Below are positions 1 to 64,000 of a stretch of 64,000 bases of DNA, one piece after another; position 1 is the first letter of the stretch; every line of letters begins with the position of its first letter. Source of the stretch: an uncultured Dehalococcoidia bacterium (GTDB lineage: Bacteria > Chloroflexota > Dehalococcoidia > Lucifugimonadales > CAJWER01); contig CAZSLO010000023.1 of the NCBI GenBank assembly GCA_964608025.1, positions 193,578 to 257,577 of the forward strand, given 5' to 3'. The notes under the pieces were generated by a model. The model was not told where the DNA came from. It saw only the letters and a program-made list of their open reading frames with translations, and did not search any database. Both the position numbers and the translations under genes were made by a program.

Positions 1-1391
1 AAAAGTACTATGTTGGGTATTGACCAGCGACTATGGACCAGCGGAGGATACTCGATGTGTTTCGATATGGTTATTTGCTGCTTTGCCAGCTTGGCTCGGA
101 ATGCGTCGATCCGCATAAGAGCAATAGGCATAGTGAGCCCCATTATCATAAATGCGGCAAAGATAGCGAGGCTTGCACCTATCCCGAATCCTACTACGGT
201 TTCTATGTCCGCAGACGCATTGGCTACGAATGCTATCGCGTCAGTGAACATAGCGAGAGTTAATGCACCTAAAACTCCTGCCATACCTATTTTCAAGGCA
301 GCCCTTGGATCTAGTCCCAACCCTCGTTCTTCTCTATAACGGTTTACAGCGTGAATTATAAAGTCGGCCCCTAGAGAAATCATTGCGATTGGCACTATGA
401 ATTCGAGGGTGGTAGATGAGTTTAGGCCGATCAGGTTTGACAGCCCTTTAAGCCACACGATCATCGCTCCAAGTCCAATAGCAGTTAGTAATACAACCCA
501 GCTTGATTTCAAGCTAATGCCCACGATCACGAGGACGGCAAGAAATGTAGCTATAATGAACGGTATCGCGGTGCCTACTTCATCCTCTAATTCAAGACTG
601 GCGTCAATAGCCATACCCCACAACTGGTAGGTTTCTTGATTACCGCGGAGTAATTCTTGAACCTTGCGATTGAAGTGTTCTTTGTCGACGGTGGCTTGAT
701 CGCTGGTTGTACCGATTCTCAGGCTGCCGCCGCCTAGTTTTTCGTTATCAGCCGCAACTCCGAAAGTGACTGCAGGTGAAGACCAAATATCGAATTTTTG
801 ATCGGAAACCACGGTCTTTTGACGCGATATTGAGTTGAGGAGAAAGGATGTCCTAGTGTCATTGAAAACATAGTTCAGGGCGAGCTTCACTTGGTTCTCA
901 CTTGCATCTACCAAAGTGGTATTTAAATCGGGATGATTTCGCATAACTTCGTCAACTGCATTTGCGATTGTGAAGATGCCTACCCTGGGTTGTTGGCGAT
1001 CAATGTTGAATCCATTGTAGAGGTACGACTGAGTTGGAAGGTTAGGTGGACTCAACTGGCCACTAATATCTGCCTTGCGGAGTTTCTCTGAATTTTCCAG
1101 GAGTTCTAACAAAGGCGCTTTGGTTAGTATGTCGCCATTGCGGGCCTCCACGACAAAGAACGCTCCGTGGATCCGTGGGGGCAGATTGGTATTGTATCGG
1201 TTCTCAAGGTCGTATACTGGCCCTCCTGGATTGTCCGAGGCTTGATCTTCAGGTGCCATTAACATCATAGGGAAAACTAGCAAGCCGGTGATTACGATCA
1301 TGGAAACGATGAACAATCCAGAGCTTTTTTCTAGTCTGTTTGCGGTGCGTTGAGCAAGGCTCAAGCGATCGCTCTTTGAATGATTGATCAA
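1..1391 (-). CDS. MMPL/RND-family transporter, N-terminal part (runs off window start; not in ORF track)
   Basis: Manual translation from TTG at 1391: MINHSKSDRLSLAQRTANRLEKSSGLFIVSMIVITGLLVFPMML (TM1), a soluble loop, then a TM bundle ...FIVPIAMISLGADFIIHAVNRYREER...GALTLAMFTDAIAF...GFGIGASLAIFAAF with the MMPL-type GxD motif. Confidence 0.85.
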   Translation of the reverse strand, partial: MINHSKSDRLSLAQRTANRLEKSSGLFIVSMIVITGLLVFPMMLMAPEDQASDNPGGPVYDLENRYNTNLPPRIHGAFFVVEARNGDILTKAPLLELLENSEKLRKADISGQLSPPNLPTQSYLYNGFNIDRQQPRVGIFTIANAVDEVMRNHPDLNTTLVDASENQVKLALNYVFNDTRTSFLLNSISRQKTVVSDQKFDIWSSPAVTFGVAADNEKLGGGSLRIGTTSDQATVDKEHFNRKVQELLRGNQETYQLWGMAIDASLELEDEVGTAIPFIIATFLAVLVIVGISLKSSWVVLLTAIGLGAMIVWLKGLSNLIGLNSSTTLEFIVPIAMISLGADFIIHAVNRYREERGLGLDPRAALKIGMAGVLGALTLAMFTDAIAFVANASADIETVVGFGIGASLAIFAAFMIMGLTMPIALMRIDAFRAKLAKQQITISKHIEYPPLVHSRWSIPNIVL

Positions 1392-1409
1392 GTTTCGAAT
1401 TTTTGGGGT

Positions 1410-3101
1410 TTAGGCCGGGTTATTTCGGTGAGCCTTATCGATCTTGGACCAGGTATCCCTTAAGGAAACCGTATGATTAAAAACTAGGGCTTCTGGAACA
1501 GACTCTTTTGAATCTATGCAAAAGTATCCGCGGCGTTCGAATTGAAACCGGTCCCCTGGGGATGCATCTGACATGCTAGGCTCAACGCGGGAGTTGGTTA
1601 GTGTCTTAATAGAATTAGGATTCAGCATGAAGTCTTCGGATGAGCAGATGTCGTTTTCAATGAACAGATGGTTGTAGATTCTAATTTGGGCTGGTAATGA
1701 CTGAGCAGCTGATACCCAGTGAATTGTGCCCTTAACCCTCCTCCCGTCTGGAGCTTGTCCACCTCGAGTTTCAGGGTCATAAGTACATCTCAACTCTATG
1801 ACTTCTCCCGTAATATCATCCTTGATGACCTCTGTACAGGTGATGAAATATCCGTACCGAAGCCGTACTTCGCGTCCAATTGCAAGCCTAAAGAATTTTT
1901 TGGGTGGATTCTCACTGAAGTCATCCCGTTCCACGTAAATCTCACGTGAGAATGGGAGCATACGTATCCCTGAAGAAGGATCTTCGGGATTGTTAATAGC
2001 TTTTAATTCTTCTACTTTGCCCTCTGGATAATTCTCTATAATAATTTTGAGAGGATCGAGTACCGCCAGCACTCGGTCGGATGTCTTGTTCAAGTCCTCT
2101 CTTAGGCAGTGCTCCAGCAGTGCCATTTCGATGGTGTTATTCCGTTTAGCAATCCCGATCCGATCGCAGAAAACACGTATAGATTCGGGCGTATAACCTC
2201 TACGCCGCATGCCTGATATCGTTGGCATTCTAGGGTCATCCCACCCGTCAACATGGCCATCCGTGACTAGCTGAAGTAGTTTCCGTTTACTCATTACAGT
2301 ACTTTCCAGATCAAGTCTGGCGAATTCGATTTGCCTAGGATGGTAAATTTCCAGCTCGTTTAGGAGCCAGTCATATAGAGGTCGGTGGTCCTCGAATTCG
2401 ATGGTACAGATTGAGTGCGTGACTCCTTCAATCGAATCTGATTGCCCATGGGCAAAGTCGTAGGTAGGATAAATACACCACTTGTTTCCAGTCCGGTGAT
2501 GATCGGACTTAAGGATTCGATAAATTACGGGGTCGCGCATGTTGAGATTTCCGGAAGCCATGTCGATTTTTGCTCTGAGTACCCGTGAACCTTCCTCAAA
2601 CTTGCCTTGGCGCATTTCTTGGAATAGTCTGATATTTTCTTCTACGCTTCTATTACGGTAGGGACTCTCTTTACCGGGCAGCTTAAGGGTTCCTCGGTAT
2701 TCCTTGATTTCCTCTTGGGTCAAGTCGCAAACGTATGCCTTGGATTTCTCTATTAGTCTAATAGCATAGTCAGAAAGAGTGTCGAAGTAATCTGACGAAT
2801 ATAAGGTTCGGCTGCCCCAGTCGAAACCTAGCCATCGCAAGTCTTCTTGGAAGGACCTAATATACTCGATCTCTTCCTTGGTGGGATTGGTATCGTCGAA
2901 ACGCAAATTGCAATGGCCACCGTTTTCATTTGCAATGCTGAAATTTAGATGGGCCGATTTAGCATGGCCGATATGCATATACCCATTTGGCTCAGGGGGG
3001 AATCGAGTTATTACACGCCCGCCGAACCTTCCAGATGCATTATCTTCTTGGACTGCGGTCCGGATGAAGTCCTTCGCCGTGGATTTTTCGTTGGTTGTCA
3101 A
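1410..3101 (-). CDS. glnS: Glutamine--tRNA ligase
   Basis: [15 protein letters not shown] (HIGH), [41 protein letters not shown]; GlnRS-type beta-barrel C-terminus. Confidence 0.95.
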
Positions 3102-3144
3102 TCTATACCTTTTGGAGAATCGTAGAAGCAGTAATCGGATTTAT

Positions 3145-5799
3145 TTATAGTGGTCTACCTTCCATGTCTACATGTACTATTGGGTGGCCCAAATTTTTGA
3201 TATTTGATTCTATGGATTTACGGTCTCCTACTACCAGTATCACCAAATTCTGGTCGTCAATACGCCTGCTGGCAGTCTCTCGGACTTGTTCTAGGCTGAC
3301 TGATTCTAGGCTGGACATGAAAGTTGCGTAATAGTCCAGAGGGAGTCCGAATTGGACCAATCTTCCGAGCCCGTTCAGTATCTGGCCTTGAGTTTGGAAT
3401 TGTGATGGGAGACTGCGGTATATGCTTTGCTTAGCTTGGTTTATCTCATCGGCTGTGATTGGGTTATCACCTCGTATATTGGAGAATTCCTTAATTGTTT
3501 CTATGAGCGATTCCTTGGTAACGGCAGTTTGCACTGATCCGCCTGCAAGTAAAGCTGACGGACCGGCCATCCAGTCGATGTTCGAATAGTATCCATAGCT
3601 GTATCCTTTATCTTGTCGGAGATTCATGAAGAGTCTAGAAGTGGCATGGGCGCCGAAGATGTAATTAATTAATGTCATTGCGAAGAAGTCAGGATCATGC
3701 CGCGGGATTGTTACGTGTCCAGCTTGTATCACTGACTGAGGGGCGTTGGGTCGATCTACCAGGTAGATTGTCGTGGGGTTATTGCCAATGGTTTGTGAAT
3801 TGGGAGAGGAATTTGGACTAATTGTCGTGCCAGACCAATTACCCAAAAGATCTTCTGCTTTAGATAGAAGCGTTGCCTGATCTACATCGCCGATGGCTAT
3901 AAGCGTAGCGTTCTGAGGACTGAAGTAACTTGAATAATGCTTTTTTAGATGATTGACACGTATGCTGCTAATGGACTTTTTGGTACCGATTCCCGGATGG
4001 CCGTAAATCGAGTCGGGACCGTATAGCAGAGACTTTGTCGCTCTTTGGGCGATAGACATTGGATCGTCTGCGATTCGTTCAAGGTCTGTTAGTCTTTCTT
4101 TGCGTATCCTAGTCAATTCCTTAGATGGGAAAGAGGGATTCTGTACTAAGTCTGCTAATATATCGAATGCATCCGTCCAATGTGTGGTCAATGTTTCGGT
4201 GAATATTAAGATTTGTTCCCGGCTGGTGCTGAAGTGGATTTGGGATCCAAGAAATTCCATCTCTTCAGCTATATCTTGGGTGCTTCGCGATCCCGTGCCT
4301 TCAGCAAGCATTGCGGTGGTAATGCTTGCAAGCCCAGGTTGTTCTAGAGGATCAGATGCCTGGCCACTGCGAATCGCCACACCGAATGCTACTACAGGTA
4401 ACTCACGTTTTTCTATGAACATCACATCTAGCCCATTAGAAAGCGTGTCCCTCTTTGGGATAGGAGGGCTAAAATCATTTTGTAAACCGGCAGAAGGCAT
4501 GACCGATCTATCGATGGATACCGAAGTAGCTTTCTTGGGCCTTTCTGGCTGTATCTCCATGCGTACCCTATCCGTGTTGAGCCAACGTTTCGCCGCTTGC
4601 TGAATATCTTTACTGGTAACCCGGTTGAATCTTTCTAGATCCGTATTTATATTGTCGGGATCGCCCGTGAAGACATTGTAGAGGTTCAACTGGTCTGCCC
4701 TGCCACCAAAACCTCCGATCGACTCAAGCTGTCGTATATGTTGGCTATTGATCCGGTTTTTGGCACGCTGTAGTTCGCGTACAGACAAGGATTTATTTAA
4801 TATGTCGTCCAATTCTTCTTCTACTATGGTATGTATTTCTTCTAGATCGTGTCCGGGGTTCGCAGTGATTTGGATGTTAAATTCACCTGCTATTTCACGA
4901 GCATAATTATAGGCACTTACGTCATGTGCTATCTGTTTTTCATATACAAGGGTTTTGTAAAGGCGTGAGCTCTTGCCGTCTGCAAGTACAGTAGCAAGAA
5001 TGTCTAATGGAGCTTCGTCGTCGTCAAACGCTGGCGTAGATGGCCACACGAGATAAAGCCTAGGAAGCTGTACATTATCTGAGAAATTGAGACGAGTTTC
5101 TTTAGTTAGAGGGGATTCCATTCTTCCTATTCGATTGACCGTGGGCGCAGGTGATAAATTTCCGAAGTATCTCTCTACTAGGTCTCGTGTTTCATCCCTA
5201 TTTATATCCCCGGCGATAGCAAGACTCGCATTGGAAGGTGAATAAAACCGTCGAAAGAAGGACTGAATATCTTCTAAAGACGCGGCGTCTAAGTCCTCTT
5301 GGGAGCCTATTACAGGCCAACTATAGGGGTGAGGTAAAGGGAAAAGAGCTGGTTGTAGCAGAAGGTATGACATGCCGTATGGCCTATTCTCATAACTTTG
5401 GCGTCTTTCGTTCTTCACCACGTCTCGCTGGACATCGAGGCGTTTTTGGTCGAGAGCTTCTAGTAGGAAACCCATTCGGTCAGCCTCGAGCCATAAAGCA
5501 AGTTCGAGGTGGTCTGAAGGGACGTTTTCCCAGTAGTTCGTACGATCCGAGGTTGTAGATCCATTAACGGATCCCCCAATCTTTTGTAAGGGGTTGAAGA
5601 ACAGTTCATTGTGATTCTTCGAACCTTCAAACATCACGTGCTCAAAAAGATGTGCGAAGCCGGTCCGGCCTTGATCTTCATCTTTTGATCCAACGTGGTA
5701 CCAGATATTTACTGCGGCAATAGGTAAGGAATGATCCTCATGCAGTATGACATTGAGTCCATTTGGCAAAATAAATTTTTCGAAAGCGATAGATACCAT
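3145..5799 (-). CDS. M16 (pitrilysin/insulinase) zinc peptidase, fused two-module form
   Basis: HLFEH inverted zinc motif, NGSTTSDRTNY; second module with LRQDKGYSYG; GGAG RBS. Confidence 0.92.
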   Translation of the reverse strand: MVSIAFEKFILPNGLNVILHEDHSLPIAAVNIWYHVGSKDEDQGRTGFAHLFEHVMFEGSKNHNELFFNPLQKIGGSVNGSTTSDRTNYWENVPSDHLELALWLEADRMGFLLEALDQKRLDVQRDVVKNERRQSYENRPYGMSYLLLQPALFPLPHPYSWPVIGSQEDLDAASLEDIQSFFRRFYSPSNASLAIAGDINRDETRDLVERYFGNLSPAPTVNRIGRMESPLTKETRLNFSDNVQLPRLYLVWPSTPAFDDDEAPLDILATVLADGKSSRLYKTLVYEKQIAHDVSAYNYAREIAGEFNIQITANPGHDLEEIHTIVEEELDDILNKSLSVRELQRAKNRINSQHIRQLESIGGFGGRADQLNLYNVFTGDPDNINTDLERFNRVTSKDIQQAAKRWLNTDRVRMEIQPERPKKATSVSIDRSVMPSAGLQNDFSPPIPKRDTLSNGLDVMFIEKRELPVVAFGVAIRSGQASDPLEQPGLASITTAMLAEGTGSRSTQDIAEEMEFLGSQIHFSTSREQILIFTETLTTHWTDAFDILADLVQNPSFPSKELTRIRKERLTDLERIADDPMSIAQRATKSLLYGPDSIYGHPGIGTKKSISSIRVNHLKKHYSSYFSPQNATLIAIGDVDQATLLSKAEDLLGNWSGTTISPNSSPNSQTIGNNPTTIYLVDRPNAPQSVIQAGHVTIPRHDPDFFAMTLINYIFGAHATSRLFMNLRQDKGYSYGYYSNIDWMAGPSALLAGGSVQTAVTKESLIETIKEFSNIRGDNPITADEINQAKQSIYRSLPSQFQTQGQILNGLGRLVQFGLPLDYYATFMSSLESVSLEQVRETASRRIDDQNLVILVVGDRKSIESNIKNLGHPIVHVDMEGRPL

Positions 5800-5848
5800 A
5801 CAGTGTAGCTCCGGTCGAAAGAGATCTCGGGCGAATAGATTCCAAGAG

Positions 5849-5857
5849 AATTATATC
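5849..5857 (-). promoter_or_regulatory. Extended -10 element for the M16 peptidase-glnS-MMPL unit
   Basis: Minus strand TGATATAAT about 50 nt upstream of the ATG. Confidence 0.45.
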
Positions 5858-6001
5858 ATCGTGCTAGCGTGACTACGGGGTTGAAATGCTATTAGTGGTT
5901 ACCGAAAATATCTGAGTCCCGAACGTACTCTGTTGTAATGGACCCGGCCTTGGGGATTATAAAATCACGTTTTTTTACCAGGACAAACTTGTTGTCTGAT
6001 T

Positions 6002-7330
6002 TCAGCCTATTTCTACCAAGGTATCCTCCATCGCTTTGAGGAATCCGTCAATATGAGTTTTATTCATAGGGGAAGAGATTGTGATGCCTATACCTCCACG
6101 CAGTGAGAATCCCTTGAGAAAGAGCGCTAGTTCGATTCGAGCGGCAAGCTCACTATCCGGGAGGGTAGTAACGGATCGATAGTCTGTGACAGGTTGCTCT
6201 GTCATGTAATAGTGGATCCCTGCCCCGGCACTTAATACCCGGCTTGGTAAGCCTGCTTCATCAAAGACGTTGACAAGTCCATCGTGTAACCTTTGTCTTA
6301 AGTTATCGACGTGGGCATAAACTTCAGGTGTTAATGCCCTTAGGTTAGCCAGGCCCGCAGCCAGGGTAAATGAATTCCCAGAAAATGTTCCGCTTTGGCT
6401 TAGTCCTGTTGGTTCACCTGTGGTGTCTAGTATTTTCATGTACTCATCTTTGCCGCCGATAGCACCTATGGGAAAGCCTCCACCGAATGCCTTTCCGAAA
6501 ATCGTTATGTCTGGATCTATGCATGCTGAGCCTTGGGCTCCACCCGGTCCAGACCTAAAACTGACCACTTCGTCCATGACCATTGGTATACCAAGTTCGG
6601 ATGTGATATCTCGAATGAATCTGGTGAAATCTTCAGACACTTCCCACATACCCGGCCTTGCGTCATAGAAAACGCCGGCGATTTCATCCTTGTGTTCCCT
6701 GAGGATCAATTCGACGGATTCTCTGTCGCTATAAGGGAGTATGATGGAATCTTCTTCTGCCGTACGAGACATTCCATTCCAGGCAGCGACGGGTTCGGGT
6801 GAATCTGCCGGGCCAGCTTTGTCCAATGGTGGGGAGGAACTAACCTCAAGTGCGTCATGGCTGCCGTGGTATCCGCCCTCGAATTTTGCTACTTTTGGCC
6901 TGCCGGTTATTGCACGGACCATACGAGTTGCATGTAGAGATGCTTCTGTACCAGAATTACAGAACCTTACCTTGTCGATTGATGCAAACCTACTTGTAAT
7001 TTCTTCACCAATCTCTGCTTCTAGTTCTGTCGGTCCACCCAACCCGAATCCTCGGTCCACTTCCCGACGTACTGCTGACACCACGTCTGGATGACTGTGA
7101 CCTAACAGCATAGCTGAGTGGTGATTACCAAAATCAACGTATTTGTTGTCGTCGATATCCCAAATATAACAACCTTCAGATTTGGCAACATAGTGTGGAT
7201 ATGGGTGATTCCAGAAGGCGCCTTTTATCACTCCGCCTGGCATTACCGGGATACCCCGTTTCCACTGCTTAAGTGATTTAGGAGTCTTCCTCCGGTATTC
7301 TTCTACCAGAGATTCCATTGATTTAGTCAT
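6002..7330 (-). CDS. Class III PLP aminotransferase, glutamate-1-semialdehyde aminomutase-like paralogue
   Basis: RFCNSGTEA, KFEGGYHG, DEVVSFR, FGKAFGGGFPIGA (PLP Lys), SGTFSGN. Confidence 0.88.
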   Translation of the reverse strand: MTKSMESLVEEYRRKTPKSLKQWKRGIPVMPGGVIKGAFWNHPYPHYVAKSEGCYIWDIDDNKYVDFGNHHSAMLLGHSHPDVVSAVRREVDRGFGLGGPTELEAEIGEEITSRFASIDKVRFCNSGTEASLHATRMVRAITGRPKVAKFEGGYHGSHDALEVSSSPPLDKAGPADSPEPVAAWNGMSRTAEEDSIILPYSDRESVELILREHKDEIAGVFYDARPGMWEVSEDFTRFIRDITSELGIPMVMDEVVSFRSGPGGAQGSACIDPDITIFGKAFGGGFPIGAIGGKDEYMKILDTTGEPTGLSQSGTFSGNSFTLAAGLANLRALTPEVYAHVDNLRQRLHDGLVNVFDEAGLPSRVLSAGAGIHYYMTEQPVTDYRSVTTLPDSELAARIELALFLKGFSLRGGIGITISSPMNKTHIDGFLKAMEDTLVEIG

Positions 7331-7578
7331 GTGAGACTCCTCGAATCTAGTTTTCTAAGGCGCAAGCGCCCCGCCCAGTGCCTTATCGGAGATCTTACAA
7401 ACTCGGCTTCGGCCTCGAACTGGTCTATAACCGGTCCTCTTCCCATCTGCCCTGACATGATTATCTTGCTAACTGCAGTGGCGTCTTTTTCTCCAAAATC
7501 ATGAGTGGGCCTGAAGGACCTTGTTCGAACAGGTCGCCCACCGTGAATAGCCAGTGATTCTCGGATTTGTTTATTCAC
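7327..7578 (-). pseudogene. Truncated DegT/DnrJ/EryC1/StrS aminotransferase (N-terminal fragment)
   Basis: LAIHGGRPVR...GEKDATAVSKIIMSG...GPVIDQFEAE resembles a DegT N-terminus; similarity ends after about 57 aa and the PLP core is missing. Confidence 0.6.
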
Positions 7579-7665
7579 TAAATTGGCAGCTTGTAATCGG
7601 ATTCATCAGGGTATTTGATCGAGAAATCTCCAATGTCCTCACTGGATTTTAAGACGACGTGCTTT

Positions 7666-8421
7666 TCATATTTCTAGGCCCAATAATTTTATCGCGTTAA
7701 GGCCTAATATTTTACGCTTGTCGTTATTAGGAATATTAGCAGTCACAATTTTACCGATCTGGTGACGAGCATCTAGAAGCGCCATGTCTGTGCCGAACAA
7801 GACGTGGTCTGCGCCAGCAGTCTTTACCGAACTCTCTATAGCACCTTGGCCTGTCGGAGACCCACATGTTTCTAAATATACATTTGGAAGGTCCCGTGCA
7901 GCTTCGATTGCCTTCTCTGGTCCCCAACCTCCTGCGTGTGCGAGTACCCATTTTACCCTTGGGAACCGTTCCGAAAGTAATGCGAAACGCTCATAAGGCG
8001 TTTGTCCGGGTTTGTCAAAAGAGTAAGTGGCATGACCCATTACTGGTAGGCTTCTTTCGTTTAACCAGTCATAAATGGGGAAATATGCAGGGTCGTCAAT
8101 AGGTTTCTGGAAATAGTCGGGATATATCTTAAGATACTTCATCCCGAGTTGATCGAAAGCACGATCAAGTTCTGATATAGCTTCATTGGGATAGTGAGGT
8201 GTGACGAAGGCTACAGGTATAAATCGGTCGGGCCATTTGTTCACAAGTTCGGTTACACGGTCATTTGCAAGCCGTGCATCACCCAGAAATATGCAGTTGA
8301 TACATGCCTTGTCGATACCAGCCGAGTCCATAATCTTTATAAAGCGTTGTGGGTCTCCGTTTACACCATGACGTCCCCAGTTCCCAAGGTGGGAATGGAA
8401 ATCTATGACAGGAGTATTCAC
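7666..8421 (-). CDS. Amidohydrolase_2-family TIM-barrel hydrolase
   Basis: IDFHSH, KIYP, VMGH, LAHAGG, VLFGTD metal-ligand pattern. Confidence 0.88.
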   Translation of the reverse strand: MNTPVIDFHSHLGNWGRHGVNGDPQRFIKIMDSAGIDKACINCIFLGDARLANDRVTELVNKWPDRFIPVAFVTPHYPNEAISELDRAFDQLGMKYLKIYPDYFQKPIDDPAYFPIYDWLNERSLPVMGHATYSFDKPGQTPYERFALLSERFPRVKWVLAHAGGWGPEKAIEAARDLPNVYLETCGSPTGQGAIESSVKTAGADHVLFGTDMALLDARHQIGKIVTANIPNNDKRKILGLNAIKLLGLEI

Positions 8422-8423
8422 GG

Positions 8424-9203
8424 TTAATCTATGCCCAGCATCCGGTTAGCGTTGCCAAAGCAGATTGCTTGTAATGCCTCGTCACTTAATCCGCAATGGT
8501 GGAGGTGGTAAAGTTGGGGAGACATCGCTGAATATGGAAACCGAGATCCGAAAATAACGCGATCTGGCCCAATCGCTTCGATAGCGGATGTTATTCCCCC
8601 GGTGACCACAAACCTTGAGATTTCCATATCCAGATTTGGCAGATTTTTTAGCAATGGTAATGCCCATGAAGCGTCATTATATTTCACTTCGCTCAGCACC
8701 GCGGTGATGTCTTCCCTGGCTGACAAGGTGTCGTAGATATCACGGGGATCGATTGGATAGGTGTTTCCTAGTAATTGGTGTTCCACTGGTAGCCATACTG
8801 TTATTTTTGTCTCTGCGAGCCAGTCGAGCCAAGGTCCTAAAATCCAAGAACGAAAAGGGTAGTTGTGGAGACTTGGAAGCATCCTAATCGACCGGACACC
8901 CTCGGATTCTACATGCGAAGCTATCTCATCTAATTTGTCGAAACTTGGGTTACAAACGAATTGAGGGACGAAATCAGATGAATCTCGAATGGTCTCCATA
9001 AGCATTCGATTTCCTTCACCAGAATCATAAGTTATTGCGTGGGGGGAGTGGGCTACAGCGATATTAATACCCGCTCGTTTCATCTCGTTTCGGGTATCGG
9101 TAATTGATTCGATGCTTACTGGCATGTCATGCCGTCGGCCCAATGAAATATTCGCGTCAGTTACAGGAACAGATGGTTTGAAATCTAGCTTGACATCGCC
9201 CAT
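8424..9203 (-). CDS. Amidohydrolase-fold protein with degenerate metal site (start 9203 or 9281)
   Basis: Same fold layout as the neighbouring gene, but TDANISLG, VLSE and VIFGSRFP replace DxHxH, LAH and FGxD. Confidence 0.75.
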   Translation of the reverse strand: MGDVKLDFKPSVPVTDANISLGRRHDMPVSIESITDTRNEMKRAGINIAVAHSPHAITYDSGEGNRMLMETIRDSSDFVPQFVCNPSFDKLDEIASHVESEGVRSIRMLPSLHNYPFRSWILGPWLDWLAETKITVWLPVEHQLLGNTYPIDPRDIYDTLSAREDITAVLSEVKYNDASWALPLLKNLPNLDMEISRFVVTGGITSAIEAIGPDRVIFGSRFPYSAMSPQLYHLHHCGLSDEALQAICFGNANRMLGID

Positions 9204-9420
9204 TGTGATTTCCGCACGTTCATCTATTAACAGGGAGTTTAGCATAGAAACACTAGGCCCTGTCCGAAAATGATTATTCACAATGATCCCCTAGGTCATC
9301 ATTGAACAGGGAGTAAATTTAATATTGGAATTCTCAGGTGCAAAGTGGTCTAGGCATGATGTGCGAAAAACAGGACACTGATTAAATATTTATCCAATTC
9401 GCTATTCTGTTTAATCTAAC

Positions 9421-10116
9421 CTAACTTGACAGTGCACGCAGAACTCTCAGAATTTGCCCGGCGGCAGCCAGTATTGCAGCTTCAATCAAGGTTAACAGGG
9501 CGATAATCATAGTTGCGTCGAAGAAAAATCCTTCAGGAAACATCGCCAGAAGTAAATGGTGGCGGGGGTCCAGTTGCCATAAGTCATTGCTGAAACTAAT
9601 TATATGGAATGCTAAAAACAGCCTGTCGAATCCTAAAATTGATCCTAGTCCTATTGCAAACATGACTGCGAGTGTAAGCAGTCCACCGTAAGAAAGTAAC
9701 TGTAACGAGATTCGGATAACACCTGATCTAGCCAGGCCCACTGTAACGAGTAGGAAAGCTACTAAGTATGCCGCTGTAATGTACTGGACCAGGTAAGTTC
9801 CCTTAACCAATTGCTTTACATCTTTCATATGCAATATCTCTCTCTCGCTGTAGATACTGCGTCTAATTCCTCTTATGAAAATGCGGACATCCAAAATCTC
9901 GGAGTCATCGTTAAAGTAATTGCGAATTTGCAATCCAGCTTCTATGAGTTCGTCCAGTTCAATACCAGTCTTCTCCGGGATGTCATATTTATTGAATCCG
10001 TAGCTATATAGGGAAGGCCAATTAATAACTAGGCGGGTGTTGATTGTAATAAGTAACAACGGAATGAAAGCCACGAATAGAGAATAGGCCGCTACTTTTG
10101 ATATACGCATATCCAA
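9421..10116 (-). CDS. TIGR01906/DUF1461-family integral membrane protein
   Basis: EREILHMKDVKQL, FDRLFLAFHIISFSNDLWQLDP, MFPEGFF; four TM segments. Confidence 0.85.
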   Translation of the reverse strand: MDMRISKVAAYSLFVAFIPLLLITINTRLVINWPSLYSYGFNKYDIPEKTGIELDELIEAGLQIRNYFNDDSEILDVRIFIRGIRRSIYSEREILHMKDVKQLVKGTYLVQYITAAYLVAFLLVTVGLARSGVIRISLQLLSYGGLLTLAVMFAIGLGSILGFDRLFLAFHIISFSNDLWQLDPRHHLLLAMFPEGFFFDATMIIALLTLIEAAILAAAGQILRVLRALSS

Positions 10117-10193
10117 AGTCTAGCAGAGGAGCCTTGTTGGCTTATACAAATCGCTCGTATAATTCCCGGAAAATTCTCTAGTCAGGTTTAACT

Positions 10194-10994
10194 ATGCATA
10201 AATTTCCCGCTTCTTTCGAAGGGCTTCAAGCACTTATTATGCACCTACGTGGTCCAGAAGGGTGCCCTTGGGATAAAGAGCAGACTCGGGCCAGTATGAG
10301 ACAGGATGTTCTAGAAGAAACTTATGAATTCTTGGAGGCGATTGATCGGGGTGATCAAGATCAGATAATGGAAGAATTAGGCGATGTCTTGTTACAAATG
10401 GCTTTTCAAATACAGATCGCCAAAGATCAAGAGGAGTTTGATGAAAAGGATGTCTTTAAATTTCTCATAGATAAGATCGTTCGGCGTCACCCACATGTAT
10501 TCGGGGACTTGGTGGTCACTAGTACTCAGGAAGTGCTCGATAATTGGCAAGATATAAAACGTCAGGAACAGCCTAAGGAGGAAGGAAAATCTATGCTAGC
10601 TAGTATCCCTCAGGCCATGCCGGCACTTGTCCAATCTCAAAGTATTCAACAGAGGGCCGCTTCTGTAGGATTTGATTGGAATGATCTTGGGGGGGTTATT
10701 GACAAAATTGCCGAGGAAGTCTTGGAGTTGTCCGATGTAAAAGATGCAGAAGAAAGGGAGAGAGAATTCGGGGATATTCTGTTTACTATGGCCAATGCTG
10801 CTAGATGGATGAATGTTGATGCAGAAGCATCACTAAGGGGTGCTGCTGGCCGATTCCGAAGGCGCTTCGCATGCATGGAAGAGCTTGGCCGTGATCGTGG
10901 AATTGAACTAAAGGCATTGGATATACACGGTAAGGAGATGTTGTGGCAAGAATCCAAACGTCTCGTAGACCTCAATTCCAATCCGGAACAATGA
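10194..10994 (+). CDS. mazG: Nucleoside triphosphate pyrophosphohydrolase MazG
   Basis: LRGPEGCPWDKEQT, EELGDVLLQ, RRHPHVFG, GFDW, EFGDILF. Confidence 0.95.
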   Translation: MHKFPASFEGLQALIMHLRGPEGCPWDKEQTRASMRQDVLEETYEFLEAIDRGDQDQIMEELGDVLLQMAFQIQIAKDQEEFDEKDVFKFLIDKIVRRHPHVFGDLVVTSTQEVLDNWQDIKRQEQPKEEGKSMLASIPQAMPALVQSQSIQQRAASVGFDWNDLGGVIDKIAEEVLELSDVKDAEEREREFGDILFTMANAARWMNVDAEASLRGAAGRFRRRFACMEELGRDRGIELKALDIHGKEMLWQESKRLVDLNSNPEQ

Positions 10995-11140
10995 TACAGG
11001 TAAAATTGCCTTTGAGATCATCACAATATATGCGATTAATGAATTTGTTGGGCTATTGGATGTGATTTCAATTTGGCATGACTTCGGTGGAATTTTTAAT
11101 TTTCCCACCCCTTGCCCTTCCACTGGTTTATACTTCTGAT

Positions 11141-12106
11141 ATGTCACATTCACGAATAATCCATAGGTTTGTAGAATCGCCAGATGCCGCTACGTTAGAC
11201 CAACTAGAGGCCGACGCTACCGATATGGCCCGCAGCGCAGGACAAATTCTGATGAGGAATTTTGGATCCAAATTGACCATTCGTTATAAGGATCAAGAAG
11301 AGACCGATCCTGTCACGAATGTTGACACTGAGGTTCAGGAGAATATCCGACAGGCGATTCTAAAAAAATACCCCGATCACGGTGTTTTGGGTGAAGAAGA
11401 TGAGGGTTACGAAGAGGGACCAGCCCCTGATTATGTTTGGGTACTGGATCCACTGGATGGCACTAAGAATTTCATCAATGGTCTACCCATATTTGCTAGT
11501 TCTATAGGAGTTTTACATCGAGGAGTTCCCGTTGCAGGAGCTATTTTTACGCCTTGGCCAAGTGAAAAATGTGGAGTTGTAATACACGCTAGAAAAGGCG
11601 GCGACACCTATGCTAACGATGTCCGGGTAGCTGTTTCTGGCGATCGTAAGATAAAAAATAAAAAACTAATTGCTTTACCTGAATCTTTCTCACGAATATT
11701 TCGATTTAAAAAAACTATGGCTCACAATGGTGGTGAGATTAGAATTACCGGCAGCAGTGCTTACGAAATGGCAATGACTGCACGGGGTGTACTCCAGTAC
11801 TGTTTCACCGGCGCGTATCTATGGGATGTAGCTGCGGGCGTTGTGTTGGTTAATGGGGCAGGCGGGTCGGTGATGATAGGAGAGAAGATACAAAATCCGT
11901 GGTTCTTGTCAGCACAGCGGATGCGATGGACGGAACTGAAGTCTTTTTTCCCTGATGAATATGATTTGATTAAGCTTAGACAGATGCGTGAGTGGCGATC
12001 ACCTTTGGTGTCAGGAAATCGACAGATTGCTCAATATATATCTGAGAACTTGGATCTTAAGTGGAACATAAGACGACGGCTAAGAAATATGTTGCTTAGG
12101 AAATGA
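11141..12106 (+). CDS. Inositol monophosphatase family protein (start 11141 preferred over 11078)
   Basis: GEE, WVLDPLDGTKNF, WDVAAG motifs; TATACT 6 nt before ATG 11141. Confidence 0.88.
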   Translation: MSHSRIIHRFVESPDAATLDQLEADATDMARSAGQILMRNFGSKLTIRYKDQEETDPVTNVDTEVQENIRQAILKKYPDHGVLGEEDEGYEEGPAPDYVWVLDPLDGTKNFINGLPIFASSIGVLHRGVPVAGAIFTPWPSEKCGVVIHARKGGDTYANDVRVAVSGDRKIKNKKLIALPESFSRIFRFKKTMAHNGGEIRITGSSAYEMAMTARGVLQYCFTGAYLWDVAAGVVLVNGAGGSVMIGEKIQNPWFLSAQRMRWTELKSFFPDEYDLIKLRQMREWRSPLVSGNRQIAQYISENLDLKWNIRRRLRNMLLRK

Positions 12107-12165
12107 TGCCCAGAGGGTTTATATAGGGGATGATTGGTTAGCAATAAAACAGATGGGCTAGCTTT

Positions 12166-12187
12166 CCGCAATAGCATGCGGTTTTAT
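12166..12187 (+). terminator. Possible intrinsic terminator after the IMPase gene
   Basis: CCGCA-atagca-TGCGG followed by TTTTAT. Confidence 0.4.
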
Positions 12188-12314
12188 ATTTATGAACTTA
12201 TAGATATATTGCATATAATTTTGGGTCTAAATTAAGATGGACCGAGTTAGCCGGAATTTTCCCCTACTCAACATCATTTATGAAAGTTGATCCAGGGAAA
12301 TTATGAGAGCTGAT

Positions 12315-14375
12315 TCAGGAACTCGCTGCGGTTTCTTCTTCACGTTGCTCATGCTCACGCACAATTCTGTCTGTCAGATGTCCAGGCACTGGGTCGTAAT
12401 GATCAAACTTGATAGTGAATGATCCTCGTCCCTGAGTCTGGGACCTAAGGTCAGTAGCGTAACGTAACATTTCGGATTGAGGCGCCTCGGCTTCGACTAT
12501 GGTTGTACCATCGCCTTGTGAATTCATGCCGAGGATACGTGCACGCTTGCCATTTAGGTCACCCATAACATCTCCGGCATCTGAATCGGGCACTTTAACG
12601 TCAACGCGCATGATCGGCTCTAAGATTATTGGACTAGCTTTCTTAATACCATCGGATAATGCATGGCTTCCAGCTATCTCGAAGCTTACTCCCGAGGAGT
12701 CTACAGGGTGGAAGCTTCCATCGAAAAGTGTGGCCTTGACATCAACCACTGGATACCCTGCTATTGACCCGGAGATGAGAGCCTGTCTGCAACCCTTTTC
12801 CACCGAAGGTATATATTCTCTGGGAACCGATCCGCCAACCACCTTTTGCTCGAAATCGAACCCGTCACCTCTACCAAGGGGCTCTATATCTAAATATACA
12901 TGCCCGAACTGTCCGTGTCCTCCAGACTGTTTCTTGTGGCGGTACTCTACTTGTGTTTGGGTGGTAATTGTCTCCTTGTAAGCTACCCTCGGAGTTTTTA
13001 ACTCCAGTTCAACACCAAATTTCCTCTGCATTTTTTCTACTGCTACTTCGACGTGAACGTCACCTAGACCTCCTAGAAGGAGTTCTCCAGTATCGGGCTG
13101 GCGGTCTACACTGAGACTGGGATCCTCTTCAGTGATTCTTGCCAAGGCAGTAGTTATCTTGTCGACATCGGCTTTTGATTTAGGGTATGTGGCCATTTGG
13201 TATATTGGCGTTGGGAAAGAGAAGGAAGGTATCACGAATGGTTTTCCCTTCTCGGTCAAAGTGTCACCGGTTAAGGTAGTGGATAGTTTAGCGACTGCGC
13301 CTATATCACCAGGGGCTAGATAATCGATAGCTTCCTGATCCTTCCCGGTCAGGACGTATAATTGGCCGACACGTTCTGCTTCATCCTGGGTGGCATTCCA
13401 TACCTGCTGGTCGCTCTTGAATGTTCCACTGACGATTCTGATATACGATAGTTTGCCCACGAAAGGATCCGCAGCTGTCTTGAATACTGATGCTGCAACT
13501 GGACCTCCCTTCTCAGCGGTTAGTGGTATCTCTTGGTTGGAAGAGCCGTCTTTTACAACAACTGGCTTGCCTTCTAGAGGGGATGGGAAAGCCTCGACAA
13601 TTATATCCATTAGTTCCTTGGCGCCGGTCCCTGAGCCAGCTGCTCCGAACATAACTGGGACTATAGCACCAGAGGATATGCCCTTTTTTAAGCCTTGGGA
13701 GATTTCTTCTTCCGTTAGTTCTTCTCCCTCAAGATATTTTAGGGTTAGGTCGTCATCTGTTTCTACAACTGCCTCGATCAATTTCTCCCGGGCATCGTCA
13801 AATCCTGCACGAAGTTCGTCAGGTACTCCTGAAGGATCACCCAAAATATCAATAATTCCAGAAAAGCTATCTTCTGTACCTATCGGCAATTGTATTGCAA
13901 GACAACTTCGTCCAAATGCCTCTACCAATCCATCAATCGCTACTTGATAGTTTGTATTCTCACGATCCATCTTGTTTACAAACACTATTCGAGGGAGTTC
14001 GAGTTCGTTAGCCATCTGCCACATCTGGTGTGTACCAACTTCAACACCTGCTGAAGCATCTATGACGATGATTGCAGATTCGGCGATCCGAATTGCCGAT
14101 ATGACTTCTCCCCGGTAATCTGCATATCCAGGGGTATCTATGACGTTGATCTTATGATCCTTCCATAAACATGGGAGTATCGACGTTTGAACACTATTGG
14201 AGCGTTTCTGTTCCTCGGGCTCGTAGTCGGATGTCGTTGTGCCATCGTCGGTTTTGCCTAGCCGGTTAATGATTCCGGAACCAAATAACATCGCTTCAGC
14301 CAGCATGGTTTTACCAGCTCCACTGTGGGACATAAGAACTGTGTTACGTAGATCTTTGGTATCCGTTGTAGCCAT
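12315..14375 (-). CDS. fusA: Elongation factor G paralogue (EF-G-like, outside the str operon)
   Basis: SHSGAGKT, DTPGYADY, NKMD, KKQSGGHGQFG, DGSFHPVDSS; no rpsL/rpsG/tuf neighbours. Confidence 0.9.
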   Translation of the reverse strand: MATTDTKDLRNTVLMSHSGAGKTMLAEAMLFGSGIINRLGKTDDGTTTSDYEPEEQKRSNSVQTSILPCLWKDHKINVIDTPGYADYRGEVISAIRIAESAIIVIDASAGVEVGTHQMWQMANELELPRIVFVNKMDRENTNYQVAIDGLVEAFGRSCLAIQLPIGTEDSFSGIIDILGDPSGVPDELRAGFDDAREKLIEAVVETDDDLTLKYLEGEELTEEEISQGLKKGISSGAIVPVMFGAAGSGTGAKELMDIIVEAFPSPLEGKPVVVKDGSSNQEIPLTAEKGGPVAASVFKTAADPFVGKLSYIRIVSGTFKSDQQVWNATQDEAERVGQLYVLTGKDQEAIDYLAPGDIGAVAKLSTTLTGDTLTEKGKPFVIPSFSFPTPIYQMATYPKSKADVDKITTALARITEEDPSLSVDRQPDTGELLLGGLGDVHVEVAVEKMQRKFGVELELKTPRVAYKETITTQTQVEYRHKKQSGGHGQFGHVYLDIEPLGRGDGFDFEQKVVGGSVPREYIPSVEKGCRQALISGSIAGYPVVDVKATLFDGSFHPVDSSGVSFEIAGSHALSDGIKKASPIILEPIMRVDVKVPDSDAGDVMGDLNGKRARILGMNSQGDGTTIVEAEAPQSEMLRYATDLRSQTQGRGSFTIKFDHYDPVPGHLTDRIVREHEQREEETAASS

Positions 14376-14518
14376 CAAAAACTCCTATCCGAATATTTAA
14401 TATCGGTTAATGAATTGCAATAATAACTAGACCTTTCTTCAAATATATTCAAGGAAACTTGCCGGTTCTTGGTATCAGCTAAATATCCCTAAACAAATTG
14501 CTGTGAACATGACAAACC

Positions 14519-14611
14519 CTACCATCCTTTTCTACGTTTGCCACACTTGGCGCAAAACACATCACGGGTAGGCGGATTTTCTTGTCCGCAGTTCTCGCAT
14601 TGCCATAGCAT
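14519..14611 (-). CDS. 30-aa RanBP2-like zinc-finger microprotein MLWQCENCGQENPPTRDVFCAKCGKRRKGW
   Basis: AAGGAGG SD 8 nt before ATG 14611; W-x-C-x2-C-x3-N-x7-C-x2-C; upstream promoter. Confidence 0.75.
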   Translation of the reverse strand: MLWQCENCGQENPPTRDVFCAKCGKRRKGW

Positions 14612-14642
14612 CGCCAATTCCTCCTTGGGCGAATTGGCATAT

Positions 14643-14671
14643 AGGGTAGTCAGACAATGCGAGAGCGTCAA
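14643..14671 (-). promoter_or_regulatory. Sigma70-type promoter of the zinc-finger microprotein gene
   Basis: TTGACG (14671-14666), 17 nt, TACCCT (14648-14643). Confidence 0.6.
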
Positions 14672-14792
14672 CTTTATATGTTGGGTGGCAGGGACTTGCA
14701 TAGGTGATCCTAGTACAGGTAGATTACTTTAAATAGTGGTGGATTTAGAATCAGGACCCAAACTTACGGTGTGTCCAACTGGAGGGAATTTG

Positions 14793-15062
14793 ATGCAGTT
14801 GTATTGGAGAGAAGCTCGGAAAGGACAGCGGCTTATTCTTCTGATGGATGATGGACATGAAGAAGAAGTCGGCGGTGTTCGTCAAACTAAAAGAGGCTTT
14901 GATGCCTTTGCCCAGACATTTGGATACGATCCTGGTCGTGCGGAAAAGGGTATGCCGACCATGCAAGAAGCCAAGGATTTCGTTGAAAGCTTTAGCCCTT
15001 GGGAATTACATGGCGCTATGGATGTCACGGTAGATACCGAGATCCGAAAAGCGTCTGGGTAG
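14793..15062 (+). CDS. Hypothetical protein (89 aa)
   Basis: GGAGG SD before ATG 14793; globular-looking sequence MQLYWREARKGQRL...; stop 8 nt before npdG. Confidence 0.75.
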   Translation: MQLYWREARKGQRLILLMDDGHEEEVGGVRQTKRGFDAFAQTFGYDPGRAEKGMPTMQEAKDFVESFSPWELHGAMDVTVDTEIRKASG

Positions 15063-15070
15063 GTCAAGGA

Positions 15071-15715
15071 ATGATCGGATTTCTTGGGGGCACCGGTCCT
15101 GAAGGTATGGGGCTTGCGCTACGATTTGCGCTTGCGGGAGAGGATATTATTATTGGCTCTCGTGAAGTAGGTAAAGCGGGTAATGTTGCTAGGCGAATTA
15201 CCGAACAAGCACCTGGATCAATGGTAGTCGGAGGACTAAATAATCAGGTTGCGGATCAGGCGGATATTGTATTCGTGACACTCCCTTACCTAGCCCAGAA
15301 ACCAATTCTTCAGTGCCTGCCATCCCAGCTTGACGACAAAATTGTTGTGGATGTAGTTGCGCCACTAAAGTTTAGCAAGGATGGCGTGTCGGCATTGTCT
15401 GTGTCAGAAGGATCAGCCGCTCTTCAAGCCCAAGAAATACTAGTCAAATCCAGAGTAGTGGCAGCGTTCCAGACAATTAGCGCGCATGATCTTCTAGATT
15501 ATAACCAGAGGGTGGAATCTGACGTTATAGTTTGCGGAGACCATGAAAAAGATAAGCTTCGTGTCATAAAATTGAGCGAGAAAATCAATGGAATTCGCGG
15601 AATTGACGGGGGCGGATTAGCTAACTCTGGTTACGTTGAGAATATTACTGCCTTGTTATTGAACATCAATCGGAAATACAAGGCTAGGACTGCGATCAGG
15701 ATTGTAGGAATATAG
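15071..15715 (+). CDS. npdG: F420-dependent NADP+ oxidoreductase (Fno/NpdG)
   Basis: MIGFLGGTGPEGMGLALRFA, IIIGSR, GSAA, VVAAFQTISA, DVIVCGD, IDGGGLANS; AAGGA immediately before ATG. Confidence 0.9.
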   Translation: MIGFLGGTGPEGMGLALRFALAGEDIIIGSREVGKAGNVARRITEQAPGSMVVGGLNNQVADQADIVFVTLPYLAQKPILQCLPSQLDDKIVVDVVAPLKFSKDGVSALSVSEGSAALQAQEILVKSRVVAAFQTISAHDLLDYNQRVESDVIVCGDHEKDKLRVIKLSEKINGIRGIDGGGLANSGYVENITALLLNINRKYKARTAIRIVGI

Positions 15716-15773
15716 TTTGGACTAGAGATGTGTTTGGGAGAATGTACCCACCAGCTGGAAATGGTTTACTCAA

Positions 15774-16997
15774 ATGAAAGCCTTGATTCTTATCGCAACA
15801 GCTGGAACAACCTTGATATTGACCAGTTTGCCAGTTACTGGATCCGATGTCGCACAAAATCAGTCAATCCGAGTTGTAGCCAAAGAACATAAAATTGTCT
15901 TTCCTGACAGATTGATATTTCGGCTACAGGCTGAATCCAACAAACCGATCACTGGAGTAGAAATTTTCTATAGGATCAGTGGAAGTTCTGTTCAAAGCTA
16001 TGGATACCCCACTTTCACTCCCGGGACAAATGTGATGACTGAATTCAGCATCAAGACCTCCGGTACGAGTTACATCCCTAGTGGATTACACATCGAATAT
16101 TTCTATAGAATTACTGATTCGACTGGGAATTTACTAGAGACCGAACAGGCGTCTATTGCATATAGAGATCCTGCGTATGCTTGGCAGGAGTTGAATCACG
16201 GTGATTTGGTTGTGGTTTGGCATGATATCAATAGGAAACATGTCGAAAAAATTGTTCTTGAGGCTGAGAAGCGGCTAGTTCAAGCCAAAGCTTTCTTTGG
16301 GATAGATAACGCTACTGAGATGAAAGCCATAATAGTTAATAATACTCGTGAAGCCCAGAGTACGTTCCCGTTTTCTAGCGATATGGCTAAGCGGAGGCAT
16401 ATCTTTGGCGGATTTGCTTTCGGGGAATATGGCTTGTTCATGATGCATGGTATTAATGTGGATACTATGGTTCACGAAGCCACTCACTTACTGCTCAATC
16501 AGTTAACCAATTCTAAAAGAACACGAATGCCAGATTGGCTTAATGAAGGACTTGCTATGCAATTTGAGAGTAATCCAGGTGTACATATTGCAACCGTTAG
16601 GAATGCCGTCCTTAAAGATCGATTACTAAAGCTTAAGAACATGGGCTCAGTACCGGGAAAGCCTCAAGATATCAGGATATTCTATGCACAGTCTTGGAGT
16701 ACTGTGAATTACTTAATTGCTAATTATGGACGTGATCGGATTAGAAGCTTGTTGACGATGATCAATTCGGGAGAGAAGGTAGAAAGAGCACTGGGATTGG
16801 TCTATGGGATCTCAATCGATGAACTGGACATGTTATGGCGCGAACGACTGATCAATGAGGCTATCGTTGGTCCCAAGGTCGACTCAGACGATAGCAGAAT
16901 CCACATTTTAATTTACGGAATGGCGGTATTAGCTATAGTTGTTACAACGTCATATGGGTTATGGCAACTGTACCGAATGTTCTTGCGATCCAACTGA
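15774..16997 (+). CDS. Secreted, membrane-anchored peptidase MA-family metalloprotease
   Basis: Signal peptide, HEATH...WLNEGLA gluzincin motif, FYAQSWS, C-terminal TM helix. Confidence 0.85.
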   Translation: MKALILIATAGTTLILTSLPVTGSDVAQNQSIRVVAKEHKIVFPDRLIFRLQAESNKPITGVEIFYRISGSSVQSYGYPTFTPGTNVMTEFSIKTSGTSYIPSGLHIEYFYRITDSTGNLLETEQASIAYRDPAYAWQELNHGDLVVVWHDINRKHVEKIVLEAEKRLVQAKAFFGIDNATEMKAIIVNNTREAQSTFPFSSDMAKRRHIFGGFAFGEYGLFMMHGINVDTMVHEATHLLLNQLTNSKRTRMPDWLNEGLAMQFESNPGVHIATVRNAVLKDRLLKLKNMGSVPGKPQDIRIFYAQSWSTVNYLIANYGRDRIRSLLTMINSGEKVERALGLVYGISIDELDMLWRERLINEAIVGPKVDSDDSRIHILIYGMAVLAIVVTTSYGLWQLYRMFLRSN

Positions 16998-17189
16998 ACG
17001 ATTACTGACCTTTTAATAACTTAATAGAGGATAAAGGTCCGACGATTATTGGGGAATATATGCCCCAATTGAATAGTAGAATTCTTGGCCCAACAATTTA
17101 CTGACTTCGACGTGGTATTTTTCTCTACGATAATAAGATAAATATCTTTTCAACGATGACTAAGAAGCCTTAAAAGAATAAAAACCACG

Positions 17190-18317
17190 ATGTCTAAACC
17201 CGCCATTTTTGTCTATAGTGAAGATCTCTCGAGGCATATTCTTAGTAGTACTCATCCACTTAAGCCGATAAGGTTACGAGATACGTACCAGCTTCTCAAT
17301 TCATATGAAGTTTTCTCGGAATCCTCCGCATTACTCGTCGAGCCTAGAGTTGCTATGGACGATGAAATCCTTCTTTACCATACCCCTGAGTATTTAGATT
17401 GTGTCCGGAGGATTAGTAATAACGATTACTCCGTGAACCCACTTAGATTCAGGCTCGGTACCAGCGATAACCCGATCTTTGATGGGATATATGAAGCAGC
17501 ACAGTTGTCTACCGGAGCTACCATGAAGGCTGTTGATTTGCTCTTAGATGACCAGTGTGACGTAGCCTTTAATATTTCAGGAGGACTTCACCACGCTATG
17601 CCAGGATATGCTTCTGGATTTTGCGTTTTCAATGATCCGGTCTTAGCTATCAAAGCAATGGTGAAAAGGGGCCTCAAGGTAGCCTATGTTGATATTGACT
17701 GTCACCATGGGGATGGTGTTCAGCATGCCTTTTACGATACAGACTCGGTGTTGACTATATCCATTCACGAATCTGGGGAATTTCTGTTCCCAGGGACAGG
17801 GTTCACCAATGAGACGGGGACTGGAAAAGGCCGGGGGTATTCAGTAAATCTACCCCTGTTCGTTTACACAGGCGATGATGTATATATGTGGGCTTTTGAG
17901 CAAGTGGTGCCGCCCTTGATAGATGCATTTAAGCCCGATGTTCTTGTTTCCCAACTAGGCATAGATACTCATTTCCGTGATCCGATTACCCATTTAGCAC
18001 TCACTGTTCAAGGTTTCACCAAGGCAGTAACCCATTTTGTAGATAAGACACCTAAATGGCTGGCACTTGGCGGTGGGGGTTATGATATCCAAGCAGTGGC
18101 CCGGGCTTGGGCGTCCGCATATGGTGTTATGACTGGACAGGAATTACCTGATGAAATTCACGAATCTTATTCTAATGGACGGAATGTCGTATTCCTCTCT
18201 GACAAGGATACGATAAATGATGTAGGTGCCTTCCAGAAGGACGCGAGGACATTTGCAGAGGCAAGCGTCAAGTCTATCCAGAAAGCAGTTTTCCCGACCC
18301 ACAGTATATCGTCTTAG
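17190..18317 (+). CDS. acuC: AcuC/histone-deacetylase-family Zn deacetylase
   Basis: HPLKPIR, GGLHHA, SGFCVFND, YVDIDCHHGDG, GIDTHFRDP, LGGGGY. Confidence 0.88.
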   Translation: MSKPAIFVYSEDLSRHILSSTHPLKPIRLRDTYQLLNSYEVFSESSALLVEPRVAMDDEILLYHTPEYLDCVRRISNNDYSVNPLRFRLGTSDNPIFDGIYEAAQLSTGATMKAVDLLLDDQCDVAFNISGGLHHAMPGYASGFCVFNDPVLAIKAMVKRGLKVAYVDIDCHHGDGVQHAFYDTDSVLTISIHESGEFLFPGTGFTNETGTGKGRGYSVNLPLFVYTGDDVYMWAFEQVVPPLIDAFKPDVLVSQLGIDTHFRDPITHLALTVQGFTKAVTHFVDKTPKWLALGGGGYDIQAVARAWASAYGVMTGQELPDEIHESYSNGRNVVFLSDKDTINDVGAFQKDARTFAEASVKSIQKAVFPTHSISS

Positions 18318-18449
18318 CCAAGCACATCTGATTTTTGTAAGCGTGGCACATCGAAAATAAACTGAATCTTTGAATATAGGCCGCCGCGTTTCCTATTCAC
18401 TGTGGTTGATATTTACAACAATGTACGGATTGTCATCTAGGTGATCCGA

Positions 18450-18477
18450 TAAACGGAGCCTTTCTGGGAAGGACTCC
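18450..18477 (-). terminator. Intrinsic terminator after dnaK
   Basis: Minus strand GGAG-T-CCTT-cccaga-AAGG-CTCC then GTTTA, about 20 nt after the stop. Confidence 0.55.
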
Positions 18478-18496
18478 TGAAAGCTCGTAATAGGTT

Positions 18497-20398
18497 CTAG
18501 ACTTCTCGATACTCACCCTCTACCGTGTTACTGGGATCATCTTTTCCGTCCTCGTCTTCGGTACTCGGAGGGGCAGTGTCTCCTGGACCCTCGGTCTGGC
18601 TGTAGATACTTTCGCCAACCTTCTGTACAGATGCCTGCAGAGTCTCCATTGCAGAATTGACTGCTGATATTTCCTCGCCAGTCAATGCATCACGCACGGC
18701 CTGAACGTTCGTTGTGATCTCTTCTTTTAGATCTTCTGGAATTTTATCCTCGTTTTCAGAGAGTAATTTTTCGGCTGCGTAAGTCGTGCTATCGGCTGTG
18801 TTTCGAATCTCGATCTCCTCACGTTTCTGCCTATCTTCCTCGGCATGAGATTCTGCATCTTTGACCATCTCATCGATCTCGGTATCCGATAGCCCCGAGC
18901 TGGCAGTGATAGTGATCTTCTGTTCCTTTCCGGTGCCTTTATCCTTGGCAGCTACTTCTAGAATGCCATCGGCGTTAATATCGAAAGTTACCTCGATCTG
19001 CGGAGTCCCCCGGGGCGCAGGTAATATGCCATCGAGCATAAATCTACCGATTGTTTTATTTTCGGATGCCATGGAGCGTTCCCCTTGGAGCACGTGTACT
19101 TCAACGCTTGTCTGGCCATCGGCAGCTGTACTGAAAGTCTCTGTCTTGGCTGTCGGAATTGTAGTGTTTCTTTCTATTAATGACGTAGTAACACCTCCAA
19201 GAGTTTCGATGCCGAGAGTAAGCGGAGTAACGTCCAGTAATAGTAAGTCATCGACCTCTTTTGTTAGCACTCCCGCTTGAATCGCTGCGCCAGCTGCTAC
19301 AACCTCGTCGGGATTAACCCCTTGGTGGGGCTCTTTTCCAAACAGGTCGACAACGGCTTTTTGGACCGCAGGCATACGAGTCATACCACCCACAAGGATA
19401 ATTTCGTCAATATCTTTGGGAGCAATCCCTGCGTCAGTTAGAGCTTTCTTACATGGTGCTATAGAGTTTTGAACCAAGTCGCCAACTAATTGCTCCAACT
19501 TAGATCGGGACAGGGTCATGACTAGATGTTTTGGTCCAGACGCGTCAGCGGTAATAAAAGGGAGATTGATTTCCGTTTCCATCAGGGTTGTCAGTTCTAC
19601 TTTGGCACGTTCTGCGGACTCTCGGAGTCGCTGTAATGCCATTCGGTCTTGCTTCAGATCAATGCCCTGTTCCTTGAGAAATTCGGCCACGATCCAGTCC
19701 ATTATTCGTTGGTCAAAATCATCGCCGCCCAAATGTGTATCACCGTTGGTAGCCTTAACTTCGAAAACCCCGTCGCCAATTTGGAGAATGGTTATGTCGA
19801 ATGTTCCTCCACCTAGATCGTAGACGGCAATCTTCTGGTCGGTCTTCTTATCGAGCCCATAAGCGAGCGAGGCGGCCGTTGGTTCATTAATGATCCGCAG
19901 GATTTCGAGTCCAGCTATACGGCCGGCATCTTTAGTTGCGTTCCTTTGGCTGTCGTTAAAATAGGCTGGTACAGTGACTACGGCTTGGGATATGCTCTCG
20001 CCTAGCTTGGCCTCAGCATCTGCCTTCATCTTCTGGAGAATCATAGCTGAGATTTCAGGAGGCGCGTAGTTCTTTTCTGCCATCAGAACATGGGCATCTC
20101 CGTTGGAGTGTTTTTCGACCTTGAAAGGTACGAGTTTTATGTCACGTTGTACGTTTTCATCATCGTAACGGCGACCCATAAACCGCTTTACTGAAAATAC
20201 GGTGTTGTCAGGATTAGTAACGGCCTGACGTTTTGCTGTCATGCCTACATACCGCTCTTCCGAAGTCTGATTGATTGCCACGACGGATGGGGTAGTGCGC
20301 GCGCCGTCCCCGTTTTCCAAGACACGAGGCTCGCCAGCTTCGATGATTGCCATACAAGAATTGGTTGTACCCAGGTCAATTCCTAGAACCTTAGGCAT
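18497..20398 (-). CDS. dnaK: Chaperone DnaK (Hsp70)
   Basis: [36 protein letters not shown]; AAGGAG SD before ATG 20398. Confidence 0.98.
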
Positions 20399-20993
20399 TA
20401 TTTTCTCCTTCACTTTCGTCAGAATGTTGATTTGCTTGTTTTGCAACTACGACCTGTGCTGGTCTAAGTACCCGGTCTCGCTGCATATAACCTTCTCTAA
20501 TGACTCGTATAACTTCGTCTTCAGCCGCAGAATCGGAATCTTCGTATATCAAGGCCTCAGTGTCCCGTGGGTCAAATTTTCTACCCACTGCATCTATTCT
20601 TTTCACTCCCTCAGCCTCTAACATTGTCTGCATTCCTTTGTGTACCAACTGTAAGCCTTCAAGCCATCCTGGTGCCACAGCGTCATCTGGAATTAGAGCC
20701 ATTGCCCGCTCAAAGTCATCTATTACTGAGAGTACCTTCAAGAGTAGGCCGGTGTTGGCATTACGTCTAGTCTCTTCTATTTCGTCGGTGGCTCGTTTCC
20801 TATAGTTCATGAGATCAGCCTGGGCTCTCTGCGCGATCAGCTTGAACTGGTCTATCTCCCTTATAGCTTCAGAAAGCTGCTCGGCCAACTGGGAGTGTGC
20901 ATCTGATACTTCATCCTCTACTTGCGGATATGACTCTTCCCCATTGACTATCTCCTGGTTGTCGTCCCCACTAGATTTTTCACCTTCAATCAT
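20391..20993 (-). CDS. grpE: Nucleotide exchange factor GrpE
   Basis: [23 protein letters not shown]...[10 protein letters not shown]; overlaps dnaK start. Confidence 0.95.
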
Positions 20994-21051
20994 TGCGTAG
21001 TCCGTGCATATGTTTCACTTGATGCCTCGTTTAAGTTCGGGATGAGTTATA

Positions 21052-21438
21052 TCAGCGTGTATGAGCGTGCAGAATTTCAAACATTTGGTCGAACGTTTCG
21101 TTGATGTGTAATCTCAATCTATGCTCTTCAACATCTGAGAGTCCTGCCCTCGCTTTAAGAAGGGTGTTGAACAAACTAAGTGCCATCTGTACGCCCGCTA
21201 CATTTAAGCCCAATTCACCCACAAGATGCTTGATTAATCGAAGACGTGCGATGTCTTCGTCTGAGTATAAACGGAGCATACCCACTGTTCTCGATGGCCG
21301 AACCAAGCCTGCCCTCTCATATTTCCTGAGAGTTTGGGGATGCATTTCCAGGATCCGTGCGGCAACACTGATAATGTAGACGCCCTCAATCTGGCTGGAT
21401 GAATTGTTATCTAAAAACCGGCGAGATCCCTGAACCAT
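21052..21438 (-). CDS. hspR: HspR-like MerR-family heat-shock repressor
   Basis: YIISVAARILEMHPQTLRKYERAGLVRPSRTVGMLRLYS...LGLNVAGV; lies upstream of grpE-dnaK. Confidence 0.88.
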   Translation of the reverse strand: MVQGSRRFLDNNSSSQIEGVYIISVAARILEMHPQTLRKYERAGLVRPSRTVGMLRLYSDEDIARLRLIKHLVGELGLNVAGVQMALSLFNTLLKARAGLSDVEEHRLRLHINETFDQMFEILHAHTR

Positions 21439-21553
21439 AGTTTCCTAACTAGAATTTGCATTGACCGTTATAGGACTTGGAGAGGTCATTCTCAAATTAG
21501 AACATATTCAATAAGAGAGACTTGGTTAGACTAGTCGCTATAGGTCACATATA

Positions 21554-21582
21554 AGTATACGTAGTGATACGCAGCGTGTCAA
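21554..21582 (-). promoter_or_regulatory. Near-consensus sigma70 promoter of hspR-grpE-dnaK
   Basis: TTGACA (21582-21577), 17 nt, TATACT (21559-21554). Confidence 0.8.
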
Positions 21583-21739
21583 CTTTGTTATTATAAATAT
21601 GGTCGACTTCGCAAAATTTGATCAAGTCAAGACTAGCTATCCTGGGAGTGTAGGGAGATTAAGATTATTAAATTAGTAGTGTTCGGACTTACCGGAATTA
21701 TGTATAAGTTGGCACGGTTCTGAAAAGGAGGATTGAAAA

Positions 21740-21916
21740 GTGTTTATCTTCAGGGCTTGTTCTAGGTGTAGAGGGGATATTTACCTTGACCGTGACATCT
21801 ACGGTGATTACAAAAAGTGCATGCAGTGTGGACTCATGCAATACATTGAAAACAGAGATAGAGCAAAAATCTTGAAGTCTGCTACTGTAAATAATCGAAA
21901 GACTGATGTCGCCTAA
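21740..21916 (+). CDS. 58-aa zinc-ribbon microprotein (not in ORF track) MFIFRACSRCRGDIYLDRDIYGDYKKCMQCGLMQYIENRDRAKILKSATVNNRKTDVA
   Basis: AAGGAGG SD, GTG start at 21740, CxxC-x16-CxxCG, TAA ending at 21916. Confidence 0.8.
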   Translation: MFIFRACSRCRGDIYLDRDIYGDYKKCMQCGLMQYIENRDRAKILKSATVNNRKTDVA

Positions 21917-22154
21917 CTATTTTCCAATGGAGGTGGATATCAGTAAAGATTTCAGAAGACTTTGCCAGACTTCTGAGAAAAGTCTTCGCAAACTCTGGCA
22001 CTATTAAATTCATAGGACTGGTTAGCCGTATCACCTAGGGGAGACGACGTACAATTCATCAAGCCCAACACAGCCGATCCTAAGTAGGGATATGACCACT
22101 CGGGAGAGTGATTCCCAAGGAAATCTTGGTAATTTCGAAACAGCTTACCGCCGT

Positions 22155-22769
22155 CTATAATGCTTGATCCCGGAAACGCTGCTCTTTCCAAGGGTTTCCT
22201 TCAATATGATACCCGCGTTTTTCCCAAAACCCTGGCAAGTTATCTGATAAGAATTCTATCCCGTTAACCCACTTAGCGCTTTTCCATCCATAAAGCTTTG
22301 GTACGATAAGACGTAAGGGCCCGCCGTGATCAGGTGTTAGTAGTTCACCATCGTGTCGATATGCGAACATTACGTCAGGATCCATTAGCGAGTCTATGGG
22401 GATGTTGGTTTTATAGCCGCCATAGCAATGGAACATTACGAAATGTGCACCGGGTTTAAGGGCTATCAGTTCCATTACATCAGTGAAGAGTATGCCTTCC
22501 CATGTATTTTGCAGGCGGCTCCATTGGGTGACACAGTGGAACTCACTGGAGGTGACAGTTTTATCCAATCCGATGAATTGTTTCCAGTCCAGTGTGATTT
22601 CTTGCTGGACTAGGCCGAATGCTCTGAAACGCCATTTTGCTATGTCTATCTTGGGGGTCGGTCCGAAGGAGAGAACGGGAAACTTATTGGTTACGTATTG
22701 ACCTGGAGGGACTGCTGGAGTGGCCTGATCACCGACGATATTCGTAGTATTGCCTAGTTTTTTTAGCAT
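22155..22769 (-). CDS. Sulfite-oxidase-like molybdopterin-dependent oxidoreductase
   Basis: PPGQY, FHCVTQWS (Mo-ligating Cys), HGGPLRLIVP, YGWKSAKW, GFWE..GYH. Confidence 0.9.
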   Translation of the reverse strand: MLKKLGNTTNIVGDQATPAVPPGQYVTNKFPVLSFGPTPKIDIAKWRFRAFGLVQQEITLDWKQFIGLDKTVTSSEFHCVTQWSRLQNTWEGILFTDVMELIALKPGAHFVMFHCYGGYKTNIPIDSLMDPDVMFAYRHDGELLTPDHGGPLRLIVPKLYGWKSAKWVNGIEFLSDNLPGFWEKRGYHIEGNPWKEQRFRDQAL

Positions 22770-22878
22770 TGAGGTTTCCTTGCTTAAAGTATGTTAGCTA
22801 GAACAGACTGGTCTGAACGTAGCCTTACATGGCTTGGAAGAATTTTGTTTGAGTCGCGGGTTTAATTAATCGTAATAG

Positions 22879-24285
22879 TTATGCCGAGAGCCTATTGATG
22901 CCATCAAGCGCAGCAGTTTTGTAGCATTCGGCCAGCGTTGGGTAGTTGAATACCGTTTCAATAAAATAGTCAAGTGTGCCTCCAAGACTTAAGACAGCTT
23001 GACCTATGTGGACTAGCTCACTTGCCCCTTCCCCAATAATATGTATACCTAGGATTTGCCTAGTCTCTAGATGGAAGAGTAGCTTTAGGAGTCCAGTCTC
23101 ATCACCTATAATTTGGCCACGTGCTATTTCCCGATATTGGGCTTTACCACATTCGTAAGGGACACCGCTATTTGTTAAGTCTTCCTCGGTACGGCCTATC
23201 ATCGATATCTCTGGGATAGTGTATATACCATAAGGAAAAACATCGGGGACCCTGTTTGATAATAATCCGAAAGCATGGGCCGCAGCTATTCTTCCTTGTT
23301 CGCCTGAGGTAGACGCGAGGCTTGGGAACCCGATAACATCTCCGGCTGCATAAATGTGGGATACGGTCGTTTGGAATGAATTGTTCACTTCTAGACGGCC
23401 ACGCTCGTTTGGTTCGAGTCCAGCTGCAGTTAGGTTGAGTGAAGAGGTTGCTCCAGTCCGTCCAATACTGTAAAGCGCTGATTCGGTCACTATTTGTTTC
23501 CCGCTTGCCAAAAATATCTTGACGTGTGGCCCTTGTTCATCTTCGAAAGGCTCGATGTGGCTGACTTCCTCGTTCAGGCGCAGAGTCACTCTATTCTGAC
23601 GCATGTGGTATACGAGTGTGTCAATGATCTCGGTATCTACGAAGGTTAGCAGCCTTGGAGATTTGTCGATCAAGGTGACTTTTATTCCTAAGGCGGCGAG
23701 CATGCTTCCGTACTCTAGGCCTATTACACCGGCCCCAATAATTGCGAGAGTACTAGGCAGTTCTGAGAGTCTTAGTATTTCATCGGTTATGAAGATGCGT
23801 TTCCCGTCTATGGGTATTTCCTTGGGTTTTGTGGCCGAAGTCCCAACTGCTATCACTATTTTTTCTGCTGTGATCAATCGTTGGCTGTTGCTGTCTTTCG
23901 ATAAAAGATGGATCGTGTGTGGGTCCTTAAATGAGGCTGTTGCGGTGATAAGTTCGATGTTGTTTCTCAAAAGTTGATTACGTAACACATCCATCTCTTG
24001 TCCCATCACATGGTTTGTATGAACCAGGATATCTTGCATACGGATGTTCTTTTTTACCGAATAGGATTCTCCATAGATGCTTCGTTCTCGGTATCCAGTT
24101 AGGTGAAGAATTGCTTCACGCATTGTCTTACTTGGAATTGTGCCGGTATTAAGCATGGCTCCGCCAATGGTGGTTTGGCGTTCGATGAGGATGACGCTTT
24201 TCCCGAGCTTAGCAGCTTGTACCGCTGCTCTTTGCCCGGCTGGACCCGATCCAATGATAGCGATGTTGTAATCGTAGCTATACAT
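22879..24285 (-). CDS. sthA: Soluble (Si-specific) NAD(P)+ transhydrogenase
   Basis: IGSGPAGQRAA, GTIPSKT, GAGVIGLEY, YGIYTIPEIS, FNYPTLAECYK; no redox CxxxxC pair. Confidence 0.93.
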   Translation of the reverse strand: MYSYDYNIAIIGSGPAGQRAAVQAAKLGKSVILIERQTTIGGAMLNTGTIPSKTMREAILHLTGYRERSIYGESYSVKKNIRMQDILVHTNHVMGQEMDVLRNQLLRNNIELITATASFKDPHTIHLLSKDSNSQRLITAEKIVIAVGTSATKPKEIPIDGKRIFITDEILRLSELPSTLAIIGAGVIGLEYGSMLAALGIKVTLIDKSPRLLTFVDTEIIDTLVYHMRQNRVTLRLNEEVSHIEPFEDEQGPHVKIFLASGKQIVTESALYSIGRTGATSSLNLTAAGLEPNERGRLEVNNSFQTTVSHIYAAGDVIGFPSLASTSGEQGRIAAAHAFGLLSNRVPDVFPYGIYTIPEISMIGRTEEDLTNSGVPYECGKAQYREIARGQIIGDETGLLKLLFHLETRQILGIHIIGEGASELVHIGQAVLSLGGTLDYFIETVFNYPTLAECYKTAALDGINRLSA

Positions 24286-24317
24286 ATATTGACCTAATCT
24301 TATCTGTAAAGATCAAA

Positions 24318-24335
24318 GTGGCAAATATTTTACAC
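24318..24335. promoter_or_regulatory. Possible Rex-like operator upstream of sthA
   Basis: GTGGC-AAATATTT-TACAC compared with the Rex-type palindrome TTGTG-AAnnnnTT-CACAA. Confidence 0.3.
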
Positions 24336-24405
24336 TCCTAGTGTGGCATATTAATGGAAATTGCCTATTGTGGCCTTGGTAGGCTAGACCTATAATCGAC
24401 ATTCC

Positions 24406-25425
24406 ATGCGCATTCGTGAAATTGATGAATTCGAACTGATCGAGATATTGTCCCAGACCGTAAAGTCAAGGGAAGTATTTCAAGGCGATAGGTTAAATAA
24501 GGATGAATTCAGGCTAGTTCAATCCATTGGCGATGATGCTGCCATTTGGCAGTGTGGTGTGGGGACAAGCGTTTTGACCACAGATACCGTTGTGGAAGGA
24601 GTTCATTTCGATCTATCTCACATATCTTGGCGAGATCTAGGCTGGAAATCACTGGCCGTAAATCTTAGCGATATAGCCGCTATGGGTTGTAAACCGAAGG
24701 TTGCGACCGTGACGCTTGGGCTTTATCCAGATATAGAAGTCAGCGATATTATAGACATGTACGAAGGGATGCTGGATGCATCTGCTATGTACGGTGGGTT
24801 GATTGTAGGAGGAGATATTGTGCGTTCTCCTACGCTTTTCGTCACAATAGCAATGACGGGATATCTCGGTGGCATTGATTCTCCCCTGTTGATGCGCAGT
24901 GCTGCAATCCCAGGAGACGTGGTTGCAGTGACCGGGAGCCTTGGTACATCTGCAGGTGGCCTCAAGATCATTTCTCTCGGTCACCCGAAGAATAGAATTG
25001 GATATAGTTCTCTTTTGGAAAGTCATTTCCGGCCTGTGCCCAGAGTTCTTGAAGGATTCGAATTTAGAAATCTGGGAATTAGAGCAGCAATCGATGTCAG
25101 TGATGGGCTAATAAACGATTTGGGTCGAATGTGTAAGGCTAGCGGGGTTGGGGCGATTATTCAGACAGAACAAATACCGGTAAGCGACCATTTGAAGCAG
25201 ATTTTCGATGAAGAATGGTTGGTATTAGCTTTATCAGGCGGAGAAGACTATGAATTGTTGGTTACTGCGCCTGAAGAAATTATCCGAAAAGCTCAAGATA
25301 TTATTGATACTCCGATTACTATAATTGGCAAAATTGTGGATGGAGATACTGTTAAAGTCTTGGATGAATTTGCTGCAGTGGTGGAGATTGATGAAGGAGG
25401 ATGGGACCATTTTGCTTGTGGATAG
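24406..25425 (+). CDS. thiL: Thiamine-monophosphate kinase
   Basis: EFELI, IGDDAA, EGVHF, VNLSDIAAMG, GGD, IDVSDGL, GGEDYELL, GWDHF. Confidence 0.95.
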   Translation: MRIREIDEFELIEILSQTVKSREVFQGDRLNKDEFRLVQSIGDDAAIWQCGVGTSVLTTDTVVEGVHFDLSHISWRDLGWKSLAVNLSDIAAMGCKPKVATVTLGLYPDIEVSDIIDMYEGMLDASAMYGGLIVGGDIVRSPTLFVTIAMTGYLGGIDSPLLMRSAAIPGDVVAVTGSLGTSAGGLKIISLGHPKNRIGYSSLLESHFRPVPRVLEGFEFRNLGIRAAIDVSDGLINDLGRMCKASGVGAIIQTEQIPVSDHLKQIFDEEWLVLALSGGEDYELLVTAPEEIIRKAQDIIDTPITIIGKIVDGDTVKVLDEFAAVVEIDEGGWDHFACG

Positions 25426-25548
25426 GGAGTAGGATGGATATTGATACTAGGCCTTATCCGACCGGCCTGATCGATGGAACGGACCTTTCGATACATACTC
25501 AAAAGATCAAATTAGATTAAGTTAACCAACCTCTTTGGTGATGCTTAC

Positions 25549-25860
25549 GTGGGAAAAGGTTTTATGGATAAAGTTGAAATAGAGATAAATTCTATTGGAG
25601 GAACGAGAGCGAGCGAGATTCTGGCAGACCTTCGTACCGTAGTGGAGACCCTCTATTTCCCAATGACACTATCCGGATTTTGGGACCATAAGGAGGATCT
25701 CCATCTTTGTCCCGACGAGGAACGTAAACAGGAATGTTCCCATTTCCTTTCTGGAGGAGACTTTGACCTCTCAGGGTACGAGTTAGCAATTTCAAGACAG
25801 CGTCAAGTGAGCCTACGAGTGGGATTCAAGCATGCAAGCCTATTCATTTACTTGACATAG
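25549..25860 (+). CDS. Hypothetical protein (about 100 aa)
   Basis: Co-oriented ORF filling the thiL-recA gap; contains HLC-x8-CSH. Confidence 0.6.
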   Translation: MGKGFMDKVEIEINSIGGTRASEILADLRTVVETLYFPMTLSGFWDHKEDLHLCPDEERKQECSHFLSGGDFDLSGYELAISRQRQVSLRVGFKHASLFIYLT

Positions 25861-26079
25861 AGCTCACTATATTTGATAGGGATTTCCATAATGAAATTTT
25901 TGAAAAAGAGCCGAAAAACCATGCACCTTTGCATTGATTTATATCCGATATTTTGTTTCGTATAATCACATGTTTTTAAAAGTACTTGTTAGAAGCCTAA
26001 ACAGATGGATATCAAGGAATTTCCTTTAGGATGTTGTACATCTATTATCCTGGGAGGATCAACAGAATTGGTCGATACC

Positions 26080-26097
26080 AAACATTTGTGCTATAAT
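26080..26097 (+). promoter_or_regulatory. recA extended -10 overlapped by a degenerate LexA (GAAC-N4-GTTC type) box
   Basis: AAAC-ATTT-GTGC directly followed by TATAAT (TGcTATAAT). Confidence 0.5.
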
Positions 26098-26156
26098 TCT
26101 CTCCCCGCGTGCAAATAGGGGCGCAGCGGTAATACATCAATGAGGTTGAATGGTCA

Positions 26157-27188
26157 GTGACTACTGAAAAAACGAAGGCGCTGGATCTTGCGATCGGACA
26201 AATTGAGCGTCAATTTGGTAGCGGTTCTGTTGTAAGACTGGGAGATTCGGCAGGTCCGGATAGAGTACAGTCTATTTCTACTGGCTCACTCTCATTGGAT
26301 ATGGCTCTGGGTGTTGGCGGTATACCGAGGGGACGCGTAGTGGAAGTATTCGGACCGGAATCATCTGGTAAGTCGACGCTTTCATACCACGTGATGGCTG
26401 AAGCCCAACGGACTGGAGGAGAAGCTGCCTACATTGATGCAGAACATGCCCTTGACCCGTCTTACGCGGTTACCTGTGGCGTCAATACAGACCATCTGCT
26501 TGTATCCCAACCCGATTCGGCTGAGCAAGGTCTCGAGATATGTGAATATCTTGTTCGCAGTGGTGCTCTTGATATTGTTGTCGTAGACAGCGTGGCGGCT
26601 TTGGTGCCACGGTCTGAACTTGAAGGTGATATGGGAGATGCACATGTTGGTCTCCAGGCTCGATTAATGTCACAGGCCTTGAGAAAACTTACAGCAGCAA
26701 TTAGTAGATCCAACACGTCTGTTGTTTTCATTAACCAGATCAGGGAAAAGGTGGGGATATTGTGGGGCAGCCCAGAGACGACTCCGGGTGGCAGGGCTCT
26801 AAAATTCTACAGTTCAGTCCGCATTGATTTGAGGAGGATCGAGTCCATCAAGCAAAGTAACGATATTACGGGTGCGCGGATTCGGGCGAGGATTGTGAAA
26901 AATAAGGTTGCTCCACCCTTCCGGGTTGCAGAGTTCGATATGATGTTCAGTGAAGGCATTAGCAAGGAAGGTGATCTAGTAGATCTGGGTACCGAGATGG
27001 GTATAATAAAGAAAAGCGGCTCTTTCTACTCATTTGGAGATATCCGTCTTGGTCAAGGAAGAGAAAATTCAAAGAATTTCCTTCGTGAGAATACTGAGAT
27101 TTCTGATGATATTGAAGGGCTAATTCGGGATATATCAGAATCTGATACTGATGAGACAGCTAGTGGAGTTACAGAATCCAAGAACTAG
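26157..27188 (+). CDS. recA: Recombinase RecA
   Basis: [53 protein letters not shown]; no intein. Confidence 0.98.
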
Positions 27189-27528
27189 GTACCAAATTTA
27201 CCTGGGAATAGCGTCCCAGCGTGTAAGTGCATACTGCGACTGGAAGCAATTTTGAAATCGTCTGGCCCGACATCTGACGACCCCCCATTACAACAAATCA
27301 ATCACAGGGCCCCAGAAGCTGGGGGATATGTTTCAATCCGGAGTATTTATTACAGGACTCCAACTATATCCCCGTATATTTCATATACTGACAATGTGTA
27401 CCGGACTACCCAGCCGATATTTTTTCTGGGGCGATTAATTGATAGCGTCCCTAGTAACTCAGTATCTCGCAATACGGCTCATGATTTATAACATGAGGAT
27501 ATTTTCATGATGGTGTCTAGGAGGATCG

Positions 27529-28803
27529 GTGATGTCAGGCGTTGAGATAGGTGAATTGTTAATAGCTGGAGTCCTTGTAATCTTGTCAGCTTTTTTCTCT
27601 AGTGCAGAATCAGCTTTTCTTGCGTTGCAAAACACGGCAAGGCTTCGTCACTTGGTTAGCATAGGTTCACAAGGTGCAGTACGAGTTGATGAGATGTTGC
27701 GGGAACCAGGGCGCCTGCTTTCAACCATATTGCTGGGCAATAACCTAGTGAATATTGGATTTACTGCCCTAGTGACAGCGATTACCTTGTCATTTATAAA
27801 GGAAGGTACTGGGATCGCTGCTTCTACTGCGGTTGCAACTACTATTCTGTTACTACTGGGCGAAATTGTGCCTAAGACATTGGCAGTACGCAACCCAGAG
27901 CGGGTTGCTTTAATGTTCGCTAGACCTTTGAAAGTGGTCGAACTTATGTTGTTCCCTATAGTAATTATTTTGCAACGTATCAGTGATCTAGCCACATTTG
28001 GTGACCGTACACAGGATGCGTCGATTACAGAGGACGAATTGAGAACTCTTATTGATATTGGTGAGGCAGAGGGTCAATTCGATCCGGAAGAGGCCGAGAT
28101 GCTGGAAAGCGTGTTCCGATTCGGTGATCGGCAAGTTCGCGAAATGATGACCCCGAGAACCGAGATCATATTCGTTGAACGTGGCACTTCGATGCAGACA
28201 TTCCTAGAACTTTATACTGAACATGCCCACACGAGGTTCCCTGTTTACAAAGAATCAACTGACGATGTTGTAGGAATCCTTTCTACCAAAGACATACTAA
28301 GGTTAATGTCAGCGGGAAAGATGGATATGAACGGAAATGTGACAGACGTTATAAGAGATGCATACTTTGTCCCAGAGACAAAAAGGATAGCGGAATTATT
28401 CGAGGAACTTCGTGACTCAGGCAATCAGATGGCCGTTGCTATTGATGAATTTGGTGGTGTAGCAGGACTTGTCACACTAAAGAGATTGTTGGAAGAAGTG
28501 GTGGGTCGCGTGGGAGAGGAAGGGGTAAGGCCTGAAGAAGAATACGAGGCTCTTGGTCGGGATACTTTTCAGATTGACGGTGGTATGAGTGTCGATGAAG
28601 TGATGGACGAGTTAGATATAGACCTCGGACAAGGTGATTATGAAACAGTTGCAGGCTTCGTGTTGAGTTCACTTGGACATATCCCATCAGAGGGCGAAGT
28701 ACTAGAAATGCCAACTATCTCTGTCGAGATCACTAACATGAAGGGCCTAAAAATAGAGGCAGTGAAGCTAATTAAGAAACCCGTGCATGAACCGTCTGAT
28801 TGA
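27529..28803 (+). CDS. Hemolysin/CNNM (DUF21-CBS-CorC) family protein
   Basis: SAFFSSAESA, LLGNNLVN, GEIVPK, MTPR, HTRFPV, IDEFGGVAGLVT, YETVAG. Confidence 0.92.
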   Translation: MMSGVEIGELLIAGVLVILSAFFSSAESAFLALQNTARLRHLVSIGSQGAVRVDEMLREPGRLLSTILLGNNLVNIGFTALVTAITLSFIKEGTGIAASTAVATTILLLLGEIVPKTLAVRNPERVALMFARPLKVVELMLFPIVIILQRISDLATFGDRTQDASITEDELRTLIDIGEAEGQFDPEEAEMLESVFRFGDRQVREMMTPRTEIIFVERGTSMQTFLELYTEHAHTRFPVYKESTDDVVGILSTKDILRLMSAGKMDMNGNVTDVIRDAYFVPETKRIAELFEELRDSGNQMAVAIDEFGGVAGLVTLKRLLEEVVGRVGEEGVRPEEEYEALGRDTFQIDGGMSVDEVMDELDIDLGQGDYETVAGFVLSSLGHIPSEGEVLEMPTISVEITNMKGLKIEAVKLIKKPVHEPSD

Positions 28804-28809
28804 CTTGGC

Positions 28810-30252
28810 TTGCCCAAGAATAGCGTTATCGAATCAGCTATGACGATTTACAGCCTTGAAGAAACAATATTGCAGGCCGTAAGACGTTGGGGTTTATGTC
28901 CAGGAGATCTTGTGATAGTTGCGGTGTCTGGTGGCCCCGACTCTCTCGCTCTTATCCACTCGTTGGTACGTTCTAGTCCTAACAGTGGTTTGAGGCTTCA
29001 CGTCGCACATCTTGACCATGGGTTGAGAGGTTTTGAGTCTGAGGGAGATGCGCAATTTGTAGTTAACACTTGTGTTGAGCTAGGACTTGATTTTACGATT
29101 GAAAAGACAGATGTGCGGGAATACCGTAAAACTCACCGACTATCTTTAGAGGATGCTGCACGGCAGCTCCGATATAGGTTTTTAGCGCGCGTTGCCCGTG
29201 AAAATAAGGCCAGGGTCATTGCAACGGGGCATACGTCTGATGATCAGGTTGAAACCGTGTTGATGAATATAATACGGGGTACCGGATTGACCGGCCTTCG
29301 GGGGATCCAGGAATTTTCCAACAGGGAAGTGGACGGGTTTGAGATATCAATAATTCGCCCAATGTTACAGTTGGACAAAAGCGAGACAGAGGGATATTGT
29401 GATCAATTAGGATTGGAGCCTAGGTATGATTCGTCGAATGGATCTATTGATCTTCTACGGAACCGTCTACGGCACGATATACTGCCTGCGCTAGATAACA
29501 TCAACCCCTCTGTACGAGAAGCAATTCGCCGTCTTGTTGAGAGTACTGGTCGGGATCTGAGGTACTTGGAGCATGTTGTAGATAAGGTTTGGGACGAAGT
29601 TGTGGAAGATCACCCTGATCGAATAGATATAGACCGGTCAAGATTTGCCAAATTGGATGTATCTGTTGGGGCTCATTTGTTGAGAAGATCGGTTAATGTT
29701 GCAAGACATACCTTGTCAGGCCTGACACTTCTACATGTGGATGAAATGCTAGATTTTCTGAAGGGTCCAGCAGGACGAACCTTGTCCTTGCCAGATGGAC
29801 TGACTCTCAGCGTAGGGTATCGCACTGCTACCATTGGGAAAATAGGACAGGATATTTGCAAGTTCCCAGCGCTGGCAGGAGAACATGTTTTAAAAGTTCC
29901 AGGAGAGACTCGAATTGACCGCTGGTTTGTTAAGATCTCTAAGTCTTGTGATGGTTATACAAATACAATAGATGGAATGAACGTCGAGATATCTGCGCAT
30001 GCTGCAAATCAAGGATTGAGATTACGGACCAGGTTAAATGGGGATAGATTCCAACCCCTTGGGATGAAGGGTAGTAAGAAGCTTCAAGACTTCATGACTG
30101 ATGGCAAGATTGATCGGTGGTGTAGGAACCGTATACCACTCGTTATAGGGGACTCCGGGATAGTATGGGTGGTTGGTTCACGTATTGCCGAGTGGGCAAA
30201 GCCAAGCCTATCTGCGGAGAGATTATTTTTATCAGCATCGTTGGGTCCCTAG
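28810..30252 (+). CDS. tilS: tRNA(Ile)-lysidine synthase
   Basis: AVSGGPDS PP-loop, HLDHGLR, ARQLRY, GHTSDDQVET, RNRLR, C-terminal GDRFQPLGM...KKLQD. Confidence 0.95.
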   Translation: MPKNSVIESAMTIYSLEETILQAVRRWGLCPGDLVIVAVSGGPDSLALIHSLVRSSPNSGLRLHVAHLDHGLRGFESEGDAQFVVNTCVELGLDFTIEKTDVREYRKTHRLSLEDAARQLRYRFLARVARENKARVIATGHTSDDQVETVLMNIIRGTGLTGLRGIQEFSNREVDGFEISIIRPMLQLDKSETEGYCDQLGLEPRYDSSNGSIDLLRNRLRHDILPALDNINPSVREAIRRLVESTGRDLRYLEHVVDKVWDEVVEDHPDRIDIDRSRFAKLDVSVGAHLLRRSVNVARHTLSGLTLLHVDEMLDFLKGPAGRTLSLPDGLTLSVGYRTATIGKIGQDICKFPALAGEHVLKVPGETRIDRWFVKISKSCDGYTNTIDGMNVEISAHAANQGLRLRTRLNGDRFQPLGMKGSKKLQDFMTDGKIDRWCRNRIPLVIGDSGIVWVVGSRIAEWAKPSLSAERLFLSASLGP

Positions 30253-31256
30253 ATTACTCGGTCTAGGCGAGGATTAGTTGTTACCCCCGGAATCCTGCCT
30301 CTTTTTGCGACTGACTTGGTATCAATCTCCTGAATATTGGATGTGAATGGTATAGGTGAGGCAGATGCTATGTAGTAGCCGACACCAAAAGAGTCTACTG
30401 GAGCCTCCTGTTCAATCATTTGACTGATTCTATCGGGAGTAAATCCTCCGGTTACCATGATTTCGACGTGCTTGAAACCAGCTAGATCCAAACGAGCCCG
30501 GATTTCCTTGACCAAATTTGATGTCACTCCTCCCCTCTCGGGTGGTGTGTCTAGTCTTATGCCACGAAGTCTGTCTCGAAGACTCCGCGCTGCGTTTATG
30601 GAATCTTCAGCTTCATCTCGTAGCGTATCAACTAATGCGACTCGTGGAACTTCCTGAGGCATATGCTTGTCGAACGCCTCTATGGCTTGGCCAGCATCTC
30701 CTATAATCATATTTAGGGCGTGAGGCATGTTGCCTGCTGGTGTCACGCCGGCTAGGCGAGCGCCTTGTATAGTTGAGCACGATACACATCCGCCACGGAC
30801 GCTCGCGTAGTCCATTTCTGACGCGATGTTTGGATGAACATTTCGTGCACCCACGGCAAACACTGGTGTTCCTCCAGTGCCTCCTGCTGCTTCCACACAT
30901 TCATGGGCGGCTGTGGCCCATCCCGTAGACGATGCAAGCATACCTGATAAGGCTGTTTCATAGAGCCCAATAGACCCATATGGTGCCTTGATGCGCAAGG
31001 CCACTTCGTTTGCTTCTATTGCTTCCCCTTCTTCCAGGGCCCAAACTTCGGCCCCCGTTTCAGGCAGGATTTTGCTAAGTAGCATTTTTGTTTCTTTTAT
31101 ACCGCATAACAATCCCTTTTTTTCGGATGCGAATTCCATAGTTACGACAGGGTTAATGCTTTCGTTACGCAGGATCGTGAGGGTTCGCTGCAGATATACA
31201 TCCGCGGTATCACCTACTAGGACTGGCCTTCTTATCTCGAATTCACTGTTTACCAT
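30249..31256 (-). CDS. Nicotinate phosphoribosyltransferase (short QPRTase-like type)
   Basis: TADVY, GARNVHP, GNMPHAL, ALVDT, GIRLDTP..RGG, FGVG, AKRG. Confidence 0.85.
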   Translation of the reverse strand: MVNSEFEIRRPVLVGDTADVYLQRTLTILRNESINPVVTMEFASEKKGLLCGIKETKMLLSKILPETGAEVWALEEGEAIEANEVALRIKAPYGSIGLYETALSGMLASSTGWATAAHECVEAAGGTGGTPVFAVGARNVHPNIASEMDYASVRGGCVSCSTIQGARLAGVTPAGNMPHALNMIIGDAGQAIEAFDKHMPQEVPRVALVDTLRDEAEDSINAARSLRDRLRGIRLDTPPERGGVTSNLVKEIRARLDLAGFKHVEIMVTGGFTPDRISQMIEQEAPVDSFGVGYYIASASPIPFTSNIQEIDTKSVAKRGRIPGVTTNPRLDRVI

Positions 31257-31437
31257 GGTTTATCTCTATAATTAATTGGATACCTTCAAAAGGTTTAGCC
31301 AAACTTGTTGTGGGGGAATTTATAGCCGTCAGTGACAGCTTTCTTATTGGATTTCGTCGGTAATGTTAACGCGCTACCTTTCTAACTGCAATGATCTTGC
31401 TACTTACTTCAAGGGATACCCGGACGCCCAGATCTCA

Positions 31438-32283
31438 TTAAATTGCTATGAAATCTGGGATAGATTCAAACCCATAATAGGTATCATCTAGTTGGCTTTC
31501 GAGCACCTTAATTATGCGTATTCCAGATGGGTCTGGGCCGAGCGGAACTCCTACAGGCCCGGAGATGATCATCCGGAATCCATCGTCTGAAGAGTACTTG
31601 TTTTTATGCCAGTGGCCTGAAAACATAGCTTCGACATGATGCTTTTTAAATAGATCTAGGAGTATACGGCGCCTTTTTATTGGTATTACCATTTGAGAAT
31701 CTGGATCGTCTCTTGTTTCTCCAAAGAGCGGGTGATGTCCAAATACTATGCATCGTTGCCCATTCTTGGTTGCGCGGCCGAGATCAGTTTTAAGGAAATC
31801 AAGCTGAGCTTCCCATTCTTGAGGAACGTGGGTCGGATCGAATGTTATGCTAGTGTTGATAACTACGAAGTGCATCATCCCTTGATCGAATGAGTAGTTA
31901 TCGTATCCAAATCGCTCTCTATATAAATTCAACAATTTGGAGGTAGGGGAATTCCCTACATCACAATTGCCCGCCGCCATATAAATTTTTATATTTGGAT
32001 TAAGCGTATTGGTTATTCGTTGTAGTTCATGGAGCTGGCTTAGGTCTTCTGGATCTTGAATCAGGTCTCCAGTAACAATTATGAACTTGGGTTTTAGCCG
32101 ATTAGCTGCGGAGATAGCCCTCTCATAACGTTCAGTCTCATAGGCAAATCCTGTACTGATGTCGATCTGAGGTGGGTGGAGTCCTCTCTCATGCATCTCT
32201 GTTCTTTTCTTGTTGTTGGTTCCGCTTAAAGTGGCCGCCATTCCCAGCTGGGTATCCGACATTTGAATGAAAAAGAAAGACAA
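31438..32283 (-). CDS. Calcineurin-like metallophosphoesterase (CPPED1-like)
   Basis: SDTQ, TGDL, GNCD, HHP, SGHWH motifs. Confidence 0.85.
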   Translation of the reverse strand: MSFFFIQMSDTQLGMAATLSGTNNKKRTEMHERGLHPPQIDISTGFAYETERYERAISAANRLKPKFIIVTGDLIQDPEDLSQLHELQRITNTLNPNIKIYMAAGNCDVGNSPTSKLLNLYRERFGYDNYSFDQGMMHFVVINTSITFDPTHVPQEWEAQLDFLKTDLGRATKNGQRCIVFGHHPLFGETRDDPDSQMVIPIKRRRILLDLFKKHHVEAMFSGHWHKNKYSSDDGFRMIISGPVGVPLGPDPSGIRIIKVLESQLDDTYYGFESIPDFIAI

Positions 32284-32333
32284 TTTTTATTCCCTTCTCG
32301 ACAATTATTCAGTTTTCTTGAATATACGGCAAA

Positions 32334-32362
32334 TTGACCGTTTTGGCACTATCCCCTAGAAT
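32334..32362 (+). promoter_or_regulatory. Sigma70 promoter giving a leaderless mRNA for the M16 peptidase
   Basis: TTGACC, 17 nt, TAGAAT, 7 nt, ATG (32370). Confidence 0.7.
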
Positions 32363-32369
32363 CGCGCCC

Positions 32370-33653
32370 ATGTATTCGTCTACTGATACTTCTTTTGAAA
32401 GAACGGTTCTTAGCAATGGTATGCGGATCGTTACAAGCACGATGCCATATACTCGTGCGGTCTCTGTCAGTATCTATGTAGGGGTCGGGTCCCGTTATGA
32501 ATCAGATGAACAAGCAGGGATCTCCCATGTACTAGAGCATCTTGTTTTCAAGGGCACCGAGTCACGTCCTAGCCCGTTAGATATTAGTGGTGGTATAGAG
32601 GGATTAGGCGGTGTTCTCAATGCTGGTACCGAGCAGGAACTGACAGTTTACTGGTGCAAAGTTGCCGCTACATATCTCGAGGAGTCGCTCGATTTACTTT
32701 TGGATATGGTTCGCAACTCCGTTTATGACCCAGATGAAATCGAACGTGAACTTAAGGTTGTGATTGAAGAACAGAATATGGTTAACGACCAGCCATCCAG
32801 TAAAGTTGAACAGTTAATCGATGGGATTCTATGGCCAGACCACCCTTTGGGACGGGATATTGGCGGAACTCATGAATCAGTTTCGAAAATGACACGAGAA
32901 ATGATTTTGGAACATGCTGAACGGTATTATTTTCCTGGAAACATCGTGGTAAGTGTTGCTGGGAATGTTGTTCATGAGAATGTTGTTAGCGTTGTGTCGT
33001 CGTTGACTAATGGTTGGTTATCACACACGATTCCTGATTGGACTAGATTTGACAGGGAGAGCCACACGCCGGAAATTCAGATAGAGTACCGGAAGACTGA
33101 ACAGTCTCATCTAGCTATAGCCTTGCCAGGGCTCCCTATAGATCACCCAGATCGTTATGCTGCAGACTTATTGAGCGTTGTGCTTGGGGAAGGGATGAGT
33201 AGTCGCCTATTTGTGGAGGTACGAGAGAAGCAGGGTTTGGCATATGAAATAAATAGCAGTAACATTCATTTTATGGATTGTGGGGCATTACTGATAATAG
33301 CGGGCGTGGATCCAAAAAATGTTCAGAGGGCTGTTTCTACCATATTAAATGAGGTCAGCTCTCTCAGGTATCAATTGCCTGAACAGGAGCTCGATAAGGC
33401 AAAACGAATGAGCACTGGAATCATGGCTTTACGCATGGAGGATACGCGGGCAGTATCGGCATGGATGGGAACCCAGGAACTACTACTGAACAGGATCCTT
33501 GAGTTTGAAGAGGTGGTTAACAGTGTCTATAAAGTGACGATCGACGATATACACCGTGTGGCTAATGACCTGCTGAAAACCGACCGACTGAAAATGGCCG
33601 TGGTGGGTCCTCATCGTGGAAGTGCACGCTTACTGCAAGTTTTGAGGTTATGA
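32370..33653 (+). CDS. M16B single-module zinc peptidase
   Basis: VGSRYE, GISHVLEHLVFKGT (HxxEH), SSRLFVEVREKQGLAY. Confidence 0.92.
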   Translation: MYSSTDTSFERTVLSNGMRIVTSTMPYTRAVSVSIYVGVGSRYESDEQAGISHVLEHLVFKGTESRPSPLDISGGIEGLGGVLNAGTEQELTVYWCKVAATYLEESLDLLLDMVRNSVYDPDEIERELKVVIEEQNMVNDQPSSKVEQLIDGILWPDHPLGRDIGGTHESVSKMTREMILEHAERYYFPGNIVVSVAGNVVHENVVSVVSSLTNGWLSHTIPDWTRFDRESHTPEIQIEYRKTEQSHLAIALPGLPIDHPDRYAADLLSVVLGEGMSSRLFVEVREKQGLAYEINSSNIHFMDCGALLIIAGVDPKNVQRAVSTILNEVSSLRYQLPEQELDKAKRMSTGIMALRMEDTRAVSAWMGTQELLLNRILEFEEVVNSVYKVTIDDIHRVANDLLKTDRLKMAVVGPHRGSARLLQVLRL

Positions 33654-33684
33654 CTTGTCCGTTTGCCTCAATAAATGCTGGAAG

Positions 33685-34236
33685 CTAAATGTTTGGCAAG
33701 TTAGCTTTTGTGCCATCATCTAGTTCTACGTCAAAAACTGTCAAGATTTTTCCTAGCATCGAATAATATCCCACCAGAATGATCAGGTCGATCGTCTGTG
33801 CAGTCCCAATCAGATGGATTATTGCTTGAAAGGTGGCATCTCGAAGAGATCCTTCATGTACGAGTTCCTTGGCTGCCTGTACAAACACCCCTTCTTTTGG
33901 AGGGAGGCCCATTGGAGCCTTCCCAGACCGGATTGCCTCGATAACTTCTTTTCGTACCCCAGATTCCAGAGCAACGGGTTCGTGATGAGCCCACTCATAC
34001 GGAACATTCATCTCCCGGGCTGTTGCAAGTATTGTGGTTTCCCTAATCGCAGGATCTAATGGTGATTTGTATCGGATATAAGCACCGACATTGGCCACAG
34101 CCTCTGCGGCATCCACACTATTTAAAAGGGTCTTAAAAACGTTCAATACGCTGCCACGTGTGCCCGAAATAGCATCGTATATGTATTGTTTTTCGACTGG
34201 GATCTCCTCTCGTGTTATTAGTGGAATCTTAGACAT
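33685..34236 (-). CDS. Carboxymuconolactone decarboxylase/AhpD-like protein
   Basis: LNVFKTLLNS, RETTILATA, YEWAHH, VGYY. Confidence 0.85.
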   Translation of the reverse strand: MSKIPLITREEIPVEKQYIYDAISGTRGSVLNVFKTLLNSVDAAEAVANVGAYIRYKSPLDPAIRETTILATAREMNVPYEWAHHEPVALESGVRKEVIEAIRSGKAPMGLPPKEGVFVQAAKELVHEGSLRDATFQAIIHLIGTAQTIDLIILVGYYSMLGKILTVFDVELDDGTKANLPNI

Positions 34237-34389
34237 TGATTTCCTCTGGCCTTGAAATTTTGGGCATCGAATTTCGGACTAGGTAAACCGATTGAATCTT
34301 GATATCTGTGTCACCTATTCTGTGTTAATAGAGTTCGTCATTTGAGCGAGTAGCCTTTTCGAGGATAATTTTTAGTACACGGTTAAAGA

Positions 34390-35052
34390 CTAATTGTTGC
34401 GGTTATCCTTAATTTTGTCGAACATAATTGGAGGGAGAGGGAAAACCCAACCACGATTAACTATGATTTCGGTTGACAGAGTTGCTGGGATTGCCACGAT
34501 GATTTCAGGTTCTACAGAGAATGAGCCGCCAAATCCACCAATTGCACTTCGTGTATGCACACCAGCGAAACCGCCCGGATCAATCCCATTATCCGCGTAA
34601 TCACTCATGCCTCCGCCAAATACCGATTGCCAACGAAACGAGAATCCGTTGGTTACAGGTGGCCCTACATTGGATGCATTCCCAGCTGGAGAAACTACCA
34701 TTCCTAGTGCCTTGACAGTATAAAGCAGGTCATTGAGGTCACCCTTGCCATCGCAATTTAGGGCCCAGTGAAGGCGCTTTATCATCTCATCCGCTGCATC
34801 TTGGGCGCCCTGGCGACCATGTTCAATAGTCTCGGGATTGTCTGTCATCGGTTCTGTTCCTGCTGTATAGCCAGAAAGGTAGACTAGGCCACTCTCGTGA
34901 AATACAACGTTGGCAATGCCTTGGCCCGATAGTGATGTAACGTTTTCCTCAAATGTTCCGAGATCAATTCCTAGTTCGTTGATCCGATCATATACGTCGA
35001 AACTTCTCCTTAGTTCGTCTGGAATAGAAGCTGCATCATAATGGTATCCCAT
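34390..35052 (-). CDS. Divergent RidA/YjgF (Rid)-fold protein
   Basis: GLVYLSG, VKALGMV, NGFS, GVHTRSAIG, VEPEIIV; GAGGA SD before ATG 35052. Confidence 0.65.
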   Translation of the reverse strand: MGYHYDAASIPDELRRSFDVYDRINELGIDLGTFEENVTSLSGQGIANVVFHESGLVYLSGYTAGTEPMTDNPETIEHGRQGAQDAADEMIKRLHWALNCDGKGDLNDLLYTVKALGMVVSPAGNASNVGPPVTNGFSFRWQSVFGGGMSDYADNGIDPGGFAGVHTRSAIGGFGGSFSVEPEIIVAIPATLSTEIIVNRGWVFPLPPIMFDKIKDNRNN

Positions 35053-35152
35053 GCTATGTCCTCGTTTGAATTCTCTGATATTAATAGTTGAACGGAGATC
35101 GAATGTTACCAGAAAGGTGTTACTTGACCAATGCTCGGGGTATGATGCGACT

Positions 35153-35788
35153 ATGACCAAAGAAGTTTCTATCGGTGTCGTAGTTTCTATTGATCAGGAT
35201 CCGACTGATTACCTGGCAGCCGTTCGGAGGGCTGGTGGAGAGCCAAAAAAAATGGTGCTCCCTGATCTGGACTGGATGAAAATGGACGGATTGTTGATGG
35301 CAGCTGGGCCTCAATCGCACGTCATTGAGGAACGAGGAACTCTAGACAAGGCAATTTCATGTGTTTCGAATGCGCTCGACCACGATTTGCCTATTCTTGC
35401 AATTGCAGATGGCTTTCTATCTTTTAACCGAGCTGCAGGGGGCTCGTTCGTGGAGTTAATTGATCATGCTGAGGATCTTGGAGAACAAGGATCTTCATCG
35501 TATCATCGAATTTATATCACGCCTGGAGGAAAGCTGGCAGCCATTGTTGGTTCTGGGGGATTCGTGAGGGTTAATAGTCGCCATAGCTTAGGGATCAGGG
35601 AGGCTCAAAAGGCGGAAGGACTTCTAGCGACTGCATATTCATTGGAAGATGGGTTAATAGAGGCACTAGAGAGCCCGGACCACAAGTGGGCTATTGGGGT
35701 ACAGTTTAGTCCCGAACGACGTATGGAAATCCCACCACACTTTGATCGCCTATTTGAAGCACTAGTCATAAAGTCGGCTGGGAATTAG
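35153..35788 (+). CDS. Peptidase C26/PuuD-like glutamine-amidotransferase-fold protein lacking catalytic Cys and His
   Basis: DYLAAVRRAGG, MDGLLM, PILAIADG (vs PxLGICRG), VNSRH, DGLIEALE, GVQFSPE (vs GVQWHPE). Confidence 0.8.
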   Translation: MTKEVSIGVVVSIDQDPTDYLAAVRRAGGEPKKMVLPDLDWMKMDGLLMAAGPQSHVIEERGTLDKAISCVSNALDHDLPILAIADGFLSFNRAAGGSFVELIDHAEDLGEQGSSSYHRIYITPGGKLAAIVGSGGFVRVNSRHSLGIREAQKAEGLLATAYSLEDGLIEALESPDHKWAIGVQFSPERRMEIPPHFDRLFEALVIKSAGN

Positions 35789-35805
35789 CCCAAGTTTTAG
35801 TAGCT

Positions 35806-36546
35806 CTAAATAGTATTGGTGCCAGGATAGTTCTTGATGAGATCTATGAGGCTTAAAACGAAGTTTCGGTCTGTGTCTGAAATCTGGAAAAGGTCTACAG
35901 AGACGCTCAGGCTGACACTTCCGCCGCTATTGAGGTTTATTAAAGTGCGGTTGGCATTTTGGGAATCGATTTGACCTATTTGGATTGATTTAGCGGGTGG
36001 CTTGCCAGCCTTGACGTGAGTTGGGCTAGCCTGTCTGACTTCCTCAGCAATGCCGCCGTAAGATCCCGACTTCGACCGGAGCTTTGCCATCTTTGCCACG
36101 GCGTTTGACATCGGTATGTCGGCTTCTTTTGCTGCATTCACGAAGAAAGAGATGGCTTTACGAAGCGTGTGCCCATCTATTGGATAGGTACTGAACCATT
36201 GACGTACCATTGCTGGAGTAGCTCTTGGAAGTTCCTCGAATGGCACGATCACATATGATTCTGTAAGGATAACTCTTAATATCATACGCCATTCTTCTAT
36301 TGTGGAATTAGCCATTTTGTCCAGAGCCTTGGTGGGGGAGTCGTCGACCAGTAGTCTTAGAAATCGCATAGCTGCTACCAATTGGGTTCCGTTGCTGCCA
36401 CTGAATTTTACCTGCCAAAAAGATCGATCGAATCTCAGCGGAACACCTTCTTCACGAAGCCAACTTCGAAGTGAGCGGAAAGTGGTAAAGCTGATGTAGG
36501 GTGGCGGAGCTAGCCTCCCTTGGCCCGAGATAGAATTCTGGTTCAT
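35806..36546 (-). CDS. DUF5343-like protein (putative DNA-binding)
   Basis: PPYISFTTF...PLRFDRSFW...SGSNGTQLVAAMRFLRL...KAISFF..AA, a low-complexity linker, and a C-terminal SGGSVSLSVSVDLF...DRNFV module; recognised from memory. Confidence 0.7.
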   Translation of the reverse strand: MNQNSISGQGRLAPPPYISFTTFRSLRSWLREEGVPLRFDRSFWQVKFSGSNGTQLVAAMRFLRLLVDDSPTKALDKMANSTIEEWRMILRVILTESYVIVPFEELPRATPAMVRQWFSTYPIDGHTLRKAISFFVNAAKEADIPMSNAVAKMAKLRSKSGSYGGIAEEVRQASPTHVKAGKPPAKSIQIGQIDSQNANRTLINLNSGGSVSLSVSVDLFQISDTDRNFVLSLIDLIKNYPGTNTI

Positions 36547-36560
36547 GCGATATGCCTACG

Positions 36561-36685
36561 ATGCCACAAAGGTAGTGGAATGATGTAGAAACCTGACTTT
36601 CAAACCTAGTGTATACCCTCAACGCAAATAATGCCACTAGCGTGTGGCATTGGCCCGGACAAAAATTGAAACTGCTTTGTGGCAT
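36561..36685. repeat. Four ATGCCAC/GTGGCAT half-sites, including an 11-bp long-range inverted repeat and an 8-bp-arm palindrome
   Basis: ATGCCACAAAG 36561-36571 / CTTTGTGGCAT 36675-36685; AATGCCAC-tagcgt-GTGGCATT 36630-36651. Confidence 0.75.
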
Positions 36686-36694
36686 GGCTAAAAT
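36666..36694 (+). promoter_or_regulatory. Sigma70 promoter of a candidate small RNA
   Basis: TTGAAA (36666-36671), 17 nt, TAAAAT (36689-36694). Confidence 0.65.
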
Positions 36695-36699
36695 GGCTA

Positions 36700-36812
36700 G
36701 GTGTTGGCTCGTAATGCCAATGCCCCCAAAAGGGACCTGCCAAGTTTGTGAGAGGCTTGAGCAGGATCCAAGGCACCCCGGAGGAGGCGCCTAGTGCGCC
36801 CCTCCGGGCTTA
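36700..36812 (+). ncRNA. Candidate structured small RNA (about 110 nt), family not recognised
   Basis: GC-rich island with hairpins TTGGC/GCCAA, GGA-CCTGC-CAAGTTT/AGGCTTG-GCAGG-TCC and CCCGGAGG-GGCGC/GCGCC-CCTCCGGG, directly downstream of a promoter. Confidence 0.55.
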
Positions 36813-36863
36813 ATACTAAATACCCGAATATATGCATGATGATAATAATCCAGATACAATATA

Positions 36864-36872
36864 TGGTATACT
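36864..36872 (+). promoter_or_regulatory. Extended -10 element for gyrA
   Basis: TGgTATACT about 125 nt upstream of gyrA ATG; overlaps a possible opposite-strand TTGACT-18-TATACC. Confidence 0.5.
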
Positions 36873-36998
36873 CTAACAAGGATACAAGAGTCAAGAGTCT
36901 AGTCGATTAATGATATAGATCGTAAGCTTAAGGGAATCTAATAATTGGATCTATCCTTCGTATCCTCAGTCTCCAAATAAACTCTCCTGGAGATATCT

Positions 36999-39521
36999 AT
37001 GGTCTTAAAAACAGAACATGGTTACATAAAGCCACAACATCTGGAAGAAGAAATGCGCACGTCCTATATGGACTATGCAATGAGTGTGATTGTATCCCGC
37101 GCACTACCGGATGTTCGTGATGGCCTAAAGCCCGTACAACGCAGGATACTTTACGCCATGCAGGGACTTGGTATGAGGCCGAATTCTTCCTATAAGAAGA
37201 GTGCAAGGCTGGTTGGAGAAGTTCTGGGTAAATACCATCCTCATGGAGATGCCTCTGTATATGATGCGATGGTCCGTATGGCCCAGGATTTCTCGATGCG
37301 GGTTCCGCTGGTTGATGGTCAAGGTAATTTTGGCAGTGTTGATAACGATCCACCGGCAGCCATGCGTTATACCGAAGCCAGGCTTAGTTCCGCGGCTGAG
37401 GAAATGCTTGCGAATCTGGATCAAGAAACCGTAGATTTCACTGAAAACTTTGATTCCAGCTTACAAGAACCAGTGCTTTTGCCTGCTAGATTGCCGAATC
37501 TTTTGGCTAACGGTGCGGCCGGTATTGCAGTTGGCATGGCTACGAACATTCCGCCTCATAATTTGTCAGAGTTGTGTGATGCTATCTATCTGTTACTAAG
37601 AAATCCAGAGGCTACAACAGCTCAGCTGATGAAGCGCGTTAAAGGGCCTGATTTTCCCACGGGCTCGACGATAATGGGTAATGCAGGGATCTATGATGCC
37701 TATGAGACTGGACGGGGCCAGATTGTAGTCAGGGCAACCGCAATTATTGAACCGATGAAACGATCAAATCGCATGCATATCGTTGTAAGTGAACTACCCT
37801 ACCAAGTAAACAAGGCTGCTCTTATAGAGAAGATAGCTAGTCTGATGAAGAGCAAGAAACTGGAAGGTCTATCAGAAATACGTGATGAATCAGACCGCCG
37901 TGGGATGCGTATAGTGATGGAATTGAGATCCGGTGCACAGGGGCTGGTAGTACTCAACAATTTATATAAACTAACCCCCATGCAGAGTACTTTCTCGGCG
38001 AATATGCTTGCCTTGGTTGACGGTACTCCTAGAATGATCACTTTACGAGATGCGTTGCTTGAATACATAAAATTCAGGCGTCAGGTTGTTGTCCGTCGAT
38101 CAGAATTCGAATTACGGAAGGCTAAGGATCGGTCCCATGTACTTGAGGGCCTGAGGATAGCACTATCTAATCTGGATGCGATCATAGCGCTGATTCGTAA
38201 TGCTGCAGATGCTGACACTGCTAAGACACAGTTGATGGAATGGCATTCACTTACATCTGTACAGGCACAGGCGATTTTGGACATGCAGTTGCGACGTATT
38301 GCCGCTTTGGAGAGAGAGCGTATAGAGAATGAATTTAACGAGCTTCAGGCTACGATCCGGGAATTAGAAGAACTTTTAAACAGTCCCGAAAAAGTAGATG
38401 CTGAGGTGAAAAAAGAAACACAAGCGGTTAAGAAAAAACATGGAGAAGAGAGACGTACAATAATCGGAGATGACCTCCGAGAGTTCAAAAGAGAGGACCT
38501 CGAAGCACACGAGCAAGTGGTGATAACTCTTAGTAAGGGAGGGTACGTAAAGCGCATACAGGCGGGTGTCTATCGTAATCAGCACCGAGGCGGCAAGGGT
38601 GTTACTAGTATGACTACGCGTGAGGATGACCCTGTGAAGCATATCCTTGTGTGCGATACCCACGACACCTTACTTTTCTTTACTAACACGGGTAGAGTCT
38701 TGCCACTAAAGTCATATGAGTTGAGAGCTGATCTTTCTCGAAATACTCGTGGCGTACCGGTAGTAAACATAATTCCACTTACAGATAAGGAACACATCAA
38801 CTCCGTGGTTGCTGTGTCAAATCTAAACAAAGAAGATCAATATTTGGTTTTGGCTACAAAGAGTGGCCAGATCAAGCGAGTTTCTTTTGATCAACTCTCT
38901 AATATTCGCCGCGCTGGACTTATAATCATGAATCTAAGGGGTAATGACGAACTCGTCACAGCCCGTCTAGCTGCAGAGGATGACCATGTGATAATGGTCA
39001 CCCAACAGGGTATGTCGATTCGTTTCCCTATAACAGAAGTAACTGCGCGTCTTCGGGCTGCGGGTGGTGTTAGGGGTGTCCTTTTGCTCAACAGAGATAA
39101 AGTTATCGCTATGGACATAGTGATTCATGATAGTAAGCTCTTGGTGATCAGTAAAAAGGGTTATGGGAAGCTTACTGATCTCAATCGATATAGAACTCAA
39201 GGTCGTGGTGGTAAAGGTATCAAGACTCTTAATGTGACTAAAAAAACTGGACAGGTGGCTGCGGCCCAGGTGATTGCGGACAGCGATGAACTATACGTAG
39301 TATCAGCGAAGGCACAGGTTCTTCGTACAAACTTATCAGAGATTCGCAGTACGGGAAGGGCAACTCAAGGTGTTACGATATTCAAACTGGAGTCTGGAGA
39401 TTCCGTAGCTTCGATAGCATGTGTATCGGAATTAGAGATACCTGACGCCGAAACGGGTGTAACCATGATCTCTACGAATGGAAAACGCAATGGCAATGTT
39501 TCGAAGAGAGACTCGAAATAG
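36999..39521 (+). CDS. gyrA: DNA gyrase subunit A
   Basis: [39 protein letters not shown] catalytic Tyr, GyrA-box QHRGGKG, beta-pinwheel repeats. Confidence 0.97.
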
Positions 39522-39547
39522 GAGACTGTCCTTTTAGTTGGGAACAG

Positions 39548-39577
39548 GGGCCTCGACATCATCGAGGCCCTTTTTTT
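39548..39577 (+). terminator. Rho-independent terminator of gyrA
   Basis: GGGCCTCGA-catca-TCGAGGCCC-TTTTTTT. Confidence 0.9.
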
Positions 39578-39671
39578 ATGTCGACGGATAGGTATTGTAG
39601 TGGGGAATATCGAAAATTTCTCTATAAAATTAGTGATATAACCCAAGGATGACCATGAACTCATAAAGGGA

Positions 39672-40724
39672 GTGATTTTGCCTCGTATAAAGGTTAATGA
39701 ACTTACTAAAATCGTTGAACTCATACTGTTAGCTGCAGGCTCTGATTGTGACAATGCAAAGCGCGTGGCTCACGCGCTGGTTCTTTCAGAATTAAGTGGG
39801 GTTGCCACCCACGGGGTTCACCATCTACCTCGGTACGTGCAATCGATTCATGATGGTGAGATTGTACCAACCGCTAAGCCGGAGGTTATACATGAGACAG
39901 ATAACACTGCCCTGGTTAAAGGAAACTGGACATTTGGATTTGTATCTGCAGAATATGGCATGAAGGTTGGTATTGACAAGGCACGAGATCATCAAGTTGC
40001 GATCGTTTCTGTGGTGCAGGCCAATCATATTGGCCGGGTAGGTGAATATGCTGAGATGGCAGCCGAGGCTGGGATGGTTTCAATTATTTTCTCTTCAGGA
40101 TATGGCAAAATTGTACCTGTCGCTGTGCCATACGGTGGTAGCAAGCCCTTGCTATCTACCAACCCCGTTTCAATAGGTGTGCCAGCAGGAAACGAGCCTC
40201 CTATGGTACTCGATTTCGCGACTACAACGGCAGCACAGTCCAAGGTAACTATTGCTTTGCGGCAGGGTAAAAAATTACCAGATGGACTGATCATAGATAA
40301 ATTTGGATCACCTTCTACTGAACCGGCAGACTTATTTGATGGTGGATCCCTTTTACCTTTTGGAGGTCATAAAGGTTCTGCTCTTATGATGGCTTGCGAA
40401 ATGCTTGGTAGGTTGTTTAGTGGTGCAGATGCTTATGCTGAGCCCGTCAGAGGGGGTGATGGTATGCGTTATCAAGGTGTGACATTCATAATATTCCGAG
40501 CAGATTTGAACCAAAACTTGAACGAATTTACAGGATCTATGAACGAACTTCAGCAGCAGGTCCGCGGTATTACACCAGCGCCTGGATTCAATGAAGTAGT
40601 TGTTCCCGGGGATATCGAAGCTCGAGCGCGGCATGCAGGTCGAAGTGAGGGTATCCAATTACCCGACGAAGTCTGGTCTTCACTTGTAGATGTGGCAAAC
40701 TCGCTTGGAGTAGTTTTAACATAG
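39672..40724 (+). CDS. Ldh_2-family (malate/L-lactate/sulfolactate-type) oxidoreductase
   Basis: GVATHG, NHIGRVG, STNPVSIGVP, LDFATT, LLPFGGHKGSAL, VPG. Confidence 0.9.
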   Translation: MILPRIKVNELTKIVELILLAAGSDCDNAKRVAHALVLSELSGVATHGVHHLPRYVQSIHDGEIVPTAKPEVIHETDNTALVKGNWTFGFVSAEYGMKVGIDKARDHQVAIVSVVQANHIGRVGEYAEMAAEAGMVSIIFSSGYGKIVPVAVPYGGSKPLLSTNPVSIGVPAGNEPPMVLDFATTTAAQSKVTIALRQGKKLPDGLIIDKFGSPSTEPADLFDGGSLLPFGGHKGSALMMACEMLGRLFSGADAYAEPVRGGDGMRYQGVTFIIFRADLNQNLNEFTGSMNELQQQVRGITPAPGFNEVVVPGDIEARARHAGRSEGIQLPDEVWSSLVDVANSLGVVLT

Positions 40725-40842
40725 TATCAATTCCTCGTGATTGACCATGGATGACCTTATTGGGAAAAGTGGAAACCGGATGATTCACTACACTTTAGGT
40801 ACATCTAAATATTTTCCATTTTTTTTGAAGATCTCCCAAAGA

Positions 40843-42246
40843 ATGTTCGCTTCCATAACATTCTCATTCATCGCAATATTAGTGGTCGGATGCGGTTCAA
40901 GTAAGACCCTGTCTACGCAAGATACTCCGGTGAGCCAATCCCCGACCGTGCTTTTCACACAGACCCCAGCTTTTAAACCAACGGTTAATCCGACAACAAC
41001 ACCTATCCCCAACTTATCACCTATAGCAACAACATCAGCTGCACTAGACAGCATTGATGCCAGATCCAAGGTAATTGAACATACGAGTATAGATGCTCTT
41101 GTTTCTATTTTGACGGAGAAGACATGGGATTTCCTTCAAACATTTACAAAGGAAACTAGTCCTAGGGAGAGTGCTACAGAAGAGGAAAAAGTCGCATCAG
41201 ATTATCTGAAAGATAAACTAGAATTGCTGGGATACGTGGTTCGCCACGAACCTTTTACCTTCGAGAGACTTAGAGGTAGAAATGCATTACGCCTCGATGA
41301 TGAACAAAGTTTCAACACAATGCCATTTCGACATAGTGGGCTGGGTAAGGTCACAGGTGTATTAAAGCATGTAGGTCTCGCAAGGGCAGAAGATATCCCA
41401 GAAGTAGGTCTTTCGGGCAGGATAGCCCTTATACAGCGCGGCGAGATCTTGTTCGAGGAAAAGGTTTCAAGGGTTACCGATGCCGGTGCAATTGCTGCGG
41501 TTATCTACAATAATGCACCCAGAAATTTCGCAGGAGTACTAAAAAATAAGGCTTCCATTCCTGCGATTTCTATCTCTCAGGATGATGGAGAGCGATTACT
41601 TGGGATTATGGAGAGCATAAATCTGATGGCCACCGTTTCTCTAGAGATGCAGACTTATCACTCTAGAAATGTGGTAGCTGAACGGCCAGGGGCTGGTACT
41701 AGCGGCGGTGTATTAGTTTTAGGCGCGCACTACGATACGGTTCCTAATACTCAAGGAGCCAATGATAATGGCTCTGGTGTAGCAACTTTAATTGTCCTTG
41801 CAGAACAGCTTTCTAATGCATCACTTCCATTTGGGTTGCGGTTCGTTCTCTTCGGTTCCGAAGAAGTCGGACTATTTGGCAGTAAATATCACATTGATTC
41901 GCTTAATGCAGAACAGATCAACTCTATCATAGCAATGCTTAACTTTGATGTGCCAGGAAGTGGCCGAACCTTGGAAGTTATAGGTGACACTGGCCTTGCG
42001 TCAGTGGTATTGGAATTTGGTTTAGCTCACGGCATTGAAGTTAGGAAAGGTACTCCTCTTCAGGGAGCAAGTAGTGATCACGCGCCATTCCGTGAAGCAG
42101 GGATTCCTGTTCTATTTTTCCTGGCCGACGATCTGTCAAGAATAAATTCACCGAGAGACGATATCGAATTCATTGATCCTAAGTTAATGGGAGGAAGTGT
42201 GGTGCTAGCTCTAAGAGTAATAGATGAATTAAAAAGTAAGTACTAG
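40843..42246 (+). CDS. M28 aminopeptidase with PA domain, predicted lipoprotein (start 40843 or upstream)
   Basis: Lipobox-like ILVVGC, Pro/Thr linker, PA domain IALIQRG, GAHYD, GANDNGSG, SEEVGL, NFD, SDH. Confidence 0.88.
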   Translation: MFASITFSFIAILVVGCGSSKTLSTQDTPVSQSPTVLFTQTPAFKPTVNPTTTPIPNLSPIATTSAALDSIDARSKVIEHTSIDALVSILTEKTWDFLQTFTKETSPRESATEEEKVASDYLKDKLELLGYVVRHEPFTFERLRGRNALRLDDEQSFNTMPFRHSGLGKVTGVLKHVGLARAEDIPEVGLSGRIALIQRGEILFEEKVSRVTDAGAIAAVIYNNAPRNFAGVLKNKASIPAISISQDDGERLLGIMESINLMATVSLEMQTYHSRNVVAERPGAGTSGGVLVLGAHYDTVPNTQGANDNGSGVATLIVLAEQLSNASLPFGLRFVLFGSEEVGLFGSKYHIDSLNAEQINSIIAMLNFDVPGSGRTLEVIGDTGLASVVLEFGLAHGIEVRKGTPLQGASSDHAPFREAGIPVLFFLADDLSRINSPRDDIEFIDPKLMGGSVVLALRVIDELKSKY

Positions 42247-42446
42247 GATCTATTCCACTTTAAAAGATATAGGTAATAGTTCCATCGTGTCTTACTTACA
42301 TAAGTGAGCTAGTTTTGGGTGTGTTTCTTTCGAATAACGAATCACGGGAGAAAACAATATTGATAGGCTAGTAGATGCTTCATGGATCTTGACTTTATCC
42401 ATGGCATGCCCTAGAACTTGTAACGATAAGGATGCGGAGGTATTGA

Positions 42447-43223
42447 ATGGATCTAGGTATTAATGGGAAAGTAGCGCTTGTCACAGGAGGAAGTCGAGGC
42501 CTCGGATTTAACGCAGCGCTCTCATTGGCTAATGAAGGAGTGAATATAGCTATCTGTGGGCGCACAAAACAGACCTTGGACGATGCGGTTGCGGTAATCA
42601 AGGATCAGGGCGGATCGGCGGTTGGTATTGAAGCTGACGTGTCTGATACAGGATCACTCGAGACACTACACTTTCAAGTTATCGATGCGATTGGTCCAAT
42701 TGATATATTAGTCAACAATGTTGGTGGCAGCGGTGATACTTCTGATATTGGCGACACATCTCTGGATGATCTACGTACAGTCTTTGATCTCAATCTTTTT
42801 GGTAGCTATGAGCTGATGCGAATCGTTATACCCCACATGCGGCAACAGAAGTGGGGTAGGATTATAAATATAGCCTCGATATATGGACGTGAGCATGGAG
42901 GTAAGCTTTCATACATGTCTGCTAAAGCCGGTCTCATAGCTGCAACGAAACATGCAGCTCTAACCTTAGCGCCTGATGGAGTTTTGGTTAACAGTATAGC
43001 TCCAGGCTCGATTCAACATCCCGGGGGTAGTTGGGAGCGTTTTGAAAAGTCCAATCCATCTGATGTAGTCGATGAATTCATCAGCCGGAATCTTCCTATG
43101 GGTAAATGGGGTTGGCCTGAACCAGTAGGTGACATGGTGGCCTTCATGGCCTCTGAGCGTTTGGGCTTGATGACAGGGGCATGTGTAGTGATTGACGGCG
43201 GCCAAAGTCACTCTATGATCTAG
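42447..43223 (+). CDS. Short-chain dehydrogenase/reductase
   Basis: TGGSRGLG, NNVG, YMSAK, IAPG. Confidence 0.92.
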   Translation: MDLGINGKVALVTGGSRGLGFNAALSLANEGVNIAICGRTKQTLDDAVAVIKDQGGSAVGIEADVSDTGSLETLHFQVIDAIGPIDILVNNVGGSGDTSDIGDTSLDDLRTVFDLNLFGSYELMRIVIPHMRQQKWGRIINIASIYGREHGGKLSYMSAKAGLIAATKHAALTLAPDGVLVNSIAPGSIQHPGGSWERFEKSNPSDVVDEFISRNLPMGKWGWPEPVGDMVAFMASERLGLMTGACVVIDGGQSHSMI

Positions 43224-43304
43224 GGAGACAGATGTTAATTGAGTTTATTCGTGCACGGGGTAAGTAGTTGGGATATGTACGCGTTTAACAAAGCTTTTGT
43301 TTAT

Positions 43305-44303
43305 CTATGGGTTTCTAAGATTGGCACGTACTTGGTTTAGCACGAGAGGGTTAATGAGATTATCAGGCATTTGGCCTTGGAAAACGTTGACAACCTCTCC
43401 GGCTGCTCGTTCTTCGAGTTCGAGGACAGCTTCCTGAGAGAAGAACGCAGTATGAGGTGTGACTATTACATTTTCTAACTGGATGAGACGGTGATCTAGT
43501 GGTGGGTCTATGTCTACGATTACGTCCAGTCCTGCTCCTGCTATTTCACCCGAAATTAAGGCATCGTAGAGTGCATTTTCATCTATTAATCCACCCCTAG
43601 CACAGTTGATCAAGAATGCATCCGGTTTCATGATCGCTAACTCTTTCTTGCTGATCATGTTTTTTGTCTGAGGGATCAACGGTGAATGGATTGTTATGAA
43701 GTCTGATTCCCGTAGAAGTTGGTCCATATCGACGAGCCGTGCACCATCCGCAGCAGCTGATTCGGATGTTACAAATGGGTCTGAGGTCAACACATCTAGG
43801 CCAAACGAGAGAGCTTTTTTGGCTACTCCACGACCGATACGCCCAAATCCAACTACTCCAAGCTTCTTGCCATCAAGACGCATAATTCGCATACTTAGGC
43901 CTTCACTGCCCCACCCCTTGATTTTGGTTGCGCGGTCGAAGAATGTTAGACGTCTATTCCAATCTAGCAACATTCCGATGACGTGATCAGATACTTCAGG
44001 GATACAATAGTCAGGGACGTAAGTTACAATTATTCCTAGCTCAGTAGCAGTATCAACATCGATATTGTCGACACCTACCCCGTATCTACTGATCACCTGG
44101 CATTTTTCTGCAACTCTAATGACATTCTCAGTAACTTTTGCGAAACATGTAAGTATGGCGTCTACGTCTTTCGCTAATTTTGCAAGAGTATCTTCGGAAC
44201 CATCTGGTGCGACGACAACTTCTGCGTCTGCGGTGGCTAGTACCTTTTTTTCAGGCTCAAGACTGGGCCACACGTAGTCTGTTATAAGCACTTTTTTGGC
44301 CAT
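43305..44303 (-). CDS. D-2-hydroxyacid dehydrogenase (CtBP/SerA-like)
   Basis: RYGVGVDNID, GFGRIG, INCARG, GLDV, TPHTAF; GAGGGAG SD before ATG 44303. Confidence 0.9.
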   Translation of the reverse strand: MAKKVLITDYVWPSLEPEKKVLATADAEVVVAPDGSEDTLAKLAKDVDAILTCFAKVTENVIRVAEKCQVISRYGVGVDNIDVDTATELGIIVTYVPDYCIPEVSDHVIGMLLDWNRRLTFFDRATKIKGWGSEGLSMRIMRLDGKKLGVVGFGRIGRGVAKKALSFGLDVLTSDPFVTSESAAADGARLVDMDQLLRESDFITIHSPLIPQTKNMISKKELAIMKPDAFLINCARGGLIDENALYDALISGEIAGAGLDVIVDIDPPLDHRLIQLENVIVTPHTAFFSQEAVLELEERAAGEVVNVFQGQMPDNLINPLVLNQVRANLRNP

Positions 44304-44375
44304 AGTGATACTCCCTCGATAATTCCTAGAATCCCAAAGGTACACGAACTAGTGGATGATGGCTATGTTATACCT

Positions 44376-45998
44376 TCAATTATCTGGTTGAGCCATCGGT
44401 TTGAACATGCATCCCTCTACGAATATTTCAAAGAAGTCGGGCGTGGTCTCAAGTTCAACATGTTCAATCCTCGTAACCAATTTTTCGATCACGTCACGCA
44501 TCTTGATAGAGACTAGCATCAAAGTCGCACCTTCTAGGGCGGCATTACCTACTTTTTCAATCTTATCTGGAGGTACGTTTGCGATGAATCCAATGCTGGC
44601 CGCGTTACTGGTATTGACGTAATTTGCGAATCCACCAGCGAGGAACATTTTAGATATTTTCTGTGGAGAGATGCCAAAATGTCTCAGCACTATCCACTGT
44701 CCACTGTAGTTTGCGGATTTAGCCTGTGCTAGTGCACTAATATCCGAGCGCGAAAGCGACATTCCCTTGTCTGGCACGAAGAAGAATTCTTCATCTTGGT
44801 TTGGAAATACCCCGAGTTCGTTCATCTGGCCTGTACGCCTCAGTTCAGAGAGAAGATCTACTAGTCCTGAGCCACAGATTCCTTGGGGAGTCTTTTGTCC
44901 AATAGTGCGATACTTCACCAGCTCATTTTCGATTTCTATAGATTCTACTGCACCTTCATAACCCGGCATCCCATAAGTGATCTCACCTCCTTCGAAAGCC
45001 GGTCCTGCGGGGCAAGATGCGGTCATCATTCGGTGCCGATTGCCTACGACAACTTCGGTATTGGTGCCGACATCCACTAGCATAACGACATCTTCTTTTT
45101 CGTCCAGTCCGATAGCTAACAGATCAGCTGCCACGTCAGCTCCTACGTGACTTCCAATTAGAGGTCCGCTATAAACGTTGGCATTGGGAAATACCCTTAG
45201 GCCCATTTTTCTGGCGGACATGTTCAAAGAGGTTGTGGAACGCTTACCGTGCTCCATCTCAGTTTGGGTAATTGACTTGTACGGTTTTTGTCCAATGGAT
45301 TGTACGTCGATTCCGAATAGTAGATCACGCATGGTTGAATTACCCACTATGACTACATCATAGATTCTTCGCCGATGGAATCCTAACTGGCGGCTCATTT
45401 CGCCGATCTCGAAATTCAGTGCGGATAAAATTGCCTGTCGTAACTCCCCTGAGTAGTCTCCTCCATCGTATGAAATACGGTGCATTATGTCGCTTCCGCC
45501 GAATTTCTGGGTATTTTCAAAAGAGGATGTGTGAAGAGTTTCTCCTGTCTCTAGGTCAACCAGATTCATGACGACAGTGGTAGTCCCAATGTCAATCGCT
45601 AGTCCATAGATCATACCGACGTAAGCTTCCATGGGAGTATTTTTTATATACACGCTATCGCATTTCCGTACGGCCAGAGGGGCGAGGTCGACGTCTCTTT
45701 TTATAGAGTGCGTTAATATCTGTGGTTGACGACGTAGCACAGAGAATTCTATATTTGCGTCTAGGTCAACTGGATATACTTGGCATGCTAGTCGAAAATT
45801 TTCACTAAGGAACCCCTCTGAGTCTGTAGGAGGAGTGACAGCGTCAATTCCCTGTTTGATTTCCACGATACACTCGTGACACTTACCGCTTCTCCCGCAC
45901 GAAGTAGGTACGCGCACCCGAAGGGCATCAGCGTAGTCAAAGATACTTTTATCGGGATCTGCTTTTAGGGTTGTATCGCCGTAGATTAAAGGAGACAT
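44376..45998 (-). CDS. ASKHA/DUF4445 reductive activator of corrinoid proteins (RamA/RACE type) with N-terminal 2Fe-2S domain
   Basis: SCGRSGKCHEC...RLACQ, AIDIGTTT, HVGAD, DVGTNTE, CPAGPAFEG, GICGSG, LAGGF, GNAALEGA. Confidence 0.9.
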   Translation of the reverse strand: MSPLIYGDTTLKADPDKSIFDYADALRVRVPTSCGRSGKCHECIVEIKQGIDAVTPPTDSEGFLSENFRLACQVYPVDLDANIEFSVLRRQPQILTHSIKRDVDLAPLAVRKCDSVYIKNTPMEAYVGMIYGLAIDIGTTTVVMNLVDLETGETLHTSSFENTQKFGGSDIMHRISYDGGDYSGELRQAILSALNFEIGEMSRQLGFHRRRIYDVVIVGNSTMRDLLFGIDVQSIGQKPYKSITQTEMEHGKRSTTSLNMSARKMGLRVFPNANVYSGPLIGSHVGADVAADLLAIGLDEKEDVVMLVDVGTNTEVVVGNRHRMMTASCPAGPAFEGGEITYGMPGYEGAVESIEIENELVKYRTIGQKTPQGICGSGLVDLLSELRRTGQMNELGVFPNQDEEFFFVPDKGMSLSRSDISALAQAKSANYSGQWIVLRHFGISPQKISKMFLAGGFANYVNTSNAASIGFIANVPPDKIEKVGNAALEGATLMLVSIKMRDVIEKLVTRIEHVELETTPDFFEIFVEGCMFKPMAQPDN

Positions 45999-46066
45999 AG
46001 GAGATTCGACTATGGCCTGTAAATTCTATCCAGTTCGTAGGCTACCCTGAATTGTGAATTGATGCA

Positions 46067-46318
46067 TTAGATTTGCCAGGCACTTCTGTAGTCGAGGTTG
46101 TCACTTCCTGAACATATGTAAGGTTGTCCAATTGGGACGTCCCTGTCTTGATTTCGACATCCGAAACTTGCAGTGCATAAGTTGGCGGCATTTTTGTAAG
46201 GGCAACGCCAAGCGGAAACTTCGTCGACTGTACCAGAGATGTTTTTAAATATGCCATAAAGCCTGTCAATACTTGCTTTATACTGCTTTTGTTCAGCATT
46301 TTGGTTCATTTGGTCCAA
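46067..46318 (-). CDS. Small 4-Cys hypothetical protein within the corrinoid cluster (start 46318 or 46309)
   Basis: RCPYKN...CTASFGCRNQ...ICSG; co-oriented between the corrinoid protein and activator genes. Confidence 0.7.
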   Translation of the reverse strand: MDQMNQNAEQKQYKASIDRLYGIFKNISGTVDEVSAWRCPYKNAANLCTASFGCRNQDRDVPIGQPYICSGSDNLDYRSAWQI

Positions 46319-46405
46319 AATATATATTGCCTCTGCTGTGACAAAAAAAAGTGGTTGGTTAGATATGTGTGTAATACAGTAACAGTGTTCAATCAGCTGT
46401 TTGGT

Positions 46406-47161
46406 TTAAGGATTGTTGATACTCTGAATAAGCTCTTTTGCCATATCAACGCAAGCGATAGCATCTTTACCGTAGCCGTCTGCCCCCATGTCTTCAGCGA
46501 ATTCTTGAGTAACAGGGGCGCCTCCGACCATAATTCTGACCTCTTCTCGTAGACCTTCATCCTCAAAAGCCTGTATGGTACGTCCCATGTTAGGCATCGT
46601 TGTAGTAAGAAGAGCTGACATACCTAGGACCTTCGCTTCGTGTTCCTGTACCGCGTCGATGAATTCCTCAGAACTGGTATCTACTCCTAGGTCGTGGACA
46701 ATGAATCCAGACCCACGCAGCATCATGATACAAAGATTCTTGCCTATATCGTGAAGGTCTCCCTTGACGGTTCCCATGATTACGGTACCAATGGGTTCGA
46801 TGCCAGATTCAGATAGGATCGGTTCTATGTGGGCCATACCTGCTTTCATCGCCCGTGCCGCAACAAGTACTTCAGGTACGAAGATCACATTATCCCGGAA
46901 CTTTATTCCTACGATTGCCATTCCAGCGATCAAGCCGTCATCAAGGATATCGTTAGCTGAAAAGCCGTCATCTAGGGCCTTGCGAGTAAGACGATCTACT
47001 TCATGTTGATCGCCAGTGATTAAGGCGTAAGCTGTTTCATGCATCAACGGGTCTTTACCCTCGAACAATGACTTAATATGGTCTAGTTCGGAAGGTTTAG
47101 TTATGTATTGAAATTCGTTTACCAGCCCGTCGTGGTTTGTCACCATTTGGAAACCCCGCAT
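46406..47161 (-). CDS. Stand-alone corrinoid (B12-binding) protein (start 47161 or 47146)
   Basis: Cap domain GLIAGMAIVG...FVPEVL; GTVKGDLHDIGKN (DxHxxG), SALLTTT, MVGGAPV. Confidence 0.93.
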   Translation of the reverse strand: MRGFQMVTNHDGLVNEFQYITKPSELDHIKSLFEGKDPLMHETAYALITGDQHEVDRLTRKALDDGFSANDILDDGLIAGMAIVGIKFRDNVIFVPEVLVAARAMKAGMAHIEPILSESGIEPIGTVIMGTVKGDLHDIGKNLCIMMLRGSGFIVHDLGVDTSSEEFIDAVQEHEAKVLGMSALLTTTMPNMGRTIQAFEDEGLREEVRIMVGGAPVTQEFAEDMGADGYGKDAIACVDMAKELIQSINNP

Positions 47162-47241
47162 TTCATTTCTAAGGACATTTATTATTCTGGGATTCTTGTC
47201 ACAATGTCAATTAAGTTGCATATTGGATTTGATCTGACTTC

Positions 47242-48279
47242 TTATCCCAGCCGCCCGTCGCGAAACGCCTGAATGTAATTCATGCAGAAATCGTCGCGGC
47301 CTTCAAGCATGTCTATTGTAAATTTAACTCGCTCAGAGTTCATATCTAAAGAGAACACATCTTCTAACCTTGTTTGTATAGGGTCAATCAGTCCAGAATC
47401 AACCCCGGCATTTATGGCTAGGCGAATGAAAGTTTGATTAATCAATTTTCTATTAGGCATGCCGAATGAAACGTTGCTTAGACCCATCCCAATATGGAGA
47501 TTCCCAAACTCGTCCCTTATTCTAGACACCGCGTTAAAGTAGTGATTACCGTACTGAGGATCGACAGAGATAGGAAAAACTACCGCATCGCAGAATATAT
47601 CGTCTTTGGATATCCCACCTGAAAGGGCTGTTTCAATGATCGAGTTTGCGTTTTCGACCCGCTGATCATCATCCTCCGGCATCCCAGCTTCACCCGTTGC
47701 CAAAACGATTACTCTAGCGTCATATTCCTTGGCCATCTCTAGAACCTCTGGTCGCTCAAGAGAGAGGGAGTTAACCAAGGGTTTCCCCGCTTTCCCATCG
47801 TACTCGGAAAGTCCGGCAGCGATGATCTCAGAGTTCGAAGAATCAATACTTGGAGGAACTTGAGAAGATTCCTGCACGATATTGATTGCCCAGCGCATGG
47901 CTCTCTTTTGTGTTTCAAGATCATAGTGAACTTCATCGACGTTTACATCGAGATACTTGGCGCCGAACCTAGTCTGTTTTCTCACCTCTGATCGGATATA
48001 CGATGCCCCTTGCTCTCGTTCGTTTGGGTCGTCACTGATACCCTTCATAAATGCAATCATAAAGTGTTTGATCTGACCTTGTTCATATGGCTGTGTTTTC
48101 TTGAACCAATCTGGAACGGTCAGGTACTGGTGTTTTTCGTCATCTCCCCTGAATGGCACTACTTCAGTACCATCTTCAAGAAGCTTTATCCTACGACCGT
48201 TCCTTAAAAGGATACGGGTTGCGTGTATATTTTCTCCTACAATATTGAACTGGTCGGGGGATTTGATTACGGGCTGCAT
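47242..48279 (-). CDS. Pterin-binding methyltetrahydrofolate:corrinoid methyltransferase (MeTr/AcsE-like)
   Basis: IVGENIHAT, YLDVN, SIDS, LVNS, GLSNVSFGMPNRKLIN, IDP. Confidence 0.88.
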   Translation of the reverse strand: MQPVIKSPDQFNIVGENIHATRILLRNGRRIKLLEDGTEVVPFRGDDEKHQYLTVPDWFKKTQPYEQGQIKHFMIAFMKGISDDPNEREQGASYIRSEVRKQTRFGAKYLDVNVDEVHYDLETQKRAMRWAINIVQESSQVPPSIDSSNSEIIAAGLSEYDGKAGKPLVNSLSLERPEVLEMAKEYDARVIVLATGEAGMPEDDDQRVENANSIIETALSGGISKDDIFCDAVVFPISVDPQYGNHYFNAVSRIRDEFGNLHIGMGLSNVSFGMPNRKLINQTFIRLAINAGVDSGLIDPIQTRLEDVFSLDMNSERVKFTIDMLEGRDDFCMNYIQAFRDGRLG

Positions 48280-49334
48280 CAGTTCTCGTCTGCAGCATTG
48301 GACTGGTGGTCGTTACACCAATCGCGAACGGCCTTGGGGATTTCGAGGAGATTTTCAAGCTTGGTAGCCAGTGGTATAGCACATTCAGGAGCGATCATGT
48401 CTATACCAGCATCCATACACTTGTAAACCTCTTCTCTTACTTCTTCAGGACCTTTGGAATACAGGGTTACCGGATTGTTGATGTTACCCACCAGACCGAT
48501 CCGGTCGCCAACTATTTTTCTGGCTTCGGCCGGGTCGTTCATTGAATCAAAGTGAAACATAGCCATACCATTCTGGGCAATATAGTCCATTCGATCCAAT
48601 GTGTTACCGCATATATGGAGTATCAGTGGTACATCAAGGCATTCTGCCATTTCTTGGTGAATATCCAAAAGAAACCGTCGATAGTACTCGCCGCTAACAA
48701 GATCGCCTGTAGCATGGTCAGGAAAGGTTAAGGCATCGGCTCCTGCGTCGATCTGTGCCTGTCCGAACAGGACAGAGATTTCCTTGAGCTTGTCCAGACA
48801 TTGCATAGTTAAATTAGGGTCGTCGATCGTCATGAGTAGAAAAGGTTCCACGCCGAATACGTGATATGCGAGTGTCCAGGGACCCATCGTCTTGCCAAAA
48901 ATGGCTACCTCCTCACCATACTCTTTCTTCAGTATTGATATCGACCTAGTTATGGCGATTGAGTCCTTATGTTCTAAGAATCCAGATGGAATTCGTACGT
49001 CATCAGGCCCTTTCCATATAGGATTAGTCATGCGTACTGTGGGCCAGTTATCTTTCTGTTCCCATTGCATATCGCATCCTAGAGCAGAGGACTCTTGAAT
49101 AATGCTGAAATACGGCATAATTGCGTCGAAGCCCAGCTCTGTGTAACCAGTTGCGGCCAACCGGGCATTCATCTCTGGGTCTCGATTGGCGTCAGGAAAT
49201 GGCGCGTCCATCATGTCCATAAGTTCTACTGTTGCAACGTTGGTTGGATTAGCTACAGGCGGTCGGTCGACCGGTTTCCCTTCAAGCGCGTTTAGGACTC
49301 GCTCCCGAGAGGTCATAGTTTCTGTAAATGTCAT
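48279..49334 (-). CDS. MtaA/CmuA-family (URO-D fold) methylcobamide:thiol methyltransferase
   Basis: MTSRERV, ALGC, GPWTLA, AQIDAGAD, LHICG and APEC (H-x-C...C Zn ligands), GNIN; TGATG coupling to the MeTr gene. Confidence 0.87.
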   Translation of the reverse strand: MTFTETMTSRERVLNALEGKPVDRPPVANPTNVATVELMDMMDAPFPDANRDPEMNARLAATGYTELGFDAIMPYFSIIQESSALGCDMQWEQKDNWPTVRMTNPIWKGPDDVRIPSGFLEHKDSIAITRSISILKKEYGEEVAIFGKTMGPWTLAYHVFGVEPFLLMTIDDPNLTMQCLDKLKEISVLFGQAQIDAGADALTFPDHATGDLVSGEYYRRFLLDIHQEMAECLDVPLILHICGNTLDRMDYIAQNGMAMFHFDSMNDPAEARKIVGDRIGLVGNINNPVTLYSKGPEEVREEVYKCMDAGIDMIAPECAIPLATKLENLLEIPKAVRDWCNDHQSNAADEN

Positions 49335-49371
49335 TATTGCCTCCTCTGCAAGGTCTGACTAAAGAGCGAAT

Positions 49372-50043
49372 TCACGTTGGTGGCGTGAAGCCCAAGGTTC
49401 CTGTGGTCATTTGACCACGTAGGGAGTCGGATTCTAACATGTCTTGTGTGCCAGTCACGTTTCGGGCATAAGGTAGTAATAGACGTATTAGCTGATCGTG
49501 GCTTACCCCACAAGAGAAGATTACCCCGCCGTCCTCGCTTCTATCCATCTCTCCATAACGAACGAATCCAGCCGTAATTGCACGAATGCGGCTCGCATAG
49601 TTGTTGACCTCTCCCTCGCCAGTGATGTAATAGCTTACCCTACCGTCTGATATTCTGGACTCGAATCCTAGCATTAGGTCAGAACGTAAGTCTTTTACAT
49701 AACCTTCGGGGTATGTGAAGCCTGGATCCTTTTCTACAGCCTGCATCAGCAGGAACTTTAGGGGTCTTTGATGGATGTCGCCGCAATGTGGTTGCAGTTG
49801 GTTGTGAGTTCCGTTGACCGGCTGTAGGTCACCAAGCGCGGCTAGCTGGTCTCGGATTCGGCGAATTCGTTCCTCGACCCCTTTCTTATGGCTAAAGGTC
49901 CATACAGTTGCTATTTGATCTTTGGCATAAAGTCCTACGGATATATTGTGGAAATTCGGATCTATCGGCACCAGCTCTAGGCATCTTCCATACCTATTAA
50001 TTACATTGTTAACATTGAATTTATTGGATTCAGGTACTTTCAT
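49372..50043 (-). CDS. Hypothetical protein with internal duplication (2x CGxxH)
   Basis: RIRRI...HCGDIH..LKFLL and RIRAI...SCGVSH..LIRLLL; GAGG SD. Confidence 0.8.
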   Translation of the reverse strand: MKVPESNKFNVNNVINRYGRCLELVPIDPNFHNISVGLYAKDQIATVWTFSHKKGVEERIRRIRDQLAALGDLQPVNGTHNQLQPHCGDIHQRPLKFLLMQAVEKDPGFTYPEGYVKDLRSDLMLGFESRISDGRVSYYITGEGEVNNYASRIRAITAGFVRYGEMDRSEDGGVIFSCGVSHDQLIRLLLPYARNVTGTQDMLESDSLRGQMTTGTLGFTPPT

Positions 50044-50065
50044 ATTATGTATTCCTCGATATCTA

Positions 50066-50968
50066 TTATCCTGACCTTATTACCTCAGATAATGCGCGAA
50101 TATGTCTTGGGGTTGTACCACAACATCCACCTAGAATATCGATTCCTTGGCCTGCCATGTACTTGAAGTAAGTGGCCATGAATTCCGGCGTTTCTGGATA
50201 CACGATTTGACCCTGACGAATGTCAGGGATACCAGCATTGGAGTGTATTAGTATAGGGGCTGAGGTTGCGTCTCTCATCTCCTTAGCAATTTCTAACATC
50301 GTTTCAATACCATTTCCGCAATTCGCCCCTACTATATCGGCACCGCTTTTAACAAGCTCTTCTGCGGCTTGTCGCGGGGTTGTTCCCATCATTGTAAAGA
50401 AGCCACGTGGCCCCTTGTCAAACGTCATTGTGGCCATGATGGTAAGTTCAGTATTTTCTTTTGCTGCTTCGATGGCTAAAAACGATTCCTCGAGCGAGTA
50501 CATTGTTTCAATCAAGATGGCGTCTGCCCCGCCTTCTGAAAGAGCAGTTATTTGCTCAGCGAAAGCGTCTTTCATTTCGAGTTCGCTGACATTACCTAGT
50601 GGGTCTAGGAATTCTCCGGTTGGCCCGACGCTGCCCACCACGAAACCCTGTTGGGGGGCTTGGCTTTTTACATGCTTGGCGGAGAGGAGGTTAAATTCCC
50701 TGACTCGGTTTTCGTGCCCGTATTTCTTTAGCATAAATCGATTTCCACCGAACGAGGCTGTAAGCACCAAGTCTGAGCCTGCCTCAAAGTATTCTGCTGC
50801 CATCTTTTTAATCAATCGAGGCTCTGTAGCATTCATTTCTTCGGGACATCCCCCTGGTTCCAACCCGTGCGATTGTAACCAAGTTCCTGTAGCGCCATCT
50901 GAAATTAACGGCCTTGACGATGAGATCTGCTCTAAGATCCCGGTTCCAGAGTTTTTAGTCCCGGTCAT
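50066..50968 (-). CDS. Homocysteine S-methyltransferase domain protein (stand-alone Hcy module of a split MetH)
   Basis: SDGATGT, GSVGPTG, IETM, GANCG, SNAGIP, GGCCGTTP (three Zn Cys). Confidence 0.92.
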   Translation of the reverse strand: MTGTKNSGTGILEQISSSRPLISDGATGTWLQSHGLEPGGCPEEMNATEPRLIKKMAAEYFEAGSDLVLTASFGGNRFMLKKYGHENRVREFNLLSAKHVKSQAPQQGFVVGSVGPTGEFLDPLGNVSELEMKDAFAEQITALSEGGADAILIETMYSLEESFLAIEAAKENTELTIMATMTFDKGPRGFFTMMGTTPRQAAEELVKSGADIVGANCGNGIETMLEIAKEMRDATSAPILIHSNAGIPDIRQGQIVYPETPEFMATYFKYMAGQGIDILGGCCGTTPRHIRALSEVIRSG

Positions 50969-51305
50969 CGTTAATCCAATGGTCTATTGCTCCGGGAGTA
51001 GGATTTCGGTTCCCGGATAAGTGTAGATCACGTATGCGAGCTACGAAGTCGAGAGGTAAGCCGCCATTAATACGACCCGCCGTATATTCTGCAGCGTCGT
51101 TGGCGGATCCATCTATATCTAGGTAATTGCCCCATTCCCATGCGTTCAGGTAATCGTCAGTCCCGGCACTTCCGTCAAACATGGATATGGCATCGGCTGC
51201 CTCTTGAAATCTCGGTTCTAGAGGTTTCGAGATTGTGCCATAGCTATCTGTAGCCTGAACTTGTACAGGTATTTCCTTCCAGTACATTACCCGAACTTTG
51301 GCCAT
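50955..51305 (-). CDS. 'Virulence factor' (Virulence_fact/CvfA-like) domain protein
   Basis: MYWKEIPVQV...RFQEAADAISM...TDDYLNAW signature; GGAGG SD; overlaps the Hcy-methyltransferase gene. Confidence 0.75.
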   Translation of the reverse strand: MAKVRVMYWKEIPVQVQATDSYGTISKPLEPRFQEAADAISMFDGSAGTDDYLNAWEWGNYLDIDGSANDAAEYTAGRINGGLPLDFVARIRDLHLSGNRNPTPGAIDHWINDDRD

Positions 51306-51412
51306 TTCTAAAATTACTACCTCCGGTACCTATTTCGGTATCTATTGTCGGAATGCCTATTATATCGAGTTATAGTTGGGCCGGTCGAACTGCTAGAGAA
51401 GAATAGCCGAAG

Positions 51413-51441
51413 TTGACCATATAAATCTCGATTGTTACACT
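51413..51441 (+). promoter_or_regulatory. Sigma70 promoter of the amidase gene (near-leaderless)
   Basis: TTGACC, 17 nt, TACACT preceded by TG; ATG 9 nt downstream. Confidence 0.65.
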
Positions 51442-51450
51442 CAAGTTGAT

Positions 51451-52869
51451 ATGGAAAACGAACTGGAATTTGCTCCTGCTTGGAAAATCCGACAACTTGT
51501 AAGTGATGGTGAGATTTCCCCGGTTGAACTGACAAAAATGTTCCTCGACCGGATTGATTCCCTTGATTCTCATCTCAACTCTTACCTAACTGTAACGGCT
51601 GATAGGGCCCTTGCCGCTGCGCATGTAGCCGAAGAAGCAGTGTTGAATGGTGATCACCTAGGACTTCTTCATGGAATACCTGTATCGATCAAGGATTTAG
51701 AGATGTCTGCAGGAGTCCGCACTACTGGTGGCTCTCTTTTATTTGAAGATCGCGTGCCAAGTGTTGATTCGTCCGTCGTTCAGAGGGTTAAATCTGCGGG
51801 AGCGATTATACTTGGTAAGACAAATACGCCCGAATTCGGATTGCTTGGCCATACTCAAAATCGACTTGGTGACCATTGTCGAAATCCATGGAATACTGAC
51901 CGAACTACAGGAGGGTCGAGTGGTGGTGCCGGGGCCGCTGTAGCTGCTGGACTCTGCTCCTTGGCGACAGGTAGCGATGGTGGAGGATCAATACGGATTC
52001 CTGCTTCCTTCTGTGGGATATACGGCATTAAGCCTACCCAGGGAAGGGTACCGTTGTATGCAGGTACTCCAGGGACGCCTTTCGCTAATCACTTCAGCCA
52101 GTCTGGACCTATGAGTAGGACTGTTAAAGATTCTGCAATATTACTCCAAGCCTTGGCAGGCCACGACACGAATGATGTGAATAGCCTTAGGGTAGTACCC
52201 GGTGATTATATAGCTGCTGTAGATGACGATATCGGGCAGCTAAAGATTGCGTGGAGTCCGGATTATGGATATGCGGCGGTTGAACCTGAAATTATTTCTA
52301 AGTGTGAGCAAGCAGTGCGTGTATTTGAAGAACTAGGTTGTATTGTTGAAGAAGTAGATCTAGATATCAAATCACCCTTTGAGGAATTTTGGACCTTGTT
52401 CACTGCGGTATCAAATGCTAGATATGAATCACTTATCGGGGGCAACTCCGATTTGTTAACTGACTATGGACGCGAAGCCATTGAGTCTGGCGCTCGGGTC
52501 ACTGGACCCGAATATGCTCGCGCTTTAGGGGTACGTGCAAATTTGATCTCACGGTTTGCAACTATATTTGACAAATACGACTTGCTTGTGTCCCCAACTC
52601 TTTCAGTAGGAGCTTTCCCTGTAGGGGAACCACCTACTGAAATTGCAGGCAAACCAGTACATCCATTTTGGGGATTCTTACCATTTACATATCCGATTAA
52701 TATGATTGGTAATCCAGCAGCCAGCATACCCGCTGGTTTCACAGCCGAAGGACTCCCGGTAGGCCTCCACATAGTAGGCCAGTGGGGTGATGAAGAGACT
52801 GTGGTTGCTGCATCTTCTGCCTTTGAAAATGCGAGGCCTTGGAACAACATCCAGCCACCCATTTCGTAG
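51451..52869 (+). CDS. Amidase signature family enzyme
   Basis: [32 protein letters not shown] (Ser-cisSer-Lys triad). Confidence 0.92.
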
Positions 52870-52976
52870 AAAACCACTAAGTAGTTATTGTTTAAGGTTT
52901 CCATATATCTGAAGCAATCTGTGGGTTGATCACTGTCTGGGAACCGATCATGATTGGGATCTGGCTACACCTACTC

Positions 52977-53714
52977 TTAAATCTGATCTGAGGCGCCCTG
53001 CTTTTCTCCTATTAGGATAGATACGGTGCCTAAACCCAGGCTTTTTTTTCGTAAAACTAGCAATCCGGAGTCCTTCACCGCGTCGGCGATCTCATCGGCG
53101 CTCATGAATCCTTCTACCGACTCTGGAAGGTATGTATAAGCTTCTCTGTCACCTGCAAAAAACGTTCCCATCCATGGAGTGATATAACGAAAATATATTG
53201 GTAAAAGAAGCGGTAGCAAACCCTTGCTCTTCATCCGGACTATTTCGAGAATAATAAGCCGACCGCCAGGCTGTATAACTCGAACCATTTCCGAAAGTGC
53301 TGCTGGTATATCAATAAAATTACGTAAACCGAATCCAACGGTAGTGTAGGTAAAAGTGTTGTCCGCGAATGGCAAGGAGTGGGCGTCTCCTGCAATGTAA
53401 TTTATAGTACTTGTTGTTGCACGCCGGTCTGATTTCTCTATTGCTATCGGCAGCATAGGTTTGGCGAAATCCAGACCCACAATTTGATCCACCTCGGGTT
53501 GCATTGCAAGCTCGATAGCGAAATCTCCTGTTCCTGTTGCTATATCAAGCCCCGGGCCCTTGAGGTCGGTAATCGCAATTTCCACAGCGAGTCTACGCCA
53601 AGCATGATGTCGTCCGGCAGTCATGATGGTATTAAGCCGGTCATAGCGACTTGATATTCGAGAAAACATCTTCTCAACGTACTGGGCTCGATCTTGGCCT
53701 GTGAGATTTACCAT
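52977..53714 (-). CDS. menG: Demethylmenaquinone methyltransferase (UbiE/MenG)
   Basis: MFSRISSRYDRLN, LDIATGTGD, GDAHSLPF, FGLRN, AYTYLPES. Confidence 0.9.
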   Translation of the reverse strand: MVNLTGQDRAQYVEKMFSRISSRYDRLNTIMTAGRHHAWRRLAVEIAITDLKGPGLDIATGTGDFAIELAMQPEVDQIVGLDFAKPMLPIAIEKSDRRATTSTINYIAGDAHSLPFADNTFTYTTVGFGLRNFIDIPAALSEMVRVIQPGGRLIILEIVRMKSKGLLPLLLPIYFRYITPWMGTFFAGDREAYTYLPESVEGFMSADEIADAVKDSGLLVLRKKSLGLGTVSILIGEKQGASDQI

Positions 53715-53727
53715 TGTGGGGATGGTC

Positions 53728-55287
53728 CTAAATCCTAAATTTTGCGAGAGACATTGTAGCTTTTGGAAGTGCGGGGAGCAGATCACTAGCTAACATCCCA
53801 CTGTCTCCCAACTCTTGGCTCACAATAGTTGCAGCTAACCCATGTAGATAAACTCCGAGTTGCCCTGCTTCATAAGGGTTCAGTCCTTGTCCAAGAAGCC
53901 CAGCTATAGTACCAGCGAGCACATCACCAGTTCCCGCGGATGCTAGCGCAGGGTTCGCGAATGGACTTATGGAAGCTTGGCCGTGTCCGTTGGCAATGAT
54001 TGTAAATGCGCCTTTCAATACAACTATTTGATCCCACTGCTTTGCAGCATTTAGGGCTACTGAAACCCTATCCTCTCCAATTTTTGGGGTAGATATCCCT
54101 GTTAGGCGTGACATCTCCCCAGGATGAGGAGTTGTAATAGTAGGTGTGGTTAGGTATTGCCACCAGTTTTCCTTTGTCGCAAGAAAATTTAACCCATCTG
54201 CGTCGACAACAGTAGGAGGAAGACTATTTCCGGATAATAAAAGCCCGTTTAGCATAGATTGGTTATCTTCAGACATACCTATTCCACAGCCGACAAGTAG
54301 TGCGTCATAAGTCTCGAGTACTTCAAGTATCTGTCCTGCGGCTTTGGGTGAAGGAGAACCGTTAACTGTTTCATCTAGTGGTAGATAAGTGGCCTCTACG
54401 GCTCTTGGCGATACCGATGATTGGAGGCTTTTTGGAATCGCTAGCGTTACGAGGCCAACACCGACGCGGGCTGCTGCATTCGCAGCCAGGGATGCTGCGC
54501 CGACATAATTACTCGATCCTGCGACAATCATTAATCGACCAAATGTGCCCTTGTGTCCAGATAGGGGTCTATATGGTAGCTTTGATCCAGCCAGAGCCGG
54601 CGCCAAAAGCCCGATATTAAAATCGGAATCGATGTTATCAGGTAGCCCGATATCTACAGTTTCGATTTGACCAGCTAGGCTCGCTCCCGGGAATTTATAT
54701 AGGCCGATCTTAGGCCTGCCGAGACTAACCGTTATGTCGGCCTTCAAACAATTTGGATCGGCTTCACCAGTGTCGGGATTGACTCCCGAAGGAAGATCTA
54801 TCGATACTATTCTCAATTGGGGACGCCTTGTCTTTTCATGGGAGACTGCTCCAATCACCTTCTTAACTGCGCCTTCTACGGGTCGTGAACAGCCTGTTCC
54901 CAGTATTGCATCTACAACGATTTCACACGATGCGAGAATCTTTTCTACATCCCTAGATCTCCCGTCCTGGTATGGGTGTATTAACTGTGTGCCTTGCTCT
55001 AGTACAGCCAATAGCTTCAAATCATTTTCTGGTCTAGCGGCTACTAGACAGACGGTTACGCGCCCGCCCCATGAGCTGAGTTTTCGAGCAACTACTAGTC
55101 CATCACCGCCGTTATTACCCTTGCCAACAAGCACAAGAATATTCCCGCCCATTCTAGTGGAGAGTTGATTTCTGATGCGCTTGGCTACTTCTAGCCCAGC
55201 GTTTTCCATGAGAACATCAGATGATATTCCGAACGCCTCGGCCCGACGTTCGAGAGTTCGCATTTGTTCTGAGGTGACTATTTTCAA
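53728..55287 (-). CDS. nnr: Bifunctional NAD(P)H-hydrate epimerase/dehydratase
   Basis: LMENAG, GKGNNGGDG, DLPSG, HKGTFG, VDADGLN, TPHPGEM, LKGA, AGTGDVLAG. Confidence 0.95.
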   Translation of the reverse strand: MKIVTSEQMRTLERRAEAFGISSDVLMENAGLEVAKRIRNQLSTRMGGNILVLVGKGNNGGDGLVVARKLSSWGGRVTVCLVAARPENDLKLLAVLEQGTQLIHPYQDGRSRDVEKILASCEIVVDAILGTGCSRPVEGAVKKVIGAVSHEKTRRPQLRIVSIDLPSGVNPDTGEADPNCLKADITVSLGRPKIGLYKFPGASLAGQIETVDIGLPDNIDSDFNIGLLAPALAGSKLPYRPLSGHKGTFGRLMIVAGSSNYVGAASLAANAAARVGVGLVTLAIPKSLQSSVSPRAVEATYLPLDETVNGSPSPKAAGQILEVLETYDALLVGCGIGMSEDNQSMLNGLLLSGNSLPPTVVDADGLNFLATKENWWQYLTTPTITTPHPGEMSRLTGISTPKIGEDRVSVALNAAKQWDQIVVLKGAFTIIANGHGQASISPFANPALASAGTGDVLAGTIAGLLGQGLNPYEAGQLGVYLHGLAATIVSQELGDSGMLASDLLPALPKATMSLAKFRI

Positions 55288-55492
55288 AAGCTAAGCGATC
55301 ATATATATAGTTTGAGTATAATGGCCCGATTCTAGCACAGAGGTTTAGTGGGGCTGTTTTTTATTGACAATACCTACTAGATAATTCCAGAACCACAGTT
55401 GGCTACGGGCCCTCAAGCTATATATTTATACTAGGAGCCCTACATAGTTACAATTTCACTCGAATAGAAGATAGGCGATAGGAGATAGTCAT

Positions 55493-56602
55493 ATGGGATT
55501 ACGTTACAAGGCTGCGATCGTAGGGTTAGGTAGGATTGCGACAATGATCGATGATGAGGTGGTAAATGCTGGAAGCCCCCGCCACGTATTACCTATGAGC
55601 CATATGGGTAGTTATATCGATGTGCAAGAAGTAGATTTTGTAGGAGGGGCAGATCCTTACAAAGAACAACGGGATGCATTTGCTAAAAAACATGGTTCTA
55701 CTAATCTTTACTCGGATTATAGGACTATGATTGAGAAGGAACGCCCGGATATCGTTTCTATATGTACTTCAGCTCGTCCTCGAGCCGAAATTGTGACTAC
55801 GATTGCTAGTATGAATGCTGGCGTCAAGGCAATTTGGGCCGAGAAGCCTATCGCTTTAACATTGGAAGATGCAGATCGGATGGTGGATGTATGTAAAGAC
55901 TCTGGAATAATTTTAGCGGTTAATTGTGCGCGTAGATGGGACTCTTGGTATAGCAAGGCTAGGGAGATAATTGACTCCGGAGAAATCGGAGAAGTAATGC
56001 AGGTAACGGTATATCAGGTTGGGAATCTGTCTCATAACTCTCATATGATTAATCTGGCACGATTTTTGGCTGGTGGTAATGGGCAAGTCAAATGGGTTTA
56101 TGGGGATCTTGAGAGCGACGAGATAGCACAAACAGACGACGATCTTGGTGGGATTTCATACCTAGCTTTTGAGAATGGAGTACGTGCTTTGGTTAGGCAA
56201 GATAAGTGGAAATATTCAGAGTCTGAGGTGATCGGTTCTGGGGGTCGAATTAAGATAATCAACGATGCACAGGAATTGGAATTATGGATAAACAGTCAAA
56301 CTCTTGGCTATGAAAGTCAGGTGAGACATCTTTTTCCTAGACGACAGAAGATTGAAAGCGCAACAGTCCGCGCGGTTCGAGATCTCATACATTGCATCGA
56401 GACTGGGAACGACCCGGCGAGTTCAGGTATGGATGGACGCCATGATCTAGAAGTAGCCATAGCTGTTCGTGAATCACATAGGCTTGGTGGAGTCAAGGTA
56501 GATTTGCCAATCTCCGATAGGACAAAGAGAATCAATTCCTATGAAACACTTCTGAGTGCCGAAGATCTCCCACGTGCTCTTCAGAAACAGCGTAATTCAT
56601 AG
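55493..56602 (+). CDS. Gfo/Idh/MocA-family oxidoreductase
   Basis: IVGLGRIA, PDIVSICT, AEKP, GEIGEV. Confidence 0.9.
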   Translation: MGLRYKAAIVGLGRIATMIDDEVVNAGSPRHVLPMSHMGSYIDVQEVDFVGGADPYKEQRDAFAKKHGSTNLYSDYRTMIEKERPDIVSICTSARPRAEIVTTIASMNAGVKAIWAEKPIALTLEDADRMVDVCKDSGIILAVNCARRWDSWYSKAREIIDSGEIGEVMQVTVYQVGNLSHNSHMINLARFLAGGNGQVKWVYGDLESDEIAQTDDDLGGISYLAFENGVRALVRQDKWKYSESEVIGSGGRIKIINDAQELELWINSQTLGYESQVRHLFPRRQKIESATVRAVRDLIHCIETGNDPASSGMDGRHDLEVAIAVRESHRLGGVKVDLPISDRTKRINSYETLLSAEDLPRALQKQRNS

Positions 56603-56687
56603 GAATGATTAATCGCCATTAACGATAATTTAAGGGTGATATATAGATATTCATATTGTCTTCGATACGGCGTGACCGCGTAGTCGA

Positions 56688-58490
56688 TTACCAGCTTAGT
56701 GCATAGCAGGCTCGACGAGGGTCTGCACCTGTACTAAGGACACCAGTATCTAAGTCTCTTTTGGAGACTGTAGCCCCCATCCCACAGACCGCTGCCTGAA
56801 CTACTTTATGGCCTAGCTGTGACAATGCGTCGGCAGTCTCGGTTGTAAAGCCTGGTTCTAGCGAAAGTTGGCCTGGGTAAACGATATGGGGATAGAAAGA
56901 GTCAGGGGCACTATCAGTGGCAAATCGAGGAGCTTCTATGGACTCTTGGGTATTCATATTGAAAATGAGTGTATTGAGGATAAGTTGGAGGTTACCTTGA
57001 GCCTGATGATCACCTCCTGGACAGCCGAATGTCATGGTAGGGACACCGTCTTTGATCGCGATGTAATTTACCAGAGTAGTACGAGGGCGCTTGCCTGGTT
57101 CAATTACATTTGGGTGTCCGTCAGTCAGGTTAAACATCTCTATTCTGGTACTGAGAGCGAATCCCAATTCAGGGAAGAACACTGATTTACCAAAAGAGCC
57201 TCCGCTAGGAGTGGCGCAGGCTAGATTACCGTTGTTGTCAATTGCGGAGATATGAGTAGTCCCGCCCTCACCGCCGGGATCACCTGTAAATACATGTGGC
57301 GTTTCTGGCACGGATCCCTTTGATGGGTAATGCTTGGTAAATATCCAAGGGTTCCCTTGGTCTGGTAGGTTAGGTGTAGCGTGGTTTTGGTTAATCATCG
57401 CCGCACGAGCGACTCCATATTCTTTGGAAAGCAGACCATGTACAGGGACATCTGAGTATAATGGGTCGCCGTAAAATGCTTGCCTGTCTGCCAATGCCAG
57501 TTTTAGTGCTTCTGTGACGGTGTGGATATAAATGGGAGTGTTGTGACCCATTGATTTCAAATCAAATTGCTCAAGAATATTTAATGCCTGCAGTAGAACT
57601 GCGGCTTGCGACCAGGTTCCTTGGCAACAAATTTCGTGCCCCGCGAAAGTTGTTCGCAACGGCTCTTCAAACTTGGATTCGTACGAGCCTAGATCATTAT
57701 ATCCAAGTATGCCACCTACATTAGAGGAAGAATTTGATATCAACTTTGCAGTTTTGCCAGAGTAGAATTCTTTGATTGCAGACTGAAGCCGTTCGGAACG
57801 AGTCCCTTCTGAATTTGCCTCTGCATTTGCCATAGCAGTCAATGTTGTGGCCAGCCCGGGTTGTATAAGTAGTGAACCCTCTTTTGGAAGTTGGCCGTTG
57901 TCATAGAAGATTTCTGTGCCACCAGGAGGAAATAACTTGAATTGCTTGGTAGTTGACGCCGCGCCTAGGGCATTTATCATATATTGGTAGTGTGGTATTC
58001 CTTGTACCGCATATTGTATTGATGGACCAAGGACCTCTCCCAGGGATTTAGTTCCATATCTGTCTAATAATGAAATTGTGGCATGCACCACGCCCGGTAC
58101 AGTGAAAGCTAGTGGTGCCTGATCTCCGGGTCCCGTAGGTATAGAATTTAACCCTTTGGATTTGTAGAAATCTGTATTTGCTCGACTTGGTGCTACACCT
58201 TGACCACTAAGAGAATACAAGTCGCCTGATTGTGCGTCATAGAGCATGAATACGCTCTCGGCGCCTAGAGAATAAGACGCGATTGGTTCGATAACAGATG
58301 CAGCGAAGACAGAGGCAGCTACCGCGTCAAATGCATTCCCTCCCTCCAACATCATTCGCATGCCTGCCATAGATGTGAGGTAGTGTCCGCTTGATATCAC
58401 GCCCTGTGTACCAAAGACGACCGGTCGGCTGGTTTTTGGACGTTCTGTAGCGTCTGTATCGGCCTTCTTGACTTCTTTAGGTTCTGCCAT
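56688..58490 (-). CDS. Gamma-glutamyltransferase family protein
   Basis: GGNAFDA, VPG, LALADR..YGDP, GTTHISAID (N-terminal nucleophile Thr), PGKRPRTT, PGG, GADPRR. Confidence 0.92.
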   Translation of the reverse strand: MAEPKEVKKADTDATERPKTSRPVVFGTQGVISSGHYLTSMAGMRMMLEGGNAFDAVAASVFAASVIEPIASYSLGAESVFMLYDAQSGDLYSLSGQGVAPSRANTDFYKSKGLNSIPTGPGDQAPLAFTVPGVVHATISLLDRYGTKSLGEVLGPSIQYAVQGIPHYQYMINALGAASTTKQFKLFPPGGTEIFYDNGQLPKEGSLLIQPGLATTLTAMANAEANSEGTRSERLQSAIKEFYSGKTAKLISNSSSNVGGILGYNDLGSYESKFEEPLRTTFAGHEICCQGTWSQAAVLLQALNILEQFDLKSMGHNTPIYIHTVTEALKLALADRQAFYGDPLYSDVPVHGLLSKEYGVARAAMINQNHATPNLPDQGNPWIFTKHYPSKGSVPETPHVFTGDPGGEGGTTHISAIDNNGNLACATPSGGSFGKSVFFPELGFALSTRIEMFNLTDGHPNVIEPGKRPRTTLVNYIAIKDGVPTMTFGCPGGDHQAQGNLQLILNTLIFNMNTQESIEAPRFATDSAPDSFYPHIVYPGQLSLEPGFTTETADALSQLGHKVVQAAVCGMGATVSKRDLDTGVLSTGADPRRACYALSW

Positions 58491-58568
58491 TGATATCCCC
58501 TATTTATGGATCTGTTCAATAAATTCTATCAGTATCTAGAAATTGATTAGAAACTATGTTTTATATTA

Positions 58569-59246
58569 TTAGCTGTCCCTGAGCATCCCTCGCAAGAAAA
58601 TTTTCAAGAGACCTTCGTTAACAGGATTAACTATACGTCGCACTTCATTTCCATCACGATCTATAAGAAATGTGGTGGGAAAATTCGTAACTCGGTATGC
58701 AACAGTTAATTGCCCAAGGAGATCTACGCCAAGTGGATAAGTTATTCCGTAAGTCTCTGAAAATTCCTTGACCTCCTCGCTTTCATCGTATATTGCAATA
58801 CCAAGGAAGATGACCTCTTTCTCTTTATATTCTTCCCATATACGCTGAAGTGCTGGCATTTCAGCTCTACAAGGAGGGCACCAGGTACCCCAGAAGTTGA
58901 GCACCACGACTTTTCCGCGGTAGTTTGATAGATTCACTACTTGGCCATCAATGAGCTCGATTTCAAAGTCCTGTGCCGTCTTACCCGAGCCTAGATCTAT
59001 CTTCCTAGGAGGTCGGCCGGATAGAAATTTGGGGTCAGGAGTAGGGGGTACACTGAGATTGGGAGTTGGGATTGGCATTTCTGTTGCTGCAGGATAATAT
59101 TCGGATATTTGGGATGTAGGAGTCACTGGTTTTTCCAATTCAGCCATTTTTTGAGGCGCGTGAACCCCATTGGGAGATATTTGGGAGCATGCAATAGACG
59201 CCAGTACGTATAGCGCGATCAGACCAATTTCCAGAGGTTTCCACAT
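58569..59246 (-). CDS. TlpA/ResA-family thiol-disulfide reductase, predicted lipoprotein
   Basis: LASIAC lipobox, Pro-rich linker, LNFWGTWCPPCRAEMP, FPTT; TATAAT 7 nt before ATG 59246. Confidence 0.9.
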   Translation of the reverse strand: MWKPLEIGLIALYVLASIACSQISPNGVHAPQKMAELEKPVTPTSQISEYYPAATEMPIPTPNLSVPPTPDPKFLSGRPPRKIDLGSGKTAQDFEIELIDGQVVNLSNYRGKVVVLNFWGTWCPPCRAEMPALQRIWEEYKEKEVIFLGIAIYDESEEVKEFSETYGITYPLGVDLLGQLTVAYRVTNFPTTFLIDRDGNEVRRIVNPVNEGLLKIFLRGMLRDS

Positions 59247-59499
59247 AAAATATATTATAGCCATGCTTGATGACTCGTTGGATTTACTCTGGAAACCCCT
59301 ACACTAGGTACATAGAATCATGTTAATGTGTCTTCCCATATGGAATATCTACAAAAAAGTGGTTCTATATAATCTGTTTTATTCAAACAAGGCCCAAGTT
59401 ACTCTTGGTAGTAAACTAGGGTCGTTAATAGTCTCGTGTATGAAGTCTCCATAGGGAGTTGCATATTCGTAATGGGAGACCTTATTTAGGAGCCAGAGA

Positions 59500-60555
59500 A
59501 TGTTGAACAAACTTAAAGCCTTCAATACTTTTTCCATGTTATGCCTACCTCGTTGGACAGGATATTTATGGGGAATTGCATGTATGTTGGTAGTTGGCAT
59601 TGCCTGTACATCAGGGGAGCCACCCGTAGTGTTCACTTCAGATCGAGATGGCAACAAAGAAATTTATGCGGTTTATGTCGACGGTGGAGGTGAACTCAAT
59701 ATCACCCAGAGTGCAACTAACGAGTTCGAACCAATTGTATCTCCAGACAGAAAATGGATTGCGTTCTTATCGGGATCTGAATCAACTGGGAACGTGTCTC
59801 TTGAAGTCATTGCACGTAACGGGGTTTCACGACAACGTGTAACAGAAGTCCCCGGTGTCCACTCTAGTCATCGCTGGTCACCCGACTCGAGACGCATTGC
59901 TTATGCTTTGAATTCACGCGAAAACAAATCTGTTCATATAGGCAACATCGAGGGAGCTAAGCCCATACTCCTGACGGCGTTGGAAACAGAAGAAGTAGGA
60001 GGATGGTCCCCAAGTGGCAAGGAAGTGGTATTTGCTGTGCAAGATTCAGAAGAACAGGGGATATGGTCACGTAACCCAGACGGGGTAAATGAATTCCAAC
60101 TTTCCACTGATGTCGATTCAAGCCCTAGATGGTCTCCTGATGGCGAACGAATTGCATTCATATCACATAGGGATGGCAATCCTGAGATATATGTTATGAA
60201 TTGGGACGGTTCTGGTGCGACACGGCTTACCAATAATGAAGCTAAGGACGACACGATTTCTTGGTCTCCGGATAGTAAATCATTAGTGTTTGTATCTGAA
60301 CAAGATGGGAACCCCGAGATATATACCGCGGAAGTTTATTCAGGTGAAATTACGAGACTTACCTTCAACGAAATTCGGGACGGTCAGCCAGTTTGGTCTC
60401 CAAGTGGCACCCGGATTGCCTTTGTTTCGCATGTCCCTGACGAGATGAAATCTCAACAGGATGGCGATGCCGAAATATTTGTTATGGATGTTGATGGTGG
60501 TAATCAAATACGACTTACGAATAATGAATTCGAAGATATAAACCCCTCCTGGTAG
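59500..60555 (+). CDS. TolB-like PD40 beta-propeller lipoprotein
   Basis: VGIAC lipobox; repeated WSPDG..IAF.S..DGN.EIY motifs; AGGAG SD. Confidence 0.88.
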   Translation: MLNKLKAFNTFSMLCLPRWTGYLWGIACMLVVGIACTSGEPPVVFTSDRDGNKEIYAVYVDGGGELNITQSATNEFEPIVSPDRKWIAFLSGSESTGNVSLEVIARNGVSRQRVTEVPGVHSSHRWSPDSRRIAYALNSRENKSVHIGNIEGAKPILLTALETEEVGGWSPSGKEVVFAVQDSEEQGIWSRNPDGVNEFQLSTDVDSSPRWSPDGERIAFISHRDGNPEIYVMNWDGSGATRLTNNEAKDDTISWSPDSKSLVFVSEQDGNPEIYTAEVYSGEITRLTFNEIRDGQPVWSPSGTRIAFVSHVPDEMKSQQDGDAEIFVMDVDGGNQIRLTNNEFEDINPSW

Positions 60556-60651
60556 TTATGGGATTAGTCCTTCAGTGTGGATACGTTTGGTATGTCGTTG
60601 CTATAATTGAGGATAATCAAGCCTCGCGTACGATCCATCTACTCTAGATTT

Positions 60652-61830
60652 ATGGCATCTTCAAGCATTGCCGATACCACGCCCTCGTTGCCCGAACAAA
60701 CTCATGCCCCAACGAGTTATAGGAGGGTGGTAGTTAAAGCTGGAACAACTCTCTTGACCAAGGGTGAAGACAGGCTAAATCCGGAGAGCATGACTACCTT
60801 GGTGGAGCAGATAACAAAGCTACGTAGCAAATCTGTGGAAGTAATATTGGTGACTTCAGGAGCAGTGGCTGCCGGCCGGCATGTTCTAAAAAATACCCGG
60901 GAAGGTCGGGGAATACCTTTCAAACAAGTACTCGCTGCCACGGGGCAAGCTAGATTGATGCATGCCTATGAACAGCTATTTGATTGCCATAAAGTACCAG
61001 TGGCACAGGCCTTGCTGTCACGTAGAGATTTGACTGAAAGGTTGGGATATCTGAATGTTCGGAACACCCTCACTTCATTGATGGAACTGGGTGTGATCCC
61101 GATCGTGAATGAGAACGATGTTGTAGCAGTTGATGAACTATCAGGTGAGATATTTGGTGACAATGACAACTTATCTGCGATGGTTGCCAATCTCGTGGAT
61201 GCAGACCTATTGGTTATGTTAGGTCAGGTAGAAGGCCTGTTTACGGCAGATCCTCACTTGGATCCGAACGCCAAGCTGGTTTCAGTAGTCAACCAGTTTG
61301 ATGGGGAAATAGAGGCGATGGCAGGAGGTTCTTGGAGTAATTCAGGTCAAGGAGGGATGGTAACTAAGCTTGAAGCAGCTAGACTAGCCACTGCATCCGG
61401 AGTAGATGTTGTAGTTGCAAGTGGGCTTGAATCCGATGTTTTGTTTCGATTGACGATGATGGAGAAGATAGGCACGTTCTTTCCTGCAACTGGGTCTAAG
61501 GTGGAGAGCAGGAAACGGTGGATGCTGAGTGGTCTTTCCACAAAAGGACGAATAGTAGTAGATGAAGGGGCAGTCAGGGTACTTAAAGATGAAAAAAAGA
61601 GCCTGTTGCCAGCAGGGGTGATTTTGGTTGAAGGTTCTTTTAGCCGAGGAGATATTGTGGCTATACGGGACCTTAACGGTAATCAAATTGCGGTTGGGAT
61701 CACGAACTATGGATCCGATGATTTGGACAAGATCAAGGGTCACCAATCAAAAGAGGTAGAGAAAATGCTCGGTTATCAATTAGGAGAAGAAGTCGTGCAC
61801 CGGAACAATATGGTTAGCCTAAAATCCTAG
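60652..61830 (+). CDS. proB: Glutamate 5-kinase with PUA domain
   Basis: VVKAGT, VTSGAVAAG, AATGQ, NENDVV, FGDNDNLSA, GGMVTK, SLLPAG. Confidence 0.96.
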   Translation: MASSSIADTTPSLPEQTHAPTSYRRVVVKAGTTLLTKGEDRLNPESMTTLVEQITKLRSKSVEVILVTSGAVAAGRHVLKNTREGRGIPFKQVLAATGQARLMHAYEQLFDCHKVPVAQALLSRRDLTERLGYLNVRNTLTSLMELGVIPIVNENDVVAVDELSGEIFGDNDNLSAMVANLVDADLLVMLGQVEGLFTADPHLDPNAKLVSVVNQFDGEIEAMAGGSWSNSGQGGMVTKLEAARLATASGVDVVVASGLESDVLFRLTMMEKIGTFFPATGSKVESRKRWMLSGLSTKGRIVVDEGAVRVLKDEKKSLLPAGVILVEGSFSRGDIVAIRDLNGNQIAVGITNYGSDDLDKIKGHQSKEVEKMLGYQLGEEVVHRNNMVSLKS

Positions 61831-61850
61831 GGATAGGAGGCTTAGAGAGC

Positions 61851-63134
61851 TTGGAAGATATACCTGCTGAATCGGTTGATATGAAGGCGATAGGTAAGCG
61901 GTCTCGTCGGGCTGGCAGATCGCTTGCGATGTTATCTGCTGATCTTAAAAACCAAGTATTGCATAACATTGCAGATGGTTTGATTAAGAGACAGAAAGAG
62001 ATCATATCTGCTAACAAGATTGATTACGCAAACGCAGTCAATAATGGACTGGGTGCCGCTACTCTTGACCGTCTTTTGCTTGATTCTGAGAATATTGAGG
62101 CCATGGCTAGGGATGTGATGAAGGTTGCTTCTCTCCCAGATCCTATTGGAGAGACCACTGAGATGAAGGTTCTACCAAACGGTCTGCGTGTTGGTAAGCG
62201 GATTGTCCCGTTGGGAGTTATAGGAGCAATTTACGAGAGTCGACCAGCTGTCACAGTTGACATTTCGGTACTGTGTTTCAAGGCTGGAAACGCTGTGATA
62301 TTAAGAGGAGGCAGTGAAGCTTTCGAGTCAAATTCCGTATTAGCAATGATAGTCAGAGAGGGGATTGAGGCTGCAGGAGTATCAGCTGATGTTGTTGAAT
62401 TCATACCGTCAACTGACCGAGCATTAGTCGGCGAAATGTTGGGAATGAAAGACTATATTGATTTGATAATACCTCGGGGAGGATCTGAGTTGGTACGCCG
62501 TGTTGGCACTGAGGCTACTATGGCGGCTATAACTGGAGGCGTTGGGGTATGCCATATTTATGTGGATGAGGCCGCCAATGTGGATATGGCTGTATCAATA
62601 GTACACAATGCCAAGGTCCAGAGACCTTACGTATGTAATGCCCTAGACACAGTTCTTATTCATTCGTCAATAGCTTCGTTGTTTTTGCCCAAGATTGCTG
62701 ATGCTTGGTCGAATGATGGAGTCGAGATGCGCTGCGATCGCCGCAGTATGAGTGTCCTTGGACAGGCAAAATATCATGATGTGCAACTTGCAACTGGGGC
62801 AGATTGGGGCCAAGAATTTTTAGCATTGAAGACTGCTGTTAAGATGGTCGATTCAATCGAAGACGCGATCGATCATATAGAGAGATACACCTCTGGCCAT
62901 ACAGAGGCGATCGTGACTGACAATTATGAATCTGCTATGCGCTTTATGGATCAGGTTGACGCTGGAGTTGTGATGATAAACGCTAGTACGAGGTTTAACG
63001 ATGGAGCGCAGTTTGGCCTTGGTGCAGAAGTAGGGATTAGCACCAATAAGATGCATGCTCGTGGTCCTATAGGTTTGAAAGAGCTTACCTCGTATAAATG
63101 GACTGTTTTCGGATCTGGTCAAATACGTATTTAG
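61851..63134 (+). CDS. proA: Gamma-glutamyl phosphate reductase
   Basis: VPLGVIGAIYESRP, LRGGSEA, IPRGG, VCNALD, NASTRFNDG, GAEVGISTNKMHARGP. Confidence 0.97.
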   Translation: MEDIPAESVDMKAIGKRSRRAGRSLAMLSADLKNQVLHNIADGLIKRQKEIISANKIDYANAVNNGLGAATLDRLLLDSENIEAMARDVMKVASLPDPIGETTEMKVLPNGLRVGKRIVPLGVIGAIYESRPAVTVDISVLCFKAGNAVILRGGSEAFESNSVLAMIVREGIEAAGVSADVVEFIPSTDRALVGEMLGMKDYIDLIIPRGGSELVRRVGTEATMAAITGGVGVCHIYVDEAANVDMAVSIVHNAKVQRPYVCNALDTVLIHSSIASLFLPKIADAWSNDGVEMRCDRRSMSVLGQAKYHDVQLATGADWGQEFLALKTAVKMVDSIEDAIDHIERYTSGHTEAIVTDNYESAMRFMDQVDAGVVMINASTRFNDGAQFGLGAEVGISTNKMHARGPIGLKELTSYKWTVFGSGQIRI

Positions 63135-63162
63135 ATCAACAATCTAACGAGGTAGATTTAAC

Positions 63163-63477
63163 ATGGCGAGATACTTCTTCGAAAGAGAGTGCAGGACCCC
63201 ACATTCAGAATGTTACACGGTCTTAGTTGATGCCGATCCTATTGGGCGGGTGGATATACATTTTACCGATGTGATGATCCACTCTACTCTCAGTATTGGT
63301 GAGAGCCTTACTAACGACGATGTCCAAGATCTAATTGATGCTATTGATCAAGAACTACTTGATTCAGCAGGTATAACAAGACAGGAGATTGTCGTACATG
63401 TTCATCAAGGTAGGGATCTAGGTGTTTTCACGACTCGAGAGTTCGATGGCAATGGTGGCCACGAGCGATTGAGCTAA
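63163..63477 (+). CDS. Hypothetical protein (104 aa, acidic)
   Basis: GAGG SD; co-oriented 28 nt after proA; FERECRTPHSECY...GRVDIHF. Confidence 0.75.
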   Translation: MARYFFERECRTPHSECYTVLVDADPIGRVDIHFTDVMIHSTLSIGESLTNDDVQDLIDAIDQELLDSAGITRQEIVVHVHQGRDLGVFTTREFDGNGGHERLS

Positions 63478-63687
63478 ATCCAGTACGCTTTGTCCAAATA
63501 TATTTGATCCAATATTTTGGACTTTGGTGACTCTTTTGGCAAAACATAAGCTACGAGCGAATTAGTGAATCCCTGGGGAAAATTGGGTGACTGGGTCTAG
63601 TCCTTACATTCTTGGGGTAATCACCGCCACAGTGTCTTATTGTATGAGGATTTACTATGGTGGAGGTGGTTGTGTTTGTGTGGTTTC

Positions 63688-64000
63688 TCAAGGTACGTAT
63701 ACGAAGAATCCCTGTAGACGCCACAGATCCACACCTTCTAGGCGTAAAGTCACGACCTCTCCAGGCAGAACGGTCTTGGGTAGGTCTACCCTGATACGGA
63801 AGGGATATTCACGTAGTACAGTTAGGCCTGATGGGCGATTTTCATTCTCAAGAACTATGGCTTCAAAAAGATTGGGCCCATTTGGAGGGATCCTAGAATC
63901 ATCAAGAAATTTCAAGAACCAATATCTTTTCCTGGCAGCTTCAAGTTTTGAATATTCCCGAAGATGCATTTCAGCTCTATGTCCTATAGAGTTCATCTCA
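63688..64000 (-). CDS. C-terminal end of a probable RNB/RNase II-family exoribonuclease (partial, enters from window end)
   Basis: E..RKRYWFLKFL followed by an OB-fold-like tail PGEVVTLRLEGVDLW; catalytic core lies outside the window. Confidence 0.55.
   Translation of the reverse strand, partial: EMNSIGHRAEMHLREYSKLEAARKRYWFLKFLDDSRIPPNGPNLFEAIVLENENRPSGLTVLREYPFRIRVDLPKTVLPGEVVTLRLEGVDLWRLQGFFVYVP

Follow-up and report, generated by a model that had tools for sequence, protein, structure and literature searches.

A candidate three-hairpin small RNA encoded divergently from a DUF5343-like gene in uncultured Chloroflexota

OxyS is encoded divergently from oxyR, and the RsaE/RoxS RNAs of Firmicutes, which are about 100-115 nt long and have stand-alone genes with regulated promoters, carry conserved unpaired C-rich segments between their hairpins that pair with G-rich ribosome-binding regions. 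Divergent gene pairs of a regulator and a small RNA (sRNA) are an established design, with SgrR-SgrS and GcvA-GcvB as examples, and sgrR and gcvA have served as genomic handles for sRNA homologues missed by BLASTN, as set out in PMC2760817. Our literature search on SAR202 and Chloroflexi small RNAs found no regulatory RNA for SAR202-type Chloroflexota, which are abundant uncultured ocean bacteria, and a search on DUF5343 found nothing.

Here we analyse a 64,000-nucleotide stretch of DNA (the window) from an uncultured Dehalococcoidia bacterium, whose genome we call G000. The sequence evidence supports a stand-alone three-hairpin sRNA candidate of ~110 nt, previously undescribed, at 36700 to ~36812 on the plus strand. 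We consider it fairly probable that this RNA and the divergent DUF5343-like gene beside it form a regulator-sRNA pair comparable to SgrR-SgrS, with the RNA acting in trans. Structure, conservation, covariation, promoter and operator conservation and gene linkage are the observations on which this reading is based.

Promoter, fold and 3' end of the candidate RNA

The features of the RNA, with hairpins taken from the plus-strand minimum free energy (MFE) fold, are as follows.

36657..36694, plus strand: RNA promoter, with GGACAA, -35 box TTGAAA, a 17-nt spacer and -10 box TAAAAT (promoter scan and conservation)
36700..36724, plus strand: H1, the 5'-terminal hairpin, 9 bp, GGUGUUGGC / GCCAAUGCC, with a 7-nt loop
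36725..36732, plus strand: unpaired C-rich linker between H1 and H2, CCCAAAAG, or GCCCCCAAAAG when the final H1 bases are included
36733..36769, plus strand: H2, a hairpin of 15 bp, interrupted by two bulges, with the loop GUGAG
36767..36776, plus strand: unpaired segment between H2 and H3, UCCAAGGCAC, the counterpart of the family motif CCCCAAAGCA
36777..36808, plus strand: H3, a GC-rich 3' hairpin of 13 bp, the probable 3' end or terminator

An earlier note, made from the letters of the window, had proposed a TTGAAA-17-TAAAAT promoter with a start at about 36700, and we recover both boxes (36666-36671 and 36689-36694), which match the consensus at 10 of 12 positions. This was the sole promoter-like site in a scan of 36000-37400; shuffles of that region average 2.1 sites, so the match by itself is not above chance and conservation in relatives carries the weight. 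Indeed, every one of the 19 genomes that bear the neighbouring gene retains the promoter, with a -35 box of TTGAAA or a one-base variant, a spacer of 17-18 nt and the -10 versions TAAAAT, TAAACT, TAGACT and TAATTT.

The three stems of that note are likewise present in the plus-strand MFE structure, where H1, at 9 bp, is longer than the TTGGC/GCCAA pairing it described, and reading this fold bears out its suggestion of G-U pairs that work on one strand alone, four of which are possible only on the plus strand. A strain variant at 36740 (C>T) changes an H2 pair from C-G to U-G. The plus strand folds at -62.0 kcal/mol (z -6.08, with 0 of 200 shuffles equally stable) and the minus strand of the region at -56.2 kcal/mol (z -4.14). 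When the 2.08-Mb assembly was scanned in 114-nt windows at a step of 30, on both strands and outside ORFs of at least 100 aa, the RNA had the lowest MFE among 7,974 non-ORF strand-windows, the next-lowest locus elsewhere reaching -55.4. Two further proposed pairings did not survive. A closing helix of GGTG with CACC is missing from the MFE and centroid structures because GGUG is used in H1, and it has no counterpart in most relatives, while an alternative pairing from 36697 would require transcription to begin just 3 nt past the -10 box and is not conserved. A small ORF within the RNA was also rejected: its AUG-started frame has 26 codons in G000 and 12 in genus g3, and is thus not conserved.

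The most conserved segment of the RNA family is CCCCAAAGCA, unpaired between H2 and H3, whose anchors CCAAAGCA/G/UG are found in 13 of the 17 sequences compared; its alignment columns are nearly invariant. In G000 the motif is degenerate (UCCAAGGCA), and UCCAAGGCAC is the most deviant version in the family. The H1-H2 linker is C-rich only in family f1.

At the 3' end, the hairpin proposed earlier stands and the weak U-tract said to follow it does not. The G000 tail after H3 is CUUAAUAC, in DNA letters CTTAAT, without a U-run; a U-run follows H3 in none of the 17 tails compared, in any lineage, and a terminator scan did not call H3. H3 therefore shows the GC-rich hairpin of an intrinsic terminator and no U-tract, which makes the 3' end only approximate. 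Among 260 gene 3' flanks surveyed in G000, 24 strong hairpins have mixed tails; GC hairpins downstream of genes are found with and without a U-tail, and canonical U-tailed terminators are present.

No known family was recognised at the locus, as had been suspected. None of the 4227 models of Rfam 15 reached its gathering score anywhere in the 64-kb window, and none matched 36400-37100 at E<=10; on the loci of 7 relatives the only match was RMST_1 (21.6 bits, E 0.42), whose gathering score is 40. SRP RNA (RF00169), of which a genome normally has a single copy, has no match in the region, and the SRP RNA of this genome lies on another contig (C12:20580-20679, 77.5 bits). 6S RNA (RF00013) has no match at E<=1 in all of G000 and none in the region; its model is a long hairpin of ~185 nt with a central bubble, against three separate hairpins in ~110 nt here. 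An ARAGORN search of the locus gave no tRNA-like gene. With a conserved promoter of its own, a covarying three-hairpin fold and no Rfam family, the candidate fits the novel sRNA that had been proposed.

Conservation, covariation and the constant partner

The genes on either side of the RNA, and the promoter-like element between the RNA and gyrA, are as follows.

35806..36546, minus strand: DUF5343-like gene (ORF P0001, 246 aa), the divergent partner of the RNA
36864..36872, plus strand: extended -10-like TGGTATACT, a probable separate gyrA promoter by pattern only
36999..39521, plus strand: gyrA (Pfam DNA_topoisoIV and DNA_gyraseA_C), downstream of the RNA

BLASTN of the element against 60 relatives gave chance matches only (best outside G000, E 0.06), and homologues came from covariance models: R1, built from the single sequence; R2, from 4 same-family relatives with G000 excluded; and R3, a later model. 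R1 has full-length matches in the 4 same-family genomes, all between a homologue of the 246-aa gene and gyrA. In the reciprocal search of G000 with R2 the candidate is the only match at E<=10 (34.8 bits, E 0.002), and R2 and R3 matched further genomes at the same position. Together with reading of the loci, the models place the same RNA in 18 further genomes from five GTDB families. Promoter and RNA are present in all 18 complete loci read; the G091 locus is split over two contig ends.

Across the 401 genomes of the order searched, close homologues of P0001 occur in 19, and the RNA adjoins the gene in all 19. The constant partner of the RNA is the divergent DUF5343-like gene, not gyrA.

Matches away from this gene were set aside. 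Those of R1 in G027, G066 and G093 and of R3 in G536, G505 and L221 are weak, come without gene or promoter, and were judged to be chance or other hairpin elements. R3 also gives matches of 25-41 bits without gene or promoter in four other genomes; its matches in G050, G057, G122 and G066, lacking both, were judged in the same way, those in G066 being three copies of a two-hairpin repeat, and the one in G050 may be a distant relative of the RNA. As a handle, gyrA led to no relative close enough for DNA comparison among 74 genome and 80 metagenome loci, where the closest gyrA is 67% identical over its full length and 78% over the N-terminal 200 residues. The earlier note had missed the DUF5343-like neighbour, as opposed to gyrA, in the role of constant partner.

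Covariation in relatives, the check proposed for the fold, was found in an alignment of 14 sequences, which is fitted by a covariance model and thus biased towards structure, with compensatory change in 32 of 41 pairs compared with 17.7 in shuffles, a control that overstates covariation because the sequences are related to each other. In the same alignment 88.9% of cells are paired (71.4% shuffled, 39-50% slid) and the covariation score is 0.504 (0.211 shuffled, <=0.17 slid). H3 shows compensatory change in 17/17 pairs, H2 in 11/15 and H1 in 3/8, the latter with 92.5% of cells paired; in G017, H1 keeps the fold with a different sequence, UGUCAGUUU/GAACUGAUA. There are 40 G-U cells against 19 A-C cells, which, with the conserved promoter on the same strand, favours the plus strand. 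The H1-H2-H3 layout appears in 16 of 18 single-sequence folds (z -3.8 to -8.0). In family f15, two sequences fold weakly (z -2.8 and -2.0); their 5' half is remodelled, and they were detected by no model.

The partner protein, the shared control region and a proposed mechanism

The DUF5343-like label given earlier to the neighbouring gene holds in a distant sense only. P0001 itself has no Pfam or NCBIfam match, and none in Pfam at E<=10; its nearest ESM Atlas clusters are DUF5343 (score 0.95). Against PF17278 (DUF5343), with its gathering score of 27 bits, homologues with ~34-36% identity to P0001 in the N-domain fall on both sides, one score being 31.6 bits (pass) and the other 18.1 bits (fail), and PF17278 is carried by 2 among the 120 relatives listed. 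The protein relatives number 157, which points to many loci beyond those analysed here. The predicted model of the protein divides as follows.

Residues 10-155: N-domain, a helical predicted fold containing a winged helix, pLDDT >90
Residues 158-197: linker, disordered in the predicted model
Residues 199-238: C-terminal domain, a beta-hairpin and a helix, in the RNA-linked subfamily only

The N-domain model matches FokI (Z 7.0), N.BspD6I (6.7), BrxA (6.4), 3BHW (5.6), BpuJI (5.6) and SspB (5.3), all at 5.3-7.0 and so below the Z of 8 under which the structure-comparison tool warns of possibly just a common arrangement. Residues 10-152 superpose on the six chains over 134-145 residues at an rmsd of 3.5-4.0 and an identity of 7-9%. 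Foldseek with the P0001 model gave nothing at E<=0.001, with BrxA at a probability of 0.60-0.69 and E ~0.7, and a sequence profile search of the PDB gave chance matches only (E at least 1.5). In PMC9240713, BrxA, FokI, BpuJI, SspB and 3BHW form one double helix-turn-helix (HTH) recognition fold that binds dsDNA, and FokI and BpuJI read asymmetric DNA sites. Reading of asymmetric sites would fit the asymmetric 9-bp site found in several orientations at this locus; unlike that group, P0001 has no nuclease or BREX context and has an extra C-terminal domain. We regard P0001 as a predicted bi-lobed helix-turn-helix DNA-recognition protein. P0001 matches no PADLOC defence-system model, and the viral contigs searched for a phage origin hold no relative.

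The ~150-bp region between P0001 and the RNA contains several copies of an asymmetric conserved site, TTGTGGCAY, alongside the following elements.

36560..36566, no strand assigned: further ATGCCAC site, within the 5' region of the DUF5343-like gene
36608..36615, minus strand: probable -10 box of the DUF5343-like gene, TACACT or TATACA, by pattern only
36631..36650, no strand assigned: palindromic putative operator, ATGCCAC-N6-GTGGCAT (TGCCA-N8-TGGCA)
36679-36685: third GTGGCAT site, within the RNA promoter spacer between -35 and -10

The palindrome TGCCA-N8-TGGCA occurs once in the 2.08-Mb assembly, at this position, and both of its halves are found in 17 of 18 loci. Its GTGGCAT half occupies the expected -35 position of the DUF5343-like gene, at whose aligned -10 relatives have TAGAAT, TAAGAT or TACAAT. 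The TGGCA in the RNA promoter spacer is present in 18/18 loci, and other lineages have comparable (A/G)TGCCACAA sites near the promoter of the DUF5343-like gene. A terminator scan mis-called the palindrome as a minus-strand terminator. In a sister subfamily the same promoter layout carries a different site, TTTGGAAY, and the gene expressed from it is ParB-like, its leader measuring ~130 nt.

As a regulator-sRNA pair, the locus would work in the following way. We infer that transcription of the RNA starts at the conserved promoter of sigma-70 type directly in front of it. The DUF5343-like protein, given its predicted fold, would be the operator-binding protein and would occupy the TTGTGGCAY sites, two copies of which form the palindrome over the -35 of its own gene and one of which sits inside the RNA promoter; it would thereby control, and probably repress, both promoters. 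Once released, the RNA would act in trans, with the conserved unpaired C-rich motif as its likeliest contact, either with G-rich mRNA segments or with a protein. At 18 loci, duplexes that the motif could form with the 5' regions of the partner gene and the downstream gene were no better than those of shuffles, and Hfq was not found in the 94%-complete assembly.

Logan contigs of three RNA runs and one DNA run were compared with 35500-37900. Contigs of the RNA run X15 match stretches of three genes without a difference, namely the amidotransferase gene, the 246-aa gene and gyrA, with no contig over 36391-36957; assembled contigs cannot show an RNA of ~110 nt, so this gap is no evidence on expression either way. 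X18 contigs over the interval are divergent gyrA pieces only, and no contig of X16 matched.

Alternative readings and comparison with known systems

An unlikely alternative that still deserves weight is that the DUF5343-like protein holds the RNA in a ribonucleoprotein, gripping the CCCCAAAGCA motif or H1 with its subfamily-specific C-terminal domain, and that the other type of C-terminal domain, that of the sister subfamily, would accompany the ParB-like protein partner. RNA and gene co-occur and adjoin in 19/19 genomes, across five families and two downstream contexts, and the type of C-terminal domain switches with the type of partner, from NQT..L.SGG.V.L.V.VDLF.LS..DR.FV in RNA-linked proteins to KYPDFDP.W...VQ.KW..GM.KLY in ParB-linked ones. 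A segment of H1 in family f1, AATGCCAA, is also similar to the DNA site ATGCCAC; this likeness, however, is gone in f4, f25 and f15, where H1 covaries freely. The C-terminal domain, moreover, has no informative structural match and no usable language-model (ESM Atlas) match, and regulation explains the adjacency equally well. A more elaborate and distinctly improbable version is a module in which a BrxA/FokI-like DNA-binding protein swapped a ParB-like partner for a structured RNA, its C-terminal domain changing alongside. Were that so, SAR202-type bacteria would have a chromosome-associated complex in which the RNA serves as a functional subunit or cofactor, not as an mRNA-targeting sRNA, and the module would be kept beside gyrA in most lineages.

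A switchable attenuator upstream of gyrA had been proposed as well. The RNA is upstream of gyrA and in the same orientation in 17/19 genomes, and H3, lacking a U-tract, would permit read-through towards gyrA. Cis action on gyrA, as a read-through leader or attenuator or as a short, highly transcribed unit that alters local supercoiling at a supercoiling-sensitive gyrA promoter, nevertheless seems to us very unlikely. In G084, gyrA shares a contig with the RNA and the partner gene but is 80 kb away from them, in G028 it is on another contig, and in both the gene next downstream of the RNA is convergent. No R3 match lies upstream of gyrA in these two genomes, in G001 or in G005 (best 9.6 bits, E 0.28), or at 80 metagenomic gyrA loci. 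In genus g2, of the same family, gyrA directly follows the amidotransferase gene, and partner gene and R1 match are each found in 0/9 genomes. Of 16 loci, 14 have an extended -10-like TGnTAnnnT in the interval from H3 to gyrA, which agrees, by pattern only, with the separate gyrA promoter TGGTATACT noticed earlier; the alternative pairing that would have made a switch is not conserved, and between the motif and the downstream leader there is no conserved complementarity. Since the RNA accompanies the DUF5343-like gene in all 19 genomes that have it, we take the RNA to belong with this gene and not to control gyrA. Least probable of all, and scarcely credible to us, is that there is no functional RNA here, only inverted repeats at the DNA level or the decaying leader of a lost ParB-like gene, for although the sister subfamily's identical promoter layout would suit such a relic, compensatory change, the excess of G-U over A-C cells, the bulged H2, a promoter kept in all 19 genomes and fold z values of -4 to -8 across five families would not be expected of it.

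The regulator-sRNA pair would add a new sRNA family that is well defined, its promoter, operator and fold all being clear, and its covariance model can be used in annotating SAR202-type genomes. The locus also offers a first functional handle on DUF5343, a family without known function, through a predicted sequence-specific DNA-binding domain, conserved sites that look cognate to it, and a partner whose nature depends on the subfamily, either an RNA or a ParB-like protein. At one protein, 150 bp of DNA and one 110-nt RNA, the system is small enough to be tractable in vitro or in E. coli, with no culturing.

Compared with RsaE/RoxS, the candidate is alike in its size, its stand-alone gene and its unpaired C-rich segment between hairpins. 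It differs in phylum, in hairpin layout and in its motif (CCCCAAAGCA), it has no Rfam match at E<=10, and no target complementarity was seen in the two neighbouring genes compared. Compared with SgrR-SgrS and GcvA-GcvB, the protein is not of the LysR or SgrR type but related to DUF5343, with a double-HTH fold predicted to resemble that of BrxA/FokI, and the setting is an uncultured Chloroflexota, with no Hfq found and a 3' hairpin without a U-tail. What this locus shares with those pairs is the design itself: an sRNA with its own promoter, divergent in 19/19 genomes from the gene of a protein predicted from its model to bind DNA, with conserved operator sites between them, and a protein gene that, here too, served as the handle by which the sRNA homologues were found.

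The candidate RNA and its setting

The candidate small RNA, its promoter and hairpins included, lies in a 452-nt gap between the ORF of a 246-residue DUF5343-like protein, P0001, and gyrA:

34390–35160 (−): 256-residue ORF without a family match
35051–35788 (+): Peptidase_C26 amidotransferase gene
35806–36546 (−): 246-residue ORF (P0001)
36999–39521 (+): gyrA, downstream neighbour of the RNA

The 256-residue ORF overlaps the start of the amidotransferase gene by ~110 nt; one of the two starts may be misassigned, or the ORF may not be real. The source assembly (2.08 Mb, 94% complete; the window is its C23:193578–257577) gave no match to 6S RNA (RF00013, E ≤ 1) or Hfq (PF17209). The nearest relatives of gyrA are from Dehalococcoidia and Chloroflexota MAGs, at no more than 67% identity, relatives of P0001 are labelled Chloroflexi or SAR202 cluster, and DNA of the window is found in marine metagenomes. 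Contigs from X15, a metatranscriptome run, are free of differences where they match the amidotransferase gene, the 246-residue gene and gyrA (window 35556–36081, 37032–37192); the organism or a near-identical strain was therefore present in that RNA library, with DNA carry-over possible.

The promoter proposed in the earlier note, TTGAAA-17-TAAAAT at 36666–36694, agrees with the consensus at 10 of 12 positions. Since the search found one site where 2.1 were expected, this match by itself is at chance level, and it is conservation in relatives that makes the promoter credible. The three proposed stems all appear in the plus-strand minimum-free-energy fold, at 36700–36724 (H1), 36733–36769 (H2) and 36777–36808 (H3). 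This fold (−62.0 kcal/mol, z −6.08) was equalled in stability by none of 200 shuffles, and the minus strand folds more weakly (−56.2, z −4.14). A survey of the whole assembly, covering 7,974 strand-windows of 114 nt that avoid ORFs of at least 100 residues, gave its lowest energy at the RNA, with −55.4 at the next-ranking locus. Two further suggested pairings fared less well: a GGTG/CACC closing helix is absent from the predicted fold, and an alternative pairing from 36697 requires a start 3 nt past the −10 box. The 3′ end is uncertain, because H3 has no U-tract behind it in the window or in any lineage, and hairpins both with and without U-tracts follow genes of this assembly.

The novelty of the RNA was to be checked against Rfam, and Rfam 15 indeed returned nothing at gathering score across the 64-kb window and nothing at E ≤ 10 in 36400–37100; its sole match in seven relatives' RNA loci was a chance one, to a vertebrate lncRNA model. 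ARAGORN detected no tRNA or tmRNA at the RNA region, and the genome's own SRP RNA is on a different contig. Literature searches outside subscription journals found no publication for DUF5343 or PDC-M34, nothing relevant by title on SAR202 small RNA, none on Chloroflexi C-rich sRNAs and nothing relevant among the matches listed for Dehalococcoidia noncoding RNA or gyrA.

Homologues and covariation

While BLASTN with the RNA against 60 relatives found no homologue, a covariance model built on its sequence and fold alone (R1) matched in 8 of 101 genomes at E ≤ 1, the source assembly among them. Four matches were full-length, all in the same GTDB family, and lay in the window's orientation between gyrA and a homologue of the 246-residue gene (57% identical); the remaining three lacked this context. 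A second model (R2), built on these four relatives with the source assembly left out, found the candidate as its sole match there at E ≤ 10 (34.8 bits, E 0.002), together with three further syntenic copies elsewhere, two of them from another family.

With P0001 as the query against 401 genomes from the order, 52 gave a match. Nineteen, including the source, carry a near full-length homologue (the other 18 being 49–59% identical), in families f1 (four genera), f59, f25, f4 and f15. Unfiltered R2 had a match adjoining the gene at 15 of the 19 loci and at none of eight with distant homologues, and reading the loci revealed promoter and RNA in all 18 complete ones. In the nineteenth (genome G091), the contig breaks right behind the promoter, and gyrA is on the end of another contig together with the RNA (66.4 bits). 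A third model (R3, 14 sequences) recovered the held-out copies of G181 (81.6 bits) and G017 (18.6 bits, E 0.017) and missed two copies from f15. It matched only two hairpins, without context, in a class sample of 150 genomes, and 14 of 151 genomes in an order sample: ten known copies, and four matches of 25–41 bits without gene or promoter.

Genome G066 contains at least three near-identical copies of a GC-rich two-hairpin element of ~80 nt (C69:80554–80633, C25:81055–81134, C72:37105–37183; loci L237, L238) that scores up to 41 bits with R3, has no DUF5343-like gene or promoter adjoining and is probably an unrelated repeat. Two copies of the RNA differ in size. In G181 (L208:1201–1331, −), H1 is tandemly duplicated (GUGUUGGCC..GCCAAUACC twice), giving 131 nt; the G110 copy (L205:1234–1320, −) has only 87 nt and retains H1, the CCCCCAAAGCA motif and H3, with H2 shrunk to a 4-bp hairpin, so H2 may be dispensable.

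The conservation and covariation sought in relatives were found: 32 of 41 pairs carry compensatory changes among 14 sequences, compared with 17.7 after shuffling, although the alignment was fitted by the model, which favours structure, and the sequences are related, so that these figures and those below are not probabilities.

Covariation in the 14-sequence alignment (observed; shuffled; slid partners)
Cells paired: 88.9%; 71.4%; 39–50%
Pairs changed on both sides: 32/41; 17.7; 5–16
Covariation score: 0.504; 0.211; ≤0.17

By helix, both-side changes affect 3 of 8 pairs in H1, 11 of 15 in H2 and 17 of 17 in H3. Alignment-free folding of single sequences places H1, H2 and H3 at matching positions in 16 of 18 (z between −3.8 and −8.0); for the two sequences from f15 the scores are weaker (−2.8, −2.0) and the 5′ half is remodelled. 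G-U cells outnumber A-C cells (40 versus 19), which together with the conserved promoter places the RNA on the plus strand. One DNA run contains a 99%-identical strain with 36740 C>T, where pairing is retained as U-G, and with 36730 A>C, within a linker. Sequence conservation is highest in the unpaired CCCCAAAGCA, which separates H2 from H3 and whose counterpart in the source assembly, UCCAAGGCA, is the most deviant in the family.

The constant partner of the RNA

The RNA is partnered with the DUF5343-like gene and not with gyrA, although gyrA is its downstream neighbour in 17 of 19 genomes. Both f15 genomes (G028, G084) keep the RNA divergent from the 246-residue gene; gyrA lies at a distance of 80 kb in G084 and on a separate contig in G028, and the gene downstream of the RNA is convergent. 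The earlier proposal of a gyrA attenuator is not supported by these two genomes, where the RNA stays with the 246-residue gene. R3 had no match upstream of gyrA in G028, G084, G001 and G005 (best 9.6 bits) or in 80 metagenomic gyrA loci. In genus g2 of the same family, the amidotransferase gene is immediately 5′ of gyrA, and none of nine genomes gave a match to the P0001 gene or to R1. An extended −10-like motif, TGnTAnnnT, occurs in 14 of 16 loci in the stretch from H3 to gyrA, consistent with the suggestion that gyrA has its own extended −10.

A gyrA leader of ~270 nt is conserved in two relatives that lack the module (L033:2230–2500, L034:2215–2480); it comes after TGCTATAAT or TGCTACAAT and can be aligned across both genomes. 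This 5′ UTR might be structured.

The DUF5343-like protein and its control region

No Pfam, NCBIfam or PADLOC match was obtained for P0001 itself, and its link to DUF5343 is a distant one: homologues ~34–36% identical over the N-domain score up to 31.6 bits with DUF5343 (cut-off 27), and ESM Atlas puts P0001 among DUF5343 clusters (score 0.95). PF17278 is carried by 2 of 120 among the P0001 relatives listed. The AlphaFold model (mean pLDDT 80.8, above 90 for residues 10–155) is a helical domain with a winged-helix unit inside. Foldseek gave no match at E ≤ 0.001, with BrxA at probability 0.6–0.7. Exhaustive structural alignment ranked FokI (Z 7.0), N.BspD6I (6.7), BrxA (6.4), 3BHW (5.6), BpuJI (5.6) and SspB (5.3) first, each spanning 134–145 residues; a warning given by the tool marks such Z scores as middling. 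Winged helices of the MarR and SarA types came next, over residues 19–81. The BrxA paper places this group, N.BspD6I excepted, under a common double-HTH fold that reads DNA, FokI and BpuJI recognising asymmetric sites (PMC9240713). The predicted fold, at its middling score, suggests that P0001 may bind DNA.

Both halves of a palindrome, TGCCA-N8-TGGCA (N7 in f15), are present in 17 of 18 loci, with no second occurrence in the whole source assembly; read on the minus strand, its pattern would fit the expected −35 position of the protein gene's promoter. In the RNA promoter of these loci, GGACAA stands before the −35, which is TTGAAA or differs from it at one base; a 17–18-nt spacer with TGGCA inside it (18 of 18 loci) leads to a −10 of TAAAAT, TAAACT, TAGACT or TAATTT. 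Extra (A/G)TGCCACAA sites lie near the promoter of the protein gene. The same palindrome stands upstream of a second, 29% identical P0001 paralogue in an f36 genome (L235, G173:C38:36300–40300, gene 1840–2505), with no recognisable RNA promoter or RNA copy.

Loci of distant DUF5343 homologues keep this promoter layout around another site, TTTGGAAY. In L218–L228, which come from further families of the order, the palindrome is made of ATTCCAAA/TTTGGAAT sites; GGACAnTTTTTGAAA is also present, and an additional TTTGGAAY site lies within the promoter spacer. Pfam scans of two of these loci showed a ParB_N + HTH_ParB gene in the RNA's place:

L223: DUF5343 homologue 1369–2178 (−), ParB-like gene 2317–3270 (+)
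L225: DUF5343 homologue 1276–1986, divergent ParB-like gene 2061–3047

This is the window's layout with a protein replacing the RNA. The C-terminal domain of the distant homologues is unlike that of P0001, and this switch of domain type along with partner type (RNA versus ParB-like) fits the main rival explanation, that the DUF5343-like protein binds the RNA itself.

The simplest account of the locus is a regulator–sRNA pair. The DUF5343-like protein would read TTGTGGCAY sites and control both its own promoter and that of the RNA; repression is favoured because a site sits between the −35 and −10 of the RNA promoter. The putative small RNA would then act in trans, and its conserved motif has no conserved complementarity to the two neighbouring genes. 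RsaE/RoxS-type sRNAs have C-rich seeds, resembling the C-rich unpaired motif of the RNA, and OxyR-OxyS has the same regulator–sRNA pair design. The design proposed here is likewise that of SgrR-SgrS and GcvA-GcvB (PMC2760817).

Follow-up and report, generated by a model that had tools for sequence, protein, structure and literature searches.

The locus described here raises the question of what a zinc methyltransferase of the MtaA/CmuA family does amid the parts of a divided methionine synthase, and in which direction it would move methyl groups. It lies within a 64,000-nucleotide stretch of DNA (the window) from an uncultured Dehalococcoidia bacterium, and comprises nine co-oriented genes on the minus strand at 43305-51305, all of them real ORFs, listed in their order in Table 1. 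Because the gene coordinates intersect, there are overlaps of 14 nt at 50955-50968, between the Virulence_fact and homocysteine enzyme genes, and of 1 nt at 48279, between the MtaA-like and pterin enzyme genes. An earlier sequence-only reading had described the same nine genes and overlaps, which the ORF coordinates confirm, and its domain calls proved right in Pfam and NCBIfam profile searches of the translated ORFs.

Table 1. Genes of the corrinoid cluster, with positions in the window
Product	Position	Strand	Evidence
Virulence_fact (PF13769) domain protein, 116 aa	50955..51305	-	Pfam 44.8 bits
Homocysteine S-methyltransferase module, MtgE-like, 300 aa	50066..50968	-	S-methyl_trans PF02574 218.8 bits
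unk223, unannotated, 223 aa	49372..50043	-	without Pfam or NCBIfam family
MtaA/CmuA-family UroD-superfamily Zn methyltransferase, 351 aa	48279..49334	-	URO-D 223.6 bits; TIGR01463 261.6 bits
Pterin-binding methyl-THF:corrinoid methyltransferase, MtgD-like, 345 aa	47242..48279	-	Pterin_bind PF00809 84.7 bits
Corrinoid protein, 251 aa	46406..47161	-	B12-binding_2 + B12-binding
4-Cys protein, 80 aa	46067..46309	-	translation; between corrinoid protein and activase genes
RACo/RamA-type ATP-dependent corrinoid reductive activase, 540 aa	44376..45998	-	Fer2 + Raco_middle + RACo_C_ter
D-2-hydroxyacid dehydrogenase, PGDH/glyoxylate-reductase-like, 346 aa	43305..44345	-	2-Hacid_dh_C 189.9 bits

The MtaA-like protein exceeds the cut-off of the MtaA/CmuA model TIGR01463 (235.4 bits) and stays under the equivalog cut-offs for MtaA (232 vs 400 bits) and MtbA (203 vs 600). 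It is not a true uroporphyrinogen decarboxylase, in line with the earlier assignment: its HemE score is 75 bits against a cut-off of 303, and it stands apart from E. coli HemE in a tree built without characterised MtaA, MtbA, MtsA, MtpA or Mlp sequences. Its best PDB match is M. mazei MtaA (4ay7; E 7e-53, 183 bits), with which the zinc ligands His240, Cys242 and Cys318 (His-x-Cys...Cys) line up, and these residues are invariant or nearly so in its alignments (A2-A4). The gene is also the most conserved of the cluster, with a median identity of 78.6% over 80 species-level loci, compared with 60% for the homocysteine and pterin enzymes. In a relative of the same clade, P0139, the UroD domain is fused to a B12-binding domain in a CmuA-like manner, which supports direct corrinoid chemistry. 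In three RNA libraries there are contigs at least 95% identical to the genes for the corrinoid protein, the pterin enzyme, the MtaA-like enzyme, unk223 and RACo, and one of these contigs covers the MtaA-like/unk223 junction, with possible DNA carry-over in both observations.

The remaining parts have their catalytic motifs intact. The corrinoid protein has a B12 cap and a Rossmann domain with a DLHDIG (DxHxxG) motif at 135-140, and the activase carries an N-terminal [2Fe-2S] ferredoxin domain (C34, C40, C43, C72) and is AcsV-like (318.7 bits). The homocysteine enzyme, the sole complete copy in its genome, scores 253 bits with PRK07534, aligns with residues 4-313 of the MetH model TIGR02082 and keeps its Cys217/Cys282/Cys283 triad; the pterin enzyme scores 206.7 bits with PRK07535. 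The reading frame of the 4-Cys protein starts at the ATG at 46309, and its C36, C45, C51 and C66 are invariant in 13 of 13 aligned orthologues (alignment A5); it matches no family save DUF7162, weakly (E 0.01). A longer overlapping ORF at 46042-46299 was rejected as the 4-Cys protein, having no Cys. The Virulence_fact protein likely assists the reductive activation of the corrinoid: a Terrarubrum plasmid encodes its domain fused to the N-terminus of a Fer2-RACo activase, and in S. meliloti its gene adjoins those for MTHFR, a methyl-THF:cobalamin methyltransferase and an ASKHA activase. The 2-hydroxyacid dehydrogenase (TIGR01327, 264.7 bits vs a cut-off of 454) is only loosely tied to the cluster and probably plays no part in its machinery.

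The host is a SAR202-type organism, as had been supposed, and its genome, 94% complete, holds a single methyl-transfer-type corrinoid protein. The only other B12-binding gene lies in a mutase-like context, next to an acyl-CoA dehydrogenase gene and one of glyoxalase/epimerase type, so that the earlier count of three methyltransferases to one corrinoid protein holds. The absence of MttB and MtaB claimed for the locus was borne out by searches of this 94%-complete genome, in which MetH was likewise not found: there is no long MetH-type ORF, and the Pterin_bind type is represented by FolP and the pterin gene of the cluster only. MTHFR and COX1 are present. A ComA-type gene for CoM synthesis was not found in the genome. 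Methanethiol oxidase gave only a match below cut-off, and the cluster is linked to neither a transporter nor any further gene for the catabolism of methyl-sulfur compounds, which counts against the methyl entry proposed below.

Among 41 related genomes, 29 have both the MtaA-like orthologue and a cluster-type corrinoid protein, neither was found in the other 12, and no genome has one without the other; a plain split MetH was not seen in any of the 41. The MtaA-like gene has the same set of neighbours in the 20-kb loci of 18 of 18 relatives and in most of the 80 species-level loci, an arrangement far beyond chance which bears out the expected conservation next to the split-MetH genes. In these 80 loci, the neighbours lying no more than 9 kb from the MtaA-like gene are unk223 (72), the homocysteine enzyme (67), the corrinoid protein (62), the Virulence_fact protein (62), the 4-Cys protein (61), RACo (45), the pterin enzyme (34) and the 2-hydroxyacid dehydrogenase (21); clustering the ORFs of the 80 loci revealed no further frequent neighbour.

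The most frequent of these neighbours is unk223, whose phyletic pattern is concordant with it in 40 of the 41 genomes. This protein had been noted earlier as an unknown CGxxH protein. The description stands, since no Pfam or NCBIfam family matched and the two motifs are present (C86-H90 and C178-H182), whereas a partner role with the MtaA-like enzyme had been missed. Among the 120 listed of its 789 homologues, none carries a Pfam domain, and source names, where given, read hypothetical protein. Cys21 is invariant and the C-terminal tail is conserved. The AF2 model (pLDDT 84.7) has a two-repeat alpha/beta fold, for which no PDB match at E<=0.001 was found. Complex prediction with the MtaA-like protein gave a score of 0.88, the best of three controls reaching 0.00. 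Of 80 solved complexes, 58 attain this mark, as do 2 of 110 mismatched pairs; these counts are only rough here because our own alignments were used. At least 85% of contacts agree between runs, with unk223 at a pLDDT of at least 84, and the modelled interface takes in zinc ligands 242 and 318 together with the conserved unk223 tail (209-219). The two proteins are therefore predicted to form a physical complex, with unk223 bound over the zinc site. This zinc face is also what we take to be the docking place of the corrinoid protein, so that unk223 could be a regulator or plug instead of a catalytic partner.

We propose, at about even probability, that the cluster is a variant MtgBCDE-type hub, where the MtaA-like/unk223 pair would take the place of MttB as the point of methyl entry, with a putative direction and substrate. 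The corrinoid protein would be the centre of the hub, held at Co(I) by the RACo/RamA activase, probably with the help of the Virulence_fact and 4-Cys proteins, and up to three methyltransferases would dock on it. The complex of the Zn(His-Cys-Cys) enzyme with unk223 would act as entry module (MT I), the homocysteine S-methyltransferase would pass the methyl group to homocysteine to give methionine, and the pterin enzyme, where present, as in the window, would tie the same corrinoid to CH3-H4folate. By this last link, the set would be the only B12-type methionine synthase of the cell, and methyl flow into the folate C1 pool would be possible. Where the folate module is missing, methyl groups for homocysteine must reach the corrinoid from some other donor, and within the cluster only the MtaA-like enzyme is a candidate for supplying them; from such loci and from the joint presence and absence, we infer the direction of flow, and the earlier suggestion of an entry point is strengthened by them.

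The opposite direction is the alternative that survives best, although we consider it unlikely. Here the pterin enzyme would load the corrinoid from CH3-H4folate, and the MtaA-like/unk223 pair would move the methyl group of the resulting CH3-Co(III) onto a thiol or selenol, with methanethiol (from sulfide), DMS (from methanethiol) or a methylated thiol cofactor as candidate products. The closest solved relative, 4ay7, is a methylcobalamin:CoM methyltransferase, the subfamily model of that name (PRK06252) is passed with 264.4 bits vs 244, and thiolate activation fits the His-Cys-Cys site. Such an exit would work in the cluster of the window and in those of Acidobacteriota, where the pterin enzyme is present. 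The Acidobacteriota clusters have no homocysteine gene locally, with 3-4 copies elsewhere, a point against the entry hub. However, the pterin enzyme is absent within 9 kb at 46 of the 80 loci. Among 19 chromosome-level genomes checked, all with a cluster lacking it nearby, 12 have a MetH-sized ORF (1176-1330 aa with Pterin_bind, a call made from length and one domain, not from a full domain scan), five a separate pterin-enzyme-like gene elsewhere and two neither, so that a separate pterin enzyme is lacking altogether in 14 of the 19. As the homocysteine enzyme belongs to the acceptor side, the corrinoid would be left without a donor in pterin-less genomes; that no ComA-type gene was found also speaks against this direction. 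The pterin enzyme is thus an optional module, the least conserved methyltransferase of the cluster. The earlier picture of a split MetH joined to an MtaA enzyme keeps its parts, but the cluster is not simply a split MetH plus an extra, as its pterin enzyme is not core and a MetH-sized ORF often coexists with it.

Somewhat more doubtful is an ordinary split methionine synthase with no new substrate, where the MtaA-like/unk223 pair would either be a CH3-H4folate:corrinoid module that has escaped recognition or serve as an accessory, non-catalytic or regulatory. The genome depends on the cluster for B12-type methionine synthesis, and two of the 19 genomes (G044 and G045), in which MetH, a separate pterin-enzyme-like gene, MtrH and MetE were not found, keep MTHFR-like genes with no recognised CH3-THF-using methyltransferase. 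They also hold a second stand-alone S-methyl_trans gene, so that neither genome proves a folate-independent route via the cluster. On the other hand, such a module would duplicate the canonical pterin enzyme that shares its operon at 34 of the 80 loci, and the extreme conservation of the MtaA-like gene argues for catalysis. An invariant His-Cys-Cys zinc site is not known to play a part in folate chemistry. The available text of Kountz and Balskus (bioRxiv 10.1101/2023.07.31.551370) leaves possible an undiscovered H4folate methyltransferase of the MtaA-like type, whereas, according to that of PMC12478193, the alphaproteobacterial split MetH functions without an MtaA-like gene.

The entry of methyl halides, with the MtaA-like enzyme acting as the N-terminal domain of CmuA (CH3Cl, CH3Br or CH3I to the corrinoid, and on to folate or homocysteine), is improbable. 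CmuA of Methylorubrum extorquens CM4 (pCMU01) comes from an aerobe, passes methyl groups to folate by a UroD-type methyltransferase and a corrinoid with CmuB, and retains the H-x-C...C positions in pairwise alignment, and the CmuA-like fusion of P0139 points the same way. Yet CmuA is only 24% identical (44 bits, E 6e-9; the MtaA match reaches 183 bits), lies on a long branch outside the clade of the MtaA-like protein and is fused to its own corrinoid domain, unlike the cluster here, and no cmuB- or cmuC-like neighbour was seen in the loci. Methyl halides are found in seawater. SAR202 bacteria are thought to degrade recalcitrant organic matter, which would suit an aromatic O-demethylase. Removal of methoxy methyls from lignin-derived aromatics by an MT I like OdmB, VdmB or MtoB is nevertheless very improbable: the four-part set of UroD-family MT I, corrinoid protein, pterin MT II and activase matches such systems (PMC8630106, available text), but UroD-superfamily O-demethylases swap one or both Cys ligands, whereas the His-Cys-Cys site kept here marks the S/Se-methyltransferases, and they share ~17% identity with MtaA-like proteins, against ~30% among MtaA, MtbA and MtsA (bioRxiv 10.1101/2023.07.31.551370, available text) and the strong match of the cluster protein to MtaA.

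Among known systems, the proposed entry hub comes closest to MtgBCDE of Ruegeria pomeroyi, S. meliloti and other marine Proteobacteria, which, in the available text of Mausz et al. 2025 (PMC12478193), likewise has a stand-alone corrinoid protein, a homocysteine module, a bidirectional pterin module and RamA-type reactivation, most carriers being without MetH. The S. meliloti mtg cluster also has a Virulence_fact gene, and its corrinoid protein and methyl-THF:cobalamin methyltransferase are 46% and 35% identical to those here. In contrast, the substrate enzyme of MtgBCDE is of the MttB family (glycine betaine), DUF1638 is absent here, the 4-Cys protein is present and the pterin module is often missing; the hosts here are Chloroflexota and Acidobacteriota, and the available text of PMC12478193 on MtgBCDE names neither phylum nor MtaA. 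The three-part split MetH of Phaeobacter inhibens (Price et al. 2018, bioRxiv 10.1101/192971, as presented in PMC12478193) has separate homocysteine, pterin and B12 proteins and a RamA/DUF4445-type activase instead of a SAM reactivation domain, and no MtaA-like or unk223 gene, whereas in the 41 relatives every such corrinoid protein is accompanied by the MtaA-like gene.

Methanogen MtsA/MtsB, MtpA/MtpC and MtaA/MtbA share the UroD-fold Zn(His-Cys-Cys) chemistry, with methyl groups exchanged between thiols or thioethers and a corrinoid protein; the activity described for MtpA is that of an MMPA:cob(I)alamin methyltransferase (bioRxiv 10.1101/548461, available text). The nearest characterised enzymes, MtaA and MtbA, run opposite to entry, from methyl-Co to thiol, which counts against that direction. 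In the cluster, homocysteine and folate enzymes take the place of CoM as acceptor modules, in a host with an aerobic respiratory chain (COX1). Type 1 mlp clusters are proposed to handle methyl-S/methyl-Se compounds and feed methionine; they contain two or three Mlps, lack methyltransferases for homocysteine or folate and are confined to obligate anaerobes (Kountz and Balskus, bioRxiv 10.1101/2023.07.31.551370, available text); here, a single MtaA-like gene with unk223 and explicit homocysteine and pterin modules are found in a COX1-bearing host.

The earlier interpretation is, overall, partly supported. What had been called a potentially undescribed C1/organosulfur route would have MttB replaced by the MtaA-like/unk223 pair, but the use of one corrinoid protein for both methionine synthesis and catabolic demethylation is already published, and genetically proven, for Ruegeria with an MttB-type enzyme (available text of PMC12478193), so that the route would be a variant, not a wholly new logic. 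New are the joint presence and absence of the MtaA-like and corrinoid genes, the non-core status of the pterin enzyme, and the tracking and predicted zinc-site binding of unk223. The cluster is conserved in abundant marine SAR202-type bacteria, and through it the cell probably draws methyl groups from a candidate methylated sulfur (or halide) compound.

The nine co-oriented genes that the sequence-only reading had placed on the minus strand at 43305-51305 are borne out by the ORF listing and by profile searches, as are, by the ORF coordinates, the overlaps between neighbouring genes at 50955-50968 and at 48279. An overlapping ORF at 46042-46299 was ruled out as the 4-Cys protein, since it contains no cysteine.

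Genes of the methyl-transfer cluster, with their products and the profile matches or motifs that characterize them
Product	Coordinates	Strand	Length (aa)	Family or feature
Virulence_fact protein	50955-51305	-	116	PF13769
Homocysteine S-methyltransferase	50066-50968	-	300	PF02574, 218.8 bits
unk223 (unannotated protein)	49372-50043	-	223	no family; two CGxxH motifs
MtaA-like UroD-fold protein	48279-49334	-	351	passes TIGR01463
Pterin-binding methyltransferase	47242-48279	-	345	PF00809
Corrinoid protein	46406-47161	-	251	PF02607 and PF02310; DLHDIG as the DxHxxG motif
4-Cys protein	46067-46309	-	80	four Cys
RACo activase	44376-45998	-	540	Fer2, Raco_middle, RACo_C_ter
2-Hydroxyacid dehydrogenase	43305-44345	-		last of the nine genes

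The genome that includes the window (2.08 Mb, 94% complete) encodes a haem-copper oxidase (COX1), close homologues bear the labels Chloroflexi, SAR202 cluster or Dehalococcoidia bacterium, and the stretch itself is present in marine plankton and seawater metagenomes of many studies. Two B12-binding genes were found in this genome, one of them in the cluster and the other encoding a 134-aa protein in a mutase-like setting, beside an acyl-CoA dehydrogenase and a gene of glyoxalase/epimerase type. Since no other methyl-transfer corrinoid protein was found there, the one of the cluster must serve all three methyltransferases. Pterin_bind is confined to FolP and the cluster's pterin gene, there is one complete S-methyl_trans gene, and domain searches found no full-length MetH in this 94%-complete genome, where the cluster set is the sole B12-type methionine synthase. 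The same genome gave no match to MttB (PF06253), none to DUF1638 (PF07796) at E<=1, and neither MtaB nor ComA.

Other genes of one-carbon metabolism are scattered over its contigs. Of two MTHFR-like genes, the weak one (58.5 bits; G000:C23:186612-187232) is on the window's own contig, some 7 kb ahead of the window, and the stronger copy on contig C5. Three short (~350 aa) core-MetE-like paralogues of the Meth_synt_2 family (G000:C22:38365-39333, C17:10950-11978 and C23:112891-113913) could also take methyl groups from methyl-corrinoid. At G000:C12:68636-68911 (locus L125), two short S-methyl_trans matches split by an in-frame TAG look like the remnant of a second homocysteine methyltransferase gene.

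The MtaA-like enzyme passes the MtaA/CmuA family models TIGR01463 (261.6 bits against a cut-off of 235.4) and NF004889 (264.4 against 244), and stays below the equivalog models of MtaA (NF040654, 232.4 against 400) and MtbA (NF041608, 202.7 against 600). Its best solved relative is MtaA from M. mazei (4ay7, E 7e-53), followed by uroporphyrinogen decarboxylases at E 1e-13 or worse. The zinc ligands of 4ay7 (HxC and C) correspond in the alignment to residues H240, C242 and C318; both cysteines are invariant in the alignments A2, A3 and A4, and the histidine is invariant or at least 90% conserved. In the available text of Kountz and Balskus (bioRxiv 10.1101/2023.07.31.551370), such a His-Cys-Cys site marks the S/Se-methyltransferases of the UroD superfamily, and UroD-type O-demethylases have one or both Cys ligands exchanged for a carboxylate or a non-ligand and share only ~17% identity with proteins of the MtaA-like kind. 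An aromatic O-demethylase of the OdmB/VdmB type was rejected by this published zinc-ligand criterion, both Cys ligands being kept. CmuA differs in that it is a fusion of UroD and a C-terminal corrinoid domain, whereas the enzyme described here stands alone with its 351 residues and is 24% identical to it (44 bits).

A search of 1.84 billion representative proteins with the MtaA-like enzyme returned 2872 matches, 185 of them below 1e-30. Trees were built with FastTree (96 rows) and with the 'quick' mode of IQ-TREE (66 rows), with CmuA and E. coli HemE as the named reference enzymes, and NCBIfam scores and the PDB match serving as proxies for MtaA-type enzymes. The SAR202-type orthologues, including one from Acidobacteriota, form a tight clade (SH-aLRT 100) nested in a clade of 32 rows (99), whose proteins come from uncultured bacteria and are 37-50% identical. 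The representatives' clusters, labelled just 'MtaA/CmuA family', come from uncultured Limnochordia, Firmicutes, Chloroflexota and Bathyarchaeia. For the remaining rows the MtaA model gives higher scores (300-360 bits), and none of the ten representatives scanned reaches its equivalog cut-off. CmuA, E. coli HemE, a UroD protein from P. acidaminophilum and the second UroD gene of the window's genome are long branches outside the clade, and the HemE model TIGR01464 gives the enzyme 75.2 bits against 302.95; the grouping with true uroporphyrinogen decarboxylases that would have refuted the sequence-only reading was not observed. That second URO-D family gene is very divergent (110 bits; G000:C4:26166-27140, L123:4158-5159) and sits beside trpD and trpE homologues, with no corrinoid gene near. 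One clade member (P0139) is a fusion with B12-binding domains, and others carry a fused MtrH or dehydroquinate synthase. The P0139 fusion and the co-occurrence of genes described below give indirect support to a putative methyl transfer to or from the cognate corrinoid protein.

The most original element of the cluster is unk223, which represents an unannotated family; it is modelled with confidence and has no solved relative. Its homologues amount to 789; none of the 120 matches listed has a Pfam domain, and all those with a source name among them are called 'hypothetical protein'. Searches with unk223 itself gave no Pfam match even at E 10, no match in the ESM Atlas and no tblastn match in plasmids. 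The AlphaFold model, based on 17 orthologues (pLDDT 84.7, pTM 0.79), consists of two beta-beta-beta-alpha-beta-beta-alpha repeats and a C-terminal tail that is disordered yet strongly conserved, and Foldseek finds no relative of it in the PDB. The predicted complex of the MtaA-like enzyme with unk223 scores 0.88, against 0.00 for the best of three controls, a mark reached by 58 of 80 solved complexes and by 2 of 110 mismatched pairs, counts that are only rough because custom alignments were used. The runs share at least 85% of their contacts, the partner protein has a pLDDT of at least 84, and the predicted interface brings the zinc ligands 242 and 318-319 of the enzyme together with residues 19-21 and 207-219 of unk223. 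This prediction supports a putative binding of unk223 by the MtaA-like enzyme. A database protein of 345 aa from a 195-kb contig (P0193) joins in one ORF a divergent stretch resembling unk223 (28% identity to repeat 1) and the first ~120 residues of an MtaA-like protein (78% identity to residues 6-109 of the window's enzyme); it may be a fusion that occurs in nature, or the product of a frameshift or of faulty gene calling.

Among 41 related genomes, which are kin, so that the counts are not independent events, an MtaA-like orthologue (E<1e-170) occurs in 29, one further genome having a weak paralogue match only. The cluster-type corrinoid protein accompanies this orthologue in every one of the 29 and was not found in the other 12, five of which have instead a B12-binding match inside an ORF of 1162-1215 aa. 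unk223 is found in 28 of the 29 genomes with the MtaA-like orthologue and in none of the 12 without it. The MtaA-like gene is indeed conserved beside the cluster genes, the neighbourhood being kept in eighteen 20-kb loci of relatives, where the most conserved component is the MtaA-like protein itself (72-91% identity; the homocysteine enzyme has 53-70%).

A scan of species-representative genomes with the closer alignment A4, which returned only near orthologues, found a relative of the MtaA-like gene in at least 582. The best 80 of these loci are 76-90% identical and come mostly from Dehalococcoidia, SAR202 or Chloroflexota, plus four from Acidobacteriota. Within 9 kb of the MtaA-like gene they contain unk223 (72), the homocysteine enzyme (67), the Virulence_fact and corrinoid proteins (62 each), the 4-Cys protein (61), the activase (45), the pterin enzyme (34) and the dehydrogenase (21), numbers that are lower bounds, as some loci end at contig ends. 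In seven loci the MtaA-like gene is alone, and in all seven genomes unk223 lies elsewhere, adjoining the homocysteine gene. In eight genomes of the genus g2 of the same family (G001, G005, G007, G009, G011-G014), the corrinoid gene lies hundreds of kb away or on another contig, so that its co-location with the remaining block (Virulence_fact-HcyMT-unk223-MtaA-like-pterin) is not required. ORF clustering of the best 80 loci revealed no further linked function; their neighbours include amidase (13), SDR (13) and DUF4268 (15) genes. In the window, a divergent amidase-signature gene (51451-52869, plus strand) lies upstream of the cluster, with homologues near the cluster in several relatives and no functional link evident. 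Long antisense ORFs opposite conserved genes also recur across the 80 loci, such as 50220-51020 (plus strand, 266 aa) opposite the homocysteine methyltransferase; these recurrent antisense or minus-strand 'families' most likely come about as shadow ORFs where coding sequence is strongly conserved.

The four Acidobacteriota loci (L105, L106, L110 and L111; match at 9001-10035 in each) have an MtaA-like gene 76-77% identical to that of the window, and the same genomes also carry the unk223, pterin, corrinoid, 4-Cys and RACo genes. Since the L105 copy nests inside the Chloroflexota clade of the tree, its position suggests that the whole cluster was transferred between the two phyla. The order there is Virulence_fact-unk223-MtaA-like-pterin-corrinoid-4Cys-RACo with no local homocysteine gene, and 3-4 homocysteine methyltransferase genes lie elsewhere in these genomes.

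The pterin enzyme was followed in 19 chromosome-level genomes whose cluster has none within 9 kb. In 12 of them a Pterin_bind domain is part of an ORF (1176-1330 aa) as long as a full-length MetH, a resemblance judged by length and this one domain; five have a gene of 346-372 aa resembling the cluster's pterin gene elsewhere in the genome; and in the last two (G044 and G045) nothing but a FolP-like gene was found, MtrH being missing as well. These two show no MetE-family gene; they keep MTHFR-like genes and a second stand-alone S-methyl_trans gene, so that dependence on the cluster is not proven. The pterin enzyme is thus optional to the cluster, and, as both pterin and homocysteine genes vary, the constant elements are the MtaA-like enzyme, unk223 and the corrinoid protein. 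From the proposal of a split methionine synthase joined to an MtaA-type enzyme, the separate homocysteine, pterin and B12 proteins stood, with no full-length MetH found in the window's genome, and the plain split-MetH label has to be corrected. The cluster is more than a split MetH: it persists beside a MetH-sized ORF in those 12 genomes, and in none of the 41 related genomes was the corrinoid protein found without the MtaA-like gene.

Regarding the accessory proteins, a plasmid of Terrarubrum flagellatum (L113:8001-10283) encodes the Virulence_fact domain (PF13769) in one fusion protein with a Fer2-RACo_linker-Raco_middle-RACo_C_ter activase, and in S. meliloti the Virulence_fact gene adjoins those for MTHFR, a methyl-THF:cobalamin methyltransferase and an ASKHA activase. 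Because of this fusion and these neighbours, the protein most likely belongs to the corrinoid activation machinery, rather than to virulence. The 4-Cys gene, between those of the corrinoid protein and the activase, encodes four invariant cysteines; its AF2 model is poor (pLDDT 66.7, pTM 0.35), and no similarity was found to the 112-aa ORF in the equivalent position in S. meliloti. No Rfam family was found in 42500-52000, hence no B12 or SAM riboswitch, and scans for promoter-like (22 versus 14.2 expected) and terminator-like sites (4 versus 7.6 expected) were uninformative. Three RNA libraries yield contigs that cover, at >=95% identity, parts of the RACo, corrinoid, pterin, MtaA-like and unk223 genes, one of them spanning the MtaA-like/unk223 junction, although such contigs do not establish that the genes share one transcript and may stem from carried-over DNA; the parts of the stretch without a contig have no bearing on expression.

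The closest known system is the MtgBCDE hub. According to the study on Ruegeria (PMC12478193), methionine synthesis and the MttB-type demethylation of glycine betaine both depend on MtgC and MtgD. The corrinoid and pterin proteins of the window are homologous to those of that system, and, as in the split MetH or MtgCDE hub, a RamA/RACo-type activase takes the place of the SAM reactivation domain. In contrast to the glycine-betaine system, the window's genome has neither an MttB-family MtgB nor the DUF1638 accessory protein. The mlp clusters are, in the available text of bioRxiv 10.1101/2023.07.31.551370, confined to anaerobes and devoid of homocysteine or folate modules. Those of type 1 combine two or more MtaA-like genes, Mlp2 and Mlp3 at the least, with an obligately anaerobic host and lack a folate methyltransferase, whereas the window has one MtaA-like gene, a pterin enzyme and a COX1-bearing host. 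We found no full-text co-mention of SAR202 and MtaA, SAR202 and 'methionine synthase' were found together only in an unrelated context, and none of the matches listed for SAR202 and corrinoid concerns the cluster, judged by title or abstract. The available part of PMC12478193 mentions neither Chloroflexota nor MtaA, though its Dataset S2 (>600 marine genomes) might list Chloroflexota. What is new is a hub variant with an MtaA-like enzyme and an unannotated partner family, the logic of the hub being already known from Ruegeria.

In this variant, the MtaA-like/unk223 pair would take the MttB slot of the hub. We infer the direction of transfer, the substrate and the role of unk223; a role on the donor side is favoured because it is the only one that fits every architecture seen, be the pterin enzyme present, be it replaced by a MetH-sized ORF, or be neither of them there. 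We consider it an even bet that methyl groups enter from a methylated sulfur or selenium compound, with a methyl halide as the minority option. If the pair acted only as an exit, most clusters would be left without a methyl donor, and this role is not favoured. Nor is one on the folate side, which would make the pterin gene redundant in 34 loci and leave the zinc site unexplained.

Entry of methyl groups through the MtaA-like/unk223 pair could be taken further, to a reading we regard as rather improbable: the pair, the corrinoid protein and the homocysteine enzyme would form a methionine synthase, not described before, that depends on B12 but not on folate and serves aerobic marine bacteria, drawing methyl directly from methylated sulfur compounds. 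Candidate donors would be, for example, DMS, methanethiol and MMPA, the new-fold subunit would give the active site around the zinc its shape, and an added pterin enzyme would open the hub to the folate pool. According to the available text of PMC6548844, a cobalamin-dependent DMS methyltransferase of aerobic degraders has been proposed and never identified; if this folate-independent reading were true, the cluster would offer a candidate for that missing enzyme.

Methyl entry as such, if true, would tie organosulfur cycling to methionine supply and B12 demand, and would supply a candidate gene, open to testing, for a pathway that has been postulated since the 1990s. In the dark ocean, SAR202-type Chloroflexota rank among the most abundant bacteria. 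Should the MtaA-like module load methyl groups from methyl-sulfur compounds or methyl halides in aerobic cells, it would represent a B12-dependent sink for climate-relevant volatiles.
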